A DNA stretch of 64,000 nucleotides, from positions 186,001 to 250,000 of IMG/VR virus record IMGVR_UViG_3300050821_002957; one strand, given 5' to 3'. Under the pieces are notes generated by a model, which was given only the letters and a program-made list of their open reading frames with translations, made no database searches and was not told the origin of the DNA. The translations under genes and the position numbers were made by a program. How positions within the stretch are numbered: position 1 is the stretch's first letter; the number at the start of each line of letters is the position of its first letter. This document shows, piece after piece, positions 1 to 64,000 of this stretch.

Positions 1-204
1 ATCAATATCTGAATGCTCATGATCCTTTACGATTTCGTTGTCGATGTGGTCGCATTGCCCAGAAAGGCTTCCAAATGTTCGAGCATCATCCGCACTGCAT
101 TCATTGTGGGCGAGAAATCCAAGCCCAACAGGGACAGCGTATCACTAAAATTAGAAAATTCTATCAAGAGGCAATTACTAAAATCAATGTTTCCCGAGAA
201 TTGA
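1..204 (+). CDS. Hypothetical protein, probably 5' truncated by the window edge
   Basis: Open frame to TGA at 204; no motif recognised. Confidence 0.35.
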
Positions 205-238
205 AACGTGTCCTGAAAGGGGTCAAGAAGATGGGACC

Positions 239-478
239 ATGAAGGTACTACAATTCCCTAAACCGCAACTGATTCAGTCAGTCGCACCCGGCCAAGTCTA
301 CGATGATTTGTATGTGATGGAAAAAACAGATCGTCGCCAAGGTGGACATGTGATCTGGCAATGTCGGTGTCAATGTGGGCGTATCACATACGTCACAGCC
401 TACCGATTAAGATTTCGAGTTATTAAATCATGTGGCAAATGCCGCAAAGGACAACATCATGAACAGCATTACGTTTAA
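239..478 (+). CDS. Small Cys-motif protein resembling the N-terminal module of HNH/AP2 homing endonucleases (no nuclease domain)
   Basis: W-Q-C-R-C-Q-C-G ... K-S-C-G-K-C pattern. Confidence 0.45.
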   Translation: MKVLQFPKPQLIQSVAPGQVYDDLYVMEKTDRRQGGHVIWQCRCQCGRITYVTAYRLRFRVIKSCGKCRKGQHHEQHYV

Positions 479-1193
479 GAACAAATTGCGTCCCTTATCG
501 GACGAGATCAAGAATGAATTGGCAGCAGTTCGGGACCAGGGCAACTCTGTTTTGGATTCTCTCCAGAGCGTTTTGCTCAAAGCACTCGTCTCGATCCACG
601 GTGCATGGCGACAGGAACCGATCCCGAACAAGAAAGCGATGTGGGATCATGTTTCAAAAGAAGCGAAGCGTATCCTCGTTGACAAACAACATGGCGGCGG
701 GGCCGATCATGGTTGGACATTAGGCACCTTCCAGAACTACATAAGTCGGGTGAAGAAAGCCATTGTATTTCAGGTGGACATCTACACCGCCGAAAGTGAA
801 ACCACGGAATTACTTCGTGAAGCTCAAATTCGTGCCGAGAAGCTGGCCGAAGACGCTGGCAGCATGAAGACCGAAAAGTTCATGGTGGCTGCAATTAAAG
901 CCGTCAAAGTTGATCGTGAAGCCAGAGCAAAAGCGAACGCCGAAAAGGAAGCAGTGGGACATGGATTTCATGGTCTTCCAAATCCGAATGAATTCAAGGA
1001 CGACGAAGCGCTCGCCCTTGGAACCATCAAGCAGTTCTATTCATATCTTGGATACATCCAAGATCGCATCAAAGGTGACAGCGATGCCGAGAAGCTGCTT
1101 CGCAAGATTCAGAAACAAGTCGTCACCTACAAGGAAGAACATTCTTCTGAGTTTGCTGAATTTGAAGAAGTGCTGGCTTCGGCGGCAGCTTAG
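459..1193 (+). CDS. Hypothetical helical protein
   Basis: Long ORF; AAGGA upstream of ATG 459; followed by a hairpin. Confidence 0.7.
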   Translation: MNSITFKNKLRPLSDEIKNELAAVRDQGNSVLDSLQSVLLKALVSIHGAWRQEPIPNKKAMWDHVSKEAKRILVDKQHGGGADHGWTLGTFQNYISRVKKAIVFQVDIYTAESETTELLREAQIRAEKLAEDAGSMKTEKFMVAAIKAVKVDREARAKANAEKEAVGHGFHGLPNPNEFKDDEALALGTIKQFYSYLGYIQDRIKGDSDAEKLLRKIQKQVVTYKEEHSSEFAEFEEVLASAAA

Positions 1194-1207
1194 GTCTCTC
1201 TTTTTCC

Positions 1208-1232
1208 GAAGAGGGTCATTTTGGCCCTCTTC
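1208..1232. terminator. Hairpin between convergent genes, putative terminator
   Basis: gaagagggtc / ggccctcttc inverted repeat. Confidence 0.55.
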
Positions 1233-1233
1233 A

Positions 1234-1386
1234 CTAATCTAAGGCGTTGTATTGATCACGAAGTTGAGTCTTTGTTAATCGTCCGTTTTCGTAATCCTCC
1301 AATAGTTCTGTCAATTTGTTTTCTCGTTCTTGTAGTGTCGATAAACAGCGCTCGACAGCCGGAAAGTTTGTTTTGAGATAAGTCAC
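1234..1386 (-). CDS. 50-aa late leaderless protein (MTYLKTNFPAVERCL...), absent from the ORF track
   Basis: TAAATA at 1397-1392, 5 nt, then GTG; open to TAG at 1234. Confidence 0.6.
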   Translation of the reverse strand: MTYLKTNFPAVERCLSTLQERENKLTELLEDYENGRLTKTQLRDQYNALD

Positions 1387-1459
1387 CAGAATATTTAGTC
1401 GTGGTAGAAATGGCTTTTAACTCCTTTTGTTTCAAGTAAATAGAGGTATCCCTTAAAAT

Positions 1460-1681
1460 ATGATGGTTAAGAAAACAAAGTTGGCGGATGGCGTGAGTAG
1501 TATCGAATTTTTAGATCGATACGACAAGCCATGCATCCTGCTCCGAGATACTTTGCCAGACGATGCCATCCCTGGGATTACATTTGTGGTGACCGGACAG
1601 ATTCATTTAGATTTGGATCAAGTACGATGGCTGGCTCGTGAATTGTCTCATTTTGCTGAATGGGGGAAATTTTTAGAATAG
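1460..1681 (+). CDS. Hypothetical protein, paralog of 44006-44383
   Basis: Shared IEFxDRY...HLDLxQVxWLxxELxH pattern. Confidence 0.6.
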   Translation: MMVKKTKLADGVSSIEFLDRYDKPCILLRDTLPDDAIPGITFVVTGQIHLDLDQVRWLARELSHFAEWGKFLE

Positions 1682-1711
1682 GATAAAAAATGCATCTACA
1701 CCTATTTCCAT

Positions 1712-2431
1712 TCAAATCAATCTCTGAGCAAGTAACGCCATGATTTCCTTCTCTTCCTGAAGCGAATGGCGTAACATCTCGTCGATCACGTCAACAGGCT
1801 CTTCCTGAGGTTCTGGCGGCTCTGGTGGGGTTGTTGGGGCCGGTGGTGGTTCTGGGGCCTTGGCCTGTTCCTGAACGTTCTGAGGCTCTGGCTGGCCGAA
1901 CATTGGATCGAATTCATCCAAAAGAGGATCGTAAAAATCTGTAAAAGTTGGTCGCCGGGTTTGCGGTCTTGGCCACAGTTCAAACCGATAGGTCATTGAA
2001 TTGAAAAAATGATCAAGTTCTTCGGCATCGTTCCCGGCTGGTCGAGTGCTATTTGACGGCTTGAACACATGCATACATGAAAACGCACCGAAGTAATGTG
2101 CTGTCATGTAAATTTCTTCGTTCGGTCGTGTAGGATTTCTGTAGATGCGACCGTTGCTTGAAAAGGTCTGATAGATCCAGCCATCTTGTTTCAACCGATC
2201 TTCCATTGCGACCACAGTTCGATGTAATTTGTTTTTTGGTGGTGCCGTTGTCGGTTTTGAAACAGGTGGCGACGGCGGTTTATAATCGGCCTGGGTAAAG
2301 ATCGATGGAAAGTTGTATTTCGTCGCAAGTTCAATGGCCCGAGCACGAGCAATTTCGCCTTCTTCGGGAGTGCCGGGTCTCAATGCAAGCGCTTCGAGAC
2401 TACGGATTTTTTGCTCTATGTCGTGGGCCAT
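1712..2431 (-). CDS. DUF2786-like N-terminal domain protein with Pro-rich linkers
   Basis: KIRSLEALALRPGTPEEGEIARARAIELATKY; related to 59628-60167. Confidence 0.6.
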   Translation of the reverse strand: MAHDIEQKIRSLEALALRPGTPEEGEIARARAIELATKYNFPSIFTQADYKPPSPPVSKPTTAPPKNKLHRTVVAMEDRLKQDGWIYQTFSSNGRIYRNPTRPNEEIYMTAHYFGAFSCMHVFKPSNSTRPAGNDAEELDHFFNSMTYRFELWPRPQTRRPTFTDFYDPLLDEFDPMFGQPEPQNVQEQAKAPEPPPAPTTPPEPPEPQEEPVDVIDEMLRHSLQEEKEIMALLAQRLI

Positions 2432-2450
2432 CTAGAGAGCATTTAGCTCA

Positions 2451-2648
2451 TTAGAGAGTATGCTTGCATTTACGACAGCGCAGACCGACTTCATCATAGC
2501 TGCCATCGCCATTTTCTCGGAACAAACGATGAACTGTTGCACGATGACAAAATGGGCATAGAAATTGAAAGAGGGCTTCTTCAGACATAATCAAGTCCTG
2601 AAGCAAGTCTTCGAGATCGTTCAAAAGGATTTCAGGTATTCCGTACAT
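2451..2648 (-). CDS. Zn-ribbon protein, late leaderless
   Basis: CPFC...CRKC; TAAATA 5 nt before ATG 2648. Confidence 0.6.
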   Translation of the reverse strand: MYGIPEILLNDLEDLLQDLIMSEEALFQFLCPFCHRATVHRLFRENGDGSYDEVGLRCRKCKHTL

Positions 2649-2657
2649 GGTATTATT

Positions 2658-2699
2658 TAGATGCATCTACTTGACAAGATCCGACGAATGTGATATCTT
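2658..2699 (+). promoter_or_regulatory. Sigma70-type promoter with TAGATGCATCTA palindrome just upstream of the -35
   Basis: Palindrome 2658-2669, TTGACA 2671, 17 bp, TGnTATCTT, ATG 6 nt later. Confidence 0.75.
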
Positions 2700-2705
2700 C
2701 CAATC

Positions 2706-3059
2706 ATGGCTTACATAGCAATGAGCGCTTGTGGACAGTGCCATCAAATTTTTTCGTACAATCCACATCTTGTCCCGTCTTTGAACGATGTGCCGTTTTG
2801 CCGTAATTGTGTCGAACGTGCAAATCCCAAACGCATCGCCAACGGTCTGGAGCCGATCAACATCCTCCCTGGCGCATACGAATCGGTCGCCGAAACTCCC
2901 GCTGAAGAGATGGAAACGGATTATCAATGCGATCAAGAGTACTACGATCCAGAAGAGCCGATGACGCCATACGACAGCGACGATGAATTTGAAGATGAAT
3001 TCAATGACGATATCGACCGGGACGATCTTGACGATTATCCACCGGCATTTCGCCCCTAA
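2706..3059 (+). CDS. Zn-finger protein with highly acidic C-terminal tail
   Basis: CGQC...CRNC; D/E-rich tail. Confidence 0.7.
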   Translation: MAYIAMSACGQCHQIFSYNPHLVPSLNDVPFCRNCVERANPKRIANGLEPINILPGAYESVAETPAEEMETDYQCDQEYYDPEEPMTPYDSDDEFEDEFNDDIDRDDLDDYPPAFRP

Positions 3060-3063
3060 AAAG

Positions 3064-3104
3064 TTGATACATCTATTGACTTCTGAACTGATCTACGGTA
3101 GACT
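3064..3104 (+). promoter_or_regulatory. Sigma70-type promoter with palindrome
   Basis: TTGATACATCTA-TTGACT-17 bp-TAGACT. Confidence 0.7.
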
Positions 3105-3132
3105 TGAAGAGTAGACAAAAGGACACCACCTT

Positions 3133-3387
3133 ATGAACGACAATCTCCCAATTCTTTACATCCCCGTCAACGGCCACAAAGTCGCAGACAAACCCGGCTG
3201 GACTAATAGCGTCGGCATTCCTTCCCAGTCGAGCGATGCGCTTTACGTCATCGCCCAGCGCAAGACAAGCCGTGGTTGGGGCTGCTCTTGCCGTGGATGG
3301 ATTCGTCATCGTCACTGCAAGCATCTTGAAGCCCTTCGCCTGCCTGCTAACGAACGTCCTTACGAAGTTCAACTGAAAGGCAACTGA
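3133..3387 (+). CDS. SWIM zinc-finger protein
   Basis: WGCSC...RHCKHL (CxC-xn-CxH). Confidence 0.7.
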   Translation: MNDNLPILYIPVNGHKVADKPGWTNSVGIPSQSSDALYVIAQRKTSRGWGCSCRGWIRHRHCKHLEALRLPANERPYEVQLKGN

Positions 3388-3718
3388 TGACAGCCGAAAA
3401 CCAAAAAAAGAAAAATTATTGTCTGGCGGCATCAAAAAAATCACGAAGAATCTGAAAATTCTAGAGGATTTGAAACAGACTCCTCTAGCGCAGGATCAAC
3501 ACAAAAGAATTGAAATAATGATCTCGGTCTTTAAGAGATGGCAGGAAATCATCACTCTAACTTTAGCGAAAATTGTTTTGACTGAGATCCTTATCGACGC
3601 CGCCACGCAAGACGCCATTGATTTCAAACAGGCAGAGGCAGCTTTGGAGGTCGAATACAATAAGGCCATCGATGAAGTGGATGCCTTTCTCGAATTTTGG
3701 ATTGAATTTTCTGTTTGA
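3387..3718 (+). CDS. Hypothetical helical protein; ATG 3387 reaches the 3419-3718 frame only by a -1 shift
   Basis: TGATG coupling at 3385-3389; A AAA AAG at 3404-3410. Confidence 0.5.
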
Positions 3719-3794
3719 GGCTGATACTCGGGCAGAGCGAGGGTTTCTTGGATAAAACACTCTATCAGCGGTGCCAGGAAACCCTCAAAAAATT

Positions 3795-3835
3795 TAGATA
3801 CATCTATTGACATCTGGTCGGGAATGCGGTATCCT
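3795..3835 (+). promoter_or_regulatory. Sigma70-type promoter with palindrome
   Basis: TAGATACATCTA-TTGACA-17 bp-TATCCT, ATG 6 nt later. Confidence 0.75.
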
Positions 3836-3841
3836 TTGAAT

Positions 3842-4138
3842 ATGAAGACACGGAAAACAGTCAACGTTGCGGAAATGCTTTTCACAGCGAACTATTTTAT
3901 GAAGCATTCCAAACCGGAGCAGGTTGGTGAGCGCCGGGGAACCGCCAGTTTGCTGGAATCGATGCTGCACGCCAGTGGCAACTACAGTGGTTTTGGCTAC
4001 ATCGAACTGACGAATGCCGGAACCAATCAGCAGAAGTTAGGTGACGAGAGCCGTGTGTTCTACTACGTTTCTCAGAACCTTCGGAATGACTACAAAGGTG
4101 TCGAAGATCGCAAAGCTCAGGAAGGATTCGTTTACTAA
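3842..4138 (+). CDS. Hypothetical protein, leaderless
   Basis: Start reassigned to ATG 3842 from promoter geometry. Confidence 0.7.
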
Positions 4139-4139
4139 C

Positions 4140-4541
4140 ATGGGACGCCGACTTGATCCTGAAGAACGAGATCGCCGAGCAGCCGAGCGAAAAGCTGCGA
4201 CCTGGGGCGGCAAGACTCGTCTGACGTACAACCCCGACGAAGAAGGCTACGGAAGTCCCGAACTGTGGCGCAGACTCTTCTCCGAACGTATGGGCCTTGA
4301 TGCTGCTCGTGCGACGGTCGGCAAGAAATCGCCTCGTGCCATTCTTGGTCTTGATGAAGTTCGCATTTACACTCAAGCTGCTTGGGATGTCTTGAAGTCG
4401 GCCTTTCGTAAGCTGGCCTTCAAATTTCACCCAGACTACAATCCTGGATCTGACACCGCCGAAGCCATGTTCAAAGAGATCCGGGGCGCTTACGAAATCC
4501 TGGAAGACGAATTCAAACGACACGGAGTTGATGCACGATGA
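4140..4541 (+). CDS. J-domain (DnaJ-like) co-chaperone
   Basis: ILGL...[17 protein letters not shown]...[11 protein letters not shown] with HPD motif. Confidence 0.85.
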
Positions 4542-5620
4542 TTTTACCGGACGATGTAAAGAAATTCGACAAGCTGTGTGCAGACTTAGTGAAGCTCATG
4601 AAGAAGATTCGTGAAACTTCACCAGAGGCCGAAATTTTCATGGAAGCCGAGGGTGGTTTAATGTTGTTCGATGGAAACAGCCGCATCGACGACGGTGAAG
4701 ATTTTAATTGGGAAGCACAACGAGGCAAATCACATTGGACGCCCGGTTTTGGAGGAGGAGCAATATGACACTTGAACAGTTCAAAGAAACTCGACATGGA
4801 AAAGCGTTGTTTGCAGTGTACACCCCAAAGGAAACTGGCATATGGGGCATCTACGGCGAGACAGACGATCCTGGTGGAAGCTGCTTCACTCCGCTGTTGG
4901 GCGTCTTCATTGGCACGATGGCCGACGCAATGGAAGTCGCTGTGGCACAGAAAAGATTTGTTTCCTGGGGCGGCGGTGGCGATTTACGAAAGTTGACGGT
5001 GCTGACGAAATGACTCCATTTTCGCTCGCAGACACACTTCTCAAAAGCTCGACTGATGCCGAACTGTACGACATCATCGACAAAGCTCGCAAAATTTTGG
5101 CCGAACGTCGAGACCAAAAGATTGCCGAAGAGACTGCGATTTTGAAACCCAAGATCAAAGCTGCATATGAGGCTGTCGCTGCGATTCAAGCTGAGTACGA
5201 TGCCGCCACGTTGTCGATTCAGAAACGAGTAATCAAGGAATGTCGCCTCGATCCGGCAATTCAGGTTCATGATGATCTCGCTGCCGAACTTTCAAATTTG
5301 GAATGGAAGTACCCACCGACCTCTGGAGGACCAATCGGATGACACCGGAACAAATCGAAGAACACGCCGAGCAAGTACAAAAACGTGATGAACACAAAGG
5401 CAAATGGCTTGTAGGGCACGGATGTCATCGTGGGGCGCTTACGAGCCGAGACAGTAGAGTCACGTATCACGATTCACTAGAAGCCTGTCGTGAATACATC
5501 CGGGAGCAAGAAGCATTTTATCTTTCCATCGGCTACATGATCTGGTTCGCCTACGCCATTGCACCGGGCAAGACAGACAAGGATCGTATTTCATTGCACC
5601 GGGGAAACTCGTACCAATAG
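4538..5620 (+). CDS. Four coupled hypothetical ORFs (4538-4768, 4765-5013, 5010-5342, 5339-5620)
   Basis: ATGA start/stop overlaps at each junction. Confidence 0.65.
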
Positions 5621-5703
5621 ACGTATCTGCTTCCTTGACAAACTCCACATCCATGTTGTAATGGTTCTGCCCTCGCTAAATAGAAACGAGGCATCCAAGA
5701 CGC

Positions 5704-5997
5704 ATGGCAAAGAATTTACCTCAAGATCAGTACCACATTGAACTTTGCACTCAATTCTGCGCTGACGTTGAAGCGCTGATTAACGAGAGCAACAAGAAAG
5801 CAGACGAAAGAGTCGCCAAGGCCGGAAAAGCTACGACACGACTCGGATACGTAGATGCAGTCCTCATTGTAGCGGAACGCCGGAAAATAGAACCGGACCT
5901 CGCAGCCGCCTACCTCAACCCAGAAATCAAACAGAAAATGCAGCAAGAGTGGGAGAACAAACACATGCTCCCAAAGTCTGCTCGATTACCGTTCTGA
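5704..5997 (+). CDS. 33: Late promoter transcription co-activator, T4 gp33-like
   Basis: YVDAVL...IEPD...LNPEIKQK...ARLPF; synteny with 59 and 32. Confidence 0.8.
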   Translation: MAKNLPQDQYHIELCTQFCADVEALINESNKKADERVAKAGKATTRLGYVDAVLIVAERRKIEPDLAAAYLNPEIKQKMQQEWENKHMLPKSARLPF

Positions 5998-5998
5998 C

Positions 5999-6277
5999 AT
6001 GACGCAGACGTATTTCACATTCGGCCATGATGGAGTGATAGAATTTCAAGGCTATCTTGACACTCTTTACGGAACGGTGACGCCCGACGAAGATGACAAA
6101 AATGTTCATCGTCTGCCGTACAACCATTCAGTGCTTAATCGTGATGTCTGGAAGACTCAGGACGAAGCGATAGCAGCATACCAAGCCTCAGTGACCAAAG
6201 ATGTTCAAAGTGTGATCCTACGTTATCGTAAAGCCTGTGAACAGTATCCTGGTTTCTTTGTGATGTGGCCTGAATGA
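5999..6277 (+). CDS. Hypothetical protein
   Basis: Coupled ORF between 33 and 59. Confidence 0.6.
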   Translation: MTQTYFTFGHDGVIEFQGYLDTLYGTVTPDEDDKNVHRLPYNHSVLNRDVWKTQDEAIAAYQASVTKDVQSVILRYRKACEQYPGFFVMWPE

Positions 6278-6903
6278 CCGGATACGATGCCTGCCGCCGT
6301 TTCATGGCGTTGAACAATCACTTCTTCCAACCGAATTATGATTTCTTTAAGTACAAAGGTGGAGTACCTCTCAAGTTTGATACTTATGATGCCAAGCGCC
6401 AAGACGAAAAGCACAGATATGATCGACTAGGCCGAAAATTTCAATCCGACGAAGACCTTGAAAATTTCATGGTCGCCAATCTTCTCGAATCCAAGAAGAG
6501 GCTGTGGGTCGGCGCACTGTTTGGTGGTGAAGCAGACAACGTTTACATTCGCTGGCAAGGTCGAACTCAGGCGATTCAGTACAATCTCACCAGTGAAGTT
6601 AGACGGCTTGTAGACCGGCTGGAGAGTTTCAATGCTCTTTTCAAAGTAGCCGACAATGAACATCCTGAAATCTTGAAAGCCTATCTTCGGGGCGACATCT
6701 CTTTAGAGAGTTTTGTAGTCCTTGACCTTTGCATTGGTTTCATTGACAACATCGATGTAAAGCTCAGTGATGATCGAAATTGGACCATTGTCAAGCATAA
6801 AGCCATTAAGTACAGACCTTTCCTCGAACGGCTAAATATCGACATCCCGGCGCTCCGAAAAGCAGTGCTGGAGTCGATCCGAGGATTGGGGGTTACAAGC
6901 TAA
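6274..6903 (+). CDS. 59: Helicase loader, T4 gp59-like
   Basis: ALNNHF...YDFFKYKG...HPEILKAYLRGDISLES...KYRPFL. Confidence 0.9.
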   Translation: MTGYDACRRFMALNNHFFQPNYDFFKYKGGVPLKFDTYDAKRQDEKHRYDRLGRKFQSDEDLENFMVANLLESKKRLWVGALFGGEADNVYIRWQGRTQAIQYNLTSEVRRLVDRLESFNALFKVADNEHPEILKAYLRGDISLESFVVLDLCIGFIDNIDVKLSDDRNWTIVKHKAIKYRPFLERLNIDIPALRKAVLESIRGLGVTS

Positions 6904-7175
6904 TGCCTGTTACAAAAGATACTCAATTGGACTACTTCATGGATGTCGTTCTTAGGAACTACTGTCGTGCTGCCGAAGAGTGCGAATTTTTATACCAAGA
7001 AGCAGAAGATTTAAGGAATTGTCTGACAATTCTTTTCCAAGAAAATTCCGATCTTCGATTTCGATTGCAAGAGGCTGGGCTTGAAGTTCCTGTCTCAAAT
7101 TTTGTCACGGCAGAAGAGGCTGCGGCAATGGACGATCAGGAAATGTTTCCAGTCGAAAATAACGATTTAGCCTAA
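6903..7175 (+). CDS. Hypothetical acidic coiled-coil protein
   Basis: TAATG coupling to gene 59. Confidence 0.6.
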   Translation: MPVTKDTQLDYFMDVVLRNYCRAAEECEFLYQEAEDLRNCLTILFQENSDLRFRLQEAGLEVPVSNFVTAEEAAAMDDQEMFPVENNDLA

Positions 7176-7185
7176 TGAATACGGG

Positions 7186-7326
7186 GCTGTCAGGCCGAAA
7201 ACTTGACAGTCCTGAAAACCGTGAGATGCTAAATATGTTGAGAGATTATGAAGGCAGCAACGCAGTGAGTTGCTTGCAGAAAGGCAGTGGATACAACGTT
7301 AAACATACGAGAGATACTACGAAAAT
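7186..7326 (+). promoter_or_regulatory. Gene 32 promoter and probable autoregulatory leader
   Basis: TTGACA 7203, TAAATA 7230, a hairpin, then an A-rich stretch with three ATAC repeats. Confidence 0.5.
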
Positions 7327-8334
7327 ATGTCGATTACAAAAAACACAGAGTCCCGTACACAGTACTTGGCCTCTCTCCGCAGCAAAGTCCAGGAGATGTC
7401 CTCTCCCAAGGGTTCCTCAAACAACACAAGACAGAATGATGATCGCTACTGGCGTCCAGAAGTAGATAAAGCTGGCACCGGAAGCGCAGTTATTCGTTTC
7501 CTTCCTCCGAAGTCTGGTAATGCTTTTCCGTTCGTCCAGCTTTGGAGCCACGGTTTCCAAAATCCCGAGAACAGCAAGTGGTTCATTGACAATTGCCCGT
7601 CCTCACTTGGTGGCCTTCCCTCTGATGTTTGCCCGGTTTGCGCCGACAACAACAGTTTGTGGAATGCAGACAAGGACAAGGAAAGTCCGCTGAAGAAGTT
7701 GGCTTCGTCTCGCAAGCGCAAGCTATCTTACATCAGCAACATTTTGGTTGTGAAAGATCCAAAACATCCTGAGAATGAAGGCAAGGTGTTCTTGTTCAAG
7801 TATGGCAAGAAAATCTTCGAGAAGATCAAGGACATGATTGATCCTCCAGCCGAATTCGCAGACATGCAGCCCATCGATCCATATGACATGGAAGAAGGCG
7901 CAAACTTCAAGCTCCGTCAGGTGAAGGTAGACAACTTCCCGAACTATGACAAGTCCAGTTTCGACGCTCCTTCGGCAGTCGGTGACGAAGACTACATCGC
8001 ATCAATCGAAGCACAGTTGATCGATCTGAATTCGTTGCTCGATCCGAAGCACTTCAAGCCATATGCAAAGTTGGCCGAACGCTTCACATTTGTAACTGGT
8101 GCAGCAGCCCCGAGCACCACATCTACAGGCGGCGACAGTGCTGTCTCTACTCCATCGGTTGAAGATGGAATGACCGATGATGAGCCGGTAGCAAAGCCAG
8201 CCGCAGCAAGGACCGCAACGTCTAAGCCTGCTGGTCGAACCGCAAAGCCGAAAGCAACTGCGGAAGTACCGGATGCAACACAAGATGACGATTACTTCGA
8301 GAAGTTGGCCGCACAGTCAGCAAACGAAGACTAA
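7327..8334 (+). CDS. 32: Single-stranded DNA-binding protein, T4 gp32-like
   Basis: DDRYWRPEVDKAGTGSAVIRFLP, HGFQ, CPVC, YGKKIFEKI, NYDKSSF, acidic tail. Confidence 0.97.
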   Translation: MSITKNTESRTQYLASLRSKVQEMSSPKGSSNNTRQNDDRYWRPEVDKAGTGSAVIRFLPPKSGNAFPFVQLWSHGFQNPENSKWFIDNCPSSLGGLPSDVCPVCADNNSLWNADKDKESPLKKLASSRKRKLSYISNILVVKDPKHPENEGKVFLFKYGKKIFEKIKDMIDPPAEFADMQPIDPYDMEEGANFKLRQVKVDNFPNYDKSSFDAPSAVGDEDYIASIEAQLIDLNSLLDPKHFKPYAKLAERFTFVTGAAAPSTTSTGGDSAVSTPSVEDGMTDDEPVAKPAAARTATSKPAGRTAKPKATAEVPDATQDDDYFEKLAAQSANED

Positions 8335-8356
8335 TCAGTAAGTTTGAAAAAGATAG

Positions 8357-8382
8357 CGGGGTCTTCGGGCCTCGCTTTTTTG
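8357..8382 (+). terminator. Intrinsic terminator with UUCG loop
   Basis: gcggggtc-ttcg-ggcctcgc followed by a T run; A run upstream suggests bidirectional use. Confidence 0.8.
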
Positions 8383-8384
8383 TT

Positions 8385-8621
8385 TTAGACAGGTACTTTT
8401 GGTTCAAGAAGTTTTTTGATTCCCCGGCGTGCCATCGTGGTCAGCTTGGGAATTTTTTTGGTTTTGAACTGGTTCTTCTTTTTCTTCTTTTTCTTCTTTT
8501 TCTTTTTCTTCTTCGGTTTTGGTGGTGTCAATCCTAGTGTCTTATAAATCGATTTCTTCTTCGGTGGCGACAGCAACGCCGAAGCATCAAACTCTTTTAG
8601 AAACTGGGTGAATGTAAGCAC
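8385..8621 (-). CDS. Poly-lysine basic protein with capsid-targeting-like N-terminus (MLTFTQFLKE)
   Basis: TAAATA 5 nt before GTG 8621; 13 consecutive Lys codons at 8475-8513. Confidence 0.65.
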   Translation of the reverse strand: MLTFTQFLKEFDASALLSPPKKKSIYKTLGLTPPKPKKKKKKKKKKKKKNQFKTKKIPKLTTMARRGIKKLLEPKVPV

Positions 8622-8656
8622 TGGAGTATTTAGTTTTTGCGTGCCTAAATAGCAAC

Positions 8657-8908
8657 ATGAACGAAGCAATTGTATACCAAGTACGCTCAGTCGATGCTTT
8701 CGGCAAACAGAACGTGGTCCATTCCTATGAAACCGAAGAGGCTGCAAAGGTCGCTATCAAAATGATGCAGAAGCGAACACGAAAGCGGTATGTTGTTCAT
8801 CCTGTCAAGAATCGGCCTGCGGAACACTGGGGCATTAACTTTCCACCCAACCATCCGAAGCATCCAGACAATCTTAAAAACCCACCAAAGAGCCGCCGTT
8901 TAAGTTGA
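8657..8908 (+). CDS. Small basic late protein
   Basis: TAAATA 8646-8651, 5 nt, ATG. Confidence 0.7.
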   Translation: MNEAIVYQVRSVDAFGKQNVVHSYETEEAAKVAIKMMQKRTRKRYVVHPVKNRPAEHWGINFPPNHPKHPDNLKNPPKSRRLS

Positions 8909-8939
8909 CAAGATTTGAACTCATGCGATCATAGTACGC

Positions 8940-9197
8940 ATGAATAACATTTTGCTGAACGATCCTGACACATTCATTCAATGGCGCAAAACCGATGAAC
9001 CCGGCGATAATCCAAAGTGGGAATCGCAGTGTGGTTATATCGAACAAACCAGCTTCGGGGATCGTCCAATATTCCAAGGATTTGTCGGCCCCAACCAAAC
9101 ACCCACTCAGACAAAGACCAGTCTAATTTCAATCAAACAAGAAGTCGAGCGGCTGTTTAAAAAGAATTATCAACTGACCTGGGCTTATCAAGATTAG
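8940..9197 (+). CDS. Hypothetical protein
   Basis: ORF downstream of TTGACA 8905. Confidence 0.6.
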   Translation: MNNILLNDPDTFIQWRKTDEPGDNPKWESQCGYIEQTSFGDRPIFQGFVGPNQTPTQTKTSLISIKQEVERLFKKNYQLTWAYQD

Positions 9198-12100
9198 GTC
9201 GGAATAAACATAGCGTTTTGATTGCGCTCATAAGATGTATCAGTGTTCTTTGCACGTAGGTCACCAGTATGAGTACTGTTATTGTTAGTGATCTTTGTGG
9301 TCTGTGGTGCAATGATCTGATGTCCGGTTCCTGATTGTCCTGACGTTCTGTTCAATTCAGAATTTACCGCTGAGACTTGTGCCAATTGAACACCAGTGCT
9401 TTCAGGAGACAATTTCGGTGTATCAAGTCTAGGAGCAGCAGTATTTGTAGCTGTGGCAACCATTGCAGGCATTGACGTTGCTGTTGGTCGATCTACAGGC
9501 TTTGGACTACGTGATAAAGCTGTCACCACATTCTTTTGATTAGCTACGTTCTTGATTGTATCGCCGTAACCTCTAGCCGTGGCATACTTCGCTCCCATGT
9601 TCTCAATGAACTTGTTTACATCTCCAGTCTTTTGATATTCGGCAAAGGCAGCGGCATACGGACCCTTTGGATTAGATAGGAGTTTTGCGTGAGCTATGAA
9701 ACCTTCTTCCATAGTCTTGTAATCGGCAAACTCTCTCTTGACTGAAAATCTTTTTTTGCCTGACCAACCCATCTTCAAAGGAGAGCCATCCAACTCTGTT
9801 GCTGTAGCTGCTTCTTTCGGTTTTGATTTTTGAAATTGAGCGAATTCAGCGGGAGTCATGTCTTCCTGGGTCGTTCTAGTCTGACTCATCGTATCGCTTT
9901 TTGATTTGGTGACTCCAAATGCATTGTTACCAATCGAATGCTTACCCCAACCAGATTCTACGGCCCATTGTGCAATTGTTACTTGAGCCGGAACACCAGT
10001 TGCTTTTTCTGCATCCATTGCCATCTGTGCGATTTCTGGTGGAACTTCGCCCTGCTTGTACTTGATGTTTTTGTTCTGTGTTCCGCCACCTGTTCCAAGA
10101 ATACCGATACCTGAACCACCAGCCGCCGTGACACCAGAAGATTGTGGCTGTGGCGTTGCAGGTGTCGGTGAGGTTGGTGAAGATGTCGGCGCAACTGTTT
10201 TCGTCTGTGTTGGCGATGTTGTCGGAGTGTGAAAGCTACGAGCAGTCTTTGCCAATTCAGGTGTAGATGAAATTGGAGTAGCAGGAGGCGGATTCAATCC
10301 TCTACGTGGCGTTACAGTATTTTGTGTCTGTTGGGTCGGAGCAGGCGCAGCACTAGGAGCCGGTGCTGAAGTAGTTGGTGCAGGCTTGGCTGTTTCTGCT
10401 GTCTTCTTACCGCCGCCAAATGGATGTAGAATTGAATTGATCTTATCAGAAATCCAATCAATGACAGATTTGATAGCATCGGTTACTGACTGCAAGGCAT
10501 CTGTCAAAATTTTGGTGTTTTGTGGGCCAATAATGTTTTCGACCATCTTCTTGATCGAATCGAAAACACTGGAGAAGGCCGTACTGATACTTGCAAACGC
10601 TTTGGTGATGGTCTCCATACCAGGGATCTTCATGATCTCTTGACCAAAGTTTTCAAATGATTTTGTGAATGCCTCGATTACCTTATCCAATGCATCTTTG
10701 ATGGTATCGAGATTGAACATCGTCAAGAACCATTTGCCAAGCGCACTGAACATTCCCAGTACACCATCTTTCAGTTCTTCTATTCCTTTGTCGAATGTCT
10801 TAGGATCAGACAAATCGGACAGACCATCGATGAACTTTGACAGTCCTTCAAAAAAGTCGCCGATGATCTCAATCATCTTGCCAAGACGTTTTGCGACAAA
10901 CTCCAGGATCGGTCCCAGAACTTTGAAGATTGGTTTGGATGCCACATAGAGAGCACTCAAAATGGAACCAATTGCTTTGAAAATGCTGGCAAACGATTTT
11001 GCGCTGGTCTTTCCAAGTGTCTTTCCAATTTCTGTTTTGACACCTGCCAATCCGAGCACGAAATCAATAATTCCGAACAGACCTTCGACCACGCCGCCTA
11101 AACCACCAGCGACCCGATCCATCATCGTCAATTTCTTTTTGTCTCCAAGATACTTTTCTGCGTGCATGAATGCCGGGATGAAATCGAAGATAGCAGTGAT
11201 TGCCATAATGACTTCGCCGACAACTGGAATGAAATCTAGGAATTCAGCCATTCGACCTGCGCCACCCAAGAGTTTTGCGCCCTTGAGCATCTCGCCGCCT
11301 TCGGCCAGGAGCTTAGTACCACCCTTTGCACCTGCTTCAGCACCTTCCCCGACTGCCTTTCCAACCTCTCCCAGACCCTTTGCGCCGTCCTCTACGGCTT
11401 CGATGCCGCTTGCCGCACCCTCAACACCCCTTCCAGCCCCAGAAGCGCCCTTGCCTCGTCCAAACCAGCGCTTGAACATGCCTCCTTCTTCAGCTTCAGC
11501 CCCACCTTTAGCAGTTTTGTTGCCGAGACCCAGCCACTTTCCAATTTTGCCGCCAAACAACCGTCCGATTCCGGCTTCAATGCCAGACATGAGACCGCCG
11601 AGCAAACCGCCCTTTTTCCCACCTGATTTTTTGGCGACATCAGCAAGCAATCCACCAGCATCGCCATCGGTTGTTTCCCGACGCTTTGCGTTCGCATCCA
11701 ATTCGGATTGATCTAGTTGCTTTGCAAGCAATTTGTTGATTTCTTTTAGTTCAATCAACTGCTCTTCGTCTAATTTTGCGACTCTCGAAAGCGGACCTTC
11801 TTTGTCGCTGGTAAGAATGCTCAATTTTTTGTCTTGATCTTTTTGGACACCTTCCATGAGCTTGAGCAAACCTGCGGTATTACTTTGGCTCGCCAGTTTT
11901 TCAGGATGTAATGTCGGTTCATCCAAATCCATACGCCCGTTTTGAACAAGCTCTGGAGCCGCCGCCTTTTTCAATTGTGGTGGTGCTTCAAATTTTTCTA
12001 CGTTTGGCATCGCATGAACAGCAGCAGTCATCATTGCTTTGACTGGACTGTTGTACGGATTTTTCATGCGCTCCGCTTCTTGCTTTTCCATATGGGCTAA

Positions 12101-13486
12101 AGCAGTCGGTTTCGGATGAGATTCTTCACCAAAAATTTCCGGCCAATCTGGTGTGCCTGAAGGCTTTTTTAAACTATCTTCATGCTTCTTTTGTAATAGA
12201 CCTTTACCATGCTTTCTGATGGACTCTAACCATGCATCACGTTCATCTAACTCTTGCTGCTTCTTTGGTGTGCTCTTCTGATAACCTGCCCAATCAGGAA
12301 TTGCATTACCCAAGTGATCCCGAACCAATTGCTGAGGAGCCGAGGACACAGATGGTCCGTGAGCTACTGCGGTCGGAGACGTTGATCCTATTGTTTGAAG
12401 TGGTGACTGAGATACTGGTGTTGACTGTCCTTGAGAACCAGCGGCACGTTCCCATAAAGGTTGATAATCAGGGCGCAACAATTCAGCACGCAAATTCTGA
12501 TGCTGTTCTGTGCTGATCTTACCCTTAGCGTGCAAATTTTCAAGAGCGGAGTGGCGAACATCTTCGTCTTTGATTTTTCCAAGATGTTCCTTTACGGTAT
12601 CATGATCATGTTTGACATCAGCATCGTCAAGCATCGGTTCATCCGGGCGTGGTAATACTTTTTTGATGTCACCGACTTTGAATTGATTAGCTTTTGTTTT
12701 CTGACGTGCTTCTCGACGATCACGCATTTTTTCGAGAATATACTTGGTAGCTAAACCGACAATCGGAGAGTGACCAGCCAAACCAGAGATGACACTGACT
12801 GCATCAATATTTTGCTTCTGTAAGAACGAACCCATTTTACCGAGCAAACCTGTACGCTGACGTGTCTCTTGCTCCAATGCCTTTTGTAGATTAAGAGTGG
12901 CATTAGTGAGAATCTTATTTTCGGTGCCGACAGTGCTGAATCGAACACTCTCTTGAATATCAGAGAGCTTTTTCTTTGCTCCTTCCAGTTCGTCCTTGCT
13001 GTACGTATGGTACTCGGACGCCATGCTATCAATATTTTCAGCGTGGCGTTTTCCTGCATCGGAATACACATTACCACGTCGTTGCTTAATCAGCTTTTCT
13101 TTGTCTTTCTTTTTTTGAAGCGCAGTAAGTTGATCGACGACTTTTTTGGTAGATGCTTCGACCTGACGAATCTTCTCGAAATCGTCATCATTGTTGTTGC
13201 CACCAGTAGACTTTCTTGGAGACCTTGGACGACTGCCACCGCCACCTGAAGACGAGTTACGAGGAGCAGATCCACCGCCGCCACCTGAAGACACGTTGCC
13301 ATCCTTTAACATGTCTGCTAGGTCTTCGGCTGCGTTTTCAGTGGCCTGTTGAAATACCTGATGGATTTTGGTCGTCAGCTTCTTGGACAGATCATCTAAG
13401 AGATCTTCTTTGTCCACAAGCGTCAGATTTGAAACATCAATCTGATTCAGGTCTACCCCGTTTTTTGTTGTCTTCTTGGATGGCAT
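9194..13486 (-). CDS. Baseplate hub / tail length determinant (gp29-like) with C-terminal GH73 (FlgJ-like) peptidoglycan hydrolase
   Basis: 1430 aa; Gly-rich and amphipathic repeats; AQWAVESGWG..NNAFG..YAT motifs; C-terminal APxT..NNNST; follows 26 and 51. Confidence 0.8.
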   Translation of the reverse strand: MPSKKTTKNGVDLNQIDVSNLTLVDKEDLLDDLSKKLTTKIHQVFQQATENAAEDLADMLKDGNVSSGGGGGSAPRNSSSGGGGSRPRSPRKSTGGNNNDDDFEKIRQVEASTKKVVDQLTALQKKKDKEKLIKQRRGNVYSDAGKRHAENIDSMASEYHTYSKDELEGAKKKLSDIQESVRFSTVGTENKILTNATLNLQKALEQETRQRTGLLGKMGSFLQKQNIDAVSVISGLAGHSPIVGLATKYILEKMRDRREARQKTKANQFKVGDIKKVLPRPDEPMLDDADVKHDHDTVKEHLGKIKDEDVRHSALENLHAKGKISTEQHQNLRAELLRPDYQPLWERAAGSQGQSTPVSQSPLQTIGSTSPTAVAHGPSVSSAPQQLVRDHLGNAIPDWAGYQKSTPKKQQELDERDAWLESIRKHGKGLLQKKHEDSLKKPSGTPDWPEIFGEESHPKPTALAHMEKQEAERMKNPYNSPVKAMMTAAVHAMPNVEKFEAPPQLKKAAAPELVQNGRMDLDEPTLHPEKLASQSNTAGLLKLMEGVQKDQDKKLSILTSDKEGPLSRVAKLDEEQLIELKEINKLLAKQLDQSELDANAKRRETTDGDAGGLLADVAKKSGGKKGGLLGGLMSGIEAGIGRLFGGKIGKWLGLGNKTAKGGAEAEEGGMFKRWFGRGKGASGAGRGVEGAASGIEAVEDGAKGLGEVGKAVGEGAEAGAKGGTKLLAEGGEMLKGAKLLGGAGRMAEFLDFIPVVGEVIMAITAIFDFIPAFMHAEKYLGDKKKLTMMDRVAGGLGGVVEGLFGIIDFVLGLAGVKTEIGKTLGKTSAKSFASIFKAIGSILSALYVASKPIFKVLGPILEFVAKRLGKMIEIIGDFFEGLSKFIDGLSDLSDPKTFDKGIEELKDGVLGMFSALGKWFLTMFNLDTIKDALDKVIEAFTKSFENFGQEIMKIPGMETITKAFASISTAFSSVFDSIKKMVENIIGPQNTKILTDALQSVTDAIKSVIDWISDKINSILHPFGGGKKTAETAKPAPTTSAPAPSAAPAPTQQTQNTVTPRRGLNPPPATPISSTPELAKTARSFHTPTTSPTQTKTVAPTSSPTSPTPATPQPQSSGVTAAGGSGIGILGTGGGTQNKNIKYKQGEVPPEIAQMAMDAEKATGVPAQVTIAQWAVESGWGKHSIGNNAFGVTKSKSDTMSQTRTTQEDMTPAEFAQFQKSKPKEAATATELDGSPLKMGWSGKKRFSVKREFADYKTMEEGFIAHAKLLSNPKGPYAAAFAEYQKTGDVNKFIENMGAKYATARGYGDTIKNVANQKNVVTALSRSPKPVDRPTATSMPAMVATATNTAAPRLDTPKLSPESTGVQLAQVSAVNSELNRTSGQSGTGHQIIAPQTTKITNNNSTHTGDLRAKNTDTSYERNQNAMFIPT

Positions 13487-13489
13487 TCA

Positions 13490-13798
13490 TTATCCGTTTA
13501 GTTGCTGTGGTCCATCAACTTTAGTAGTCGGATCGGGTAAAAGTTCATGCTTTGCTTGGTTACCCTTTTGGACGGCGTTGATGCGTTGCTGTTGAATGGT
13601 TGGTTCTGTCAAGTTCATTCTAAAGTTCAAGAATGTCTTTGCCGAACTGCGAAACCACGTCCAGGTCCATTGAGGGATCTCTTTGAACGAGGGCAGCATT
13701 TCAGGCATTGATCCGATGGTTGCCGACGCCAAAAGACCCAACATTAACTGGTTGTCTTTCGCCCAGGTTAGAATTTGTTCGATTGATGGCATGATCAT
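13490..13798 (-). CDS. Late protein with a hydrophobic segment; possible membrane or holin-like protein
   Basis: TAAATA 5 nt before ATG 13798. Confidence 0.5.
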   Translation of the reverse strand: MIMPSIEQILTWAKDNQLMLGLLASATIGSMPEMLPSFKEIPQWTWTWFRSSAKTFLNFRMNLTEPTIQQQRINAVQKGNQAKHELLPDPTTKVDGPQQLNG

Positions 13799-13841
13799 GG
13801 GACTATTTATGTCCAAGCCAATCAATAGATACATCAATAGT

Positions 13842-14003
13842 TTAGCGTTTTCTATTGTTCTCGTCGGCGATCCGTTTGTTTTCCGAATCGATGTAGTCTT
13901 TGATGAGAACTAGATAGGCATCACGTTCCCACGGTATCATTCCCTCGACCTCAGTCAACGAATACTTATGGTGAAACATGAGACTGAAGTTCACCATGAA
14001 CAT
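13842..14003 (-). CDS. 51: Baseplate hub assembly protein, short gp51-like form (53 aa), absent from the ORF track
   Basis: NFSLMFHHKYSLTEVEGMIPWERDAY matches the T4-like gp51 pattern. Confidence 0.85.
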   Translation of the reverse strand: MFMVNFSLMFHHKYSLTEVEGMIPWERDAYLVLIKDYIDSENKRIADENNRKR

Positions 14004-14029
14004 ATTCGGGAGTGAATTGTGGCTGAGGG

Positions 14030-14842
14030 CTATCCGAAAAAACTTGGAAGTCCCTCGATGTGGAGAGGTTCTTCATATCCACACTTTGAGCAATGGAACT
14101 GAGTATCATGTGCCAGCTTCGGAATTGATTCAAAAAACTTCTGAAGTTTGACAAACTGTGCCTGAGTTAGCTTCTCAACCCATTCTTGGATATCTTTGGT
14201 TGTAAAGTTGTTATAGACTGACTCTTCGTCAAAGACAGATTCGATACAAAGAGCAATAGTAATCAGAGCGTCGTTCACATTGTCCTTTGGAGTTACAACG
14301 GCCCCAGTCGCACGTAATAACTGTCTTGCCATCTTAAAATTTGGATAGCGCATGTTAACGCCAAGTGTTTCGGTCAAGAAAATCTGCTTCTGATGATCTT
14401 CGTTGAATTGTATCCTTACGTCATCCAGATTGATCTTAACTTTTACTACATGGTCACAATCGGCAATGATCGGTGCATCAGGATCATCATTGGACTTTTT
14501 GAAAATTCGACGTTTTTCAGCTTCTTCCGGCGTCAATGTCACTTTGTTGTGGCAACGATAACTCAATTCGACATTGGAATCTACCGAGCGTGAGCGCAAT
14601 TGTAAGAAGATGAATTCCAAATCGAAATTTGCCAGTTCTTCTACTTTGATTGGCGAAAGAGCACATGACGTGACTACCTGGACGATAGCATCGAGCATCT
14701 GCCTTTCATCTTCACCTTCCAATGCAATGAGCAACAGTTTCTCCTCTTTTACAAGGAACGGACGAAACTGGATTCCCTGGCCGGTGGACGGAATGATGAT
14801 TTCAAAATGGGGAACGATCTTTTCGAGATTGGGTAATGGCAT
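14030..14842 (-). CDS. 26: Baseplate hub subunit, gp26-like
   Basis: IPSTG..FRPFLVKEEKLLL..FDLEFIFLQLRSRSV..CSKC..EGLPSFF. Confidence 0.9.
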   Translation of the reverse strand: MPLPNLEKIVPHFEIIIPSTGQGIQFRPFLVKEEKLLLIALEGEDERQMLDAIVQVVTSCALSPIKVEELANFDLEFIFLQLRSRSVDSNVELSYRCHNKVTLTPEEAEKRRIFKKSNDDPDAPIIADCDHVVKVKINLDDVRIQFNEDHQKQIFLTETLGVNMRYPNFKMARQLLRATGAVVTPKDNVNDALITIALCIESVFDEESVYNNFTTKDIQEWVEKLTQAQFVKLQKFFESIPKLAHDTQFHCSKCGYEEPLHIEGLPSFFG

Positions 14843-14874
14843 ACTGATCGTATGTAGTCACCACAAAAACAACG

Positions 14875-15657
14875 TTATGTTAGTCCACCACTTGTGCCCG
14901 GACCATTATTGCTGCCGGGACCATTGACGGTCTGTGTAAACGGAACGTTCGTACCTGTGGCAGAACGTATCGCTGTTGTCTGACCACCATTGTTAGAGCC
15001 ACCATTGATGTAAGTCCAAGCACTCGCATATTTGTACGTAAAGGTCACTTGGATGGTCTGGAACGTATTGTTGTTTGCGTAAGCTAAAGGTTGTTGAGCA
15101 ATGGCAATAGGATACGCATCGATCAAGATAGTATAATAATTTGGGCTTACTTGAGCACCGCCGACCGACCCAGACCCAGAGTTTGCAAAATCTGGATATT
15201 GAACAATGGCAATGTCGGTGCAATATTCACTGATGTAGTTGAAATTGTTGGTGTTGAAATCCATCACCATGTACATCCAAGCCTCAAAAAACCAACGCTC
15301 ATTCATTTGGTTACCGCACATGAACGTCATAGTTGTGTCTTGATATTCCGGGCGATGAGGAATCTTGTACGATGGACCATAGGAACGATTGGTCTCCATT
15401 TGAAACTGATAGCTAGGAAGCTCAGACTGTTGACAATAAGCCTGTAATTCAATAGCCATCGTGGACGTGTCACCACTAAAATAGTCAGCCATCCAATCTA
15501 CAGCATCGTCGCTAAACTGGAGAATAGCGGATTGTGCATTGTAGATTGCGGTAGATCGCTGCGCCAGAGCTTGAGTAGGAATGGTAATGTCATAACAATT
15601 TTGAACAGCCCAACCTGTGCTATTCAATTGTGATCGGAATGCGTCGATGTTTAACAT
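14875..15657 (-). CDS. 54: Tail tube initiator / tube-fold protein, gp54-like
   Basis: CQQSELP..YGP..ERWFFEAW..DAYPIAI..VTFTYK; synteny. Confidence 0.7.
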   Translation of the reverse strand: MLNIDAFRSQLNSTGWAVQNCYDITIPTQALAQRSTAIYNAQSAILQFSDDAVDWMADYFSGDTSTMAIELQAYCQQSELPSYQFQMETNRSYGPSYKIPHRPEYQDTTMTFMCGNQMNERWFFEAWMYMVMDFNTNNFNYISEYCTDIAIVQYPDFANSGSGSVGGAQVSPNYYTILIDAYPIAIAQQPLAYANNNTFQTIQVTFTYKYASAWTYINGGSNNGGQTTAIRSATGTNVPFTQTVNGPGSNNGPGTSGGLT

Positions 15658-16844
15658 TATCGTCTCCTTTTTAACTTTTGAATCATTCGTTTGCTGTCAC
15701 TCCAGACTCGTTCTTTCTTTTCTTTCTGGAATTGCTCGACCGGCAAGAACACTGCAATCTCCCAATCAACCGGCTCCACGTTGAGTAGTTCACTCTTTAC
15801 CTGTGATGCCAAGTAACGTTTGATCGTCGGTTTAACTTCAGGAAACTGTGCCACGTTCTTGATCAAACCATATGACATTTGCAATTTTGTAATCTTATCT
15901 AATGATTTATCGTTCGCAAAGGAAAGTAGTTTGTCGAAGAGCTTTGCACGAAGTAACAATGGAAGATAATGAAGATTGAGACCCAGCCATCCGTCATCGT
16001 ACAGTTCGACGACGAAGATCAAAGGAAACTTATCCCAATATGGAAGATCGTCTTTGGTCTTTGCATCATAAAAATACATGAACATCTTTCCGACCAATGC
16101 TTCGGCGGCTGTCTGCCCTTGTGAAATTAATCTGGTACGGTTCGGTGACTTTTTTGTCTTGTTAACATTGTCGGTCAGCCAGTTGCGTGCGCCTTTGGTT
16201 AATGACTTGATGCCATAACGACGAAGTTTGAGACGTATCTTTTCAAAGAACGTTGGATTCCTTGGATCTTTCGGGGGAATCCAATCGCCTTGTTTGATGT
16301 CTGGCTTCTGCGCTGGGGGAGGAGCACTTGGTTGACCACCACGACTGACTTGTGTCGGTTGGGGACCTTCCGGCGCAGTTATTTCAGGCGCATATTGTTT
16401 TGCAACGTCTCTAATATCCTCTGGTGGCTTACTAGGATCGTAATAGCTCTTTACTGCATCTCGAATCGATTGAATAGAAGAGTTATGTGGGTCGAGTTTG
16501 TTCTGTTTGATGATCTGAATAATCTCGCTTTCAGAAGCCTTCTTGCCAATAGCCTTGATGTTTCGCCCGACCAAGTGTTTCAAGTCCTGCATTGCGCTAT
16601 GAGCAACAACCTTCTTCGCAGCTTCCTGGATCACTTTGTCATTTACGAGCGAGGATTTTGAGAGATGAGTTACAACGCTGGCAATGTCTTCGTTCGCAAC
16701 GGGGCGATTCGGTACGAGTTTATGAAAGGCGTCAGATATCAAACTCTTGATATTTGGAACTTTGTTGGGATCGAAAGAGACACTACGGACATACTTCGTC
16801 GCAATCTTTCGGATCTCTGCTTCACTAATAATTTGTTTTGGCAT
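15657..16844 (-). CDS. 2: DNA end protector, gp2-like, with about 190-aa N-terminal extension
   Basis: GKMFMYFYDAKTKDDLPYWDKFPL..GLNLHYLP..KRYL..FLPVEQF..VWSDS. Confidence 0.92.
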   Translation of the reverse strand: MPKQIISEAEIRKIATKYVRSVSFDPNKVPNIKSLISDAFHKLVPNRPVANEDIASVVTHLSKSSLVNDKVIQEAAKKVVAHSAMQDLKHLVGRNIKAIGKKASESEIIQIIKQNKLDPHNSSIQSIRDAVKSYYDPSKPPEDIRDVAKQYAPEITAPEGPQPTQVSRGGQPSAPPPAQKPDIKQGDWIPPKDPRNPTFFEKIRLKLRRYGIKSLTKGARNWLTDNVNKTKKSPNRTRLISQGQTAAEALVGKMFMYFYDAKTKDDLPYWDKFPLIFVVELYDDGWLGLNLHYLPLLLRAKLFDKLLSFANDKSLDKITKLQMSYGLIKNVAQFPEVKPTIKRYLASQVKSELLNVEPVDWEIAVFLPVEQFQKEKKERVWSDSKRMIQKLKRRR

Positions 16845-17368
16845 TAAAAACCACTCAGGTGCTTTTCAGTCAAGATCATCCATTCCCATCCATGCTGGTC
16901 GCAGAATTTTTTGGCTTCGGTCCACTTCGCTTGATTGATGATCCAATTTTTCTGTTCGGCGAAGTAACGACGTGTTTTTCGTTTTGGTTCTTTTGGGGGA
17001 ACAGTCGCCGTACTCCATTTACATTCGACCAATCGAGTAGTGATCTTCCCATCCCGATTTTTGGTGATAACTTTGAAGTCTACGAAGTAACGATGCATCT
17101 TTTTGTCGAGGGGTGAATAATATGGGATCACAGTCTCTTCGGAAGACCATCTCAGGACAGAAGGTTGGTCGTCAAGATACTTCATCATTCGCAATTCCAT
17201 CTTGGACCGATAAGTGATCGTATTGATATCACCATCGTATTTTTCTGGGTGAAGTGGTGTAAAGAAGCCTCTACGTGTTCCGTGGGTCTTTCTGCGTTTG
17301 TTCAGTTTTGACGGAGCAATTTCTTTAGCTCTCGGTTCCGGTTTGGGTGTTGGTTGCTGTTGATCCAC
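16844..17368 (-). CDS. 4: Head completion nuclease, gp4-like (TnsA-type fold)
   Basis: HPEKYDGD..YRSKME..WSSEE..HRYFVDF..NQAKW..ILTEKHL. Confidence 0.93.
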   Translation of the reverse strand: MDQQQPTPKPEPRAKEIAPSKLNKRRKTHGTRRGFFTPLHPEKYDGDINTITYRSKMELRMMKYLDDQPSVLRWSSEETVIPYYSPLDKKMHRYFVDFKVITKNRDGKITTRLVECKWSTATVPPKEPKRKTRRYFAEQKNWIINQAKWTEAKKFCDQHGWEWMILTEKHLSGF

Positions 17369-17373
17369 ATACG

Positions 17374-17392
17374 TATTTAGCCCATATAAATA
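17374..17392. promoter_or_regulatory. Back-to-back T4-type late promoters
   Basis: TAAATA on minus (17379-17374) and TATAAATA on plus (17385-17392). Confidence 0.8.
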
Positions 17393-17399
17393 AGTGCAA

Positions 17400-18455
17400 A
17401 TGCCTGCTCAAACCAATTTCAATTCTTGGGTTCAAGCTCAACAGACGAACCAATCAAACGGTCAAGATGCCCCGCTTGCCGGAATCGACACAAGTCAATA
17501 TACGTATTCCAGCTTCATTTATCCGCTTGACCTGGGTGCTCCGGGCGCAGGCAAGGATCACTACATGGTGTTCCATATTAATGAAACTTCTACGACACAA
17601 TATCAGACCACAAATGTAAACGGGGCGGCTCCTACGGGTCAGCCCACAATTGTTGCTAACGCCCAACAGAGTCAAGCAAATGGAATGGGTTCGACAACAA
17701 ATACTCCGTCGCAAAATGGAACCTCTACGTCGGGGCAGCAAGGCAATTCTGCATCAAATCCTTCATCAGTTGTGGCTTATCAACCGATCAAACGAGTAGC
17801 AACCACAATCGTTTTGTACATCCCTCAACATCAAGTCAACTATCATGCTGAGTGGGAAGCAGAAAATCTTGGCGTGGCCGCAGACGTAATGGAAGCGATC
17901 AAAGGTTCAGAGAGTTTGAAAGATTTGTTTAAGTCGGCTGGTGCTTCTGGCCTGAAAAATGCCGGAACCATGTTGAACGAATTGACTGACTTGAATTTGT
18001 CTGCCGCAACATCCGCAGCAACTCGAATTGCAATCAACCCTCACATGGAAGTCATCTTCAATGGTATCGGATTTCGTCAATTCCAGTTCAGTTTTCGATT
18101 CACCGCTCAAAGTGAAGCCGAAGCGTTGAACATCGATAACATCATTCGAGCGTTCAAATTTTATGCAGCCCCGGAGATTTTAGCTGGAGCCGCAGGCCGA
18201 TTCTGGATCTATCCGGCTGAGTTTGACATTCAGTTTTATTCCAATGGCACCGAGAATGATTTTTTAAACAAAATCAGTACATGTGCCTTGACCGACATGC
18301 AAGTCAACTATACGTCGGCTGGTCAGTGGTCCGCACATCGCCCGTACAAATCGACACCAGGACTTGCAGGTTCACCTAGCGTCTGTACCGACATTCAGCT
18401 TACATTCAAAGAACTCGAAATCATCACGAAGGAAAGAATTCTACAAGGATACTAA
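17400..18455 (+). CDS. 48: Baseplate tail tube cap, gp48-like
   Basis: INPHMEVIFNGIGFRQFQFSF..SEAEA..IIRAFK..LTFKELEIITKERI. Confidence 0.9.
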   Translation: MPAQTNFNSWVQAQQTNQSNGQDAPLAGIDTSQYTYSSFIYPLDLGAPGAGKDHYMVFHINETSTTQYQTTNVNGAAPTGQPTIVANAQQSQANGMGSTTNTPSQNGTSTSGQQGNSASNPSSVVAYQPIKRVATTIVLYIPQHQVNYHAEWEAENLGVAADVMEAIKGSESLKDLFKSAGASGLKNAGTMLNELTDLNLSAATSAATRIAINPHMEVIFNGIGFRQFQFSFRFTAQSEAEALNIDNIIRAFKFYAAPEILAGAAGRFWIYPAEFDIQFYSNGTENDFLNKISTCALTDMQVNYTSAGQWSAHRPYKSTPGLAGSPSVCTDIQLTFKELEIITKERILQGY

Positions 18456-18456
18456 A

Positions 18457-18802
18457 ATGGCTTACTCGCTTGGTGGAGATTTGTGGCCTTTGTGTACGTG
18501 TGGACATGGGTATTTGGCTCACGATGCACATAGTCTAAAGTGTCAAGATGACCCTTCCGATTGGGGATGTTGCTACTGCAAAAAGTGTGCTAAATGTCCT
18601 TGCGAGTACTTTACCGCAGACAAAGGATATTATGCCGCAGACAAAAGAACAACTCCATCAGATGTACGTTGAGTACATCGCTGAACTTCGACGCCTCAAA
18701 AATGAGAAGTACGGCGAACAGTTGGAATTTCAATTTGAAGAGAAGGCATTGGACATACCAGCATGGCGCAAGAACAAGAACAAACAGAAAGAAGCAAAGT
18801 GA
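18457..18802 (+). CDS. Two small ORFs: Cys-rich 18457-18672 and 18632-18802
   Basis: CTCGH...H...CxxCxCxxF pattern also seen at 42492-42632. Confidence 0.5.
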
Positions 18803-18935
18803 TTGACATCGGCGAATGGAAGAAAGCACATGGACTTCCGTCGCCACCTTATCAACCGACAAATGAAACCACAACTGTCTTTGTGAACAAATTTTCAAAC
18901 CCGAGTTTTTGGACAGTTCCACCTAAACGACCATC

Positions 18936-19540
18936 TCAATAACAGATGATGACGAATGGGATGTCTTCAAGCTCACTCAGGCGCACATCTTGTTCTTCTC
19001 GACAGCAAATGTCATCGAAGAGTTTATCGTCTTTGATCTGGCCGCAGTCAAACGCTAGGAACGTTTCATCTTCGGTCTGGCCGGTCAAGCGTGTCCATTC
19101 ACTCAGCGTGGCCTTGTAGACTGCCTCGTATGCATCCTTGCCTTCTCTAGTGCATCGGATGAATATGGCCTTGTCACACCCATGTGCCGTTACCGGCTTC
19201 TTTCTTTTATTCTTTGTCTTCGTCGCACCACTCATCGATTTTCCCATTTTGTTGTGATGTCCTTGATTACTGTGTCTGGCTCCGTAGTATAAAGCCAAAA
19301 AAGTTGAACTGCGTTATTGCCCCGAACTTGCATTTTCAAACCACCGCTGACTGACGTGAACTTGATATGTGGTTGTGCTCCTGCTCGAACAGGAGTGATG
19401 ATCCCCAGACCAATTTTTGTAACATGTGGTGATTCTTTTGCAGCAAGCACAACAGGGATAGCAGTAGGAATGACAGTCGAGTGGTTACCGGAAAACTTTG
19501 GTCCACGCAACAATCCTTTGAGTCCCTTATGACTGCCCAT
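18936..19540 (-). CDS. Two coupled hypothetical ORFs (19232-19540, 18936-19235)
   Basis: Overlapping stop/start. Confidence 0.6.
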
Positions 19541-19620
19541 GTGGATTATTTTGACACAGTACTAGGCCGCAGTGCAAGTGTATTCTTTCTGGAAGCACTC
19601 TTTGCGCTACATAACCTTAC

Positions 19621-20112
19621 ATGATCTGTAAGAAATGCCAAAATCGTATCCCTACTCGCATTGTAATCGAAGGCCGTCGCCGAAACCTTCAGCGCCGCAA
19701 GTATTGTTTAAAGTGCTCGCCATTCGGAGTCCACAACACTGGCGACCCACAAAAAATTTCTCTTCGAGGTACAGATCGAAAATGCGAAGGATGTATCAAC
19801 ATGATAGAACGTCGAAGACGATATTGTTCATCATGCATAAGCCGGATGCGCCGTCACAAAAGAAAACAGGTTGGTGTAGATGTGTTGGGAGGAAAATGTA
19901 TGGATTGCGGCTATAATCGATGTCTGGCTGCTCTCTCATTTCATCACCGTGATCCTTCAAAAAAGGAATTTACGATCAGTGAATTTTCGAGAACTACGAT
20001 GTCTCGATTCATTGCCGAAGTAAAGAAGTGTGATTTGGTTTGTGCTACATGCCACATCGAGAGGCACTATTTGAAAGATGGAGCCGAGTGGGAGAATCGA
20101 ACTCCCGAATGA
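19621..20112 (+). CDS. HNH endonuclease, homing type, overlapping the 3' end of a tRNA gene
   Basis: GGKCMDCGY..ALSFHHRDP..KCDLVCATCH. Confidence 0.88.
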   Translation: MICKKCQNRIPTRIVIEGRRRNLQRRKYCLKCSPFGVHNTGDPQKISLRGTDRKCEGCINMIERRRRYCSSCISRMRRHKRKQVGVDVLGGKCMDCGYNRCLAALSFHHRDPSKKEFTISEFSRTTMSRFIAEVKKCDLVCATCHIERHYLKDGAEWENRTPE

Positions 20113-20153
20113 TCGCTTTGCAGGCGAATACCTTACCACTTGGTTAACTCGGC
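20079..20153 (-). tRNA. tRNA-Cys(GCA)
   Basis: Acceptor GCCGAGT/ACTCGGC, T loop TTCGATT, anticodon loop CT-GCA-AA, encoded CCA. Confidence 0.93.
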
Positions 20154-20159
20154 GTAGAA

Positions 20160-20393
20160 CTATCGACGAGGAGAACGAAAGGCGTGTTCCCTAATAGCTT
20201 TAATCTCTGATCGCAAAGACTTGATTTCTGTTTGAAGAGGTTCGATCTGCTTATTGATGACATCAGTGATGAGATTTTTTAATTCTCCCACAGCGTTATC
20301 GTCATCGGGAAGTTGTCCCTGGAAAACAGTATCTTCAGTTCTCTTCGAGAGAGCATAGAACAGATGAGCGAACAAATAATTTTGAGTGAACAT
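20160..20393 (-). CDS. Small coiled-coil protein between the tRNAs
   Basis: TATATA 6 nt before ATG 20393. Confidence 0.55.
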   Translation of the reverse strand: MFTQNYLFAHLFYALSKRTEDTVFQGQLPDDDNAVGELKNLITDVINKQIEPLQTEIKSLRSEIKAIREHAFRSPRR

Positions 20394-20410
20394 GGTAGTT
20401 ATATAGAATT

Positions 20411-20487
20411 TGGAGCACCCGGTGAGAGTCGAACTCACTTTTCATCAGTTTTGCAGACTGTGCCCTCACCACTTTGGGTTCAGGTGC
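20411..20487 (-). tRNA. tRNA-Cys(GCA), second divergent copy with A at position 8
   Basis: Acceptor GCACCTG/CGGGTGC, TTCGACT, CT-GCA-AA, encoded CCA. Confidence 0.88.
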
Positions 20488-20508
20488 ATGAAAGAGATTG
20501 GTGTGCTT

Positions 20509-20598
20509 TTAACAGAAGTGATGAAGAACGACGGTCGTAACAATCGCAACGACGTAGGCTGCGAGAATTGACTTGATGATGTAACGTCCGTATTCCAT
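20509..20598 (-). CDS. 29-aa single-pass membrane peptide (MEYGRYIIKSILAAYVVAIVTTVVLHHFC)
   Basis: TAGATA 5 nt before ATG; hydrophobic helix. Confidence 0.5.
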   Translation of the reverse strand: MEYGRYIIKSILAAYVVAIVTTVVLHHFC

Positions 20599-20633
20599 GT
20601 CAGTATCTATCTTCCCACAAATTTTGAATTCTG

Positions 20634-22325
20634 TCAATAGAGGTCTTCACTAAAAAGAATCGTGCCGACGTATTGTCCATCTTTTCCATAACACGATGGC
20701 CTGCCGGAAGCCTTCTGAATCTGCATGGCTTCCTCTCGACCAACGAACCTACCCGTCGATGTCACAAACCCTTGTTCAGCCTTGAGAATGTCCAGCCGAT
20801 TAACATCAGGCATGACACGCACTACGTCAAGACAATGATTGTGCCGGTGACCGTAGTACACTTCTCCATTCGGCATCCTGATCGCAGAGCAAATACAAAA
20901 TTCAGATTCCATTCTCCGATTCTAACATAGTCCGAACGTGATCAAGTTGAGCTTTGGCAAAATCCAATTCAAGTTGTGCCTTGGCTAATTTTTTGTAGAG
21001 GTTTTCCAAGATTCGCTCTCGGTTCCGGCGCAGTCTTACAGCTACCTGCTGCGGTGTCGGTTGGAAACAGCGTCGGGACAAACGTCGAATCAACCACCAC
21101 AAAGCTCTCAGTCTCATAATGCTCTCCGCTTGCGATCCCAAGGCTTTCGTTCCGGCTTGCGCTTCTTGGTCTTGAACATCTCAGGCGCAATTTTGTAAGC
21201 CAGTGCTGCGTTCTGGACGCCGACTGCTCGCACCATGTTGTCTTTGCCCTCAGTGTTCGGAAGAGCCGCCAGTAGCGACAAGGCGTGCATCAGTCTCATT
21301 TGGTCTTCGCCTCCTTGATTCTTCTCATGCGCTCGATGTACCACAGTGTGCTGGCTTCTCGCTTGATTCGCTTCTTGCAATGCACACAGGTCACCGCATC
21401 TTTATCGTTGGTCTTCTCACCTTCGTCCCGTCCACAATAGGCGAACGTCTTGCCTTCAGGATTCGTGATCTCGATGCCGTGGATTTTCATGCCTTCGCCT
21501 TTAATGGACAAATTTCCTTCGCATGGGACAAGCGAAACTCATCGTAGTAATCGCCGATGTAACGCAAACCACAGTTACACATATACGAATGTGTTGGATG
21601 CCAACAGCCATAAGGAATTAGATTTCCAAACTGATCGAACTTTTGGTAACTGTGACCGAAAAATTCTTGAGTCGCTGCTTCCTTGCACTTTTCTCCTGAT
21701 ATGCTTGTTTCTGAACAGCGAGGAAGATGTGGTTGTTTGGTAGCTGGGCGGCGGTTATCATACAGATGAGGAAAAATTTTGGTCAGTGGCTTTGTCGAGG
21801 CTTCCGGCAATGTTGGTGTCGGCAATGTTGGTGTCATTTGCTGTTGCAGCTTTATCAACAACATTTCGAGATCGGCAAGATCAAATCCGATTTCCTCCAA
21901 TTTTGTCATGCTGCTGCTACTTTCTGCGCCATTGCTACCGGAACTGCGGTCAGGCGGCGCTCGTATTCATTCAGTTCTGCTCGAAGAAAAAGCTGGTCGT
22001 CACTCTGACCATTGAAAGTTGAACGGACCCGAGGAACCGGCTGTTGTGCGATTCCGAGTTTTTTGCAAGCGATATCGACATGCTCTTTGACGGTCGCATA
22101 AGCTGCCGGATCAAAAGGTTTTCCGGCTCGCAGCGACTTTTCTTTCAGGGACGTAAATACTTTGTACTGATCAAGATACCATACAATCTGGGCCTTGTCC
22201 ATACCTTTGAAGGCCGATCCACCACAAACCCAGCAGGTCATGTCGATTGGACGGCTGACACCTTCTCCGTCGATGCAAACCGTTCCGGTCCCTTTGCATC
22301 CCTTACAGGTGGGTGTCTTCTTCAT
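20634..22325 (-). CDS. Operon of about six small hypothetical ORFs, several Cys-rich (including 21906-22325, 21487-21909, 20634-20912)
   Basis: Coupled ORFs downstream of the promoter at 22332-22372. Confidence 0.6.
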
Positions 22326-22331
22326 GCTCTA

Positions 22332-22406
22332 AGAATAGCAAATTGAAATACCCATGTCAATAGATACATCTAAAAATTTTGACATTTTTCTAAGGTCTGG
22401 TAAGCT
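22332..22406. promoter_or_regulatory. Divergent sigma70-type promoters sharing a TAGATACATCTA palindrome
   Basis: Minus: TTGACA-17-TATTCT; palindrome 22361-22372; plus: TTGACA-16-TAAGCT. Confidence 0.7.
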
Positions 22407-22424
22407 AAGTGAAGCGAGGAATCC

Positions 22425-22883
22425 ATGAAAAAGTCACCGCCGAGTGCATTCGTAGAATTGATTGAAACCCAGAAGGCCGAAGCCGAAAAGGACAGGATCA
22501 AATGGGAGCACATCCATAGAGAAGAAGACGCTGAAGAAGCCACCTTGTACAAGAAATTCAAAAAGGCACTCCAAGAATACGATGGCGTGACGATTGACAA
22601 ACACGATCTGTCCATAAAAACAATCCCGGAGAAAAATACTGTTCAACTATTCATAGACAAACAATTGTGGATGTCATTCAGAGTCAAGCGACATTTTGGA
22701 AGTTGTTCGTGTGAAAATGTCTGTGACTGTCCTCGTTCGACTTGGATATCGCTTGAGTCAATTCAACATCGAAAGGCTGGTGAATATGGAGCGTATTTTT
22801 CATGTGGCGAATTTAGCGATGATAAGGCTTTCGCTCATGCAATCAAACAAGTCATGATTGATTATAGTTACGAGCACAGATGA
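22425..22883 (+). CDS. Hypothetical protein
   Basis: GAGGA RBS; Cys cluster. Confidence 0.65.
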   Translation: MKKSPPSAFVELIETQKAEAEKDRIKWEHIHREEDAEEATLYKKFKKALQEYDGVTIDKHDLSIKTIPEKNTVQLFIDKQLWMSFRVKRHFGSCSCENVCDCPRSTWISLESIQHRKAGEYGAYFSCGEFSDDKAFAHAIKQVMIDYSYEHR

Positions 22884-23488
22884 TAGTCGGACTTACAGGC
22901 GGCATCGGCACCGGCAAGTCAACAGTTGGACGAATGTTCCGTGACCTTGGTGCAACTCTCGTCTCTGCTGACGATTTAGGCCATCAGGCAATGCATTCGA
23001 CTGGCGCTGCTTATCAAGCCATCATTGACCGATTTGCTGATTCCATTCCCGCACTAATCAAACCAGACGGCGAGATTGACCGGCGTGTACTCGGTTATCA
23101 CGTCTATTTGAATCCAAGTGAACTGATCGATCTAGAGAAAATTGTACACCCAGCGGTCGAGAAGTTGTTTTTGGATTTCGTCAAGAAACTCGATTATGAT
23201 AACACATTGATCGTATATGAGTGTGCCATCCTTTTTGAGCACTGTATCGATCTTCGGCTGAATCCACCTATGGCTTGTACGATTGCAACATGGTGCCCGG
23301 AAGAAACTCAAATAACTCGGATCATGCAACGAGATAACCTGGACCGATCAGAAGTACTTCAACGAATAGAAAAACAAATGCCAGCCGATGTTAAACGTGA
23401 TTTGGCAGACTTCACGATTGACACGAGCACTGACGTAATGGATCAAGTTGCAAACATTTTATTGACAATTATCCAGACCAGCAAATAA
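22880..23488 (+). CDS. coaE: Dephospho-CoA kinase
   Basis: VGLTGGIGTGKST P-loop, DGEIDRR, IVHP, R..QRD, ADFTID. Confidence 0.9.
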   Translation: MIVGLTGGIGTGKSTVGRMFRDLGATLVSADDLGHQAMHSTGAAYQAIIDRFADSIPALIKPDGEIDRRVLGYHVYLNPSELIDLEKIVHPAVEKLFLDFVKKLDYDNTLIVYECAILFEHCIDLRLNPPMACTIATWCPEETQITRIMQRDNLDRSEVLQRIEKQMPADVKRDLADFTIDTSTDVMDQVANILLTIIQTSK

Positions 23489-24233
23489 GGAAGGCGGCAC
23501 CACTTGATTTGGTACTGAACGAACTTGACTGAGATGTTCAATTAGCTCGACCGCATTCTTTACAGCCTTGCCAGCCGCTACGTTCTGGCCCATATGCATT
23601 GCCGAATGAAACGCATTTTCAAACGTTGCCATGACGAGCTTCTGTTGCTCTTCTGACAATGCCTTGTACTTCGGAGATGCAACGAAGTCAAGTGTCTCAT
23701 TATAGCGATCTAAGTCCATAGTGAGAGTATTTAGATTTCAGCGTAGGCTTTCGCAAACATTATTTCATTGGGTTTGTATCGAAATCTGGTTGCAGAGCGA
23801 GCCATTGCTTCCGACTTGTAGACCTTCGCCCCAGCAGTATAGGCTCCAGAGGTCGCCTTGTTATTTTTAAGGACAATGGCGACATAGCCCAGTTCAAGTC
23901 GTTTTGTTTTTTCTACTGGTGTCGGCGGGGCCGGTGGAATTGCCTCTAATTCTTGTGCCGAAATTTTCAAAATTGCATTGAGACCGAGTGGGTCCTCTGG
24001 ATCGATTTTTTTCTTTTTCATTCAGTCCACTTATTTTCTATTGCTTCTTCTACCAATGCCTTGGATGTCGATCCCCATACTTTGGTCGGCAATAATTGAC
24101 ATGCTCGACGAATCCAGTCCAACAACCTGACATTTTCTTGTTGCAGCATCGCCATATCAGCAGGTAACTCATCAAGTTCGATTGCTACCTGTTCAAAAAT
24201 CAAATTGCGGAGATCGAAGGGATCATCTATCAT
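23459..24233 (-). CDS. Three small hypothetical ORFs (23459-23719, 23731-24021, 24018-24233)
   Basis: Coupled ORFs; TAAATA before 23719. Confidence 0.6.
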
Positions 24234-24709
24234 TTACAAATAAAATTTTCCTTGATATGACTCACTGCTTTAGTCAGAGACGTGAATTGTTTGATGCCAT
24301 AACGGTTACAGACAATATCGACATTTCCTTTACGCCAGAAGCCAGAAGGACATACTACATGCAGTTTGTCAGTACCAGCATATAGACCAAGTTCAAGAAG
24401 GCTGATCGGACTTTTCGTCGCCGGATCAAAGTACATAATGATTGCATCGGCAGCTTCAAGAGCATCCAATTCCCATTCGACTTGCTGACGAAATTGCCTA
24501 CTTGATGCCACGTTCCGCCAATCAGAATTCCATTGTTCACGTCGTGGATTGAGCAAGATCACATCGTACTTTTTAAACATTGACACGACATGCTTCTGCC
24601 ACGGCTTTGCTCTATTCTGTTCGATGGAGCCGCCCAGAAAAATACGAAATCCGTCTGAAGGGTAGCTGTTTGGTGCTTTGAATTCTTGGGCCACAACTGA
24701 AGATAACAC
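24230..24709 (-). CDS. Nucleoside 2-deoxyribosyltransferase-like protein
   Basis: IFLGGSIE..WQ..NPRR..QVEWEL..SPISLLELG..FWRKGNV. Confidence 0.85.
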   Translation of the reverse strand: MLSSVVAQEFKAPNSYPSDGFRIFLGGSIEQNRAKPWQKHVVSMFKKYDVILLNPRREQWNSDWRNVASSRQFRQQVEWELDALEAADAIIMYFDPATKSPISLLELGLYAGTDKLHVVCPSGFWRKGNVDIVCNRYGIKQFTSLTKAVSHIKENFICK

Positions 24710-24814
24710 GCATGTTGAGACCTGTCAAACTTGGAAATTTGACAACTCTTAAATTCGTGCGATGATGACTCCACAAGGACAGAAACATTGGAACCCTCAA
24801 CAGCAACAGCACCT

Positions 24815-25459
24815 ATGAACACACGAGAAGAGTATTTATTGGCAGCGGTCGAAAAGCTCAGGCCGATCTTCGTCAAGGCAAAATTAGAAATCCAACCGAT
24901 CAAAGTATCGTGTGGACTCCCATCAAAGAAAAAGGCGCTCGGCGAATGTTGGAGTAGTGAATGCACCTTCGACGGCACCCGGCATATTTTTGTCACACCA
25001 GAACATCCTGACGCTGTGAGTACGCTTGGAACATTGGCACACGAACTCGTTCATGCATGTCTGCCGGATGATGCTAAACATGGTCCAAAATTCAAAGACG
25101 CCATGAAGCTCATCGGTCTCGAAGGCAAAGCGATTCATGCAGGTCCAGGACCAGAACTGCAACTCATCATCGAAAAGATCGTCGAAGAATTGGGCGATTA
25201 TCCGAATCCGACATTGAAGCCCAAACCAAAGTCGAAAAAAGAACGTGCCGAAGGAAAGAAGACATTCAAACTTTTCTGCCCACGAAAGCGCAACGGTGAT
25301 AAATCTTGTCTGCTTACGGAAAAGACGAACGGCGGCGACTACAGTGTAACCGTAAGTCGTAAGATGCTTAAGATGGCATTTCCGATTTGTGTCTGCGGCG
25401 CTGAAATGGAAATGGAAACGGAAGATTATGAACTCTACAAGCTCGGAGAAGCCGCCTGA
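24815..25459 (+). CDS. SprT-like Zn metallopeptidase-domain protein
   Basis: LGECW..TLAHELVH..HGPKFK; C-terminal CxC; start uncertain. Confidence 0.75.
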   Translation: MNTREEYLLAAVEKLRPIFVKAKLEIQPIKVSCGLPSKKKALGECWSSECTFDGTRHIFVTPEHPDAVSTLGTLAHELVHACLPDDAKHGPKFKDAMKLIGLEGKAIHAGPGPELQLIIEKIVEELGDYPNPTLKPKPKSKKERAEGKKTFKLFCPRKRNGDKSCLLTEKTNGGDYSVTVSRKMLKMAFPICVCGAEMEMETEDYELYKLGEAA

Positions 25460-26360
25460 TTATTTGGGTGGTATACTTTCCTCTCTACGGGAAAAAATAG
25501 CACAAAATCTTTTGGATGAAATGAGTCAGTTATTGTTCAAGATTCATCATCCTGATTCTGGCAGGGTCATTGAATCTGTTGTCCAAATGTTGTCGGATAA
25601 CAAGTTGACCATCCTGGCGGCGTTGTGTACAAATAGTCAGGACAGCGAAAGCATCCAAGTTATCGCCACGACCATAATAATGCGACTGGCGTCAAAACAA
25701 AACATTGAGATCACCAGTACCGAGATGTTTGTCGATGCTACGAACAATTTTTTGCTGTTAGTAAATTTCGAGAACCTTCGGCGCAGAGGATATTTGGAAT
25801 ACCTCTGGCAGCGAGACATGTTCTCTACAGCAGAAGATCCAATGGCATTTAACAAGATCACTCCAGAAGGCGCAGTGTACACTCAACAAGAATTTCTGAA
25901 GCGGTACGAAGGGACGGGTAAAACGGTTCAGTAAATGGCAGCAATCACGCATTATCATGGGTGTCCTAGATTTTGGCACGCCCCACCAAACAACTTGGCG
26001 TGTATCTGCTCGGACATTAGTCGTAAACTGGACGGAGTGATCTATGACACTTTCATCGATCCAATTTATAACAAATACCATAGCTTCCATCCAGACGTGG
26101 CCTATGAGCGAGAACCGGAACCGAATGCAGTGGACCAGTTGCCTGTTATAATGAAAGCCATGATCGACCCAGAAGAAGTGATTCGTGTCTGTGCTCAGGA
26201 AGCCAAAGAGGATTTTCATCAGTCTGCGGTTGAACAACTTTTGCAAAAATTTAATGGATCAGAACCAGATTTTGGTAACCGGGCTGCGGAACTAGCTGAA
26301 GAGTTGCGACGAGTACAAAAAGAAAAAGATACTCTTACATTTTGGTCCTGCGCCGGTTAA
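25428..26360 (+). CDS. Two hypothetical proteins (25428-25934, 25935-26360)
   Basis: Coupled ORFs. Confidence 0.6.
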
Positions 26361-26510
26361 GGTTCCTATTGATAAGATTCCTATTGATCATGTGCCTGTC
26401 AAAATACCACAACGAAAAGCACGTCCGATCCGAGATGAATCTGTTTATGAAAATGCAAGACGACTTGGTATCGAAGATATCGTCGATGATCTATTGGACA
26501 ATTTATTCAA

Positions 26511-26810
26511 ATGATTGGAACATGTGACCTCTGTAAACGAAGAGAAGTCGATGTCACCCGACACCATCTGATTCCTCGAACGACACACAAAAACAAAAAG
26601 ACCAAAAAAGAAACCAAATTTGAAGATCGCATCAAAACGGTTCCTCTCTGCCGACCGTGCCATAATCAGATCCACCACATCTTTACAGAAAAGGAACTGG
26701 AACGACAATGGAACACGGTCGAGCATTTGTTGACCCATCCAGAAGTCATCAAATTTGTAACATGGATTTCCAAACGTGCGGTCGGAGCACGTCTAAAAGT
26801 TAGAGCTTAA
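26511..26810 (+). CDS. Small HNH-family protein
   Basis: CDLC..TRHHLIP..LCRPCHNQIH. Confidence 0.8.
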   Translation: MIGTCDLCKRREVDVTRHHLIPRTTHKNKKTKKETKFEDRIKTVPLCRPCHNQIHHIFTEKELERQWNTVEHLLTHPEVIKFVTWISKRAVGARLKVRA

Positions 26811-26828
26811 AAATTGAATGAGAGTAAA

Positions 26829-27008
26829 TTACCGTCTCAAGAGATTTTCTGTATGTTTCAAAAACATCTCGTGCGACTGCATCAGAGCATACAAGGCAAG
26901 CTGATCACGTTCGTCGGGAGTTGCTTCGAGCTTCATGAAGAGGCTCGGAATGATTACGAGTGTTTGGTAGGCTCCCAACACTGTGCAGGACGTTCCGTCA
27001 AGTTTCAT
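26829..27008 (-). CDS. 59-aa protein, tandem paralog of 27164-27349, absent from the ORF track
   Basis: MKLDGTSCTVLGAYQTLVIIPSLFMKLEATPDERDQLALYALMQSHEMFLKHTEN. Confidence 0.75.
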   Translation of the reverse strand: MKLDGTSCTVLGAYQTLVIIPSLFMKLEATPDERDQLALYALMQSHEMFLKHTENLLRR

Positions 27009-27163
27009 TTGAGAATCACCCTTTTGTGATTAGTAGTTCTTTGGGTTAAAAGTTCTCGGCCATCCCTTTTTGCTGTTCATCCATACACAGCAAAGTGAAA
27101 GTAACTGTTTTTCACAGTTTTGTGGGTAACTCAAAGAATTTAAAGGATTGTGAGCAATTTTGA

Positions 27164-27349
27164 TCATCTCTGAGACCTTGTGATGTTCTCAGTGTGGCGC
27201 AAAAACATCTGATGGCATTGCATTAGCGCATACAAAGCAAGCTGATTTCGTTCGTCTTCGGTCGCTTCTAGCGTCATAAACAAAGAAGGAATGATCACCA
27301 AAGTATGGTAAGCATTCCGAATCGTACACAGTTTTCCATCGAGCTTCAT
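27164..27349 (-). CDS. 61-aa protein, tandem paralog of 26829-27008
   Basis: Shared TLVIIPSLFM.LEAT.DER.QLALYALMQ. Confidence 0.75.
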   Translation of the reverse strand: MKLDGKLCTIRNAYHTLVIIPSLFMTLEATEDERNQLALYALMQCHQMFLRHTENITRSQR

Positions 27350-27429
27350 TTGGGGAGCCTTTCAAGCCTTCTTTCAAGCCTCTATTAAAGTGTCCTTAAT
27401 CACACCACGACCGGCGTGTTTTGTAACGA

Positions 27430-27493
27430 ACGTAATAGTACGTAAACGATACGTAATTTGACCCAGAATAAAGCAAGTGTACTAAGGTGTCAA
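27430..27493 (-). promoter_or_regulatory. Sigma70-type promoter followed by three helically phased TTACGT repeats
   Basis: TTGACA-17-TATTCT; acgtaa at 27430, 27440 and 27451. Confidence 0.65.
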
Positions 27494-27546
27494 GTTAATT
27501 TTTCATAAACATGCAGAAATGTTTTAGGTTACCCAAAAGATAGGAT

Positions 27547-28062
27547 CTAGTGACCATCTGACGACCAATGAGGAGGATCGGATAACAATTTGATGACACC
27601 GAATTTCGCACCGGCTGCATGAAGAGTAATAGGACCGTCGATCAGTGTACCATCGGCCAACGTGATGGATGCGCCTGGATAATGAATGTCCATGTCTACA
27701 GCAAGACGTTGGGTATGTCGAGAAGTAAGTGCCGGTGGATAGACAATCCCATAGCCCACAGTCATCTGTTTCGCCGCAACAATAGATGCTGAGAGGTTTC
27801 CATGATCCCACTGAATGTTCACGCCTGCCATCACTGGAACAGCACTGGGCGCAATCTGGCTGGCAGCAATCATAGCGGAGTAATGCATCAGAAAGGCACG
27901 CTCTGCTGGTCGATAGGTCGCAGAGATAGTTACTGTAGCACCCGCAGTTTGTAATGCAGAGATGAACGTCTTGCAGTTAGTCTTGAAAGGATCGATCAAA
28001 TCGTCAAGAGAGACGGAGGTAGGAAAAAGTTCGCACCAATTTGGTCCAGATAAAATAGTCAC
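27547..28062 (-). CDS. Peptidase M15-type cell wall hydrolase, candidate endolysin
   Basis: YRP..R, SRH-x6-D, DPPH Zn ligands; late promoter 5 nt before GTG. Confidence 0.75.
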   Translation of the reverse strand: MTILSGPNWCELFPTSVSLDDLIDPFKTNCKTFISALQTAGATVTISATYRPAERAFLMHYSAMIAASQIAPSAVPVMAGVNIQWDHGNLSASIVAAKQMTVGYGIVYPPALTSRHTQRLAVDMDIHYPGASITLADGTLIDGPITLHAAGAKFGVIKLLSDPPHWSSDGH

Positions 28063-28087
28063 ATCTTTATTTATCTGGACACAATAA

Positions 28088-28117
28088 GAAGCCCCGACTT
28101 TTTAGATCGGGGCTTCG
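28088..28117 (-). terminator. Intrinsic terminator
   Basis: gaagccccga / tcggggcttc inverted repeat. Confidence 0.7.
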
Positions 28118-28171
28118 GATACTGACCTTGGAAAGGTCGGGAGAATTACGTCTCCATCGATAGTGAAATAA

Positions 28172-29254
28172 TTACTGCGCTGATGCCGTTTCTTCGGGAG
28201 CAGCTACCGAAACCACCTGATGACCATTCATTGCAGCTTCGCCGATAGCCGTCGCAGTGGATGCCAGATCCTTCTTGGATACGGTTTGCTTGACGGTTGC
28301 GCCGATGAAGGGCTTCCATTTGGTTTTGATCACGTCGGCACGCAACGCATCGAATGCGAGTAACATGGCACGACGAATGAAGATCGGACGAGTTTTGTCA
28401 CGCTGGCCGGTTGCGAACGTCTCGACCAATTCCGACCGCAGAGCATCAACAGGATTGCCCTTGGGCAGCGAATTCTCCAACGGATTGAAGAAGGCTTCCA
28501 TGAACAACATGCCCTTTTCACGGTCGATGTCGAACATCTTCAGGGCGGCGGCGGCGTAAATCGGAATGCGCTTCGTGCCCAGTTCGTCGTTCACGCTGCC
28601 GTGCGAGCGAAACAGAGTTGCGATGGTTTCGTAGACCGAATCGAAATACTCACGCTTGGTCTTGTACTCGTCGTTGATTTCGAGACGAGACATTGCCTTG
28701 TTGATGCTGCCCGGTTTGATGTTCTCTGGGAGCATGTAGTATTCGACCATCTCCCACTTGTGAGTGTCCACGTTTGCAAAATGGGCGAGGTTGGTCTTGG
28801 TGCGCTTTGCAACGCCCATGACGAGAAGATTGTCGATCAGAGCTTCGATGTTATCCACATGAATGCCGGTCAGCACTGTGGTTTCATAGCTCACTTCTGG
28901 ATTGATCTCTGCTGCTTTCAGCACTGCGTTGCACCGATGTTGCAAATCGATGCCGTCTGCGGTGTCCGTAAACAACAGAGGTTCTCCAGTGTTGCGAAAA
29001 TGTCCATTAAGCATCTGCCGTGCCATCGATTCGACCACCGACCAGTTGATCGGGCGATTCGTGACCTTGGGGTCCTTAAGGTTGAACTTCAGCAAAAATT
29101 CGGCAAGCTGCTTGTTTAGGCACACCGTGAACACTTTCACTTTGCTGTCTTTGCTGGATGCTTCGAGCGTCTTATTGAGAAGTGCCAGGGCTTTGCCTGA
29201 CCCTTTCAACGTTTGGATCTGTTGATCGTCAATCGTTTGAAGATTGGTAGTCAT
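28172..29254 (-). CDS. ParB/DGQHR-like domain protein with variant DLQHR motif
   Basis: LAEFLL..NRPI..V..MARQM..G..TGEPLLF..IDLQHR..AV. Confidence 0.65.
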   Translation of the reverse strand: MTTNLQTIDDQQIQTLKGSGKALALLNKTLEASSKDSKVKVFTVCLNKQLAEFLLKFNLKDPKVTNRPINWSVVESMARQMLNGHFRNTGEPLLFTDTADGIDLQHRCNAVLKAAEINPEVSYETTVLTGIHVDNIEALIDNLLVMGVAKRTKTNLAHFANVDTHKWEMVEYYMLPENIKPGSINKAMSRLEINDEYKTKREYFDSVYETIATLFRSHGSVNDELGTKRIPIYAAAALKMFDIDREKGMLFMEAFFNPLENSLPKGNPVDALRSELVETFATGQRDKTRPIFIRRAMLLAFDALRADVIKTKWKPFIGATVKQTVSKKDLASTATAIGEAAMNGHQVVSVAAPEETASAQ

Positions 29255-29342
29255 AGAAGTCTTTCTTAGTTCTGAATTGAAAACGATTGGCTCAACACGC
29301 CGAGAATTTTTGACGTTTGTCCTTTCGTCTGCCTTCTCTTGT

Positions 29343-29359
29343 AGCAACGTTGATGCCAA
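29343..29359 (-). promoter_or_regulatory. Sigma54-type (-24/-12) promoter
   Basis: TTGGCATCAACGTTGCT with GG and GC 12 nt apart, 88 nt upstream of ATG 29254. Confidence 0.55.
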
Positions 29360-29591
29360 ACCTGTCTCACACACGAAAACCACGCTTTTTCAACATACGA
29401 AATTCTGTCTTCGCTGTTGTTTCACTTTTTGGATGCAAAATTTTCTGCAAAAGATGCACGAAACTTTGGTTGTGATGAAAAAACTGCAATTTTTGTATAC
29501 CACCAGTGACGACATATGGACACTAGGTGACGGCCATTAGACATCATTGGCGCAGGTAACATATGTTAAATGGCGACACATGACCCATAAA

Positions 29592-29845
29592 GTAAAAGGG
29601 AGCAAAGTCTATGCGACTCGGCTCCCTGGACTACAAGCATTTGCGAACTATTCAATCAAGTATATAATGAGACCAGTGCTATTGCCTGTTGGTAATCATC
29701 CGCACACCCGGCAACTACCAAGTCCCCGTTGAAGTCGATGCGACGGACGTGAACATTTCTAGTTCTTTCGACCCGGCCCCGAAATGGTCAACCGTGAGTT
29801 TCAGGTCTAGCACTCAACGTTCGCTCGTCACTAATGGCTGAGTAC
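29592..29845 (-). ncRNA. Putative structured noncoding RNA of about 250 nt
   Basis: TTGACA-17-TACATT promoter (29880-29852); several helices; terminator hairpin 29598-29626 plus T run; no credible ORF. Confidence 0.55.
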
Positions 29846-29942
29846 ACTATTAATGTACCACCTGGAGTGATCCTTGTCAAACTTGGTACATACATATTTA
29901 CGAGTTGACAAAGTTACATCTAATATGCTAGGCTAAATCCGC

Positions 29943-30411
29943 ATGATAAAAGTCACGAAAATCATTGAAACGTGCGGAGCCTGTCCTTCGCAGTGGAGTG
30001 GAAGAACTGACGACGACAAATACCTCTACATTCGTTATCGTTGGGGATTTTTACGGATCGAATTAGAGGGTGATACAATATTTGAAGGTACGTTCGGCGA
30101 CAGCCTTGATGGTGTCATGACCTTTGAAGAGCTTGTCGAGCATACCGCACAAGAAATCGATTTTTCTGAAGCAAAATGGGTCGCCAGCAGAGAGGAAGTC
30201 CATGAATTACACTACTTTTGAAAAATTTTTGGAAGAAAAACGTCAAAAAGCTCCAAAAATGAAGAAAATAAACAAGTTTTACTGGTTTTTGGCAATCGGG
30301 ACAGCGTTTTTTTGCATTCTCGTCCAGCTTTATGGCATCTATGCAGAAGCGCAGATGCAAGAAAACTACTGTCAAGGAAAAGCCTTCATCGAACGCCTCT
30401 ATAGCGAATAA
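29943..30411 (+). CDS. Two hypothetical ORFs (29943-30221; membrane protein 30202-30411)
   Basis: Promoter TTGACA 29905; CPSQW motif; hydrophobic helix. Confidence 0.65.
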
Positions 30412-30414
30412 TTT

Positions 30415-30455
30415 TTGATACATCTATTGACTTCGGTCGGCATTTTTGCTAAGAT
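30415..30455 (+). promoter_or_regulatory. Sigma70-type promoter with palindrome
   Basis: TTGATACATCTA-TTGACT-17-TAAGAT with TG extension. Confidence 0.7.
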
Positions 30456-30463
30456 GGACTCAT

Positions 30464-31108
30464 ATGAAACGTGAGATTGCCTACGAAGGAATGAAAACGC
30501 CGTGGGGTAAAGCGCAAAGTGCTCAGGAAGTCATCACTGGCATGTACTTCGTCACCACCGCTGGTCATGGCGGCATGAAGCTCAGTATCAAGTTGAACAA
30601 ACTGATCCCGGACTACATGCGGAACCAGGGTGGATGGTACGAAGAGGACATCGACTGGTGCATTCCTTACGTAATTCTGGCAACTCACGATCTCTTGACC
30701 AATCCCAAGTTTGGTGAAGACGTAGACAAGGCTGTTGCCCTACTTCGGAATTGGAAGCCGATGATGTACGAGCGCTTTTTCGATGTCGTCCTCAAACCCG
30801 GCGAGTCCATGAAGAAGGACGAAATGACATGGCAGTCGTACAACGCCGACAAGTTGCAAGTGCTCGCCGCCTGGGGTTCCGGCCAAAATGTTCGTCTTTC
30901 CCCGCCAGCATACGGTGACGGTCCTCTTGTCGAATACGTAGTCAAGCCGGGTTTCGTTCTCGTAGTCGCTGCTGTCGGCGGTCGCACCAATCACATCACA
31001 GAACACGAAGAGGCATATTATCTTGTGCCCGACGCCGAATATCAGGCTCATGGTCCTCATGGCTTCATCGTCGATCCAACCCATCATCAAAAGGTGAGTC
31101 ATGTTTGA
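30464..31108 (+). CDS. DUF7007-like protein
   Basis: TPWG..TAGHGG..WYEED.DW. Confidence 0.7.
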   Translation: MKREIAYEGMKTPWGKAQSAQEVITGMYFVTTAGHGGMKLSIKLNKLIPDYMRNQGGWYEEDIDWCIPYVILATHDLLTNPKFGEDVDKAVALLRNWKPMMYERFFDVVLKPGESMKKDEMTWQSYNADKLQVLAAWGSGQNVRLSPPAYGDGPLVEYVVKPGFVLVVAAVGGRTNHITEHEEAYYLVPDAEYQAHGPHGFIVDPTHHQKVSHV

Positions 31109-31279
31109 AAATTTGAAACACATCTTAGAAGTTTCGGAGCTTGACATCAAGACCGAATTGAATCGTGTCGAAGCACACCTAGAAACGATTCGAGGAAAAG
31201 CTGATGGTCCGATTCTCCGAGTGTACGAAAATTATCGAGATAAATTGAAGCAACTTTTGAAACAAGAAGGGAAGTAGTC

Positions 31280-32959
31280 ATGCAATTTCAATCACCAGAC
31301 GGCAAGATTGTTGAAGGTTGGATGCAAGCACACCGACCGACCAAGGGTGACATCCTCTACTACAACCAAGAGGGTTTCTTGCAGGCTGTCCGAAACAAAG
31401 AGATGTTGATCACGACGTTCGGTTGGAGTATGCCGGTGACCCATCGTGACACTGGCAAGCTCACTGGTTTCGTCTACGCCAACCGAGACCCTTCAGCCTC
31501 TCTGATCGACACCTGGATTCGCATCATCTACAACGGTGACGAAATTTATCCGGTCATCCAAACCGAGAAGTGCTCTATCTGTGGCCGGATCGCCAAAGGC
31601 ATTCATCCCAGAGAAGGCTGCATCTTCGGTCGCATGGAAAAGGAACGTGCTGAAGAAGCAATTCGTCTCGCAAAATGGCGTGATGATCGTGTCAAAAATC
31701 TTGTTAGTGGATTCTTCGGATATCGAGAAGAGCATCCGACCGTCAACACCATCGTGAAGTGCGCCACCGACATCACACAATACACCGCAGAGGGTGCGTA
31801 TGGCGAGTACCGTATGCATCTCCACCATGTCCTGTCCTTCCACGGCAAAGGCTACATGCCAGCGCTGTATCGAAAGCTGGCACAAGGTGGTATCGAATGG
31901 GAAGGCAACGATAAAGTGTACAAGACTTACGACGAAGCCATCGAAGCCGGAAAGAAATATCTGACAGATCGTGTCAAGCGGGACAACGAATCCTGGGCCA
32001 ATTTTGAAGCACAGCAGGCCGATATCAAGCGCCGGAAAGAAGCAGGAGAATTTGACAACAAATGATGTTGCCAATGTCTCTCTTTGTTGCTCTCATTGCC
32101 TTCTATTTTGCAGTGCGACCGGCATTCAACATCCAAAAGCTGCGAGACGAAGCCTGGGCGACAATTTTGAAGCAACAGGGAAGAACGTTGATTCTCAGAC
32201 AGGAAGTTTGGAATGATTTTAAAGAAAATTTCTGAACGAGCAATGGGCACGCCGGTCGAAGGCATCGAGATTCGCCTGACCACTGCCGAAGCCAAGTTAG
32301 TCCACAAAATTTTGTGTCATGGTGCAGCGAATCCACCAAGAGATCGAAGCGGAAACTCCAACTATGAAGAGCAGGAAACGGCTCGACAATTAGCTATCAA
32401 GATGGAAGAGACCTGGAAGATTCAACTATGAAGAGCAACTATCCACCAGGAATGACAACTGGTCGCAGCGGAACTGACTGGAAAGTGCCTCAGATGTGCG
32501 ACAAAGGTCATGTCTGGACGACACCAATGTTCAACGAGCTTGGTGGCGCTTTCTACGTCGATGAAGACAGTGGGCCGATGTGTCCGCAATGCAAAGGTCT
32601 GGAAACTGGTAACGTTGACCTTGCGGAGCGCACGTACAAAGTCATTTGTGAAGCAGGACAAGCTGACAAGGTTTTGCATGTCGGCCCGGAGGAACCCAGC
32701 TATGCCTTTTAAGGAAGACAATTCGCTTTGCCACTGTGGATGCGGCCAGCTTGCTCGTCTGGTCAAGAATCCCATCAATCGCTTCGAGCAGTTTTGCAAG
32801 GAAATCGAAGCAGGACCATTTTCGATTTTATCCGCCAAAGATGAAATCAAGCAGTACATTCGTCTCTCGATGGAAGATGGTCATCGTCGTGGCTTCCATT
32901 CAGGATATCAAAAAGCTGCGACCGAAGCTGCCGAAGATGCAGCCGGTGAGAGCATATGA
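31280..32959 (+). CDS. Hypothetical ORFs (31280-32065, 32213-32431, 32428-32712, 32702-32959)
   Basis: Co-oriented coupled ORFs. Confidence 0.6.
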
Positions 32960-33135
32960 AAAGAGGCCGAAAACCAAAGTTCACACAAGAAGAGATTGAT
33001 CACATGAAAGAACTCTATCACCGCAAAGAAGGAACTCGGTGGGGCATTGGTGACATCGCTCGTCTGTATCGCACTACGTCGGCGACAGTGAACCGGGCTA
33101 TCGATGGAAAATTGCCTGCGAAAGACGCTGTATGA
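32956..33135 (+). CDS. 59-aa helix-turn-helix DNA-binding protein, absent from the ORF track
   Basis: GRKPKFTQEEI..IGDIARLYRTTSATVNRAI, resolvase-type HTH; ATGA coupling at both ends. Confidence 0.75.
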   Translation: MKRGRKPKFTQEEIDHMKELYHRKEGTRWGIGDIARLYRTTSATVNRAIDGKLPAKDAV

Positions 33136-33749
33136 TTCATCAGGACCAGATTTATCACATGTTCGCCGACACTCGAATGTTTTTCGGCATTCCTAATTTT
33201 TGGAATGTCGTGACGAATCTTCCATTCATTGTCGTTGCGATTTACGGTCTATGTCGTCTCAAAAAAATCAATGACGTGAACGAGATGACAAACAAATACG
33301 TCATCCTGATCGCAACTCTGATGATTGGCCTCGGCTCCAGCTATTATCATTGGAACCCAAATGACAACACTCTGCTGTGGGATCGTCTTCCAATGGCTAT
33401 CGTCTTCATGGGAATTGTTGCCGCCACTCTGAAGAGATTTTATGGTAGTTTGGTCTGCCTCGGAATTGGAAGTGTCTTGTGGTGGCACTTTACCGGCGAG
33501 CTTCTGCCGTATGTCATTGTCCAATTTGGAGCCTTGCTGTTAGTGACCATATTCGACTGGAAACGTCTGTGGGCCGTGATTATGATGTACGCCATAGCAA
33601 AGGTACATGAACACTTCGACCATCAAATCTATCAAGCCTTTCCGCTCAGTGGTCACTCGATGAAACATCTCTTCGCTGCGGCTGCGATCCTGACGTACAT
33701 AAATTTGACGATGGTAGCGAGAAAATATGACGATCTACGACACGAGTAA
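33132..33749 (+). CDS. Alkaline ceramidase-like (CREST) membrane hydrolase
   Basis: NVVTNLPF, GSSYYH, WDRLPM, SGHSMKH; several TM helices. Confidence 0.8.
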   Translation: MIHQDQIYHMFADTRMFFGIPNFWNVVTNLPFIVVAIYGLCRLKKINDVNEMTNKYVILIATLMIGLGSSYYHWNPNDNTLLWDRLPMAIVFMGIVAATLKRFYGSLVCLGIGSVLWWHFTGELLPYVIVQFGALLLVTIFDWKRLWAVIMMYAIAKVHEHFDHQIYQAFPLSGHSMKHLFAAAAILTYINLTMVARKYDDLRHE

Positions 33750-36207
33750 GACCACGAAAAAACCCGGCGAACCAGTCTACGGCAATCAAGTGGAAGCAGA
33801 CCTCGCTCGACTGAATAAAGGTCTGGCGCACGCTGTAAAGAACGACGACAAGACGCTGATCGAATTTTACGGGAAGAAGATCGCTCAACTGAAAGCCGCC
33901 GACCTGATTCAGAAAACAGTGAAAGTGCCGAAGAACCAAAAGAAGAAGGGTAAGAAAAAGAAATGAGCTACTTGAACAAAATGATCGCCACGTTCCTGTG
34001 GATGATTTTCATCTTGATGTACCTCGCCACCGTTTGTTCGGCGGTTGGTATGGGTGCCTTGATCTACATTGGCATTCCATTTAAATGGTGGCATCTTGCA
34101 CCTTGGTGGCATCTTCTTTATGGTGTGATCGTCACTTGTGCATTGGTGCCGCCTATTGTCAAATATGCAGATGTGGTCGGCGTTCCAATAGAAAACTTTT
34201 TGGATGCGATCTGGCAAACAATGAACAACTTTTGGGACAAAGAATGATGGACATTACACTTCCACACTACGTCACTCGGGAAGATGCCGAAATGCTTTTG
34301 CGAGGTTTAGGAGTCAAAGCATTTCGTTGTGTTTGGGATGGTGACTATCGAACCTTGTCGATCAAACCTTACGTACCAGACGAAGTGGACCGGCTGCGAT
34401 TTCAAGCAATGCTCAGAAAGGAAAACTGCCAATGTCAATGACACTACTTGGATATGTAATGAACGAAGCTGGGATCGAAGATCAGGTGATGATGATCAGT
34501 CCCTTTTCGGTCATTCAGATATTCCCGGATGGTTCGGCAATGTTGTATAAAAACAACATGGTCTCCATCGATAAGATCAATCTCTCGCCGACCGACATCA
34601 AATTCATCAAAGAGAGACTTTAATGCCAGTGCCGCTGCCGTACAGAAAACCAAATCCGAATCATACGCAAGAGCAGGCCGATGCCAGAGAGCGCAAGCGT
34701 CAGCGCCGGATCGAAGACCAAAAGCGTAAAGGAACCTACGTCCCGACTCGTGAAGAAGCTCTGTACGATGCATTGGTCCCGGCGTTCAGAGCAGGTATGA
34801 CAAAGGATGAAGTTCGCAATCTGGTCATGGCGGCTCGTATAGTCACCAACATGGGCACTTCTTTTACGCTTGACATGTTTGAGAAAATGTTGGAAGACCT
34901 AATGCAGCAAAACCTTTTCGTCAATGATATCCTGGAAGTGACCGCATTGGAAAAGGAAGGAATCTCGACGCCCATTGTGATCGAGACCGGAATCAAAAAA
35001 TGATCCAGATCCGATTCAGTAATTTTGTTTGTTTTCTCGCCGGATGGCTTGCGGGATGGATCGTCCTTGGGTTTTCGTACTTGGCAGCGAGAGCCGTGGT
35101 CGCTTCAAAACGTCTGAAAAAGTTGGAGGAAAAATATCGTGATTGATCAACTGATTCGTACTCTCAAAGGGGTTCTCCCGGAATCGACCTGGGATTTCAT
35201 CTTTGACCAATTTGAAATGAAGAAGGTTCGTTTTACAGAGCCGGTATATGAAGCTGTCATGCTCAACAGGCGTTACATGCTTGTTCGTGTGACCCAAAAG
35301 GAAAAAGAAGAAAAACCATGAAGACCATTTATGAAGCTACAAAAAATTCTGATCAAACCGAAGGCCGGGGACAGACCGTTCGCATCGCAGCCTTCTCAAA
35401 AGTAAACGATGCTCGACGTGCCGCCAAAGGCCAAGGTGTAATGGGCTACGGCGATGGTGACGTACAGAGCCTCGAAGTCTACGATTCCTTTGAAGAGTAT
35501 GAAGGCGTCAACAAAAAGACTCTTCGTAAACGTGCATTGGCGAAACTTACACCAGAAGAAAAAGAGGCTCTCGAACTCTAATGTACATTCCTGACATGCA
35601 TAACGTTCCGTGGCCGACGCAGCTTGCCTACTGCGCTGTTGTTGTCTTGGTACTGGCAATCGTGCGGATGATCTTCAAAACGAAAGGATAAGTCATGAAC
35701 GAACTTACAAAAAAAAGAGAAGAAGGAAAATTATATTCCGGTAAGATTCCGACCGATTACATTCCACTAATTTCGGACGAACGACTACAAGAACTTGCTC
35801 GTATCCGGCCACTCATTGTTCGCAACGGAAAACGGGTCTATGTGACGAATACAAGCCTCGATGACCTTAAAGGAATAGCCTTCACCTGGGCAGAAGGAAA
35901 GTCTGTCGGTAACGTTGCGAAAGACCTCGAATCGTTTCATACCATCATTACCTATCATACCTGGGCCTATTATGGTTTCTTCAAGCCGACACAGGCCGAA
36001 GTGCTGGCAAAGCTCAATCAAGAATTCACCAACGAGGCTCTTCAAAACGTCGTGGCATACTCGACGCAGGGTCCTGAAACGTCAGACGACTTGAACAAAA
36101 ATCCAGACGTGTTGAACGATGGATACCACGAAGCAGTCACGACTCTCTATCGACAAAAATTTCAGCCTTTACAACCGAAATTGATTTGTGCTAAAATTGA
36201 CGCATGA
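33727..36207 (+). CDS. Run of small hypothetical ORFs (33727-33966, 33963-34247, 34244-34441, 34432-34623, 34623-35003, 35139-35321, 35318-35581, 35695-36207)
   Basis: Tightly packed co-oriented ORFs. Confidence 0.6.
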
Positions 36208-36362
36208 CCGCTGCAAAACAAATTCGCACAATCACACCGCCAACTCATGAAGAAATCGCAGTTCTTGCCTATGAACTGTGGGAAATTCGTGGTTGCCCGG
36301 AAGGGTCCTCTGAAGAGGATTGGTTCTCAGCCGAACGCCAGTTGACCGAAACTGCGTCGTAA
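36204..36362 (+). CDS. DUF2934-family protein (52 aa), absent from the ORF track
   Basis: EEIAVLAYELWEIRGCPEGSSEEDWFSAERQL; extended -10 box 6 nt before ATG. Confidence 0.85.
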   Translation: MTAAKQIRTITPPTHEEIAVLAYELWEIRGCPEGSSEEDWFSAERQLTETAS

Positions 36363-36379
36363 CCAAAACAAAGGAAATT

Positions 36380-37237
36380 ATGGGACGTACTGTCAAGCGA
36401 GTGCCTCTGGATTTCGACTGGGAACTGAATGAGCCGTGGGAAGGGTTTTTGAATCCTCTCTACAAGGCTCGCAAATGTGAATGTGAACATGGCCTGTCCC
36501 CAGAAGGCGAATTCATGCATAAGCAATGGTATGGATACGTCCCATTTTTTCCGAAAAAACCATTCGGCCCGGATCATCCTGCCGTCGTTCGTTTCGCCCA
36601 AAGACAACTGACTAATTCGCCGGAATATTATGGAAAGGGTGACTCTGCTCTACGCCGGGAATGTCAGCGTCTTGCCGGTCTGTTCGACACTCGGTGGTGC
36701 CATCATTTGGACGCCGAAGACGTAAAGGCCCTGGTAGATGGAGGACGCCTCCGCAACTTCACCAGCAGCGCAGAAACGCCACCAGAAGGCACTCTAGTAA
36801 AGTACCCGACACCAGATGCGGTCAACGAATGGAGCATTGGCGGTTTCGGACATGATGCTCTTAATTGTTACATGGTCATCGAAGCCAAATGCCTGCGGCT
36901 AGGTTACCCGTACCAATGTGCTTTGTGCAACGGTCATGCGGCAATTTGGGATAATCCAGAGGAAAAGGCAGCATACGAAGCCTGGGAACCGACCGAACCG
37001 CCGACCGGCCCTGGATACCAATTATGGGAAACGGTTTCCGAAGGCTCGCCGATCTCTCCGGTCTTTGCAACCGAAGAAGATTTTACTCGATATTTGCTCC
37101 AGAGCGGTTATTCTCGTCGAGCCATCCGAAATTTCATCAAATCCGGCTGGGCACCTTCGGCGACGATTGTAGACGGCGAATTGAAGCCGAACATTCACGC
37201 TGCCGAAGATTTTGGGCAACTGAGCATTCAAGCCTAA
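36380..37237 (+). CDS. Conserved phage hypothetical protein
   Basis: MGR.VKRVPLDFDW..GYQLWETVSEGSPISPVFAT. Confidence 0.75.
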   Translation: MGRTVKRVPLDFDWELNEPWEGFLNPLYKARKCECEHGLSPEGEFMHKQWYGYVPFFPKKPFGPDHPAVVRFAQRQLTNSPEYYGKGDSALRRECQRLAGLFDTRWCHHLDAEDVKALVDGGRLRNFTSSAETPPEGTLVKYPTPDAVNEWSIGGFGHDALNCYMVIEAKCLRLGYPYQCALCNGHAAIWDNPEEKAAYEAWEPTEPPTGPGYQLWETVSEGSPISPVFATEEDFTRYLLQSGYSRRAIRNFIKSGWAPSATIVDGELKPNIHAAEDFGQLSIQA

Positions 37238-37260
37238 ATTTCCAGACTTCCTAAATAGTA

Positions 37261-37341
37261 TAGCCGACGCACGCCGAAACCCGTTAGAATAACTTCCAAT
37301 GGGGTCACGGCGAAGCCGTGCGCCGAAGGCGCAAGCGGTTG
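37261..37341 (+). ncRNA. Putative 80-nt late small RNA, or a complex terminator
   Basis: TAAATA 37252 with no start codon after it; closing stem and GAA-loop hairpins. Confidence 0.45.
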
Positions 37342-37357
37342 ACACTTTTGGATATCG

Positions 37358-37897
37358 TTATTCTACTGGTGGAACCTCGATTTGATCTTTGTGGATGAGT
37401 GTAGGGAAGCTCAGATGTGGGAACTGGACGGCGATTGCGTTCGATGCCATCCGATTTTGAATTCCCGGCCAGACGTTCTGAACTCGTTCATCCATCGCAT
37501 CCAACGTCTCAAGTACAGTCCCCTTAGGAACAAAGTGACCGGCAATGTTGCAGCCAAACTTGAGAACAACAGTCTTCATTTTTAAAATCCATCGACAAAC
37601 ACTGCTTGGATCTGCTGCCAGGAAAGCTCAGTCCATCTCCCTTCTTCTTCAATCCACATCCGTACATTTTCAAATCCCTCGTTGAATACTACCGTTCTGT
37701 ATTCTTCGGCGTGGCTGAAAGTAACGTCTGGGCGAGATGGCAATCGGAGCTTGTAGCGCAACATCGAGACTATTTACACGCTCATGCAATTCTTTTGGAA
37801 CCTGAACTGTGATGTCAGATAGGATTATATCCAATCTTGCAATTATTTCGGATCTCGTCGGAACAGGATATTGCTGATTGACGTAAGTAACACTCAT
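37358..37897 (-). CDS. Small hypothetical ORFs (37358-37579, 37582-37764, 37670-37897)
   Basis: TAAATA 6 nt before ATG 37764. Confidence 0.55.
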
Positions 37898-38145
37898 GTC
37901 AAATCGTGCATGAACCGAATCGCAGCGGCGGCGATCTGCATTGCTTCTTCTCGCATCAATTGAGGATTACGAACTTTCTTTTTCTTCTTGACTTCATCCC
38001 ATAGCTCATCGACTTCTTCGTACAGGATGCCCCAGCCTTCATGTGGAGAACTAAAGGGATCATTTTTACTCGCCACTCGACGGACTTCTGCATCGACCAG
38101 CGCATTCATCTCGGCCAACTTCGTTTCGTTAAGCTCTCGTGCCAT
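37894..38145 (-). CDS. MazG-like nucleotide pyrophosphohydrolase
   Basis: SPHEGWGILYEEVDELWDEV..EEAMQIAA. Confidence 0.7.
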   Translation of the reverse strand: MARELNETKLAEMNALVDAEVRRVASKNDPFSSPHEGWGILYEEVDELWDEVKKKKKVRNPQLMREEAMQIAAAAIRFMHDLT

Positions 38146-38208
38146 TATTTCTCCAGGAACTCATTGTGATTCGTTTGCCACATACTCCACACTTCTGACA
38201 GCAAGGTC

Positions 38209-39325
38209 TCACATGCTTTCCTCCTGTTCTGTGACATGAACAGTGGCACGTCGCTGCATTTTCTCGATGATTGCACCCGGAACCTTGACTTCGACCTTCT
38301 TTTCTTTCTTCCAAAAACTCATCCATCCTATCCAGGCGCACGTAGCGTACTGCCCTTTGATTTCCCAACAATTCCCACTGTGCCAATAAATCCGACAGAC
38401 GTATTCTCCATCAGCGTCTTCTGTAAGAGTGACGCCAGCCACAGCTTCAACTTCCACACCATGTTTTGGAGAAAGTCGGAGGATCATGCAAATGCGCTCT
38501 CGACTAACGTCATGATTCTGTCTGGAACCTTAACTACAATCTTAGACCGTTTTTGCGGAGTGTCAAATCGGTAAAGCGTCCCATCTGTATTCATCAACTT
38601 CCGTGTTTCCGAATCAAAAATCAATTTGTGAAATGATCCGTCAAATTTCTTTATCCCTGTTTCGTATAGCATTGCGTTGCTCCCGAACTTCAAAATAAGA
38701 CATCACGAACATGTACTTCAATTTATGATTCAGGCACAATGTCCACTGGACCGGCAGCAGAAGGAAGGGCGGGAATAGACTCTTTGAAGAGGATAGGTTG
38801 AGCTACTTCGTCATAAGGCATCGAAACGATAGAAGCAGCAAGTCTTTGGACACATTCTTTGAGCATCCTGTTGTGCTGCTCGACCGCTTCATCCCATGTC
38901 GAACAACGCTCACAAGGTTCATAATCTTCTTCGCCACCAAAAACCATCGTCTCGAAAAGAATAGGCTCGTTGCTGTCGCCGAAGTTGTGATCGAGAACCA
39001 AGAAAACCGTGCTGACGGTATAGGGACCAACCTTCGTAAAAGCAACCCTGCATTCTTCACGAGACGGCCAGAAGCAATCCAAGTCAAATTCGACCGGGAC
39101 ACGATTAATAAGCTGGTAGGTTTTCTTCATAAAATGCTGCCTTACCCGTTCGTCTTGTCGTCTCCAGCCTTCTGATTTGTAATAACACGCATCTCGATTA
39201 AAGTCTGGTCGTTTTTGTGCAGCAACATAATCTTCCCAAGATTCGATATCAACCTCTGTCAGAAGGGAAGGACGAAACCAAAAATCAAAATCCTGTGGAA
39301 GTACATGATAATACCTGATGATCAC
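38209..39325 (-). CDS. Hypothetical ORFs (38209-38487, 38484-38693, 38723-39325)
   Basis: Last has the VSTVFL.LDH..FETMVFG phage motif. Confidence 0.6.
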
Positions 39326-39693
39326 AACAGCTTCAAGGTTCCTGTGATTTTGTCAACCTCGTCGGCGTAATCCGGCCCAATTGCCAGACACGTCTTCGTT
39401 GGGACACCACCAAATTCCGTATGGCCTGCGTCTGTGATCACATAGGCCGTCAAATTTGCTGCTCGTGCCTTGGCTTCGATCTCCAGCAATTGTGCTTCAG
39501 AATCGACACGAACACAGATTTTTGTCTGACCCTGAATCATCCATTTCGTCTCAATGGATCGGGGACCAGAATCACCCAAAACACAATCGATCAAAAATGC
39601 AATCGAAGCGTGTGCTCCCTGTGCGACCATCTTGCCCTTTCGCATGTTCAGGTCGTTCCGCATTACGATTACTTGTTTGATCTCTTTGCTCAT
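39322..39693 (-). CDS. pth2: Peptidyl-tRNA hydrolase, PTH2 type
   Basis: KQVIVMRNDLNMRKGKMVAQGAHA..DAGHTEF..TCLAIGP..ITGTLKLL. Confidence 0.95.
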   Translation of the reverse strand: MSKEIKQVIVMRNDLNMRKGKMVAQGAHASIAFLIDCVLGDSGPRSIETKWMIQGQTKICVRVDSEAQLLEIEAKARAANLTAYVITDAGHTEFGGVPTKTCLAIGPDYADEVDKITGTLKLL

Positions 39694-41717
39694 CGTTCTA
39701 TACCATCACAACCATTCGTATGTGTGTCACCGTGGGTTGAACCGCACGCACATGTCTTTAGTCTCTTGTTGTTTTGTCCCCTTCCATCCTTCCATTCTAT
39801 CCCAAAAGGACTCTCTTCCCAAGCTGGCTGATGCTGCTTCACTAGGCGTTCGTATTCCTTGATGGGCAAGTAGACGCCAATAGGAGTTTTCTCTCGTCCT
39901 GACACCAGCAGCGTCGGACCCTTCCCCGCCCACTTCTTGAACTTCTCGACACTCTGCGCTGAGATGTGTTTCAGTTCCGACATTAAAGCTGTTTTCATTG
40001 CTTTCTCTTTTCTTAAGCCATTCAGTTTCGACATTATTATTGGAAATGATTCTTCGTATGCCATCAATAAAAAAGACGGCTGTGAACGTACCATCTTCAA
40101 AGTAGTCGATGCCGTATTCAGTACAACAATAATCGGCGTAATATCCGATAGGTACAACCTCTTTACGTCCTCTGTCCAAATTGGATCTTTATGAGCACAG
40201 AATGTCTCATAGACACGCCGGTCATTGATTACGCAAGACTCGTTAACACCGTTGTACGTTATCCAAGTGTCTGTCATAACGTCGAGATGTCATGTTCGGC
40301 AACCGCTTGATGCAATTCGTCTACGTTGATAACCGGAGGCGTCTGAATTGCCAGATCAGAAACTAGGGTCGCTCTTTTGCTGTCGGCGACGAGTTTTTTC
40401 ATTTCTGCCTTGGCCTTTTCAATGGCTGCTTCTGGAATCTCTTCGGCAACGTCACCAAATTCGTCATTGGTCCATTTACTGTCGTTCGATATCGGAGTCC
40501 CATTGACATCGACCAGTACCCATTCGGCGTGACCTTCTTCTGTTTCGATGCCGACATCGGTGCCCATGACAAACCATTCGATGCTGCTGGTGATCTCTTC
40601 CATCATCTTGACAACTTGCTTGATGGTGTTGATCATGTCTACATTGTCATCATCTGCGGTGGACCATGCACTGATCGAAACTGGTTCACGATTGGGAATG
40701 TTGACAGTGACCTTGCCGTCCTCTTCGATGACGACCTTTACCTTTTCGATAGGGGTGTCTTCCATTTCGACACAAAAGTCGCAGGTACATTTTTCTTCTT
40801 CGTCAACCTGCTGTTGCTCGGCTTGGACAAAACTGCCGGGATCGATTCCTACGTCAAAATTTTCGTTTTGCTGCTCGCTCATAACTTTTTGCTCCTTCGC
40901 ATGTGCTGCCTCACAACGACAGCAACAGAATGAGTTTTCCATCCGAACCTCTGCACACCGCTTACAATAACGAACGTCTGTACAACAGGTATTCCCATCA
41001 TTGTTTGGCGTCTTCAAAATTTGACAGACTGGACAGCTATCGTCACCACTACACAAGATGTAAGGCAAACCGTTCCTTTCCACGTCTTCTTTCCACTCGT
41101 CAAGTTCTAGTTCGCTTTCAAACCACAATCCGTCATAATTTGCGATATGAAAAATGACGCTCAGATTGCCTCCGCACCCTTTGGGACTTCCTTGACGACG
41201 GTAAATTTCAATGCGTTTCGTGGGACCTCGGCGATCACGTCACAAATGCGCTCATAGGCAAACTCCTGACTATCCGCCTTCACGTACAGTGTTGCCTTCT
41301 GTCCCTCGACTTTGTAGATTGCCATTTTTCAATTGTACCAGAATGTGTGTCGGAACTTCTACTGTCACTTCGACCAACGGAGGCTCGCCAAAAATACTTC
41401 GGAGTAACTCTTCTTTCCATCGCCATTGTAGCTCATCGAATAACTGCCTCTTAGTAGGTCGGGCGTCCATCAATTAACCAAATGACGTAAGGAATCACGA
41501 AAGTCCACATGAAGACTGCCATTGCACCAAAAACAAAACCGCCAGATTGAAAGGCGTATTCGATCATAATGCACGCCATAATGACAGCCATTGCAATGTG
41601 ACCTTCATAGCGTTTCTTTGTGTCGAAGAAATTTTTCCAAATTGAAATAATGTTCATTATAATGCTCCAATGTCCTCGCCGGGTTCTTCCATGTGCTCTC
41701 GCATGAAACCGTTCCAA
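39690..41717 (-). CDS. Hypothetical ORFs (39690-40277, acidic Cys-rich 40274-41128, 41270-41473, membrane 41451-41657)
   Basis: Co-oriented ORFs. Confidence 0.55.
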
Positions 41718-41869
41718 TATTGGATGTCGGCCCCACGAGTCGCACAGGATTCACAACCTGCCAGATGTGCCTTTACTGCTTCTTGTTCTCCGAGAGTCAG
41801 ACGGCAGTTATGAAAGTCTAGCAACGTCTCGTCGCTCATGTGTTCATATGCTTGTTGTGCTGTGTTCAT
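41657..41869 (-). CDS. zf-HC2 (anti-sigma type) zinc finger protein
   Basis: H.SDETL..VKAHLAGCESC (HxxxCxxC). Confidence 0.75.
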   Translation of the reverse strand: MNTAQQAYEHMSDETLLDFHNCRLTLGEQEAVKAHLAGCESCATRGADIQYWNGFMREHMEEPGEDIGAL

Positions 41870-44800
41870 GATTTTTGTCTCAACTGAATTATACGATAGT
41901 ACGGTGCATCTTTAAAAAGACCGTGGATTGAATCAGGTTTTGACGGAGTGTACGGTGAAGATGCTCCATGTCGATTCTTGATTATGTATCGTTTACCGTC
42001 ACAGATTGCAACGATAACTTCCGCTTTGCACAGATCGTTAAAATTTCTGATGTTTATGGGGACGTTGTAGTTTGTTGCTTCACAATTAGGCCAATGACGA
42101 CCTAGGTTGAGATCGGAATGACAACTAGGACAAATGTCATCTTGAAGTCGCCGATCTAAAATTTTTTGATAAAAACGTTGAAAATGTGAAATTAACCAAG
42201 CGGAATGAGGTTTGGGTCGCAAATATTCGATCCAATACGAGTACCATTCATCCCATGTTTCTTCTAAAAAGAATGCCCTATTGTCGAATTGTTCTCTAGC
42301 AATTCTTAGGACTTTTATCGCACCAACTACATCCCAGTCTTTTTCATCTGCGGTCGTCTTCTCCGTAGATGTCGTCAAGGGAATCAAAATCGCCATTTGG
42401 TTGTCCCCATCGACGCCAGGGATGACTGACCGGCAATTCGTCTTCAGTTTTTCTTGCTGCGTCTGTTGGATCTTGATATTGCTGTTCGTCACTACTGTTC
42501 TCCCTGATCATGTTTTTCTTCCTTTTTTAAAACGAAAATCTTACAGGAACAATTCTTGCAGGTAGGCTTGTGATCCTGTCGGGTATGTCCACATGTACAG
42601 GGATCGTACTTGGTGCAAGAAACATACTGCATTACTTTTTCTTTGGTGTTTTTGCCGGGGTGCCGTATTCTTTCGTCCAGACTACAAGACCGTCTTGAAA
42701 GGTTTTGTATGGGCCAAGCGTATTGTGGTTTGCCGCTACGAAAAACCAGCCGGTTGGATATTGCGTAGCAGTCCAGATTCCATTTTGGAAGGAGCCGGAT
42801 TTGAGGGTCTCCCAGCCTGCCGGATTCGATTTATTGTTGTTGCTGGGCATCTTCTTCATCTTGGGTTTTGCTGAAGAGACTCTCTAATTCGGCTACCTCT
42901 TCGACTTGCTTCATTAGTTCGTCAAGTTCTGGAACATCCAATCCCAAAGCATAGACTAAGTTCTGATTCATTTGGTAAATCTGAACCAGAGCTTGCATCT
43001 GATACGGGTTCAAACCCATATGCTGCAATGAAAGAATGAAACAGCGCTGGGCTTTCAAGGAATCTGCAATATATGATTTCGGATTTTGCATTACTTCCTG
43101 CACAACATGATCTCCTTATATTTACACGAATTGTCAATCTGTCAAGCGAGGGATCGACCTGACTTTGTACAACAGGGTTTGTTGGGTCTTTCGGCGTCGA
43201 TGAGCGAAGCGAAAATGACCGACCCTCCCCTTTCCTTTACCGAAGCTCGCAGCCCGTCCGAGACGGCCTGCGCTTTCGTCCAGGTTTCTTCGACCAAGGT
43301 CAGTAGCCTCGGTTCGTTTTGCGGAGTTAATTCTACTATGATGATGCGATACGACATTTGAAATAGTGAATAATGTGCTCGGGGACCAAAACGTTTATTA
43401 CTACCGGAACAGGATCATAACCATCAGAAGGGACTCTACCATAGACCGTTCGGAACATGTCCATGATGTCTTTCAAATATCGTCTGGCAAGCTCTTCTCG
43501 CTCGTCATCGTCCATTTCGTCGAATTCAAAACTCAAAACATCAAACTCCGCTCGGCCTCTTCTTTCGCCTGTGCTTTCGTCTTCCAAAAAGTTCTGGGAA
43601 GGTTCTCGACTACACAACACCACGTACCATCATACGAATAGACTTTGGCAACTTCTTTTCCGAGACCATCGTAAAGTCTTTCCGTGTTCGACCACCAATG
43701 AGCTTTTTCCCAACGTGCCGCAGCGAGAGTCGTCATTGTTTCATCCAAACCATTCGACGAAGATGTAGTTTGCTTCGTCGAGACCATATTTATCTTGTAA
43801 GCCATACGATTCACTCTCTTCTCCGATACAGAACGTCTCCAGTTCTTCGTCAGACAGTTGGGCAAGCTGGGCTTCGGCAATCGCAAGTTCGTCCGGGCGC
43901 TCGGCAGTCTCGAATGAATGCTTCTGAGGCTCGTGGCGATTGATTGCGCCGCTGTCAAGTTGAATCATCAACCAGCCTTTGTACAACAGCGGATAGGTTT
44001 CTTTACTAATTGTCGTCGTCTTCATTTTGTCTTTCCGCTTTGGCGCAGCCTTTCAATTCGCCTTGATCCACCCAATGCTGCAATTCTTGGATCAGCCACT
44101 TGACCTGTTCGAGATCAAGATGCATTCGAGTCGTAAGCAGAACGTCGTCAGAAATTGGAAAGGGAATCCAGCCGGTCGTCTCTGTAGTCTTGACGCCCAA
44201 TCTCGCTGCATCGTGCGCCATGATCTGAGGATTTGCATCACGAGGACCAAGCCAGACTGCCGAAGTACCCGGCTGGTCGAAATCGGCAAGACTCGACTGC
44301 TGTAATTCGCAGAGAACGCCGTAACGATCACTGAATTCAATTACATGAAATCCCCGACAAGTCTTCGTTCGTTTTATTTTCATTTTTTTCCTCGACGTAA
44401 TTCCAGGCCAACTAGAAACAGAGACAGAAGGAGAAAGAAGATAGCAGAGAGGATGATACCCGACACTTCGTCAATTTCCATAGTTGTACCAACACTGTGT
44501 ACCAACACTGTATACCATACTGTCGAGAAGGAAGAGATCCAACCGTCTGACCTATGTTCCCAAAGGGCATCTTTTTTACTACCCTTTGGCATATAATCTT
44601 TGAAAGTGTCAATAGCATATCACTAGGATTATTCCCTGTCAATAGGTATCAAAAAATTAATTTATTTCTTCAGCCGTCTGAGAGAAATCGACCTGAATAT
44701 CTAACCGGAGATCGGGAAGTCGGTCGTAAAGCTCCAGTTCCTTTTGAATGATCGGCTCAAAGTCTTCATAATTCAGCGTTCTAATCGAAGCGACTACGAG

Positions 44801-46377
44801 AACCTTCGCCGGAATGACTTTTTCTGGGATGAATTCGATTGTTGCCCCAAGAACGTTCGGAAGTGCAGCAAATTCCGCTCGAAGTGCTTCAAGTTCTTCT
44901 GAATTTGGAGTCATTTATTCGTCCGGGGATTGAGAATCGACAAATAAATGAGGCCAGCAGCGCCCAAATCGATAATTCCACTGATTCCGTTGCCTCTGAA
45001 GAATTGTCCGAGACCCAGAAATACCAGAATTGCGAAGAAAATCCAACAAAAAACTTGTATTATTCTCATAAATCAGTCCAGTGAGACGATTCTTTCGTTC
45101 GCTCCGACACAACCTCGGTGAATCCGTCCGTCCCGGCCCATGTAGCGGACCATCGTCACCGCATGAGGCCGATGAGACCTGTTTGATTCCTTCTTTTTCA
45201 TGAACCGCTTCAATGCCTTTTTCAAAATGTTCTTCATGGAACTCTCCGTATTCATGATAACACAAACTTATTCGTGGATTGTGATCTTTAAAATCCTGTG
45301 CGGCGGAATCCATGTCATCCCGTCGTCAATCCAGACACCGACCGTAGAAATAACGGCATTGACTTTCTCTCGTGTCGCTGCAATCTCAGCCGTTTTTACT
45401 TCATTCGAGTTGTTCATATACCACAGAATCATTTCTTTTCCTTATAATCGCCCCAAGGACGCTTCTTATTTCTGTTGATCAAGATTCCCAGACCTATCGG
45501 AACCGCAAACATGAAAAGGACCCAGACGGTGGCAGGCAGGTAGATCATATAGTCGTCCCTACAAACCCCTCACCAGTCCACCGCTGCCATAGTTCAACAT
45601 CGTTTCGTCTTTCCGCAAAGGACGTTTCTGTCCTGCATCCACAACGACGCATTTGCCACAGGTCGAGCAGTGGAGCTTGGTTCCATCGAGGAGGTCTTTA
45701 GCTTCCATTTCGTTAATTCTTCATCAGATGATCGTGAATCTTGGTAAAGACTTCCTGAACTTTTTTGACAAAGAACTCGTCCAGTGCAATGATGTCGGCA
45801 GTTACGATCTGACCCTGCGTCGTAGACAGGAAATTGAAGAGGGCGGCTGCTGCGTCAAATCCTGCGGTTACCGGATCAAGAGCGACCGGAGCCAGAGATG
45901 CGACATTCAAATTTGGAATCACTTCTTTGATCGGCTCTCCTGCAATGACAGCAGCGGCTCCAGTGATGACTGCTTCATGCGGATCGACCAGGGTGTCAGT
46001 GAGAGCTTTCGCAACACCTTCTGGACTGATGTCGTGAACTCGGTCAGGAACACAGAGAGGCTCGGCGGCTTTTTCCAAAGTCTTCAGAACATTGTCAGAA
46101 ATCTTGGATGCTTGATTAGTTTGATATTTCATATACTACACTCATATAGCATCGATCAATAAGGCTTCTCAAATACGACGGAACATCTGGGGCAACGCAT
46201 GTCTTTGTAATTCAGTTCGACATTGCAGGACGGACAGAAATAGGCTCCAGAAATACTCTGCATGTCCGGGATGAAGCGACAGACAGGACAATAGCCGCCT
46301 TGCAATCGTTCTTTACAGCCGTCGTCGTGGAAAGTTACAAAATTAGCTTTCATTTTTTCATCTTCCTTTTTTGTCAT
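41866..46377 (-). CDS. Array of small hypothetical ORFs (including 41866-42492, 42831-43103, 43336-43623, 43741-44025, 44006-44383, 44657-44914, 45713-46132, 46156-46377)
   Basis: Co-oriented coupled ORFs; no family recognised. Confidence 0.55.
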
Positions 46378-46618
46378 GGCGACTGTCGTAGTGACTCAGA
46401 CCCGGCTTTCGCTTGCTTCCCAGATGTTGGACGTGCTCGGGTTTGGATCGCTTCAGAATGTCCGGGAACATCTTCAGAATCGCTGCGGCCTTCTGTTGCT
46501 GTTCTTCTGTCAGAACAAACTTCTCACGGCGAGTTGTCTGGGCGGCTTGTTCGTACAAATCGTCCATGTATGCCTTGGCTTTGGCTTCTTCGGCAATGAA
46601 TTCTTTAAACGTCAGCAC
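46358..46618 (-). CDS. Putative internal head protein (MLTFKEFIAE)
   Basis: Close to the T4 capsid-targeting sequence MKTYQEFIAE. Confidence 0.6.
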   Translation of the reverse strand: MLTFKEFIAEEAKAKAYMDDLYEQAAQTTRREKFVLTEEQQQKAAAILKMFPDILKRSKPEHVQHLGSKRKPGLSHYDSRHDKKGR

Positions 46619-47359
46619 TGATTTTTTTGTTCCGTAAAAACAGAGGGTTTCCTAAGGCTTTGGAATTGTGATAGGTGCGAAGATAATCTTGTATTTCGCT
46701 CAGATGCTTTTTTGGAGCCTCCCAATCAAGCCGCTTCATCGTATAGTAAGAGAAGGAGAACCTTTCGCCTATCAAAGATTCTCGAAAGACCATTACCTTT
46801 TCCCAATTGTCAGGTCCATAATAGCCATCGAAGTAGTTTGTAAGATACTCGATCTCTTCTTCGGTCAAAGGCAATTCTTGTTCTTGTTCATGCTTGAGAA
46901 GAATAGGCAAAGAAAAAGAAGAAGAGGAGTCCCCGTCAGAAGAAAGTTTCTTATTGATGTGTTGTTCGAGTTGGACGAGAATTTGTGGTGTGATCATTGG
47001 TAGTCTTGTTCTGTGATGGTATGGCGGATCGTCCCAGTGGCACATTGACTTGATACTGCGATTGTGATGGTGTCCCCAGGCTTGAGCATGTGCAGCATCG
47101 ACTTGTACGAATGCATGGGAACAGGTTCAAATTGCTGGCCGGTACGTTCCAGGATCTTTGCAATTTCGTAACAGGTAGGTGCGCCGCCGTGTGACAAAAT
47201 ATCTTGAATCTCTGTCACTGGGATGTCGTTGAGCTTCTCTTTCCAATGACAGTTAATCCTAGTTCCACAGGTCGCCAGCCGCTTCTGCTCTTTTGCGTCG
47301 AAGGGAGAGTCGGGTCCTAGTTGACAATCTTCGCATTGCCGGTTTGCTTTTTTGTTCAT
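46605..47359 (-). CDS. Two hypothetical ORFs
   Basis: Coupled ORFs. Confidence 0.5.
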
Positions 47360-47736
47360 GGGGTGGGTAGCTCGGAAATTGCGATCCAGGAATAAGTCAA
47401 GAATGCCGTCAGGCCGATCACTGCGAAACACTGAATGAAATATGTGATCGGATCGAAGACATATAGATGCTGAAAGAAGATGATATCGAAGTGATAGACA
47501 GCCTGCGAATGAAACCCAGGCACGACCCAATCCCGCCAGTCATACTTGTCAACTTGTCCTAGTCCAGTCAGCCAGACAAGCACAAAGGCCGTCCAGTGCG
47601 AGAAACAGTAGGGACAAGAAAACAAACGAATTCCCTTGGTCCACTCCCGGAATTTCTCGAACATGACCGACCGAGTGACTGTGATTGTCAGGGCCATGTT
47701 CGCCAGCGATATCACCAGTAGAGCTTTGAGTCCCAT
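47356..47736 (-). CDS. DUF1360-like membrane protein
   Basis: TM..FEKFRE..LFSCPYCFSHW. Confidence 0.65.
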   Translation of the reverse strand: MGLKALLVISLANMALTITVTRSVMFEKFREWTKGIRLFSCPYCFSHWTAFVLVWLTGLGQVDKYDWRDWVVPGFHSQAVYHFDIIFFQHLYVFDPITYFIQCFAVIGLTAFLTYSWIAISELPTP

Positions 47737-47740
47737 TGTG

Positions 47741-48349
47741 TTATGCCGGAACGAAGACACCTTCATTGGCGATGATGTTCTTCATGATTGCCCGGAGACG
47801 ATCTGCCGCTGCGCCATACTTCTTTCCGAATGTGATGGCGGCTTGGCGAGATGATTCCCAGATTTCGATTTGCTTTTCGTTGACATGAGGATCGAGGTTC
47901 CAGACATTGGACGGCTGGAAATATCCTCTTCCTCGCTCAAAGGCATTTTCGATCAGGTACATTTGATGCATACTGAAGACAGCTTTGAGGCGGCGTACCA
48001 TATCGTCGGTTTCGATCATGTTGTTGTATTGTCCGTCCAGGCCGGAAAACTTGAACTTGTTTTCGAGAGTGACGACCGACATCAGACAGGCTCCCAGGCC
48101 ACAGACTTCACAATATGGCTGGAGTTTCTTGGCGGTAGCCTTTGAGTCTTTCTTGTTTGCTTCGATGATCTTTTCGACTTCGGTGTCTTCGTACTTCCCG
48201 TCTTTGTACTTGGTTTTGGGAGAGTACATTTTGACGAAGGCTTTCCCGGTTCGGATGGCTTTATATCTTTTGATCGACTTCAGCACATCTTTGGCGACGG
48301 CGATTGCACGTTCTTGTTTTGGGGTCAAAGTTTCATTAGTAGTAGGCAT
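47741..48349 (-). CDS. Hypothetical protein, leaderless
   Basis: TTGACA-17-TATCCT-7 nt-ATG. Confidence 0.75.
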   Translation of the reverse strand: MPTTNETLTPKQERAIAVAKDVLKSIKRYKAIRTGKAFVKMYSPKTKYKDGKYEDTEVEKIIEANKKDSKATAKKLQPYCEVCGLGACLMSVVTLENKFKFSGLDGQYNNMIETDDMVRRLKAVFSMHQMYLIENAFERGRGYFQPSNVWNLDPHVNEKQIEIWESSRQAAITFGKKYGAAADRLRAIMKNIIANEGVFVPA

Positions 48350-48479
48350 ATCGGGAAGGATACCTTAGTATTTTCTAGGTGTCAAGTTTTTGCGGCTGGC
48401 TCCGAACAAAAGGGACCCAATGAAGAAGGCAATGAAGAACTTTCCGATGGTTTTCATATTCTTGGAGTATAGCACTACC

Positions 48480-48700
48480 GGAGTCCCAAAGGCAGGGACC
48501 CTTTTCAGGATTTCTATAGGGTCAAATTTTTGGTCCGGGAAAATTTTGAGATTTTTGGGGGATGGGACCCTTTTCGGAAATTTTGCTGGGACTTTTTTCT
48601 GGTACGTCCTCGGAAACGGTAGGGTGGGGTTGTATAACGCCTGCGGATGGGAACCCTAACCCGGAAAACACTGTGTATTCGACCCCGTACCCCATGTGTT
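48480..48700. repeat. Noncoding GGGACCC / T-tract repeat region at a strand divergence point (origin- or pac-like)
   Basis: GGGACCCTTTTC at 48495 and 48564, variants at 48588 and 48650; AAATTTT tracts. Confidence 0.45.
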
Positions 48701-48835
48701 CTCAAGCACTTGCGTCGATGCGGCTCGGCGAGTCTACATATATTCAGGGTGATGTTCGTCTCTACCCATCCTCATGAGCGTGGCTGCTAACACGACGAGC
48801 GACAAGGCCACGCTCTAAAAAATCCTCAAAAATTA

Positions 48836-48877
48836 TTGATACATCTGTTGACATTGGATAGATGCATCTGCTAATCT
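48836..48877 (+). promoter_or_regulatory. Sigma70-type promoter with two palindrome copies
   Basis: TTGATACATCTG, TTGACA, TAGATGCATCTG in the spacer, TGnTAATCT. Confidence 0.75.
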
Positions 48878-48883
48878 AGTCAT

Positions 48884-49377
48884 GTAGTCAAGAGGTTCAA
48901 GACAAATAAACGAAAGGCGGCGAGATTGCAAAGCATGAGGAGGACATAGGCGCTCACTTGAGTATGCTGGTTTCAAATGATCGGCAACGAGAGCGACAAG
49001 AGCATTTGATGCAAGCCGTATGATGCTGGTGCGGCCCAAGCTGAAATCTAATCCGTGTTGCTCGGGTCATATGGCGAGACACGTCGGAAAGAATCCCAGC
49101 GTCATACACTCCAGCGACCAATGGTGTATGATTGGTTGATTGACGGATGATCGACGGCGAAGAGCGGACAAGTGCTGAGAGACGCCCTGAATCAGTAGCC
49201 GTAGATGTCACGAGGATTGCACAGCTTTTCATCCGGCTTGTGCGACTGCGACGAAAGAACGAGAGACGATATGCGCTAACTTGAATAACATACCCTGCTC
49301 GGGTTTAAGAGCCTTAAAATTTACTCCTTTCCTGAGGCGCTTTGCAGAGAAACACTGCGGAGCGCCTTATGTGTTTT
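48884..49377 (+). ncRNA. Putative large structured noncoding RNA of about 490 nt
   Basis: No ORF of 60 aa or more on +; many helices and pseudoknot-type pairings; 15-bp terminal hairpin 49333-49369. Confidence 0.6.
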
Positions 49378-49399
49378 GGGCCTGCTATATATTTGAAAC

Positions 49400-49624
49400 A
49401 TGCTGTACTGCGCCCGGTGTGACAGAAACTTTTTTGACGGCGAGGATATAACAATTCGCTCGGTGGCCGGAACTGAGCAAGCATATCATCACGGCTGTCA
49501 CGTTGACCTCTGCGACGAACTCAGAGAAGTTGCAAAGTCATTCGGCCCGACTTTTGACCAGGACGCCTACGTGCCTGTGATGTTTTTCTCCCGGACCTTT
49601 CGTGATTCGCAAATTGTTCACTAA
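49400..49624 (+). CDS. Small Cys/His Zn-binding protein
   Basis: CARC..YHHGC. Confidence 0.55.
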   Translation: MLYCARCDRNFFDGEDITIRSVAGTEQAYHHGCHVDLCDELREVAKSFGPTFDQDAYVPVMFFSRTFRDSQIVH

Positions 49625-49691
49625 CGAACACACCACTACAGGTTGCGCTTTGTGATATAAAGTTGACAGGTTTCTTGTAAGTTGTTCATAA

Positions 49692-50444
49692 ATGCCTCAA
49701 AACAGTTGCCATATGATGTGTTATCAGCAATTGGTTAGAAGTTGTGATAAACTGGGTTTCATGAAGAACGCCTATCGAATCGTCGGGACGGTCGTCTACA
49801 TCACGGTCGAAACCACCGGCAAGACAAAATTGAAAAAAGAAACGTTGATCGATGTCGCCGACCTGGACATGCTTCTCCATCATCCTGTGAAAACTTGGTA
49901 CGCTCATCTTGCAAAAGCTCCAGCCGGAAAATTTTATGTACTCGGCAAAGAATATTCTGCGGAGACACGAAGCTCGACAACACAAATGCTGCATCGTGTT
50001 CTCATGGGCGATCCCCGAAAAAAGTCTGGCAGAGCAATCGAGATTCATCACGTAGACAATGACGGCTTGAACAATCGGCACGAGAATATGGAGCGCAAAT
50101 CACATCGGGGAAACATTCGAGCGCATTGGCCAGAAAGAAACTGGGTGCCTTACGATGAGTCGCTTGATCGAATTGTCGTCTTCAAAAAACTTGTCCAGAT
50201 CGGCAAAGATATTCAGGCGACATATGAACTGACTCGCCAACAGCTATGGAAGATTCGCACAGGAAAAACATTGGAGTCAGCAGCGGCAAAGGCTTTTTGG
50301 TTCGCTGTGCTCGATGCATATCCTCAGTTGTTTCATAAAGAATGGAGAAGTGCGCCCTGGAAAGTCGGAGCGGCTGCAATCAAACAGTTTTGTGTTTCAA
50401 AAGAAAAAGGTGTGACGGCTGAAAAGTTGTCTGTTTCTTGGTAA
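49692..50444 (+). CDS. HNH homing endonuclease-like protein (start may be 49761)
   Basis: LIDVAD..MLHRVLMG..IHHVDNDGLNNRHEN. Confidence 0.8.
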   Translation: MPQNSCHMMCYQQLVRSCDKLGFMKNAYRIVGTVVYITVETTGKTKLKKETLIDVADLDMLLHHPVKTWYAHLAKAPAGKFYVLGKEYSAETRSSTTQMLHRVLMGDPRKKSGRAIEIHHVDNDGLNNRHENMERKSHRGNIRAHWPERNWVPYDESLDRIVVFKKLVQIGKDIQATYELTRQQLWKIRTGKTLESAAAKAFWFAVLDAYPQLFHKEWRSAPWKVGAAAIKQFCVSKEKGVTAEKLSVSW

Positions 50445-50807
50445 ATTGTTGAAATAGCTGGGGATTGGTCTGGGCGATGTAATGGGGCTGGTGTGGAACT
50501 GCCCCGGCACACAGGCAGTTAGGACCAGCACGTTTCCCTCTTACCGTACACACGACCACGCTGTTTGACCACTTTGCTCCATTCCACTCCCCATTTGGCT
50601 ATCAAGTCGTTTTCAGAGTATCAAAATATAAATTGCAACATTTCAGCATCGATTCATCGGTCGTCAGATTCCACGGCACGGCCAAACTCTCTGCCTGTTA
50701 CGATGCGGTTTGCTGCCAATTAGACGAAGCTGGAGCGGTCGGTTCGTGGTGGCTGATATCTGAAGGCACTTGACAGAACAGCCACGCCGTGTGACGATCA
50801 AAAAGAA

Positions 50808-53800
50808 CATGAATCTCTGCATCCAAAAACAAAAAGCCGCTGCGTCTCTTCTATTGACGGCGGCTGCGGCATCTCACCACCAACAGCAGCAGCAACACCA
50901 CGACGATCTATTTGAATGCGTCACAGACGAACAGCGAGCAGAAGCGGCGAAGTTGCAAAAATTGGTCGAAGAGAAGGCAGAATCGATGCAAAGGCAATTT
51001 GATGATATTGCAATGAATCATAATTGGAACAGATGGACCTGTGCCTATGTGTTTCTTCATCCCGATACCAAAGACGGAATATATTGCTGGTCAATGATGT
51101 CGGACAAAATGATTCCAAGTCGAGGAGCAGCGGTCGAGCGCATGGCAAAGATCGGCTTCGATTTTCAAAATTCGCCGCACTACTTGTTCATGAATCAGAG
51201 AAGAGAAAAATGACAGAAAAAGTGCATGGCTTCAGACTGCTTCAATGGACTGACTGCAACAATTACATCTACGCCAAACCATACGACATAGAGGACAATG
51301 GTCAATATCGTTGGATGATCAGACAGAACATCAACAATGAAGACAACGAATTTTTGTATGATGGACTGCCATACCTCTACTGGAGAAAATGGAATCCGCA
51401 AGAGGCAAGACGATTTTTGGCGTTCTACACAGAAGAAAATGCAGTGGCTTTTTTCAATCGGTGGGTCGCATCAGAAGAAGAGCAGCAGCAACAACAAGAA
51501 GAGATAGACCCACAAATCAAACTTGAATTGCGAAAGGCGTTGGTGTACAATCTATCACATGATGACTCCACAAGAGATTCACAGCTTGGCGATCCAGCAT
51601 TTGGCCGGGAACATCGTCTTCGCACAGAATGTTCCGCCCGACATGGTTCCGAGTGTGTTCATGCCTTTGATTTTCATGACGGAAGAACAAAAGACTGAGC
51701 TAGAAAACAAGCTGGTGTCCGGTGATGTTGCCGATATTTACGAGCATATCTCTGAAGCCGGTCCACAGTCGGTCAATGGATTTCCGATCTTCATGTCGTA
51801 CAAAACCATTTCAAAAGACGATTTGGCTGCATTGGGAGCGAAAGTTGAATTGTTGAAAGGTCCTGGAGATCAGATATGAAGTTCGCTTGGCGTTGTAAAA
51901 TCTGCTCGAACGGTGAAATCATTTCGGTCAAGAACGGTGACAGCTTTCTAAAGACGATTGAAACAATGGCCTTCGATGTCATGGCGGCGCACAAAGCACT
52001 CGACCTGACTGGCTGTCCTGCGACTGAAAATGACATCGAAGCCAAAATTGTAGCCGAAGAAGAAGGATTTGTATCGAAGCAAGGACTGCGGCTCCGTAGT
52101 GCAGCGGTCTATTCGACTTACAAACGATTGACAATGAAGTGAATCCATGCGATCCTGGATGACACACACGCATACACAAATGAAATTTCTCAAAAAAGGA
52201 ATATGAAGAGATGAGTAGCAAAGCAGCAGCGACGATCAATAACAACAAGACAAAGCCTTCCGACGCACATGCAACGCTCGGAATGGTCATAGGGCCAGAG
52301 TACAAGCGTGATGCAGTCCACAGCGCCGTAGAGCCTGTTGTAGCCGGTTGTCTGCTTCGACCGGGCACACATGTCGGTTTTGTCGGTGACATGAACAATC
52401 CGAAAGAGGTTGGTCCGTCAGCAAATCCTGTCGGGGTGATCGATCCATATCTGAAATCTGACGTTCGTCCTGGTGAATGGGTCTGGATGTTCGTCTATCC
52501 TCGGACCATTACATCATTGCGGCACGTCTGGTCGCATCCTGCAATTCCTGACGAAAAAGAAATTGCTGCTGCTGTGTCGTCTGTCGATCCTGACGTTGCT
52601 GAATCTGAAGCATGGATTAAGAACTATGCGAGAGGCATCGGTGTGGACTACAACGAATTACTTCAGCACGCTCACGCCAAGGTAGACAATGACGACTACT
52701 GGTGCGAAGGTGGACGTTTTGAAGGTGAATATACTCCTGACGATTTCTGGGAGCACTTTGAAAAGGTGACCGGGCGTAGCGTCGATGAAAATAATCGAGG
52801 AAACTTCTTCTCATGCAGTTGCTAGTCAAGACGTTTCAGACACCAATAACAAAATTGTGGGGACTCTCTACGGACGCTATTGTCGGCGCTCAACCCCATG
52901 TGATGGTGATGTGTGAAGACCCTGTTGTGCCGTGGCGTTGGCGTGATCGATCAGACATTTGTAAATATCCTGATATGTTGTTTTTAAGTGAACTAGAGGC
53001 CATTCAATTTGCTCTTAATCATCGAATGGTTGTGATGACAAGCACCAATGTAACCATCACAAGCATTCAGGATTCTTTCGACATTGGGCCTGCCTTGGTC
53101 AAACAAGTGGATCAGATGTTTACCGATGGTGCTGATTTTGATCCTGAGACGGTGAACAGAATGCAACTACGTCAAGAGATGAAAGAAAAGCTCGCCGATT
53201 TGTTGTGGGATCATGCGGTTGATTCGATAACCACGCCATCTGAATCACACCAATGGAAAGGTTGTTCTGTTTGTCAAGAAATCGAGGAGCTTTGGCTGAG
53301 GGTCTATGGTGCTGCGGTTCGGGACCAACAACAAGAAGAGAAGATCGACCCAGCCGTCAAGTTGCAATTACGCAAAGCTGTGTTAGATTTGAGTCAGACC
53401 GATAAAAAATGCCACTACGTCACCAAAGAATGCCCAGACGTGATCGGCGGCGACAACAAAGACGTGAGCGACAGCATGAAAAATGTGGTGCATGATGTTG
53501 GTATGTAGGTGAACGAATGTTTTATGTATTAGACGAAAACGTTAGTACTGATTTGTACATCTTAACTAGGCACACACCCACCGTGAAGACAGGCTGGCTG
53601 ATTTATCAGGAAGACTCGATTTGGAATAAGTTTTTGGCTTACGATCCAGTAGACAATAATTGGGTCTGGAAGAAATGGTCGTATGAAGATCCCAATTTCA
53701 TTCACTTTCAAACAAAAGAATCGGCAGAACAGTTCTACAATGCCATCAAACGTAAATGGGATTTTCAGAAACAGGTCGATCAACAAGTCTTAGATAAGAG

Positions 53801-55240
53801 CGTCTCGGCGATCCTTCGCAAGGCCACACTGGAAATCAAAAAGGTAAATCATGTTACATCTCAAGAGCAATTCATGGATCATTCGCCTGTACAAGTTTTC
53901 GGAACGGATGAAGAGCGGCTTTCACGGTTGGTCTCACACTAGGACAAGCTACATCGAGACAGACGATACTACCAATCTTTGTTACATGGTCAGGTCGATT
54001 GTTATTTATTTGCCCTTCATGATCTTTATGCGGGTGGCTGCGATTTGGGCAATACTTGAAGCAGCAGCACTTTATCCCATGTCGAAAGTTGGCTGGCGCT
54101 GGTGGATTGTGCCGGGATGGATCGTCGGCACCATTGTAGTACTAGTGATTTTTGTCGTCGGCTGCATCTTACTCTATGAGTTTCTTGACGAATATTTCAA
54201 GAAAAGATTCAAAGAAAGATCCGCCAAGCCTCCATCAGATTGGACCAAAGTCGTCGGCGAGTTCATTGTTGCTCGACACAACGACATCTGCCCAGAAATT
54301 GTGATTGACCCGACAAAAAAAGAGAGATAATAATGAAAGCTGTTCTGAAAAACTCGCTGCTGCCGTACATATTCAATTTTGTCAAGGCTGCTCTGAAAGA
54401 CCTTTTCAATTTTATCAAAGAAGAAGTGTTTCCGTTTCGCATGTACGTCTGTGTCTGGATCTTGATTATCTGTGGCATCGTCATCGGTATCGAAAAATTG
54501 TCTTACGAACAAACTGTCTGGAATGGACCTGCGAAAGTGATAGGTGCGAATCTTACGAGTGCAGATCACGTTGAGTTGACTTTAGTGACGACTGATGGCA
54601 CGAACAAAAAATTCACGACAGAAGACAACACTATTGTCTTTGCGTACATGACGGGCACGACAACATTTCAATGTGCAATCGCTGAAATGGGTTCGGCGTC
54701 TTGTAAGGCACCCATCATAAAAAAATGAATTTCTGGGTTAAAATTTTCAACATTACTCGGCCTGAAGATTGGCTTGGTAAAATTATTGAAAGAGAGAACA
54801 ACATGCTCCTCAAAGCCTCAATTACGCTTTTCGACAGTCATGGACATGCTAGAGCAACGAAAGAATTTGCATTTGAAGACCGAGACTACACCGATTATTG
54901 GGATAGACTAGACTTTGACCCGGCACCCTGCGACTATGGAACAATCACTAAAGTCAGAGTTGTGATTGGCAATCAAGAGCGTTGGATTGATTGTTTCACC
55001 AAAATCCCTAAAAATGATACCCTTTACATTTTGATGTACAGCATTCCCTGGAAAGAAATGATGATCGACGTTAGAGCTTCACTGCTCGCATCGGTCACTA
55101 AGAATTTTTCGTCGTTGAAATCCCTGTTGTACGAGCGTTCTCCTCTTCCATCGTCCTTGTCTTTATCTTGCCGACAAAAAGCAAAGGCGGAAAACGTCGA
55201 GACACAGGTTGTTCCGGCGCAAAATCCTCAATTGTTTTAA
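50808..55240 (+). CDS. Array of hypothetical ORFs (50808-51213, 51210-51698, 51559-51879, 51876-52142, 52211-52825, 52813-53508, 53517-53942, 53851-54330, 54333-54728, 54725-55240)
   Basis: Co-oriented ORFs; three share a QQQEE..LRKA module; two have TM helices. Confidence 0.6.
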
Positions 55241-55359
55241 GATCGGCTGACCACATGAAGTGCGGCCACCAGCCATAGTGAGACTTTCGGACTATCAAAT
55301 AGCCTCCACGAGTCAACCAACGGCCTATGGAAAATATAAGGCAATTCGACATTAGTGAT

Positions 55360-56247
55360 TCAATAGCGGTTATGATGATCGTATCTGTTTCTGGTGGCTT
55401 TTTGATACGCCTTAGCTACATCCGTACTAAATCCATGATCACGAGCAACAATGTGTTGAGAACCGTCTGGATGCTCAAAGACGCCTAAGTTTTTCTTCTG
55501 GTGATAGTCGTTCGGTGAGTGCCCAGTATTGCCGTGATAGTCCTGAAATTTCTGAACAAGTGGATGCTGATTCAGACGATGATGTTCTGCTTCTTGCTCA
55601 GACGTTCCTGAGTAATGTCTACCGTTGTTCTGGTCGTGGTTGTGGACCAAGGTATTGACAAACTGTTTGTGATTGATACCTTTTGGAAACTCTTTGTTCT
55701 TGGTCAGCTTTTGAAACTCTCCAGGCTTGATGTCTCGCACATGGCCGACGTGAGACCATTCATGTTTTTCGTGGTCATGATCAATCAATGGAGGAAAGAT
55801 GCCGCTTTCTTTGTTTGAACTGTAATGATTTGATCCTTTCTCCGGTTCGTAGCGAAGAATACGATAGTTTCCGTTCACCCAATGATCGCCACCTTCTGCG
55901 TGGTTTTGCATGGCACCCAGGCTCATTCCGTCGTGTTCTGAGGCTTTGTGATGCTTGTCGAGTGCGGCTCTGATGGCAACTTTTGTTCCAGAATGGATGT
56001 GTGCATCTTTGCCGTCAAGAACAATGTGATGCGGTGTGTCATGTTTCAAATAGGCTCTGGACGAACCTTTGGGCATGTTACCTTCGATGCCAGTCTTCTG
56101 TCCGCTGTTGGTCAATTGTTTGATCTTTTTTGCGAGCAGGCTTTGCTTTGGCGCATACGAATTTGAAGACGTAACAATCGACCGGAGTTCAGGATGAAGC
56201 TCTTCGACGATTACATTGTGGATGAAGTCTTTAAAATTGACCAGCAT
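55360..56247 (-). CDS. His-rich atypical protein kinase-like protein, putative internal head protein
   Basis: GSSRAY, KVA, QNHAE, DYHQKKNLG, IVARDHGF in kinase order; late leaderless; NFKDFI..VEE N-terminus. Confidence 0.65.
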   Translation of the reverse strand: MLVNFKDFIHNVIVEELHPELRSIVTSSNSYAPKQSLLAKKIKQLTNSGQKTGIEGNMPKGSSRAYLKHDTPHHIVLDGKDAHIHSGTKVAIRAALDKHHKASEHDGMSLGAMQNHAEGGDHWVNGNYRILRYEPEKGSNHYSSNKESGIFPPLIDHDHEKHEWSHVGHVRDIKPGEFQKLTKNKEFPKGINHKQFVNTLVHNHDQNNGRHYSGTSEQEAEHHRLNQHPLVQKFQDYHGNTGHSPNDYHQKKNLGVFEHPDGSQHIVARDHGFSTDVAKAYQKATRNRYDHHNRY

Positions 56248-56256
56248 GTCCAGTAT

Positions 56257-56511
56257 TTAGTCGAACAAACTGGCCTGATGAATCTTGGACAAATGCTTTT
56301 CTAAATTGGTGGGAGTCTTGCCGCCTTTCTTCTTCGCTGAGTGTGTCCATCCTGCGTCAGAGACGGTCGCTGTGTGGTCGAGACGAGGATGGGTATACTT
56401 GGTGACCCCGGACTCATTCGACGCCTTCTGATAGCCGTAATTGCGGAGCACAGCCTGGACTTTCTTGCTCGATTTGGACTCGGCGATCAGAAATTCGCTG
56501 AAGGATTGCAT
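56257..56511 (-). CDS. Putative internal head protein (MQSFSEFLIAE)
   Basis: Late promoter 5 nt before ATG; capsid-targeting-like N-terminus. Confidence 0.65.
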   Translation of the reverse strand: MQSFSEFLIAESKSSKKVQAVLRNYGYQKASNESGVTKYTHPRLDHTATVSDAGWTHSAKKKGGKTPTNLEKHLSKIHQASLFD

Positions 56512-56539
56512 GACTGTATTTAGCTGTATAGATATCCAT

Positions 56540-56758
56540 ATGAAGATTACACATCAAACAGAATTCGACCTCTTCGTGGCGCTCCTGCCTAGGGTGGTTG
56601 CTCAGAATCCGATTACAGAGCCAGCCGAAGTCATGGCAAAGACACAAGAGCTTATGGAGAAAGCCATTGAACATCTGGAAGAGAAAGGCATCGTTAAAGA
56701 CAGCACGCCTAACAAAAAGTTGAGCATTCGTCCACCAAACCGTTACGCTGAACTGTAA
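56540..56758 (+). CDS. Small late protein
   Basis: TATAGATA 5 nt before ATG 56540. Confidence 0.6.
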   Translation: MKITHQTEFDLFVALLPRVVAQNPITEPAEVMAKTQELMEKAIEHLEEKGIVKDSTPNKKLSIRPPNRYAEL

Positions 56759-56762
56759 TATT

Positions 56763-56978
56763 TCAGCCTTTAATAAAACTCAAGAGTTGGCGTGGACTGA
56801 TTTTTTCACATTCGGCTTCGATCTCAACGATGCGGCGTTTGGGAATATCATAATGAGGGAATCGGCCACCGTGAAACCAGCAACGTTTGATGTTGAGCCG
56901 GTCTGCCATCGTATGCAAATTTGGAATGCTGTACGGGACGCAGATCAGGTGTCGAGCGCCATCGGTATAGTAAATCAT
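56763..56978 (-). CDS. DUF4031-like protein
   Basis: HL..LHTMADRLNIKRCWF..PHYDIP. Confidence 0.7.
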   Translation of the reverse strand: MIYYTDGARHLICVPYSIPNLHTMADRLNIKRCWFHGGRFPHYDIPKRRIVEIEAECEKISPRQLLSFIKG

Positions 56979-56988
56979 TGAAATATTT

Positions 56989-57531
56989 ATGAGCTATTCG
57001 TACAAATTCAAAACCAACATCTATTATGACAAAATTGCAAAGGACTTGGCCGGAAGCGAGATTGGCGATGTCACGCAATTTCTGAACGAACTTGCAGAGG
57101 CATTGAAAGCTCGCCATACGCCGGAAGAAGATCAGGTGATTGTGATGCTGCCTGAAGATGCATTCTTTGGAACACTGGCGTTAGGTATTCAGGATGCAAT
57201 CACAAATGCCCAAGAGAAGGTCAAAGAGAACACTCGTATTGCCTTTGCCCAGCCGACACATGAACAAATTGAAGAGAAGATCAAAGAACTGCTTAACGGT
57301 GGTACTGATACATCGGTCGATATTCCATTTGATCCTGATTTGGTGGCGCTTCCTCTTGAAATGCGACGGGCTGAACAGATGAGTGGCATTAAGAGCAATC
57401 CAATTGAATGCCGATCTGATCTTTCAAGAGAAGAGCACATCAAACGAACCACCGATACGCTTCTTAGGAATACAGAAATAATGCTAGGCGACAAACAATA
57501 CAGAAAGCAAATGGGTGATCCTACCGTTTAG
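56989..57531 (+). CDS. Hypothetical protein
   Basis: 180-aa ORF. Confidence 0.6.
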   Translation: MSYSYKFKTNIYYDKIAKDLAGSEIGDVTQFLNELAEALKARHTPEEDQVIVMLPEDAFFGTLALGIQDAITNAQEKVKENTRIAFAQPTHEQIEEKIKELLNGGTDTSVDIPFDPDLVALPLEMRRAEQMSGIKSNPIECRSDLSREEHIKRTTDTLLRNTEIMLGDKQYRKQMGDPTV

Positions 57532-57935
57532 CGGTTTTTAAGGGTGTTTCTAGGATCAAACGAACCAACATTCTGAGCTTCAGCTTTCTCTCGCACACGG
57601 AGGCGTTTTGAACTTTGAATACCTAATAGTTCTTCGAGCTTCAGTTTTCCGCCTCCTCCCTTTTTGATCCATTCGCTATTGTCACTTTCAAATTCTAACG
57701 AGTCGATCTCAGTGTCGGTGTCAAAATAGGTTTCGTCAGCCTCACTGTCCAACAAAGCGAAGATGGGCCGCTTGGTGTTCTTGTCATAGAATTCATCTTT
57801 GGCTGGATCGTATTCGAGTTCTACTTCAGTGGTCCAACGTTTTGGCTTTGCTGCGATGTTCGAGGCCGGGAGTGGCAATGGTTTCTTTGATACTGCTTCT
57901 TCTAATTCTTTCTTCTTTGTCAATTCGATATTCAT
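57528..57935 (-). CDS. Hypothetical charged protein
   Basis: 135-aa ORF. Confidence 0.6.
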   Translation of the reverse strand: MNIELTKKKELEEAVSKKPLPLPASNIAAKPKRWTTEVELEYDPAKDEFYDKNTKRPIFALLDSEADETYFDTDTEIDSLEFESDNSEWIKKGGGGKLKLEELLGIQSSKRLRVREKAEAQNVGSFDPRNTLKNR

Positions 57936-58265
57936 AACGTATTTGTCTGACTATGTATCACGTTGAAGTCACAGATTGGGCACAAATAATGTGGGAGTCG
58001 TTTCACCGATCCCAATCGGAAATTGTACGCCACTAGGATGTGGGCGCAACGGAGACATTTCAATTTTATTTTGTCCATATTTGGCACGTCGAGCAATGAC
58101 GAAATCCCATCTCAGCTATCCATCGATGTCCTCGCACAAAGCATTTCGATTCACGGACAAAAAATTCTTTGTAGTGTCGATAGGCTTGAGGCATATGAAG
58201 TGTCCACCAAATCAGCCGCACCAAATCGTTCTTCGGTCGCCATGTGTACCACCAAAGACCAATAT

Positions 58266-58733
58266 TCATTGCTGTAATTTTTTGTATGCATCTCGTGCAG
58301 GCATGATACCTTCCCGACCGAGTTCTTTCATGGCTCGTGCGTTCTTATAAGATTTACCACCGTTCTTTGGGCGCTTGTAGACACCTGCGCTACCTGAGAC
58401 AGTCACTTCATCATTGTGGTCTGGTTTCATGAAATGTAGAGCTTTGAGTGCTGTCGCTTTGCCCTTTGGATGAGTAGCATCATAATGGACAAAGTGATGA
58501 AAACCGTGAATGCTGCTTACGTTCGCTCCGAATCTTGTGAAACCCTTTGCTTGAGCATCTTGAACAGAATCACCCTGTTTGCCGCCAGCTTTTATATAAT
58601 CGGGATGATGATTGGCATAGTGTTCTCCATGATGACTGAACAAATGTGCTTCACCAGACGGACTCATCCATCCTCTCATGGCTTTTTCTGGTTGCCACGA
58701 TTCGTTGATGAATTGGATAAAGGTCAGTAGCAT
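58266..58733 (-). CDS. His-rich putative internal head protein (MLLTFIQFINE)
   Basis: Capsid-targeting-like N-terminus; GWMSPSG..H motif. Confidence 0.6.
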   Translation of the reverse strand: MLLTFIQFINESWQPEKAMRGWMSPSGEAHLFSHHGEHYANHHPDYIKAGGKQGDSVQDAQAKGFTRFGANVSSIHGFHHFVHYDATHPKGKATALKALHFMKPDHNDEVTVSGSAGVYKRPKNGGKSYKNARAMKELGREGIMPARDAYKKLQQ

Positions 58734-59311
58734 TACTCTTCCGGTTTATAGTCTTCCTTCGGATGCGTTGCGTGGAAGACCGGCGCTTTCTTTGTTCCCA
58801 TGCCTTTCACACGCTCGACATGATGAAAACGCTTTGCCAATTCGTGATGAACATGATCGGCATCGATGTCATGAGCTTTGCGTGGAGACTCGGGGAAGTT
58901 GCCGGTGAATGCGCCACCTTTGTGAGTCGCCTTGTGAATTTGATCCAGCGTGTGACCCATCATCTTTTTGTTCGACTGGACGTTCAGAACATTAGATGCG
59001 TACACATGATGATACTTCTTGTCTAGTGCATGAGGATCGTGAACGCCGGGTTTCTGGTTGCTTCCAAATTCGTGTGCTGTGACGTTGTGACCTTTTTCAC
59101 GAAGGCGCTTTGCGTGCGCTGCTTCGTGGCCTGCACCGAAATCGAGAAGATGGCGACCTGCCTTGTCGTTGTGTTTAGCTTCGACAGCTTCGACGTGACG
59201 AGGCACCAGGGCCTTTGCGCCGACTGCACCAGCCGCACGAGAAGTGCTGTTGGCGATTTTCTTTTCTTCGTCGCTAAATTCGAGCAGCCAGTTGGTAAAG
59301 GACTTCATCAT
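58733..59311 (-). CDS. His-rich class I SAM-dependent methyltransferase-like protein, putative internal head protein
   Basis: LLDFGAG motif I, VTAHE motif II, YHHVYASNVLNV; late leaderless; KSFTNWLLE N-terminus. Confidence 0.7.
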   Translation of the reverse strand: MMKSFTNWLLEFSDEEKKIANSTSRAAGAVGAKALVPRHVEAVEAKHNDKAGRHLLDFGAGHEAAHAKRLREKGHNVTAHEFGSNQKPGVHDPHALDKKYHHVYASNVLNVQSNKKMMGHTLDQIHKATHKGGAFTGNFPESPRKAHDIDADHVHHELAKRFHHVERVKGMGTKKAPVFHATHPKEDYKPEE

Positions 59312-59627
59312 GCCAGTATTTAGCTGGCTTTGACTCCTACTTCCTTCAACTTACGAGGACGGCCTGCTTTGCGTCCCTTTACACGGTCGTACACACTGCG
59401 CTTGTGACTGTATCTGCGGCTACGAAAGATTTTATAGGCACGCTGAGTCAAAGTTTCGTCTTCTTTCATTTTAACACTCTCGATTGGAGTAGCGAAAATA
59501 TTGACCGGGCCGCAGCCTGTAAATTCGTATCCACAGTGTTCGCAGCCGAGACACGGTTCATTCACACAAACACCCGGCGAAAGTTTCTTTGGTTTATCGT
59601 TTGAAAGTTGAAATGCCATGACGGTAT

Positions 59628-60167
59628 CTATGTCACATGTAAATGCATGTGCTGTTGCAAATCCTTTGGTGTCTGACCAGCGAAGCGAATCATACCCGAG
59701 ATGTAATGAGTCCAGCCATCTGGTGTGATTTCGATTTGATGATCGTACATTCCAGGCCGGTCGGAAACGAACATCAAACTTTGAGGACGGCGTTCGATTC
59801 TCCATCCAAATTTGCGAAGCACGGTCATGTACTGATCGGAGACAGGTTTCGGGGCAGGTTGTGCCGCTGCTCCTGGAGATGGCTGTGGAATGGGCGCTGG
59901 ATCGGGCTGTAACGTCGCCAGATCGATTCCATGCTTCTCGGCAAGGCGTTCGGCCTGCTGACGTGCATTGATGCCTTCCGCAGCCGTTCCAGGCCGGGAA
60001 GCCAACGCCATCAAATTTCTGATTGTGGCAACGTGATCTCGTTCTGGACCTGATTTGATCTCTTCGTAATAGAGATGAATCACATTGTCGCCGATGCCTA
60101 CACCATGAATGCCATTTTCACCCAGGAACTCATCTCGAATTTTTGCTTTGGTTTCAAGAAGTGTCAT
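59628..60167 (-). CDS. DUF2786-like domain protein with C-terminal module shared with 56257-56511
   Basis: IRNLMALASRPGT..AERLAEKHGI; VLRKFGW..DH..GWTH..G.TP..L..H. Confidence 0.6.
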   Translation of the reverse strand: MTLLETKAKIRDEFLGENGIHGVGIGDNVIHLYYEEIKSGPERDHVATIRNLMALASRPGTAAEGINARQQAERLAEKHGIDLATLQPDPAPIPQPSPGAAAQPAPKPVSDQYMTVLRKFGWRIERRPQSLMFVSDRPGMYDHQIEITPDGWTHYISGMIRFAGQTPKDLQQHMHLHVT

Positions 60168-60177
60168 GTGGTGAAGA

Positions 60178-60390
60178 CTAGTGTTCAGGTTCCTCCGAAA
60201 ACACAAAGTCAGCTAGTTTGTCGGCGGTCAACAGTACATCAGAGATCCTGACTGTTGAGCCATTGGAATTCGCAGCAGTTGATTCAAGCTCCGCTGCGAG
60301 TTGCAGAATTTCAAGTTTCAAAAAGCGTGCGTCCGGTTTCTGATCGACTGCTTGGACGGTGATGTTAGTAAGGTTCTTCTCGTCACTCAT
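60178..60390 (-). CDS. Helical-hairpin protein, clip-less paralog of 60383-60712
   Basis: LKLEILQLA..VRISDVLLTADKLADFV. Confidence 0.65.
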   Translation of the reverse strand: MSDEKNLTNITVQAVDQKPDARFLKLEILQLAAELESTAANSNGSTVRISDVLLTADKLADFVFSEEPEH

Positions 60391-60712
60391 TGGTTGTGGC
60401 GGCTCCTACCATTACATAGCGATTCAGCTTTTCTGCGGTTGCCATTACCTTCTCAAGGCTGACTCGACCGGGCGAGCAAACCAATTCAGTCCCACGTCCA
60501 CCTTCTCGGCGAGGTAACCAATAGTTGCCGCCATCCTTTGTGTCTCTGAATTTTTCCATCAATGTGGCGATGTATTCTTCTGCTTTGACCTTGGGAAGAT
60601 TGCCCACGTCGATGTAGAAGATTCTTGATTGTGTGCTGCTTTCCTCAATTTGAAATGCCATCTTGAGCGTTTCGAGGCGCAGGAGTTGTTCGTGTTGCAT
60701 GTAGTCACTCAT
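60383..60712 (-). CDS. Mini protein carrying the T4-type portal (gp20) clip segment
   Basis: RIFYIDVGNLPKVKAEEY and YWLPRREGGRGTE are gp20 signature strings. Confidence 0.8.
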   Translation of the reverse strand: MSDYMQHEQLLRLETLKMAFQIEESSTQSRIFYIDVGNLPKVKAEEYIATLMEKFRDTKDGGNYWLPRREGGRGTELVCSPGRVSLEKVMATAEKLNRYVMVGAATTNE

Positions 60713-60748
60713 GCAACTATATATACGTTCAAGCTCTTGGAAACAGGA

Positions 60749-61033
60749 TCAATTCTCTTGGACTCGTATTCCTATTTCTTCGGCTTCTTGAGCACAAACC
60801 TCAAGCACCACTGCCGGATGCATCCACTGCATTAGCATCGCAGTGGTTCGGCATGTGTCGCAATTTCTAATGTGCTCTTCGATGCCCACCATCTTGATAG
60901 AATTTGTTACGACGATTTCCACTGCATCAAACGTATTGTCCTGAGCACTAGTAAATGGAAATTGCCGGAAGGGATCTTCATTAAGGAGATCCAGAATCTG
61001 TTCTTCCGTTGCATGAAAACTTAATTTGGCCAT
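60749..61033 (-). CDS. zf-HC2-like protein
   Basis: HATEEQI..IEEHIRNCDTC. Confidence 0.5.
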   Translation of the reverse strand: MAKLSFHATEEQILDLLNEDPFRQFPFTSAQDNTFDAVEIVVTNSIKMVGIEEHIRNCDTCRTTAMLMQWMHPAVVLEVCAQEAEEIGIRVQEN

Positions 61034-61297
61034 GTTCAAAGTTCTGTGGCGACCACTTTCAAAATTGAACGTAAGCGCCACTCGTCGTCGCCCTCGCACG
61101 AAATCAGGCGCAGTGAGAAATATGGAAATCCCATTTGGTTCTTCTCTTCGATCACTTCAAACTCCATACGATCAGGCCGCAGATGCTCTTCCCACGCTTT
61201 GACAATGTGAAGGCGCAACTGCGGAGCAAGATGGCTGAACGCACTATCAGGATTGTCGTATTGGCCGGGAGTGAAAACAATCACTCCCGGCTTCATT

Positions 61298-61939
61298 TCA
61301 GTTGGCTGATACGCCGTTGGTTTCTTCTTCGCCATCTTCGTCTTCTTCCGGCTCGTCGGCGAGCGTTTGCATGAAGGCTTCTTTGGCGGCGGCATCCATT
61401 CCAATCAATTGTAAAAGAGGCGTAGCAGAGACTAACGTGACGCCGTAGTAAGTGCTGTCGGGATTACGAGGTGGACGATCAGGAAGTTGTGAACCATAGC
61501 GGCCTTTCCCAGGTGCTTCTTGAAAGCCACGATAGAACTCGAATGTCTCATCATCGAGATTCACGATGTAGGCGTACTCACAGAACAAACTATCGAGTAG
61601 GAAGCCGTGAGAATCGATCATGACACCAAGCTCTTCGTCGAGCCACGGAGCGAGACTGCCCTGAGCTTCACGCAACAGGCAATACCAATCCTCAAGTTTC
61701 TGTTTGCTCACTTCGAGGTTGGCCCACTTCTCGTTTGCGGCGATTTGTTCTGCGGTCGGCGGTTCATCGCTGTCGATCAAGACGATGGCTCGTGCGACCT
61801 TTTTCATCTGTTCGATTGACGATCCGATAATGTCGTCAATCAAGTCTGATCCAAGCCCGTCTGGATAGGAGTCGAAATGGTTGTATGTAACCTTGTCGAG
61901 TCCGTCAATTCTGAATCCGAATGCGCCTCGTGTTCCCAT
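61298..61939 (-). CDS. Conserved phage protein (YxHxD(G/S)YPxGxG family)
   Basis: MGTRG..YNHFDSYPDGLG..EYAY; related to 62526-63293. Confidence 0.7.
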   Translation of the reverse strand: MGTRGAFGFRIDGLDKVTYNHFDSYPDGLGSDLIDDIIGSSIEQMKKVARAIVLIDSDEPPTAEQIAANEKWANLEVSKQKLEDWYCLLREAQGSLAPWLDEELGVMIDSHGFLLDSLFCEYAYIVNLDDETFEFYRGFQEAPGKGRYGSQLPDRPPRNPDSTYYGVTLVSATPLLQLIGMDAAAKEAFMQTLADEPEEDEDGEEETNGVSAN

Positions 61940-62438
61940 TGTTGGGTCCTTTCGTACTGAATGCTTCTTTCAAAAATGCTGTTTGAATCTTGAACGCAAG
62001 TTGTCGTGGTTCTGTGAATATTGTAACACCCTGCGTCTCTTCGTTGCTGAATGTAAAGTCCACGGCGCTCTGCTGAATGTCCTCAGAAACGCCAAAAACG
62101 GCCAAGAAGCCGTCGATGGACACGATGCTATGGAAAGTGACCTCTTTGATCACGACGCCCGTCTCTTCATACGTCTCACGAATTCCGGCCTCTTGCCATG
62201 ACTCATGACGTTCGATGTAACCACCGGGCATACAAAACTCTCCCCGGCCCGGATCGATGTTGCGTTGAAGGCCAAGGATGCCGATGTCGCCGCCATTTTC
62301 ATCGACGATGGGCACAGCAATTATGATGATGGGGAATGGATTCAACCAGACATTCCTACCGCAGTTCTCACAATGAAAAGGATAGGCGTTCGATGCGTAC
62401 TTGGTTCCGCAGTAATGACAATGATCGTTTGCTTTCAC
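61905..62438 (-). CDS. Nudix hydrolase with N-terminal Zn ribbon
   Basis: CHYCG..CENCG; Nudix box GGYIERHESWQEAGIRETYEETG. Confidence 0.92.
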   Translation of the reverse strand: MKANDHCHYCGTKYASNAYPFHCENCGRNVWLNPFPIIIIAVPIVDENGGDIGILGLQRNIDPGRGEFCMPGGYIERHESWQEAGIRETYEETGVVIKEVTFHSIVSIDGFLAVFGVSEDIQQSAVDFTFSNEETQGVTIFTEPRQLAFKIQTAFLKEAFSTKGPNNGNTRRIRIQN

Positions 62439-62454
62439 ATTCCGAAGTGTACCA

Positions 62455-62488
62455 CAAAAGAAAGGCCAGCCGAAACAACTGGCTGGCC
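62455..62488 (-). terminator. Intrinsic terminator
   Basis: ggccagcc / ggctggcc hairpin with T run on minus. Confidence 0.65.
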
Positions 62489-62525
62489 GTAGAGAGGAGA
62501 AGGAGGAAATTTAGGCGTTGACGAC

Positions 62526-63293
62526 CTAAACAGGCTCGACCGGATAATTCGGCAGACCGAGACCGGCGATATGCTTGCATGAGCCATGAACACGATGGGC
62601 CATGCAAGAACACTGCCAGCGATGATTGGTCTTGTGCTGACCGATGGTGTACTCGCTCGTGCTGTCCGTGAATGATTTGACCGTGAAGCGATTGGTGTAG
62701 AAGGCAGTGTCCTCCAAGCGAGTCGAGGTACGGGGTATCAGTACCTTCGGCAACACAGCGGGAAGCGGTTGGCGCTTCGGAGCACCAGGAATATGAACTT
62801 CCTCGCACGAGATGTCATTGCCGTCATCGTCGATGCTGACCTTGAAGCAAAAGACCATCGGCAGACCATTGACCATTTTGCCGGTGTCCACGACGTAGCG
62901 ATACTCGATGTCGCAGGGATCTTTCATCATGATGCCACATGAAATGAAATCGAGGCGTTCCTTTTTCGGAACAGAAGTGAACTCACGCTTTTCGTTCGGG
63001 TCCTTTGGATTGTGCGAATGCTCGTGCAGCTTGCCTGCGGCATCTTTGAATTTGTAATCGACGGCGAACATCTCACCGAGGAACACGACGTATCGGGCAG
63101 CGAGAAAAGCATCGTCATCCAGACGATTGTCCTTGAGCTTCTTGCAACGGCGAAGGAACTTGTACAGATCGACGCCAGCGCCCTTGGGATAGCCGTCGCT
63201 GTGACGATAAACGATGGCGCTAAGATAGGGCTTGTTCGTTACTGGATCGATGTATGTGCTGTCGATGAAGTGTGTCGTTGACCGTGTGCTCAT
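62526..63293 (-). CDS. YxHxDGYP-family protein fused to a SWIM zinc finger, leaderless
   Basis: MSTRS..YRHSDGYPKGAG; WQCSC..SCKHI. Confidence 0.7.
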   Translation of the reverse strand: MSTRSTTHFIDSTYIDPVTNKPYLSAIVYRHSDGYPKGAGVDLYKFLRRCKKLKDNRLDDDAFLAARYVVFLGEMFAVDYKFKDAAGKLHEHSHNPKDPNEKREFTSVPKKERLDFISCGIMMKDPCDIEYRYVVDTGKMVNGLPMVFCFKVSIDDDGNDISCEEVHIPGAPKRQPLPAVLPKVLIPRTSTRLEDTAFYTNRFTVKSFTDSTSEYTIGQHKTNHRWQCSCMAHRVHGSCKHIAGLGLPNYPVEPV

Positions 63294-63299
63294 GTATCT

Positions 63300-63328
63300 A
63301 AGATAGCAAAGATACATCTAAAAGTCAA
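63300..63328 (-). promoter_or_regulatory. Sigma70-type promoter with palindrome inside the spacer
   Basis: TTGACT-17-TATCTT; AAGATACATCTA at 63309-63320. Confidence 0.7.
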
Positions 63329-63574
63329 CCACAGAGAGGAACTTTATTCTCTTCCTTTTCAACAACTTGAATCCACTTTCTCAGGTAGTAACGAGCGTCG
63401 TATTTTGTGCTCGTTTCTGCTTGAACAAATGGCGTTGGTTTGCTTTCAAGAATGAGTGGCATCGGCGTGGCTTTCAACATTGCGAGTTTGAAACGAACGT
63501 CGGGCCGTCTATCGAATCGCACGATCATTTCAGGAGCGTATTGAATCGCTGTACCGCCCGGTGTGGATCGTTGT

Positions 63575-64000
63575 TTAAGAATTTCGATTTTGAGCGAGTC
63601 GTTCATTCTGCTCCAGCATGTACATTTCAAAATACACTGACGACGTGACATCGTTCTCCGCACACGCCAATGCGAGTTTGAAAAACTTTTCGTCAGTCTT
63701 CATGTACTCTTGAAGTTCTGTGATTGCTTGTGCTGCACTCTTAAAAAGAATGCCAATGCCGCCAGCTTCACGCCATGCTTTGATGTTCGCTTCAAAGTCG
63801 TCAATGAGGATGTCGCCGGTCTTTGCGTACTGAGCTTTTTCTTTTTTGTGTGCGACGATCTTTACGAGATCCGGTGTCCACATCAACTCTGGAAGTTCAT
63901 TGTCAAGCCAGATGCGTTTGTGCTCATCACTCTTTTCAATGTGCGAAGACGCAGCAGAAAGAATGCCGGGTGTTGCGACTCGGCTGTATCGCACAAAATT
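63575..64000 (-). CDS. 5'(3')-deoxyribonucleotidase-like HAD phosphatase, 5' truncated
   Basis: ILSA..K..WL..ILIDD..NI..W..AGGIGI. Confidence 0.8.
   Translation of the reverse strand, partial: NFVRYSRVATPGILSAASSHIEKSDEHKRIWLDNELPELMWTPDLVKIVAHKKEKAQYAKTGDILIDDFEANIKAWREAGGIGILFKSAAQAITELQEYMKTDEKFFKLALACAENDVTSSVYFEMYMLEQNERLAQNRNS

What the first reader, a model, noticed from the sequence alone, without database searches (positions are those of the whole stretch)
60178..60725. Stand-alone portal clip mini-protein beside a clip-less paralog: candidate portal decoy
Seen: the 109-aa ORF 60383-60712 contains RIFYIDVGNLPKVKAEEY...YWLPRREGGRGTE between two predicted helices. The coupled neighbour 60178-60390 has the same helices (L[RK]LExL[KQ]xA ... 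VxxxxVxxTA[ED]KLxxxV) joined by a short loop. The pair sits behind a late-type TATATATA, 5 nt before the ATG. Known: those strings are hallmark residues of the clip region of T4-type portal gp20 (about 500 aa), which docks the large terminase, and Avs4 STAND immune receptors sense phage portals. The variable loop between the two strings in full portals is cut down here to DTKDGGN. Inference: the frame is intact, has its own promoter and is trimmed, so this looks like a functional mimic rather than debris. It may be a decoy for portal-sensing immunity, or a terminase regulator or competitor-packaging inhibitor.
Basis: partly seen in the sequence, partly recalled or inferred. Interest (0 to 1): 0.88.

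Follow-up and report, generated by a model that had tools for sequence, protein, structure and literature searches.

The report
Stand-alone portal clip mini-protein pair
A roughly 400-kb T4-like phage keeps, under strong purifying selection, a 109-residue copy of only the outer docking knob ("clip") of its DNA-entry portal plus a clip-less two-helix copy, most likely as a mimic that competes for a clip-binding protein, though the target is untested.

Summary
ORF 60383-60712(-) is a 109-aa protein that matches only the stem-clip-stem part of T4-type portal gp20 (Pfam Portal_T4, 50 bits against a cut-off of 22.9). The window holds no other portal piece, so it is not a broken portal gene. It belongs to a rare 12-member clade found only in metagenomes. 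The clade splits into a short form (3 members) and a long form (9 members), and all share two deletions. dN/dS against a 93%-identical relative is 0.07 for the mini-protein and 0.05 for its neighbour.

The 70-aa neighbour overlaps it by 8 nt and is a predicted helical hairpin. It aligns to the two stalk helices across the clip-sized gap (0 of 2000 shuffles; hhalign E=1.5e-4), so the "clip-less paralog" reading is moderately supported.

New context:
- The hairpin gene and a DUF2786 gene are the constant core of a patchy accessory cassette.
- One related lineage adds a truncated gp17-like terminase ATPase; another carries its degenerate remnant.
- The long-form sister clade sits in the late structural module, usually close to neck protein gp13.

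"Functional, not debris" is supported. The decoy and terminase-regulator roles remain untested. The late promoter is only a consensus match. The phage's own portal was not recovered.

The parts
60383..60712 (-). Mini-portal gene, 109 aa: stalk helix, clip (strand-helix-strand-strand), stalk helix. No wing or crown domain.
   Evidence: ORF. Pfam Portal_T4 50.4 bits and PHROG 213. Alignment to gp20 in the PDB. AF2 pLDDT 82. BFVD Foldseek top hits are portals, E down to 1.9e-7, but TM is about 0.45. dN/dS 0.07. Clade support 100/100.
60178..60390 (-). Clip-less hairpin gene, 70 aa, strongly acidic: disordered N-terminus followed by two helices. Probable paralog of the mini-portal stalk.
   Evidence: ORF. 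81% identical in L003/L004, where the mini-portal is 62% identical. dN/dS 0.05. Gapped alignment beats 2000 of 2000 shuffles. hhalign E=1.5e-4. AF2 hairpin H21-43 and H49-65. Family of about 6 clusters in 1.84 billion representatives.
60383..60390 (-). 8-nt overlap between the mini-portal stop codon and the hairpin start codon, implying translational coupling.
   Evidence: Coordinates. The equivalent 4-nt overlaps are kept in L003, L004 and L008.
60718..60725 (-). TATATATA box 5 nt upstream of the ATG. It matches 7 of 8 positions of the T4 late consensus TATAAATA and overlaps a weak sigma-70-like -10 element (TATAGT).
   Evidence: Conserved in L008. Not present in L003/L004. Function not shown.
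60572..60625 (-). 54-nt stretch, 86-87% identical to cyanophage g20 DNA. It encodes the near-invariant first clip motif.
   Evidence: It is the only DNA similarity between window 59600-61500 and 50,697 phage records.
59628..60167 (-). DUF2786-domain protein, likely starting at the ATG at 60167. With the hairpin gene it forms the constant core of the cassette.
   Evidence: Pfam DUF2786 at 22.4 bits, just under the 23.9 cut-off, and PHROG 421. Orthologues in L003, L004, L092 and L093 score above the cut-off. Synteny.

Best explanation
The 109-aa protein is a domesticated, free-standing copy of the portal's external docking knob (the clip) carried on a remodelled two-helix stalk. The 70-aa neighbour is a later copy of the stalk alone. 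The pair sits in a patchy accessory cassette of a roughly 400-kb T4-like phage.

I propose that it acts as a competitive mimic. It presents the clip surface without the wing and crown domains needed to build a capsid portal, and so titrates a protein that normally docks on portal clips. The target I favour is a host sensor that recognises portals or their clip ring, which would make it a self-derived decoy. The close second is the terminase of a co-infecting phage or satellite.

Shown: portal origin, trimming, purifying selection, pairing, and accessory, patchy distribution.
Inferred: that it binds clip ligands at all, what the target is, and that the hairpin packs on the stalk helices.
For: - Only the stem-clip-stem region is present, and the near-invariant clip motifs of T4-type portals are 100% conserved across all 12 family members.
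- Purifying selection is strong: dN/dS 0.07 and 0.05, p about 1e-11.
- The locus is a syntenic accessory region (NUDIX, DUF2786 and DUF4031 neighbours) whose content varies between related lineages. The mini-portal is present in window/L008 and L003/L004, and absent in L092-L094 and L095. A gp17-like ATPase-only gene is intact in L092/L093, degenerate in L003/L004 and absent in the window. Presence/absence variation of this kind is typical of conditionally useful genes rather than housekeeping ones.
- The two proteins whose fragments appear in the cassette, portal and large terminase, are the triggers of Avs1-4 (10.64898/2026.01.04.697583).
- Portal clips are a demonstrated docking site for the TIR defence protein SpbK (PMC12847820).
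- In T4 the clip is the docking site of gp17 and later gp13, and a gp17 helix-loop-helix peptide inhibits packaging in vitro, so fragment mimics can compete (PMC9958956).
Against: - No binding or expression data exist.
- The host and its defence repertoire are unknown.
- The phage's own portal was not recovered, so mimicry of self versus foreign clips cannot be compared.
- The protein diverges at an ordinary rate for this locus (dN 0.31, between its neighbours' 0.04 and 0.51), so there is no arms-race signature.
- The hairpin persists without the mini-portal in two lineages, so it is not simply a cap for it.
- The sister long-form clade lies in a structural module, which points toward a virion or assembly role.
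- The intact terminase fragment occurs in only two protein clusters.
- No PADLOC match.
Confidence: 0.4

Rival explanations
1. It is an assembly or regulatory factor for the phage's own head completion. The free clip binds the phage's own large terminase or neck protein gp13 and holds it as a chaperone, timer or anti-aggregation factor until DNA-filled heads are ready.
For: - The clip's two known ligands are gp17 and gp13 (PMC9958956).
- The long-form sister clade is in the late structural module in all five loci. It lies 0.4-8 kb upstream of gp13 in the three that reach that far (L007/L091, L096, L097). L001 and L098 share the flanking genes but end before any gp13.
- A late-type TATA box precedes the window gene.
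- The hairpin is translationally coupled to a gp17-like ATPase in L092/L093.
Against: - The short form lies far from the structural genes in a variable accessory region.
- It is missing from two related lineages that keep the rest of the locus.
- None of 50,697 sequenced phage genomes has a second clip-like locus, so T4-like assembly does not generally need one.
Confidence: 0.25
2. It is a structural ring. Twelve copies, alone or together with the hairpin, form a small clip-and-stalk ring that is built into the neck or collar of the jumbo virion.
For: - In real portals the clip and stem contribute to inter-subunit contacts, and clip-only dodecamers can be modelled (PMC12847820).
- The long form is flanked by tail-fibre-like and fibre-assembly proteins, with gp13 0.4-8 kb downstream in three of the five loci.
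Against: - The short form is not in a structural module and is dispensable in relatives.
- The stalk helices are remodelled relative to portals.
Confidence: 0.12
3. It is non-functional debris: a leftover of a duplicated or recombined portal gene, or an artefact of frameshifted assembly.
For: Many short 'portal' ORFs in public data are such artefacts. Examples are P0042 and P0068, which keep the long loop and have garbled ends.
Against: - dN/dS is 0.07 with dS 0.59.
- The reading frame is intact in all 12 family members across 48-93% identity.
- The family shares derived deletions and is monophyletic.
- No flanking portal remnants exist in the window.
- Identical DNA is seen in an independent locus (L089).
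Confidence: 0.03
4. It is one piece of a split portal. These jumbo phages would encode the wing/crown and the stem/clip as separate genes that co-assemble.
For: No full-length portal was recovered for any genome carrying the family. The long-form N-terminus loosely resembles a portal N-terminus.
Against: - No wing- or crown-like ORF lies beside any family member.
- Short and long forms have different contexts.
- Two related lineages lack the mini-portal at this locus.
- Only about 85 kb of the roughly 400-kb genome was seen.
Confidence: 0.04

Closest known systems
T4-type portal protein gp20 (Pfam PF07230; PDB 3ja7, 6uzc)
   Same: Homologous over the stem helix, clip and stem helix. The clip motifs are invariant and the order of secondary-structure elements is the same.
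   Different: - 109 aa instead of about 520-550.
- No wing, crown or tunnel loop.
- Two internal deletions of 7 and 17 residues.
- Both stalk helices rewritten.
- Encoded in an accessory region, and dispensable in relatives.
Portal-sensing defences: Avs4, Avs11, RAZR and SpbK (10.64898/2026.01.04.697583; PMC13017515; PMC12847820)
   Same: They show that portals, and for SpbK specifically the clip ring, are immune triggers. A soluble clip is therefore a logical competitor.
   Different: These are host proteins. No phage-encoded portal mimic is described in the papers I could search. The known SpbK counter-defence is described as an inhibitor of the defence system, not as a trigger mimic (PMC11984713, title and abstract only).
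gp17 helix-loop-helix peptide that inhibits T4 packaging in vitro (PMC9958956)
   Same: A fragment of one partner in the portal-motor interface competes with the full protein.
   Different: It is a synthetic peptide taken from the terminase side. Here the fragment is a natural, selected gene from the portal side.
Packaging-interference proteins of phage satellites, such as SaPI Ppi and related proteins (from my own knowledge, not checked here)
   Same: They are small accessory proteins that bind packaging components to redirect or block a competitor's packaging.
   Different: They are unrelated in sequence, target the small terminase, and are not derived from the portal.
Frameshifted portal fragments in metagenome assemblies (P0042, P0068, P0086 and others)
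   Same: They are short ORFs with the same Pfam hit.
   Different: They keep the full-length loop and the portal-type flanks, end in out-of-frame residues, and fall outside the mini-protein clade.

Membership tests
T4-type portal protein (Portal_T4 / gp20) | Sequence match to the family profile above the curated threshold | tested here: met
   50.4 bits against a cut-off of 22.9, but only over profile positions of about 187-300 of 433. PHROG 213 at E=1.7e-14.
T4-type portal protein (Portal_T4 / gp20) | Full four-domain architecture (wing, stem, clip, crown) at about 500 aa | tested here: not met
   109 aa. It aligns to residues of about 225-345 of a 532-aa portal only. No other portal similarity exists in the window.
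T4-type portal protein (Portal_T4 / gp20) | Portal-like three-dimensional fold | tested here: inconclusive
   The element order matches stem-clip-stem. BFVD top hits are portals, with probability 1.00 and E from 1.9e-7 to 6e-4, but TM is about 0.45 and rmsd about 10 A. No significant PDB Foldseek hit.
T4-type portal protein (Portal_T4 / gp20) | Forms the dodecameric ring at the capsid vertex | not testable with these tools
   No multimer prediction or virion data were available.
T4-type portal protein (Portal_T4 / gp20) | Single essential copy in the head-morphogenesis module | tested here: not met
   It lies among accessory genes (NUDIX, DUF2786, DUF4031). It is absent at the syntenic locus in L092-L095.
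Mini-portal clip family (defined here: window protein plus P0001-P0011) | Monophyly, shared 7- and 17-residue deletions, and truncation right after the second stalk helix | tested here: met
   Clade support 100/100, with short and long sub-clades at 97/80. Alignments. The comparison set was mostly marine-type portals.
Clip-less hairpin paralog | Collinear similarity to both stalk helices, and a hairpin fold | tested here: met
   Gapped alignment score 55, with 0 of 2000 shuffles reaching it. hhalign E=1.5e-4, but probability only 52% and the C-terminal helix only. AF2 hairpin. Adjacent and coupled genes with an identical 9-nt start. Support is moderate, not decisive.
T4-type late promoter | TATAAATA box positioned to drive the gene, and conserved across relatives | tested here: inconclusive
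   The box matches 7 of 8 positions, 5 nt from the ATG, which would give a leaderless transcript. Two TATAWATA sites occur in 64 kb against 0.9 expected. Kept in L008 and absent in L003/L004.
Immune decoy / anti-defence protein | Binds a host sensor and blocks its activation | not testable with these tools
   The host is unknown. There is no PADLOC match, though PADLOC covers defence systems rather than anti-defence proteins.

The most novel reading that the evidence does not exclude
The mini-portal, and in related phages the ATPase-only terminase fragment, are self-derived decoys. The phage would express trimmed, non-assembling copies of its own most conserved structural triggers to soak up host pattern-recognition sensors that dock on portals or terminases. 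This would be a counter-defence principle not yet described for phages.
Probability: 0.22. Interest if true: 0.85.

Novelty: new variant of a known kind. Interest (0 to 1): 0.62.

Why it matters
Portals are among the most conserved phage proteins. They are now known triggers of several bacterial immune sensors, and their clip is the hub where the terminase and the neck dock. A naturally selected, soluble clip-only protein is a ready-made probe for those interactions.

If it is a decoy or a packaging competitor, it would add a new class of phage accessory function: mimicry built from the phage's own structural parts. If it is instead a neck or assembly component, it would show how jumbo T4-like phages elaborate the portal vertex by re-using one portal domain. 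Either way the family has 12 members, all from metagenomes, and has no counterpart in 50,697 sequenced phage genomes.

Tried and rejected
- Plain BLASTP of the two proteins gave nothing. I replaced it with a gap-tolerant alignment against shuffles and with profile comparison.
- Foldseek against the PDB gave no significant hit. BFVD gave portals, but with poor global superposition.
- The weak Pfam hit of the hairpin to G1RFP (E=0.024, below the cut-off) was dropped, and a literature search for that name found nothing.
- I tried three ways to recover the phage's own portal. A profile with a full-length first row was swamped by cyanophage portals. The contig is not in IMG/VR. Walking beyond the window start showed only accessory genes. 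Walking 10 kb past gp13 in L007 found no portal either.
- P0126, a 533-aa hit to the hairpin profile, is a DUF5907 repeat protein and not a portal.
- The N-terminal extension of the window's DUF2786 protein is not a relic of the terminase fragment.
- Short 'portal' ORFs on long contigs are frameshift artefacts.
- PADLOC found nothing for the cassette.
- Literature searches for portal decoys or fragments returned nothing relevant.
- There is no sign of accelerated evolution relative to neighbouring genes.

Full report
**What is there.** On the minus strand, ORF 60383-60712 encodes 109 aa and ORF 60178-60390 encodes 70 aa, and the two overlap by 8 nt. The 109-aa protein matches Pfam Portal_T4 at 50.4 bits (cut-off 22.9, E=1.9e-13). 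The best stretch is residues 9-58 on profile positions 187-235 of 433, and there is a second stretch. It also matches PHROG 213 portal. It aligns to T4 gp20 in solved structures, 3ja7 residues 194-240 and 6uzc residues 263-309. A tblastn search against 50,697 phage genomes hits 2,222 records, always at the annotated portal, at no more than about 40% identity, and always at one place per record. No sequenced phage therefore carries a second clip-like locus. At the DNA level only a 54-nt stretch (60572-60625), which encodes the first invariant motif, resembles anything known: cyanophage g20 at 86-87%.

**Anatomy.** Against a full-length 532-aa portal the protein covers residues of about 225-345: the first stem helix, the clip and the second stem helix. 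It has a 7-residue deletion before the first clip strand and a 17-residue deletion in the loop between the two motifs. Both stalk helices are rewritten relative to portals. AlphaFold2 with a 53-row alignment gives pLDDT 82 and the element order helix, strand, helix, strand, strand, helix. Foldseek against BFVD puts portals on top (probability 1.00, E down to 1.9e-7), but TM is about 0.45 and rmsd about 10 A. Foldseek against the PDB finds nothing significant. Homology therefore rests mainly on sequence. A tblastn of a full portal against the window finds no other portal-like piece, so this is not a broken full-length gene.

**Is it alive?** A search of 5.8 billion proteins, restricted to short lengths, found eleven true relatives:
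- P0001, 93% identical, 108 aa.
- P0002, 62% identical, 104 aa.
- Nine longer forms of 149-183 aa at 48-60% identity, with an extra N-terminal region.

All share the deletions and the invariant motifs. The other short 'portal' ORFs in that search keep the long loop and end in out-of-frame residues, so they are frameshift artefacts. In a maximum-likelihood tree the 12 sequences form one clade (100/100), with short and long forms as sister groups (97/80). The comparison set was mostly marine-type portals. Against the 93% relative (L008), dN/dS is 0.07 for the mini-protein (dS 0.59) and 0.05 for the neighbour. The excess of synonymous changes has p about 1e-11. Against the 62% relative, dS is saturated across the whole locus. 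The mini-protein's dN (0.31) is ordinary for this region, where neighbours range from 0.04 to 0.51 and the hairpin is at 0.16. The gene is constrained and shows no arms-race signature.

**The neighbour.** The 70-aa gene is kept downstream with a 4-8-nt overlap in L008, L003 and L004. It is 81% identical in L003/L004, where the mini-protein is 62% identical. BLASTP sees no similarity between the two proteins. A local alignment that allows one long gap joins mini-protein residues 2-29 and 80-100 to hairpin residues 15-42 and 43-63. It scores 55 against 24 +/- 4.6 for shuffles, with 0 of 2000 reaching it. Profile comparison matches the C-terminal helices at E=1.5e-4, probability 52%. AlphaFold2 predicts a hairpin, H21-43 and H49-65. 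Both genes start ATGAGTGAC. The 'clip-less paralog' reading is thus moderately supported. The hairpin resembles the remodelled mini-protein helices rather than portal helices, so it probably arose from the mini-protein lineage by loss of the clip. An exhaustive profile search of 1.84 billion representatives found only about six hairpin clusters, and none occurs in sequenced phages.

**Genome and locus.** The window carries gp32, gp53 and a 1430-aa glucosaminidase protein that I take to be gp5-like. Its gp32 is about 41% identical to that of cyanomyoviruses. The same DNA lies on JGI contig Ga0210388_10000015 (321 kb), and a window protein recurs on contigs of 404 and 405 kb. This is a jumbo T4-like phage known only from metagenomes. 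The locus is collinear with L003/L004, with some homologues also in L092 and L095. The shared genes include NUDIX, small ORFs, the mini-portal, the hairpin, DUF2786, a highly conserved 192-aa protein and DUF4031.

The content of the locus varies between lineages:
- The hairpin is present in all four lineages, and the DUF2786 gene in the three whose contigs extend past it (L095 ends just after the hairpin).
- The mini-portal is present in window/L008 and L003/L004, and missing in L092-L094 and L095.
- In L092/L093 the hairpin is coupled to a 266-267-aa protein that matches the T4 gp17 ATPase domain (PDB 3ezk and 2o0h, residues 135/160-314, E=1.5e-12; PHROG large terminase at 6.5e-18). Its Walker A and B motifs are intact and it has no nuclease domain.
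- L003/L004 carry a 144-aa degenerate derivative of that protein without those motifs.
- The window has none.

The intact form is very rare, with two clusters, and no sequenced phage has a second terminase-like locus.

**The long-form sister clade.** In five loci (L001, L007/L091, L096, L097, L098) the long form lies in a conserved late module. The order is a protein of roughly 730-2000 aa, three small proteins (one a coiled coil, one with tail-fibre PHROG hits), the long form, an optional lipoprotein, and a 129-aa fibre-assembly-like protein. In the three loci that extend far enough, the neck protein gp13 follows 0.4-8 kb downstream.

**Expression signals.** TATATATA at 60718-60725 lies 5 nt before the ATG. 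By T4 spacing rules (my own knowledge) transcription would start at or next to the A of the ATG, giving a leaderless message. There is no Shine-Dalgarno sequence. The only other TATAWATA site in the window is TATAAATA at 17385, 7 nt before the ATG of a structural-region gene. Two sites against 0.9 expected is not significant. The box is kept in L008 and absent where the gene overlaps its upstream neighbour. The 'own late promoter' claim is plausible but unproven.

**Mechanism.** In T4 the clip is the part of the portal that protrudes from the capsid. It binds first the gp17 motor and then gp13. The stem is a pair of antiparallel, negatively charged helices. A gp17 helix-loop-helix peptide can inhibit packaging in vitro (PMC9958956). 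Portals trigger Avs4, Avs11 and RAZR (10.64898/2026.01.04.697583; PMC13017515), and the clip ring is the docking platform for the TIR defence protein SpbK (PMC12847820).

A selected protein that keeps exactly the clip and its invariant residues, but cannot build a capsid portal, is best read as a clip mimic that competes for a clip-binding protein. Its accessory location and patchy presence, and the neighbouring fragment of the other classic trigger (the large terminase) in one lineage, tilt me toward a conditionally useful role. That role would be a decoy for portal or clip sensors, or interference with a competitor's packaging (confidence 0.4). The position of the long form in the structural module near gp13 keeps an own-assembly or neck role alive (0.25 as a factor, 0.12 as a structural ring). 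Debris (0.03) and a split portal (0.04) are unlikely. Every binding step is inference, and nothing here tests it.

**Verdict.** The 'functional, not debris' inference is supported. The specific roles remain open. No dedicated description of such a family turned up in the searchable literature, and those searches were noisy and incomplete. I rate it a new variant of a known kind: a portal-derived single-domain protein with a clip-less paralog.

Noticed in passing
L092:5378-6181 and L093:3619-4419; degenerate copy at L003:10268-10702: A stand-alone gp17-like terminase ATPase domain of 266-267 aa, with intact Walker A and B motifs and no nuclease domain. It is translationally coupled to the hairpin gene. 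The 144-aa L003/L004 version has lost both motifs. Only two protein clusters of the intact form exist in 5.8 billion proteins.
   Followed up: partly
window 17385-17392 and 60718-60725: The only two TATAWATA boxes in 64 kb both sit 5-7 nt before an ATG. By T4 late-promoter spacing the transcripts would be leaderless or nearly so, which is possibly a feature of late genes in this phage.
   Followed up: no
L001:10509-11054, L007:528-1067, L098:7634-8176: A conserved protein of about 180 aa with a signal peptide and an LVGC lipobox (a predicted lipoprotein) directly follows the long-form mini-portal in three loci. It is absent in L096 and L097.
   Followed up: partly
window 58733-59311 (-): This 192-aa histidine-rich protein is 94% identical to its L004 orthologue, although synonymous sites are saturated (pS 0.63) and its neighbours are 40-80% identical. 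It is an unusually constrained protein of unknown function.
   Followed up: partly
window 2309-2428, within ORF 1712-2431 (-): A second DUF2786-like segment lies 58 kb away from the cassette copy (tblastn E=4e-7 with the L092 protein).
   Followed up: no
whole window; L089, L099: The window is part of a 321-kb JGI contig, and its proteins recur on 404- and 405-kb contigs from other samples. This is an uncultured jumbo T4-like phage of about 400 kb. Its gp32 is only about 41% identical to that of any sequenced phage.
   Followed up: partly
L001:1618-2325 and 11060-11593; L097:2788-3552: Free-standing GIY-YIG/NUMOD3 homing-endonuclease genes are interspersed in the structural module that holds the long-form gene.
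   Followed up: no
long-form proteins P0003, P0004, P0006, P0008, P0011 (N-terminal 20-40 residues): A variable cysteine cluster (CxC or CxCC) and a conserved VFxGTTxxLL motif precede the clip module. The first residues loosely resemble a portal N-terminus, which hints at an origin by internal deletion of a full portal gene.
   Followed up: no
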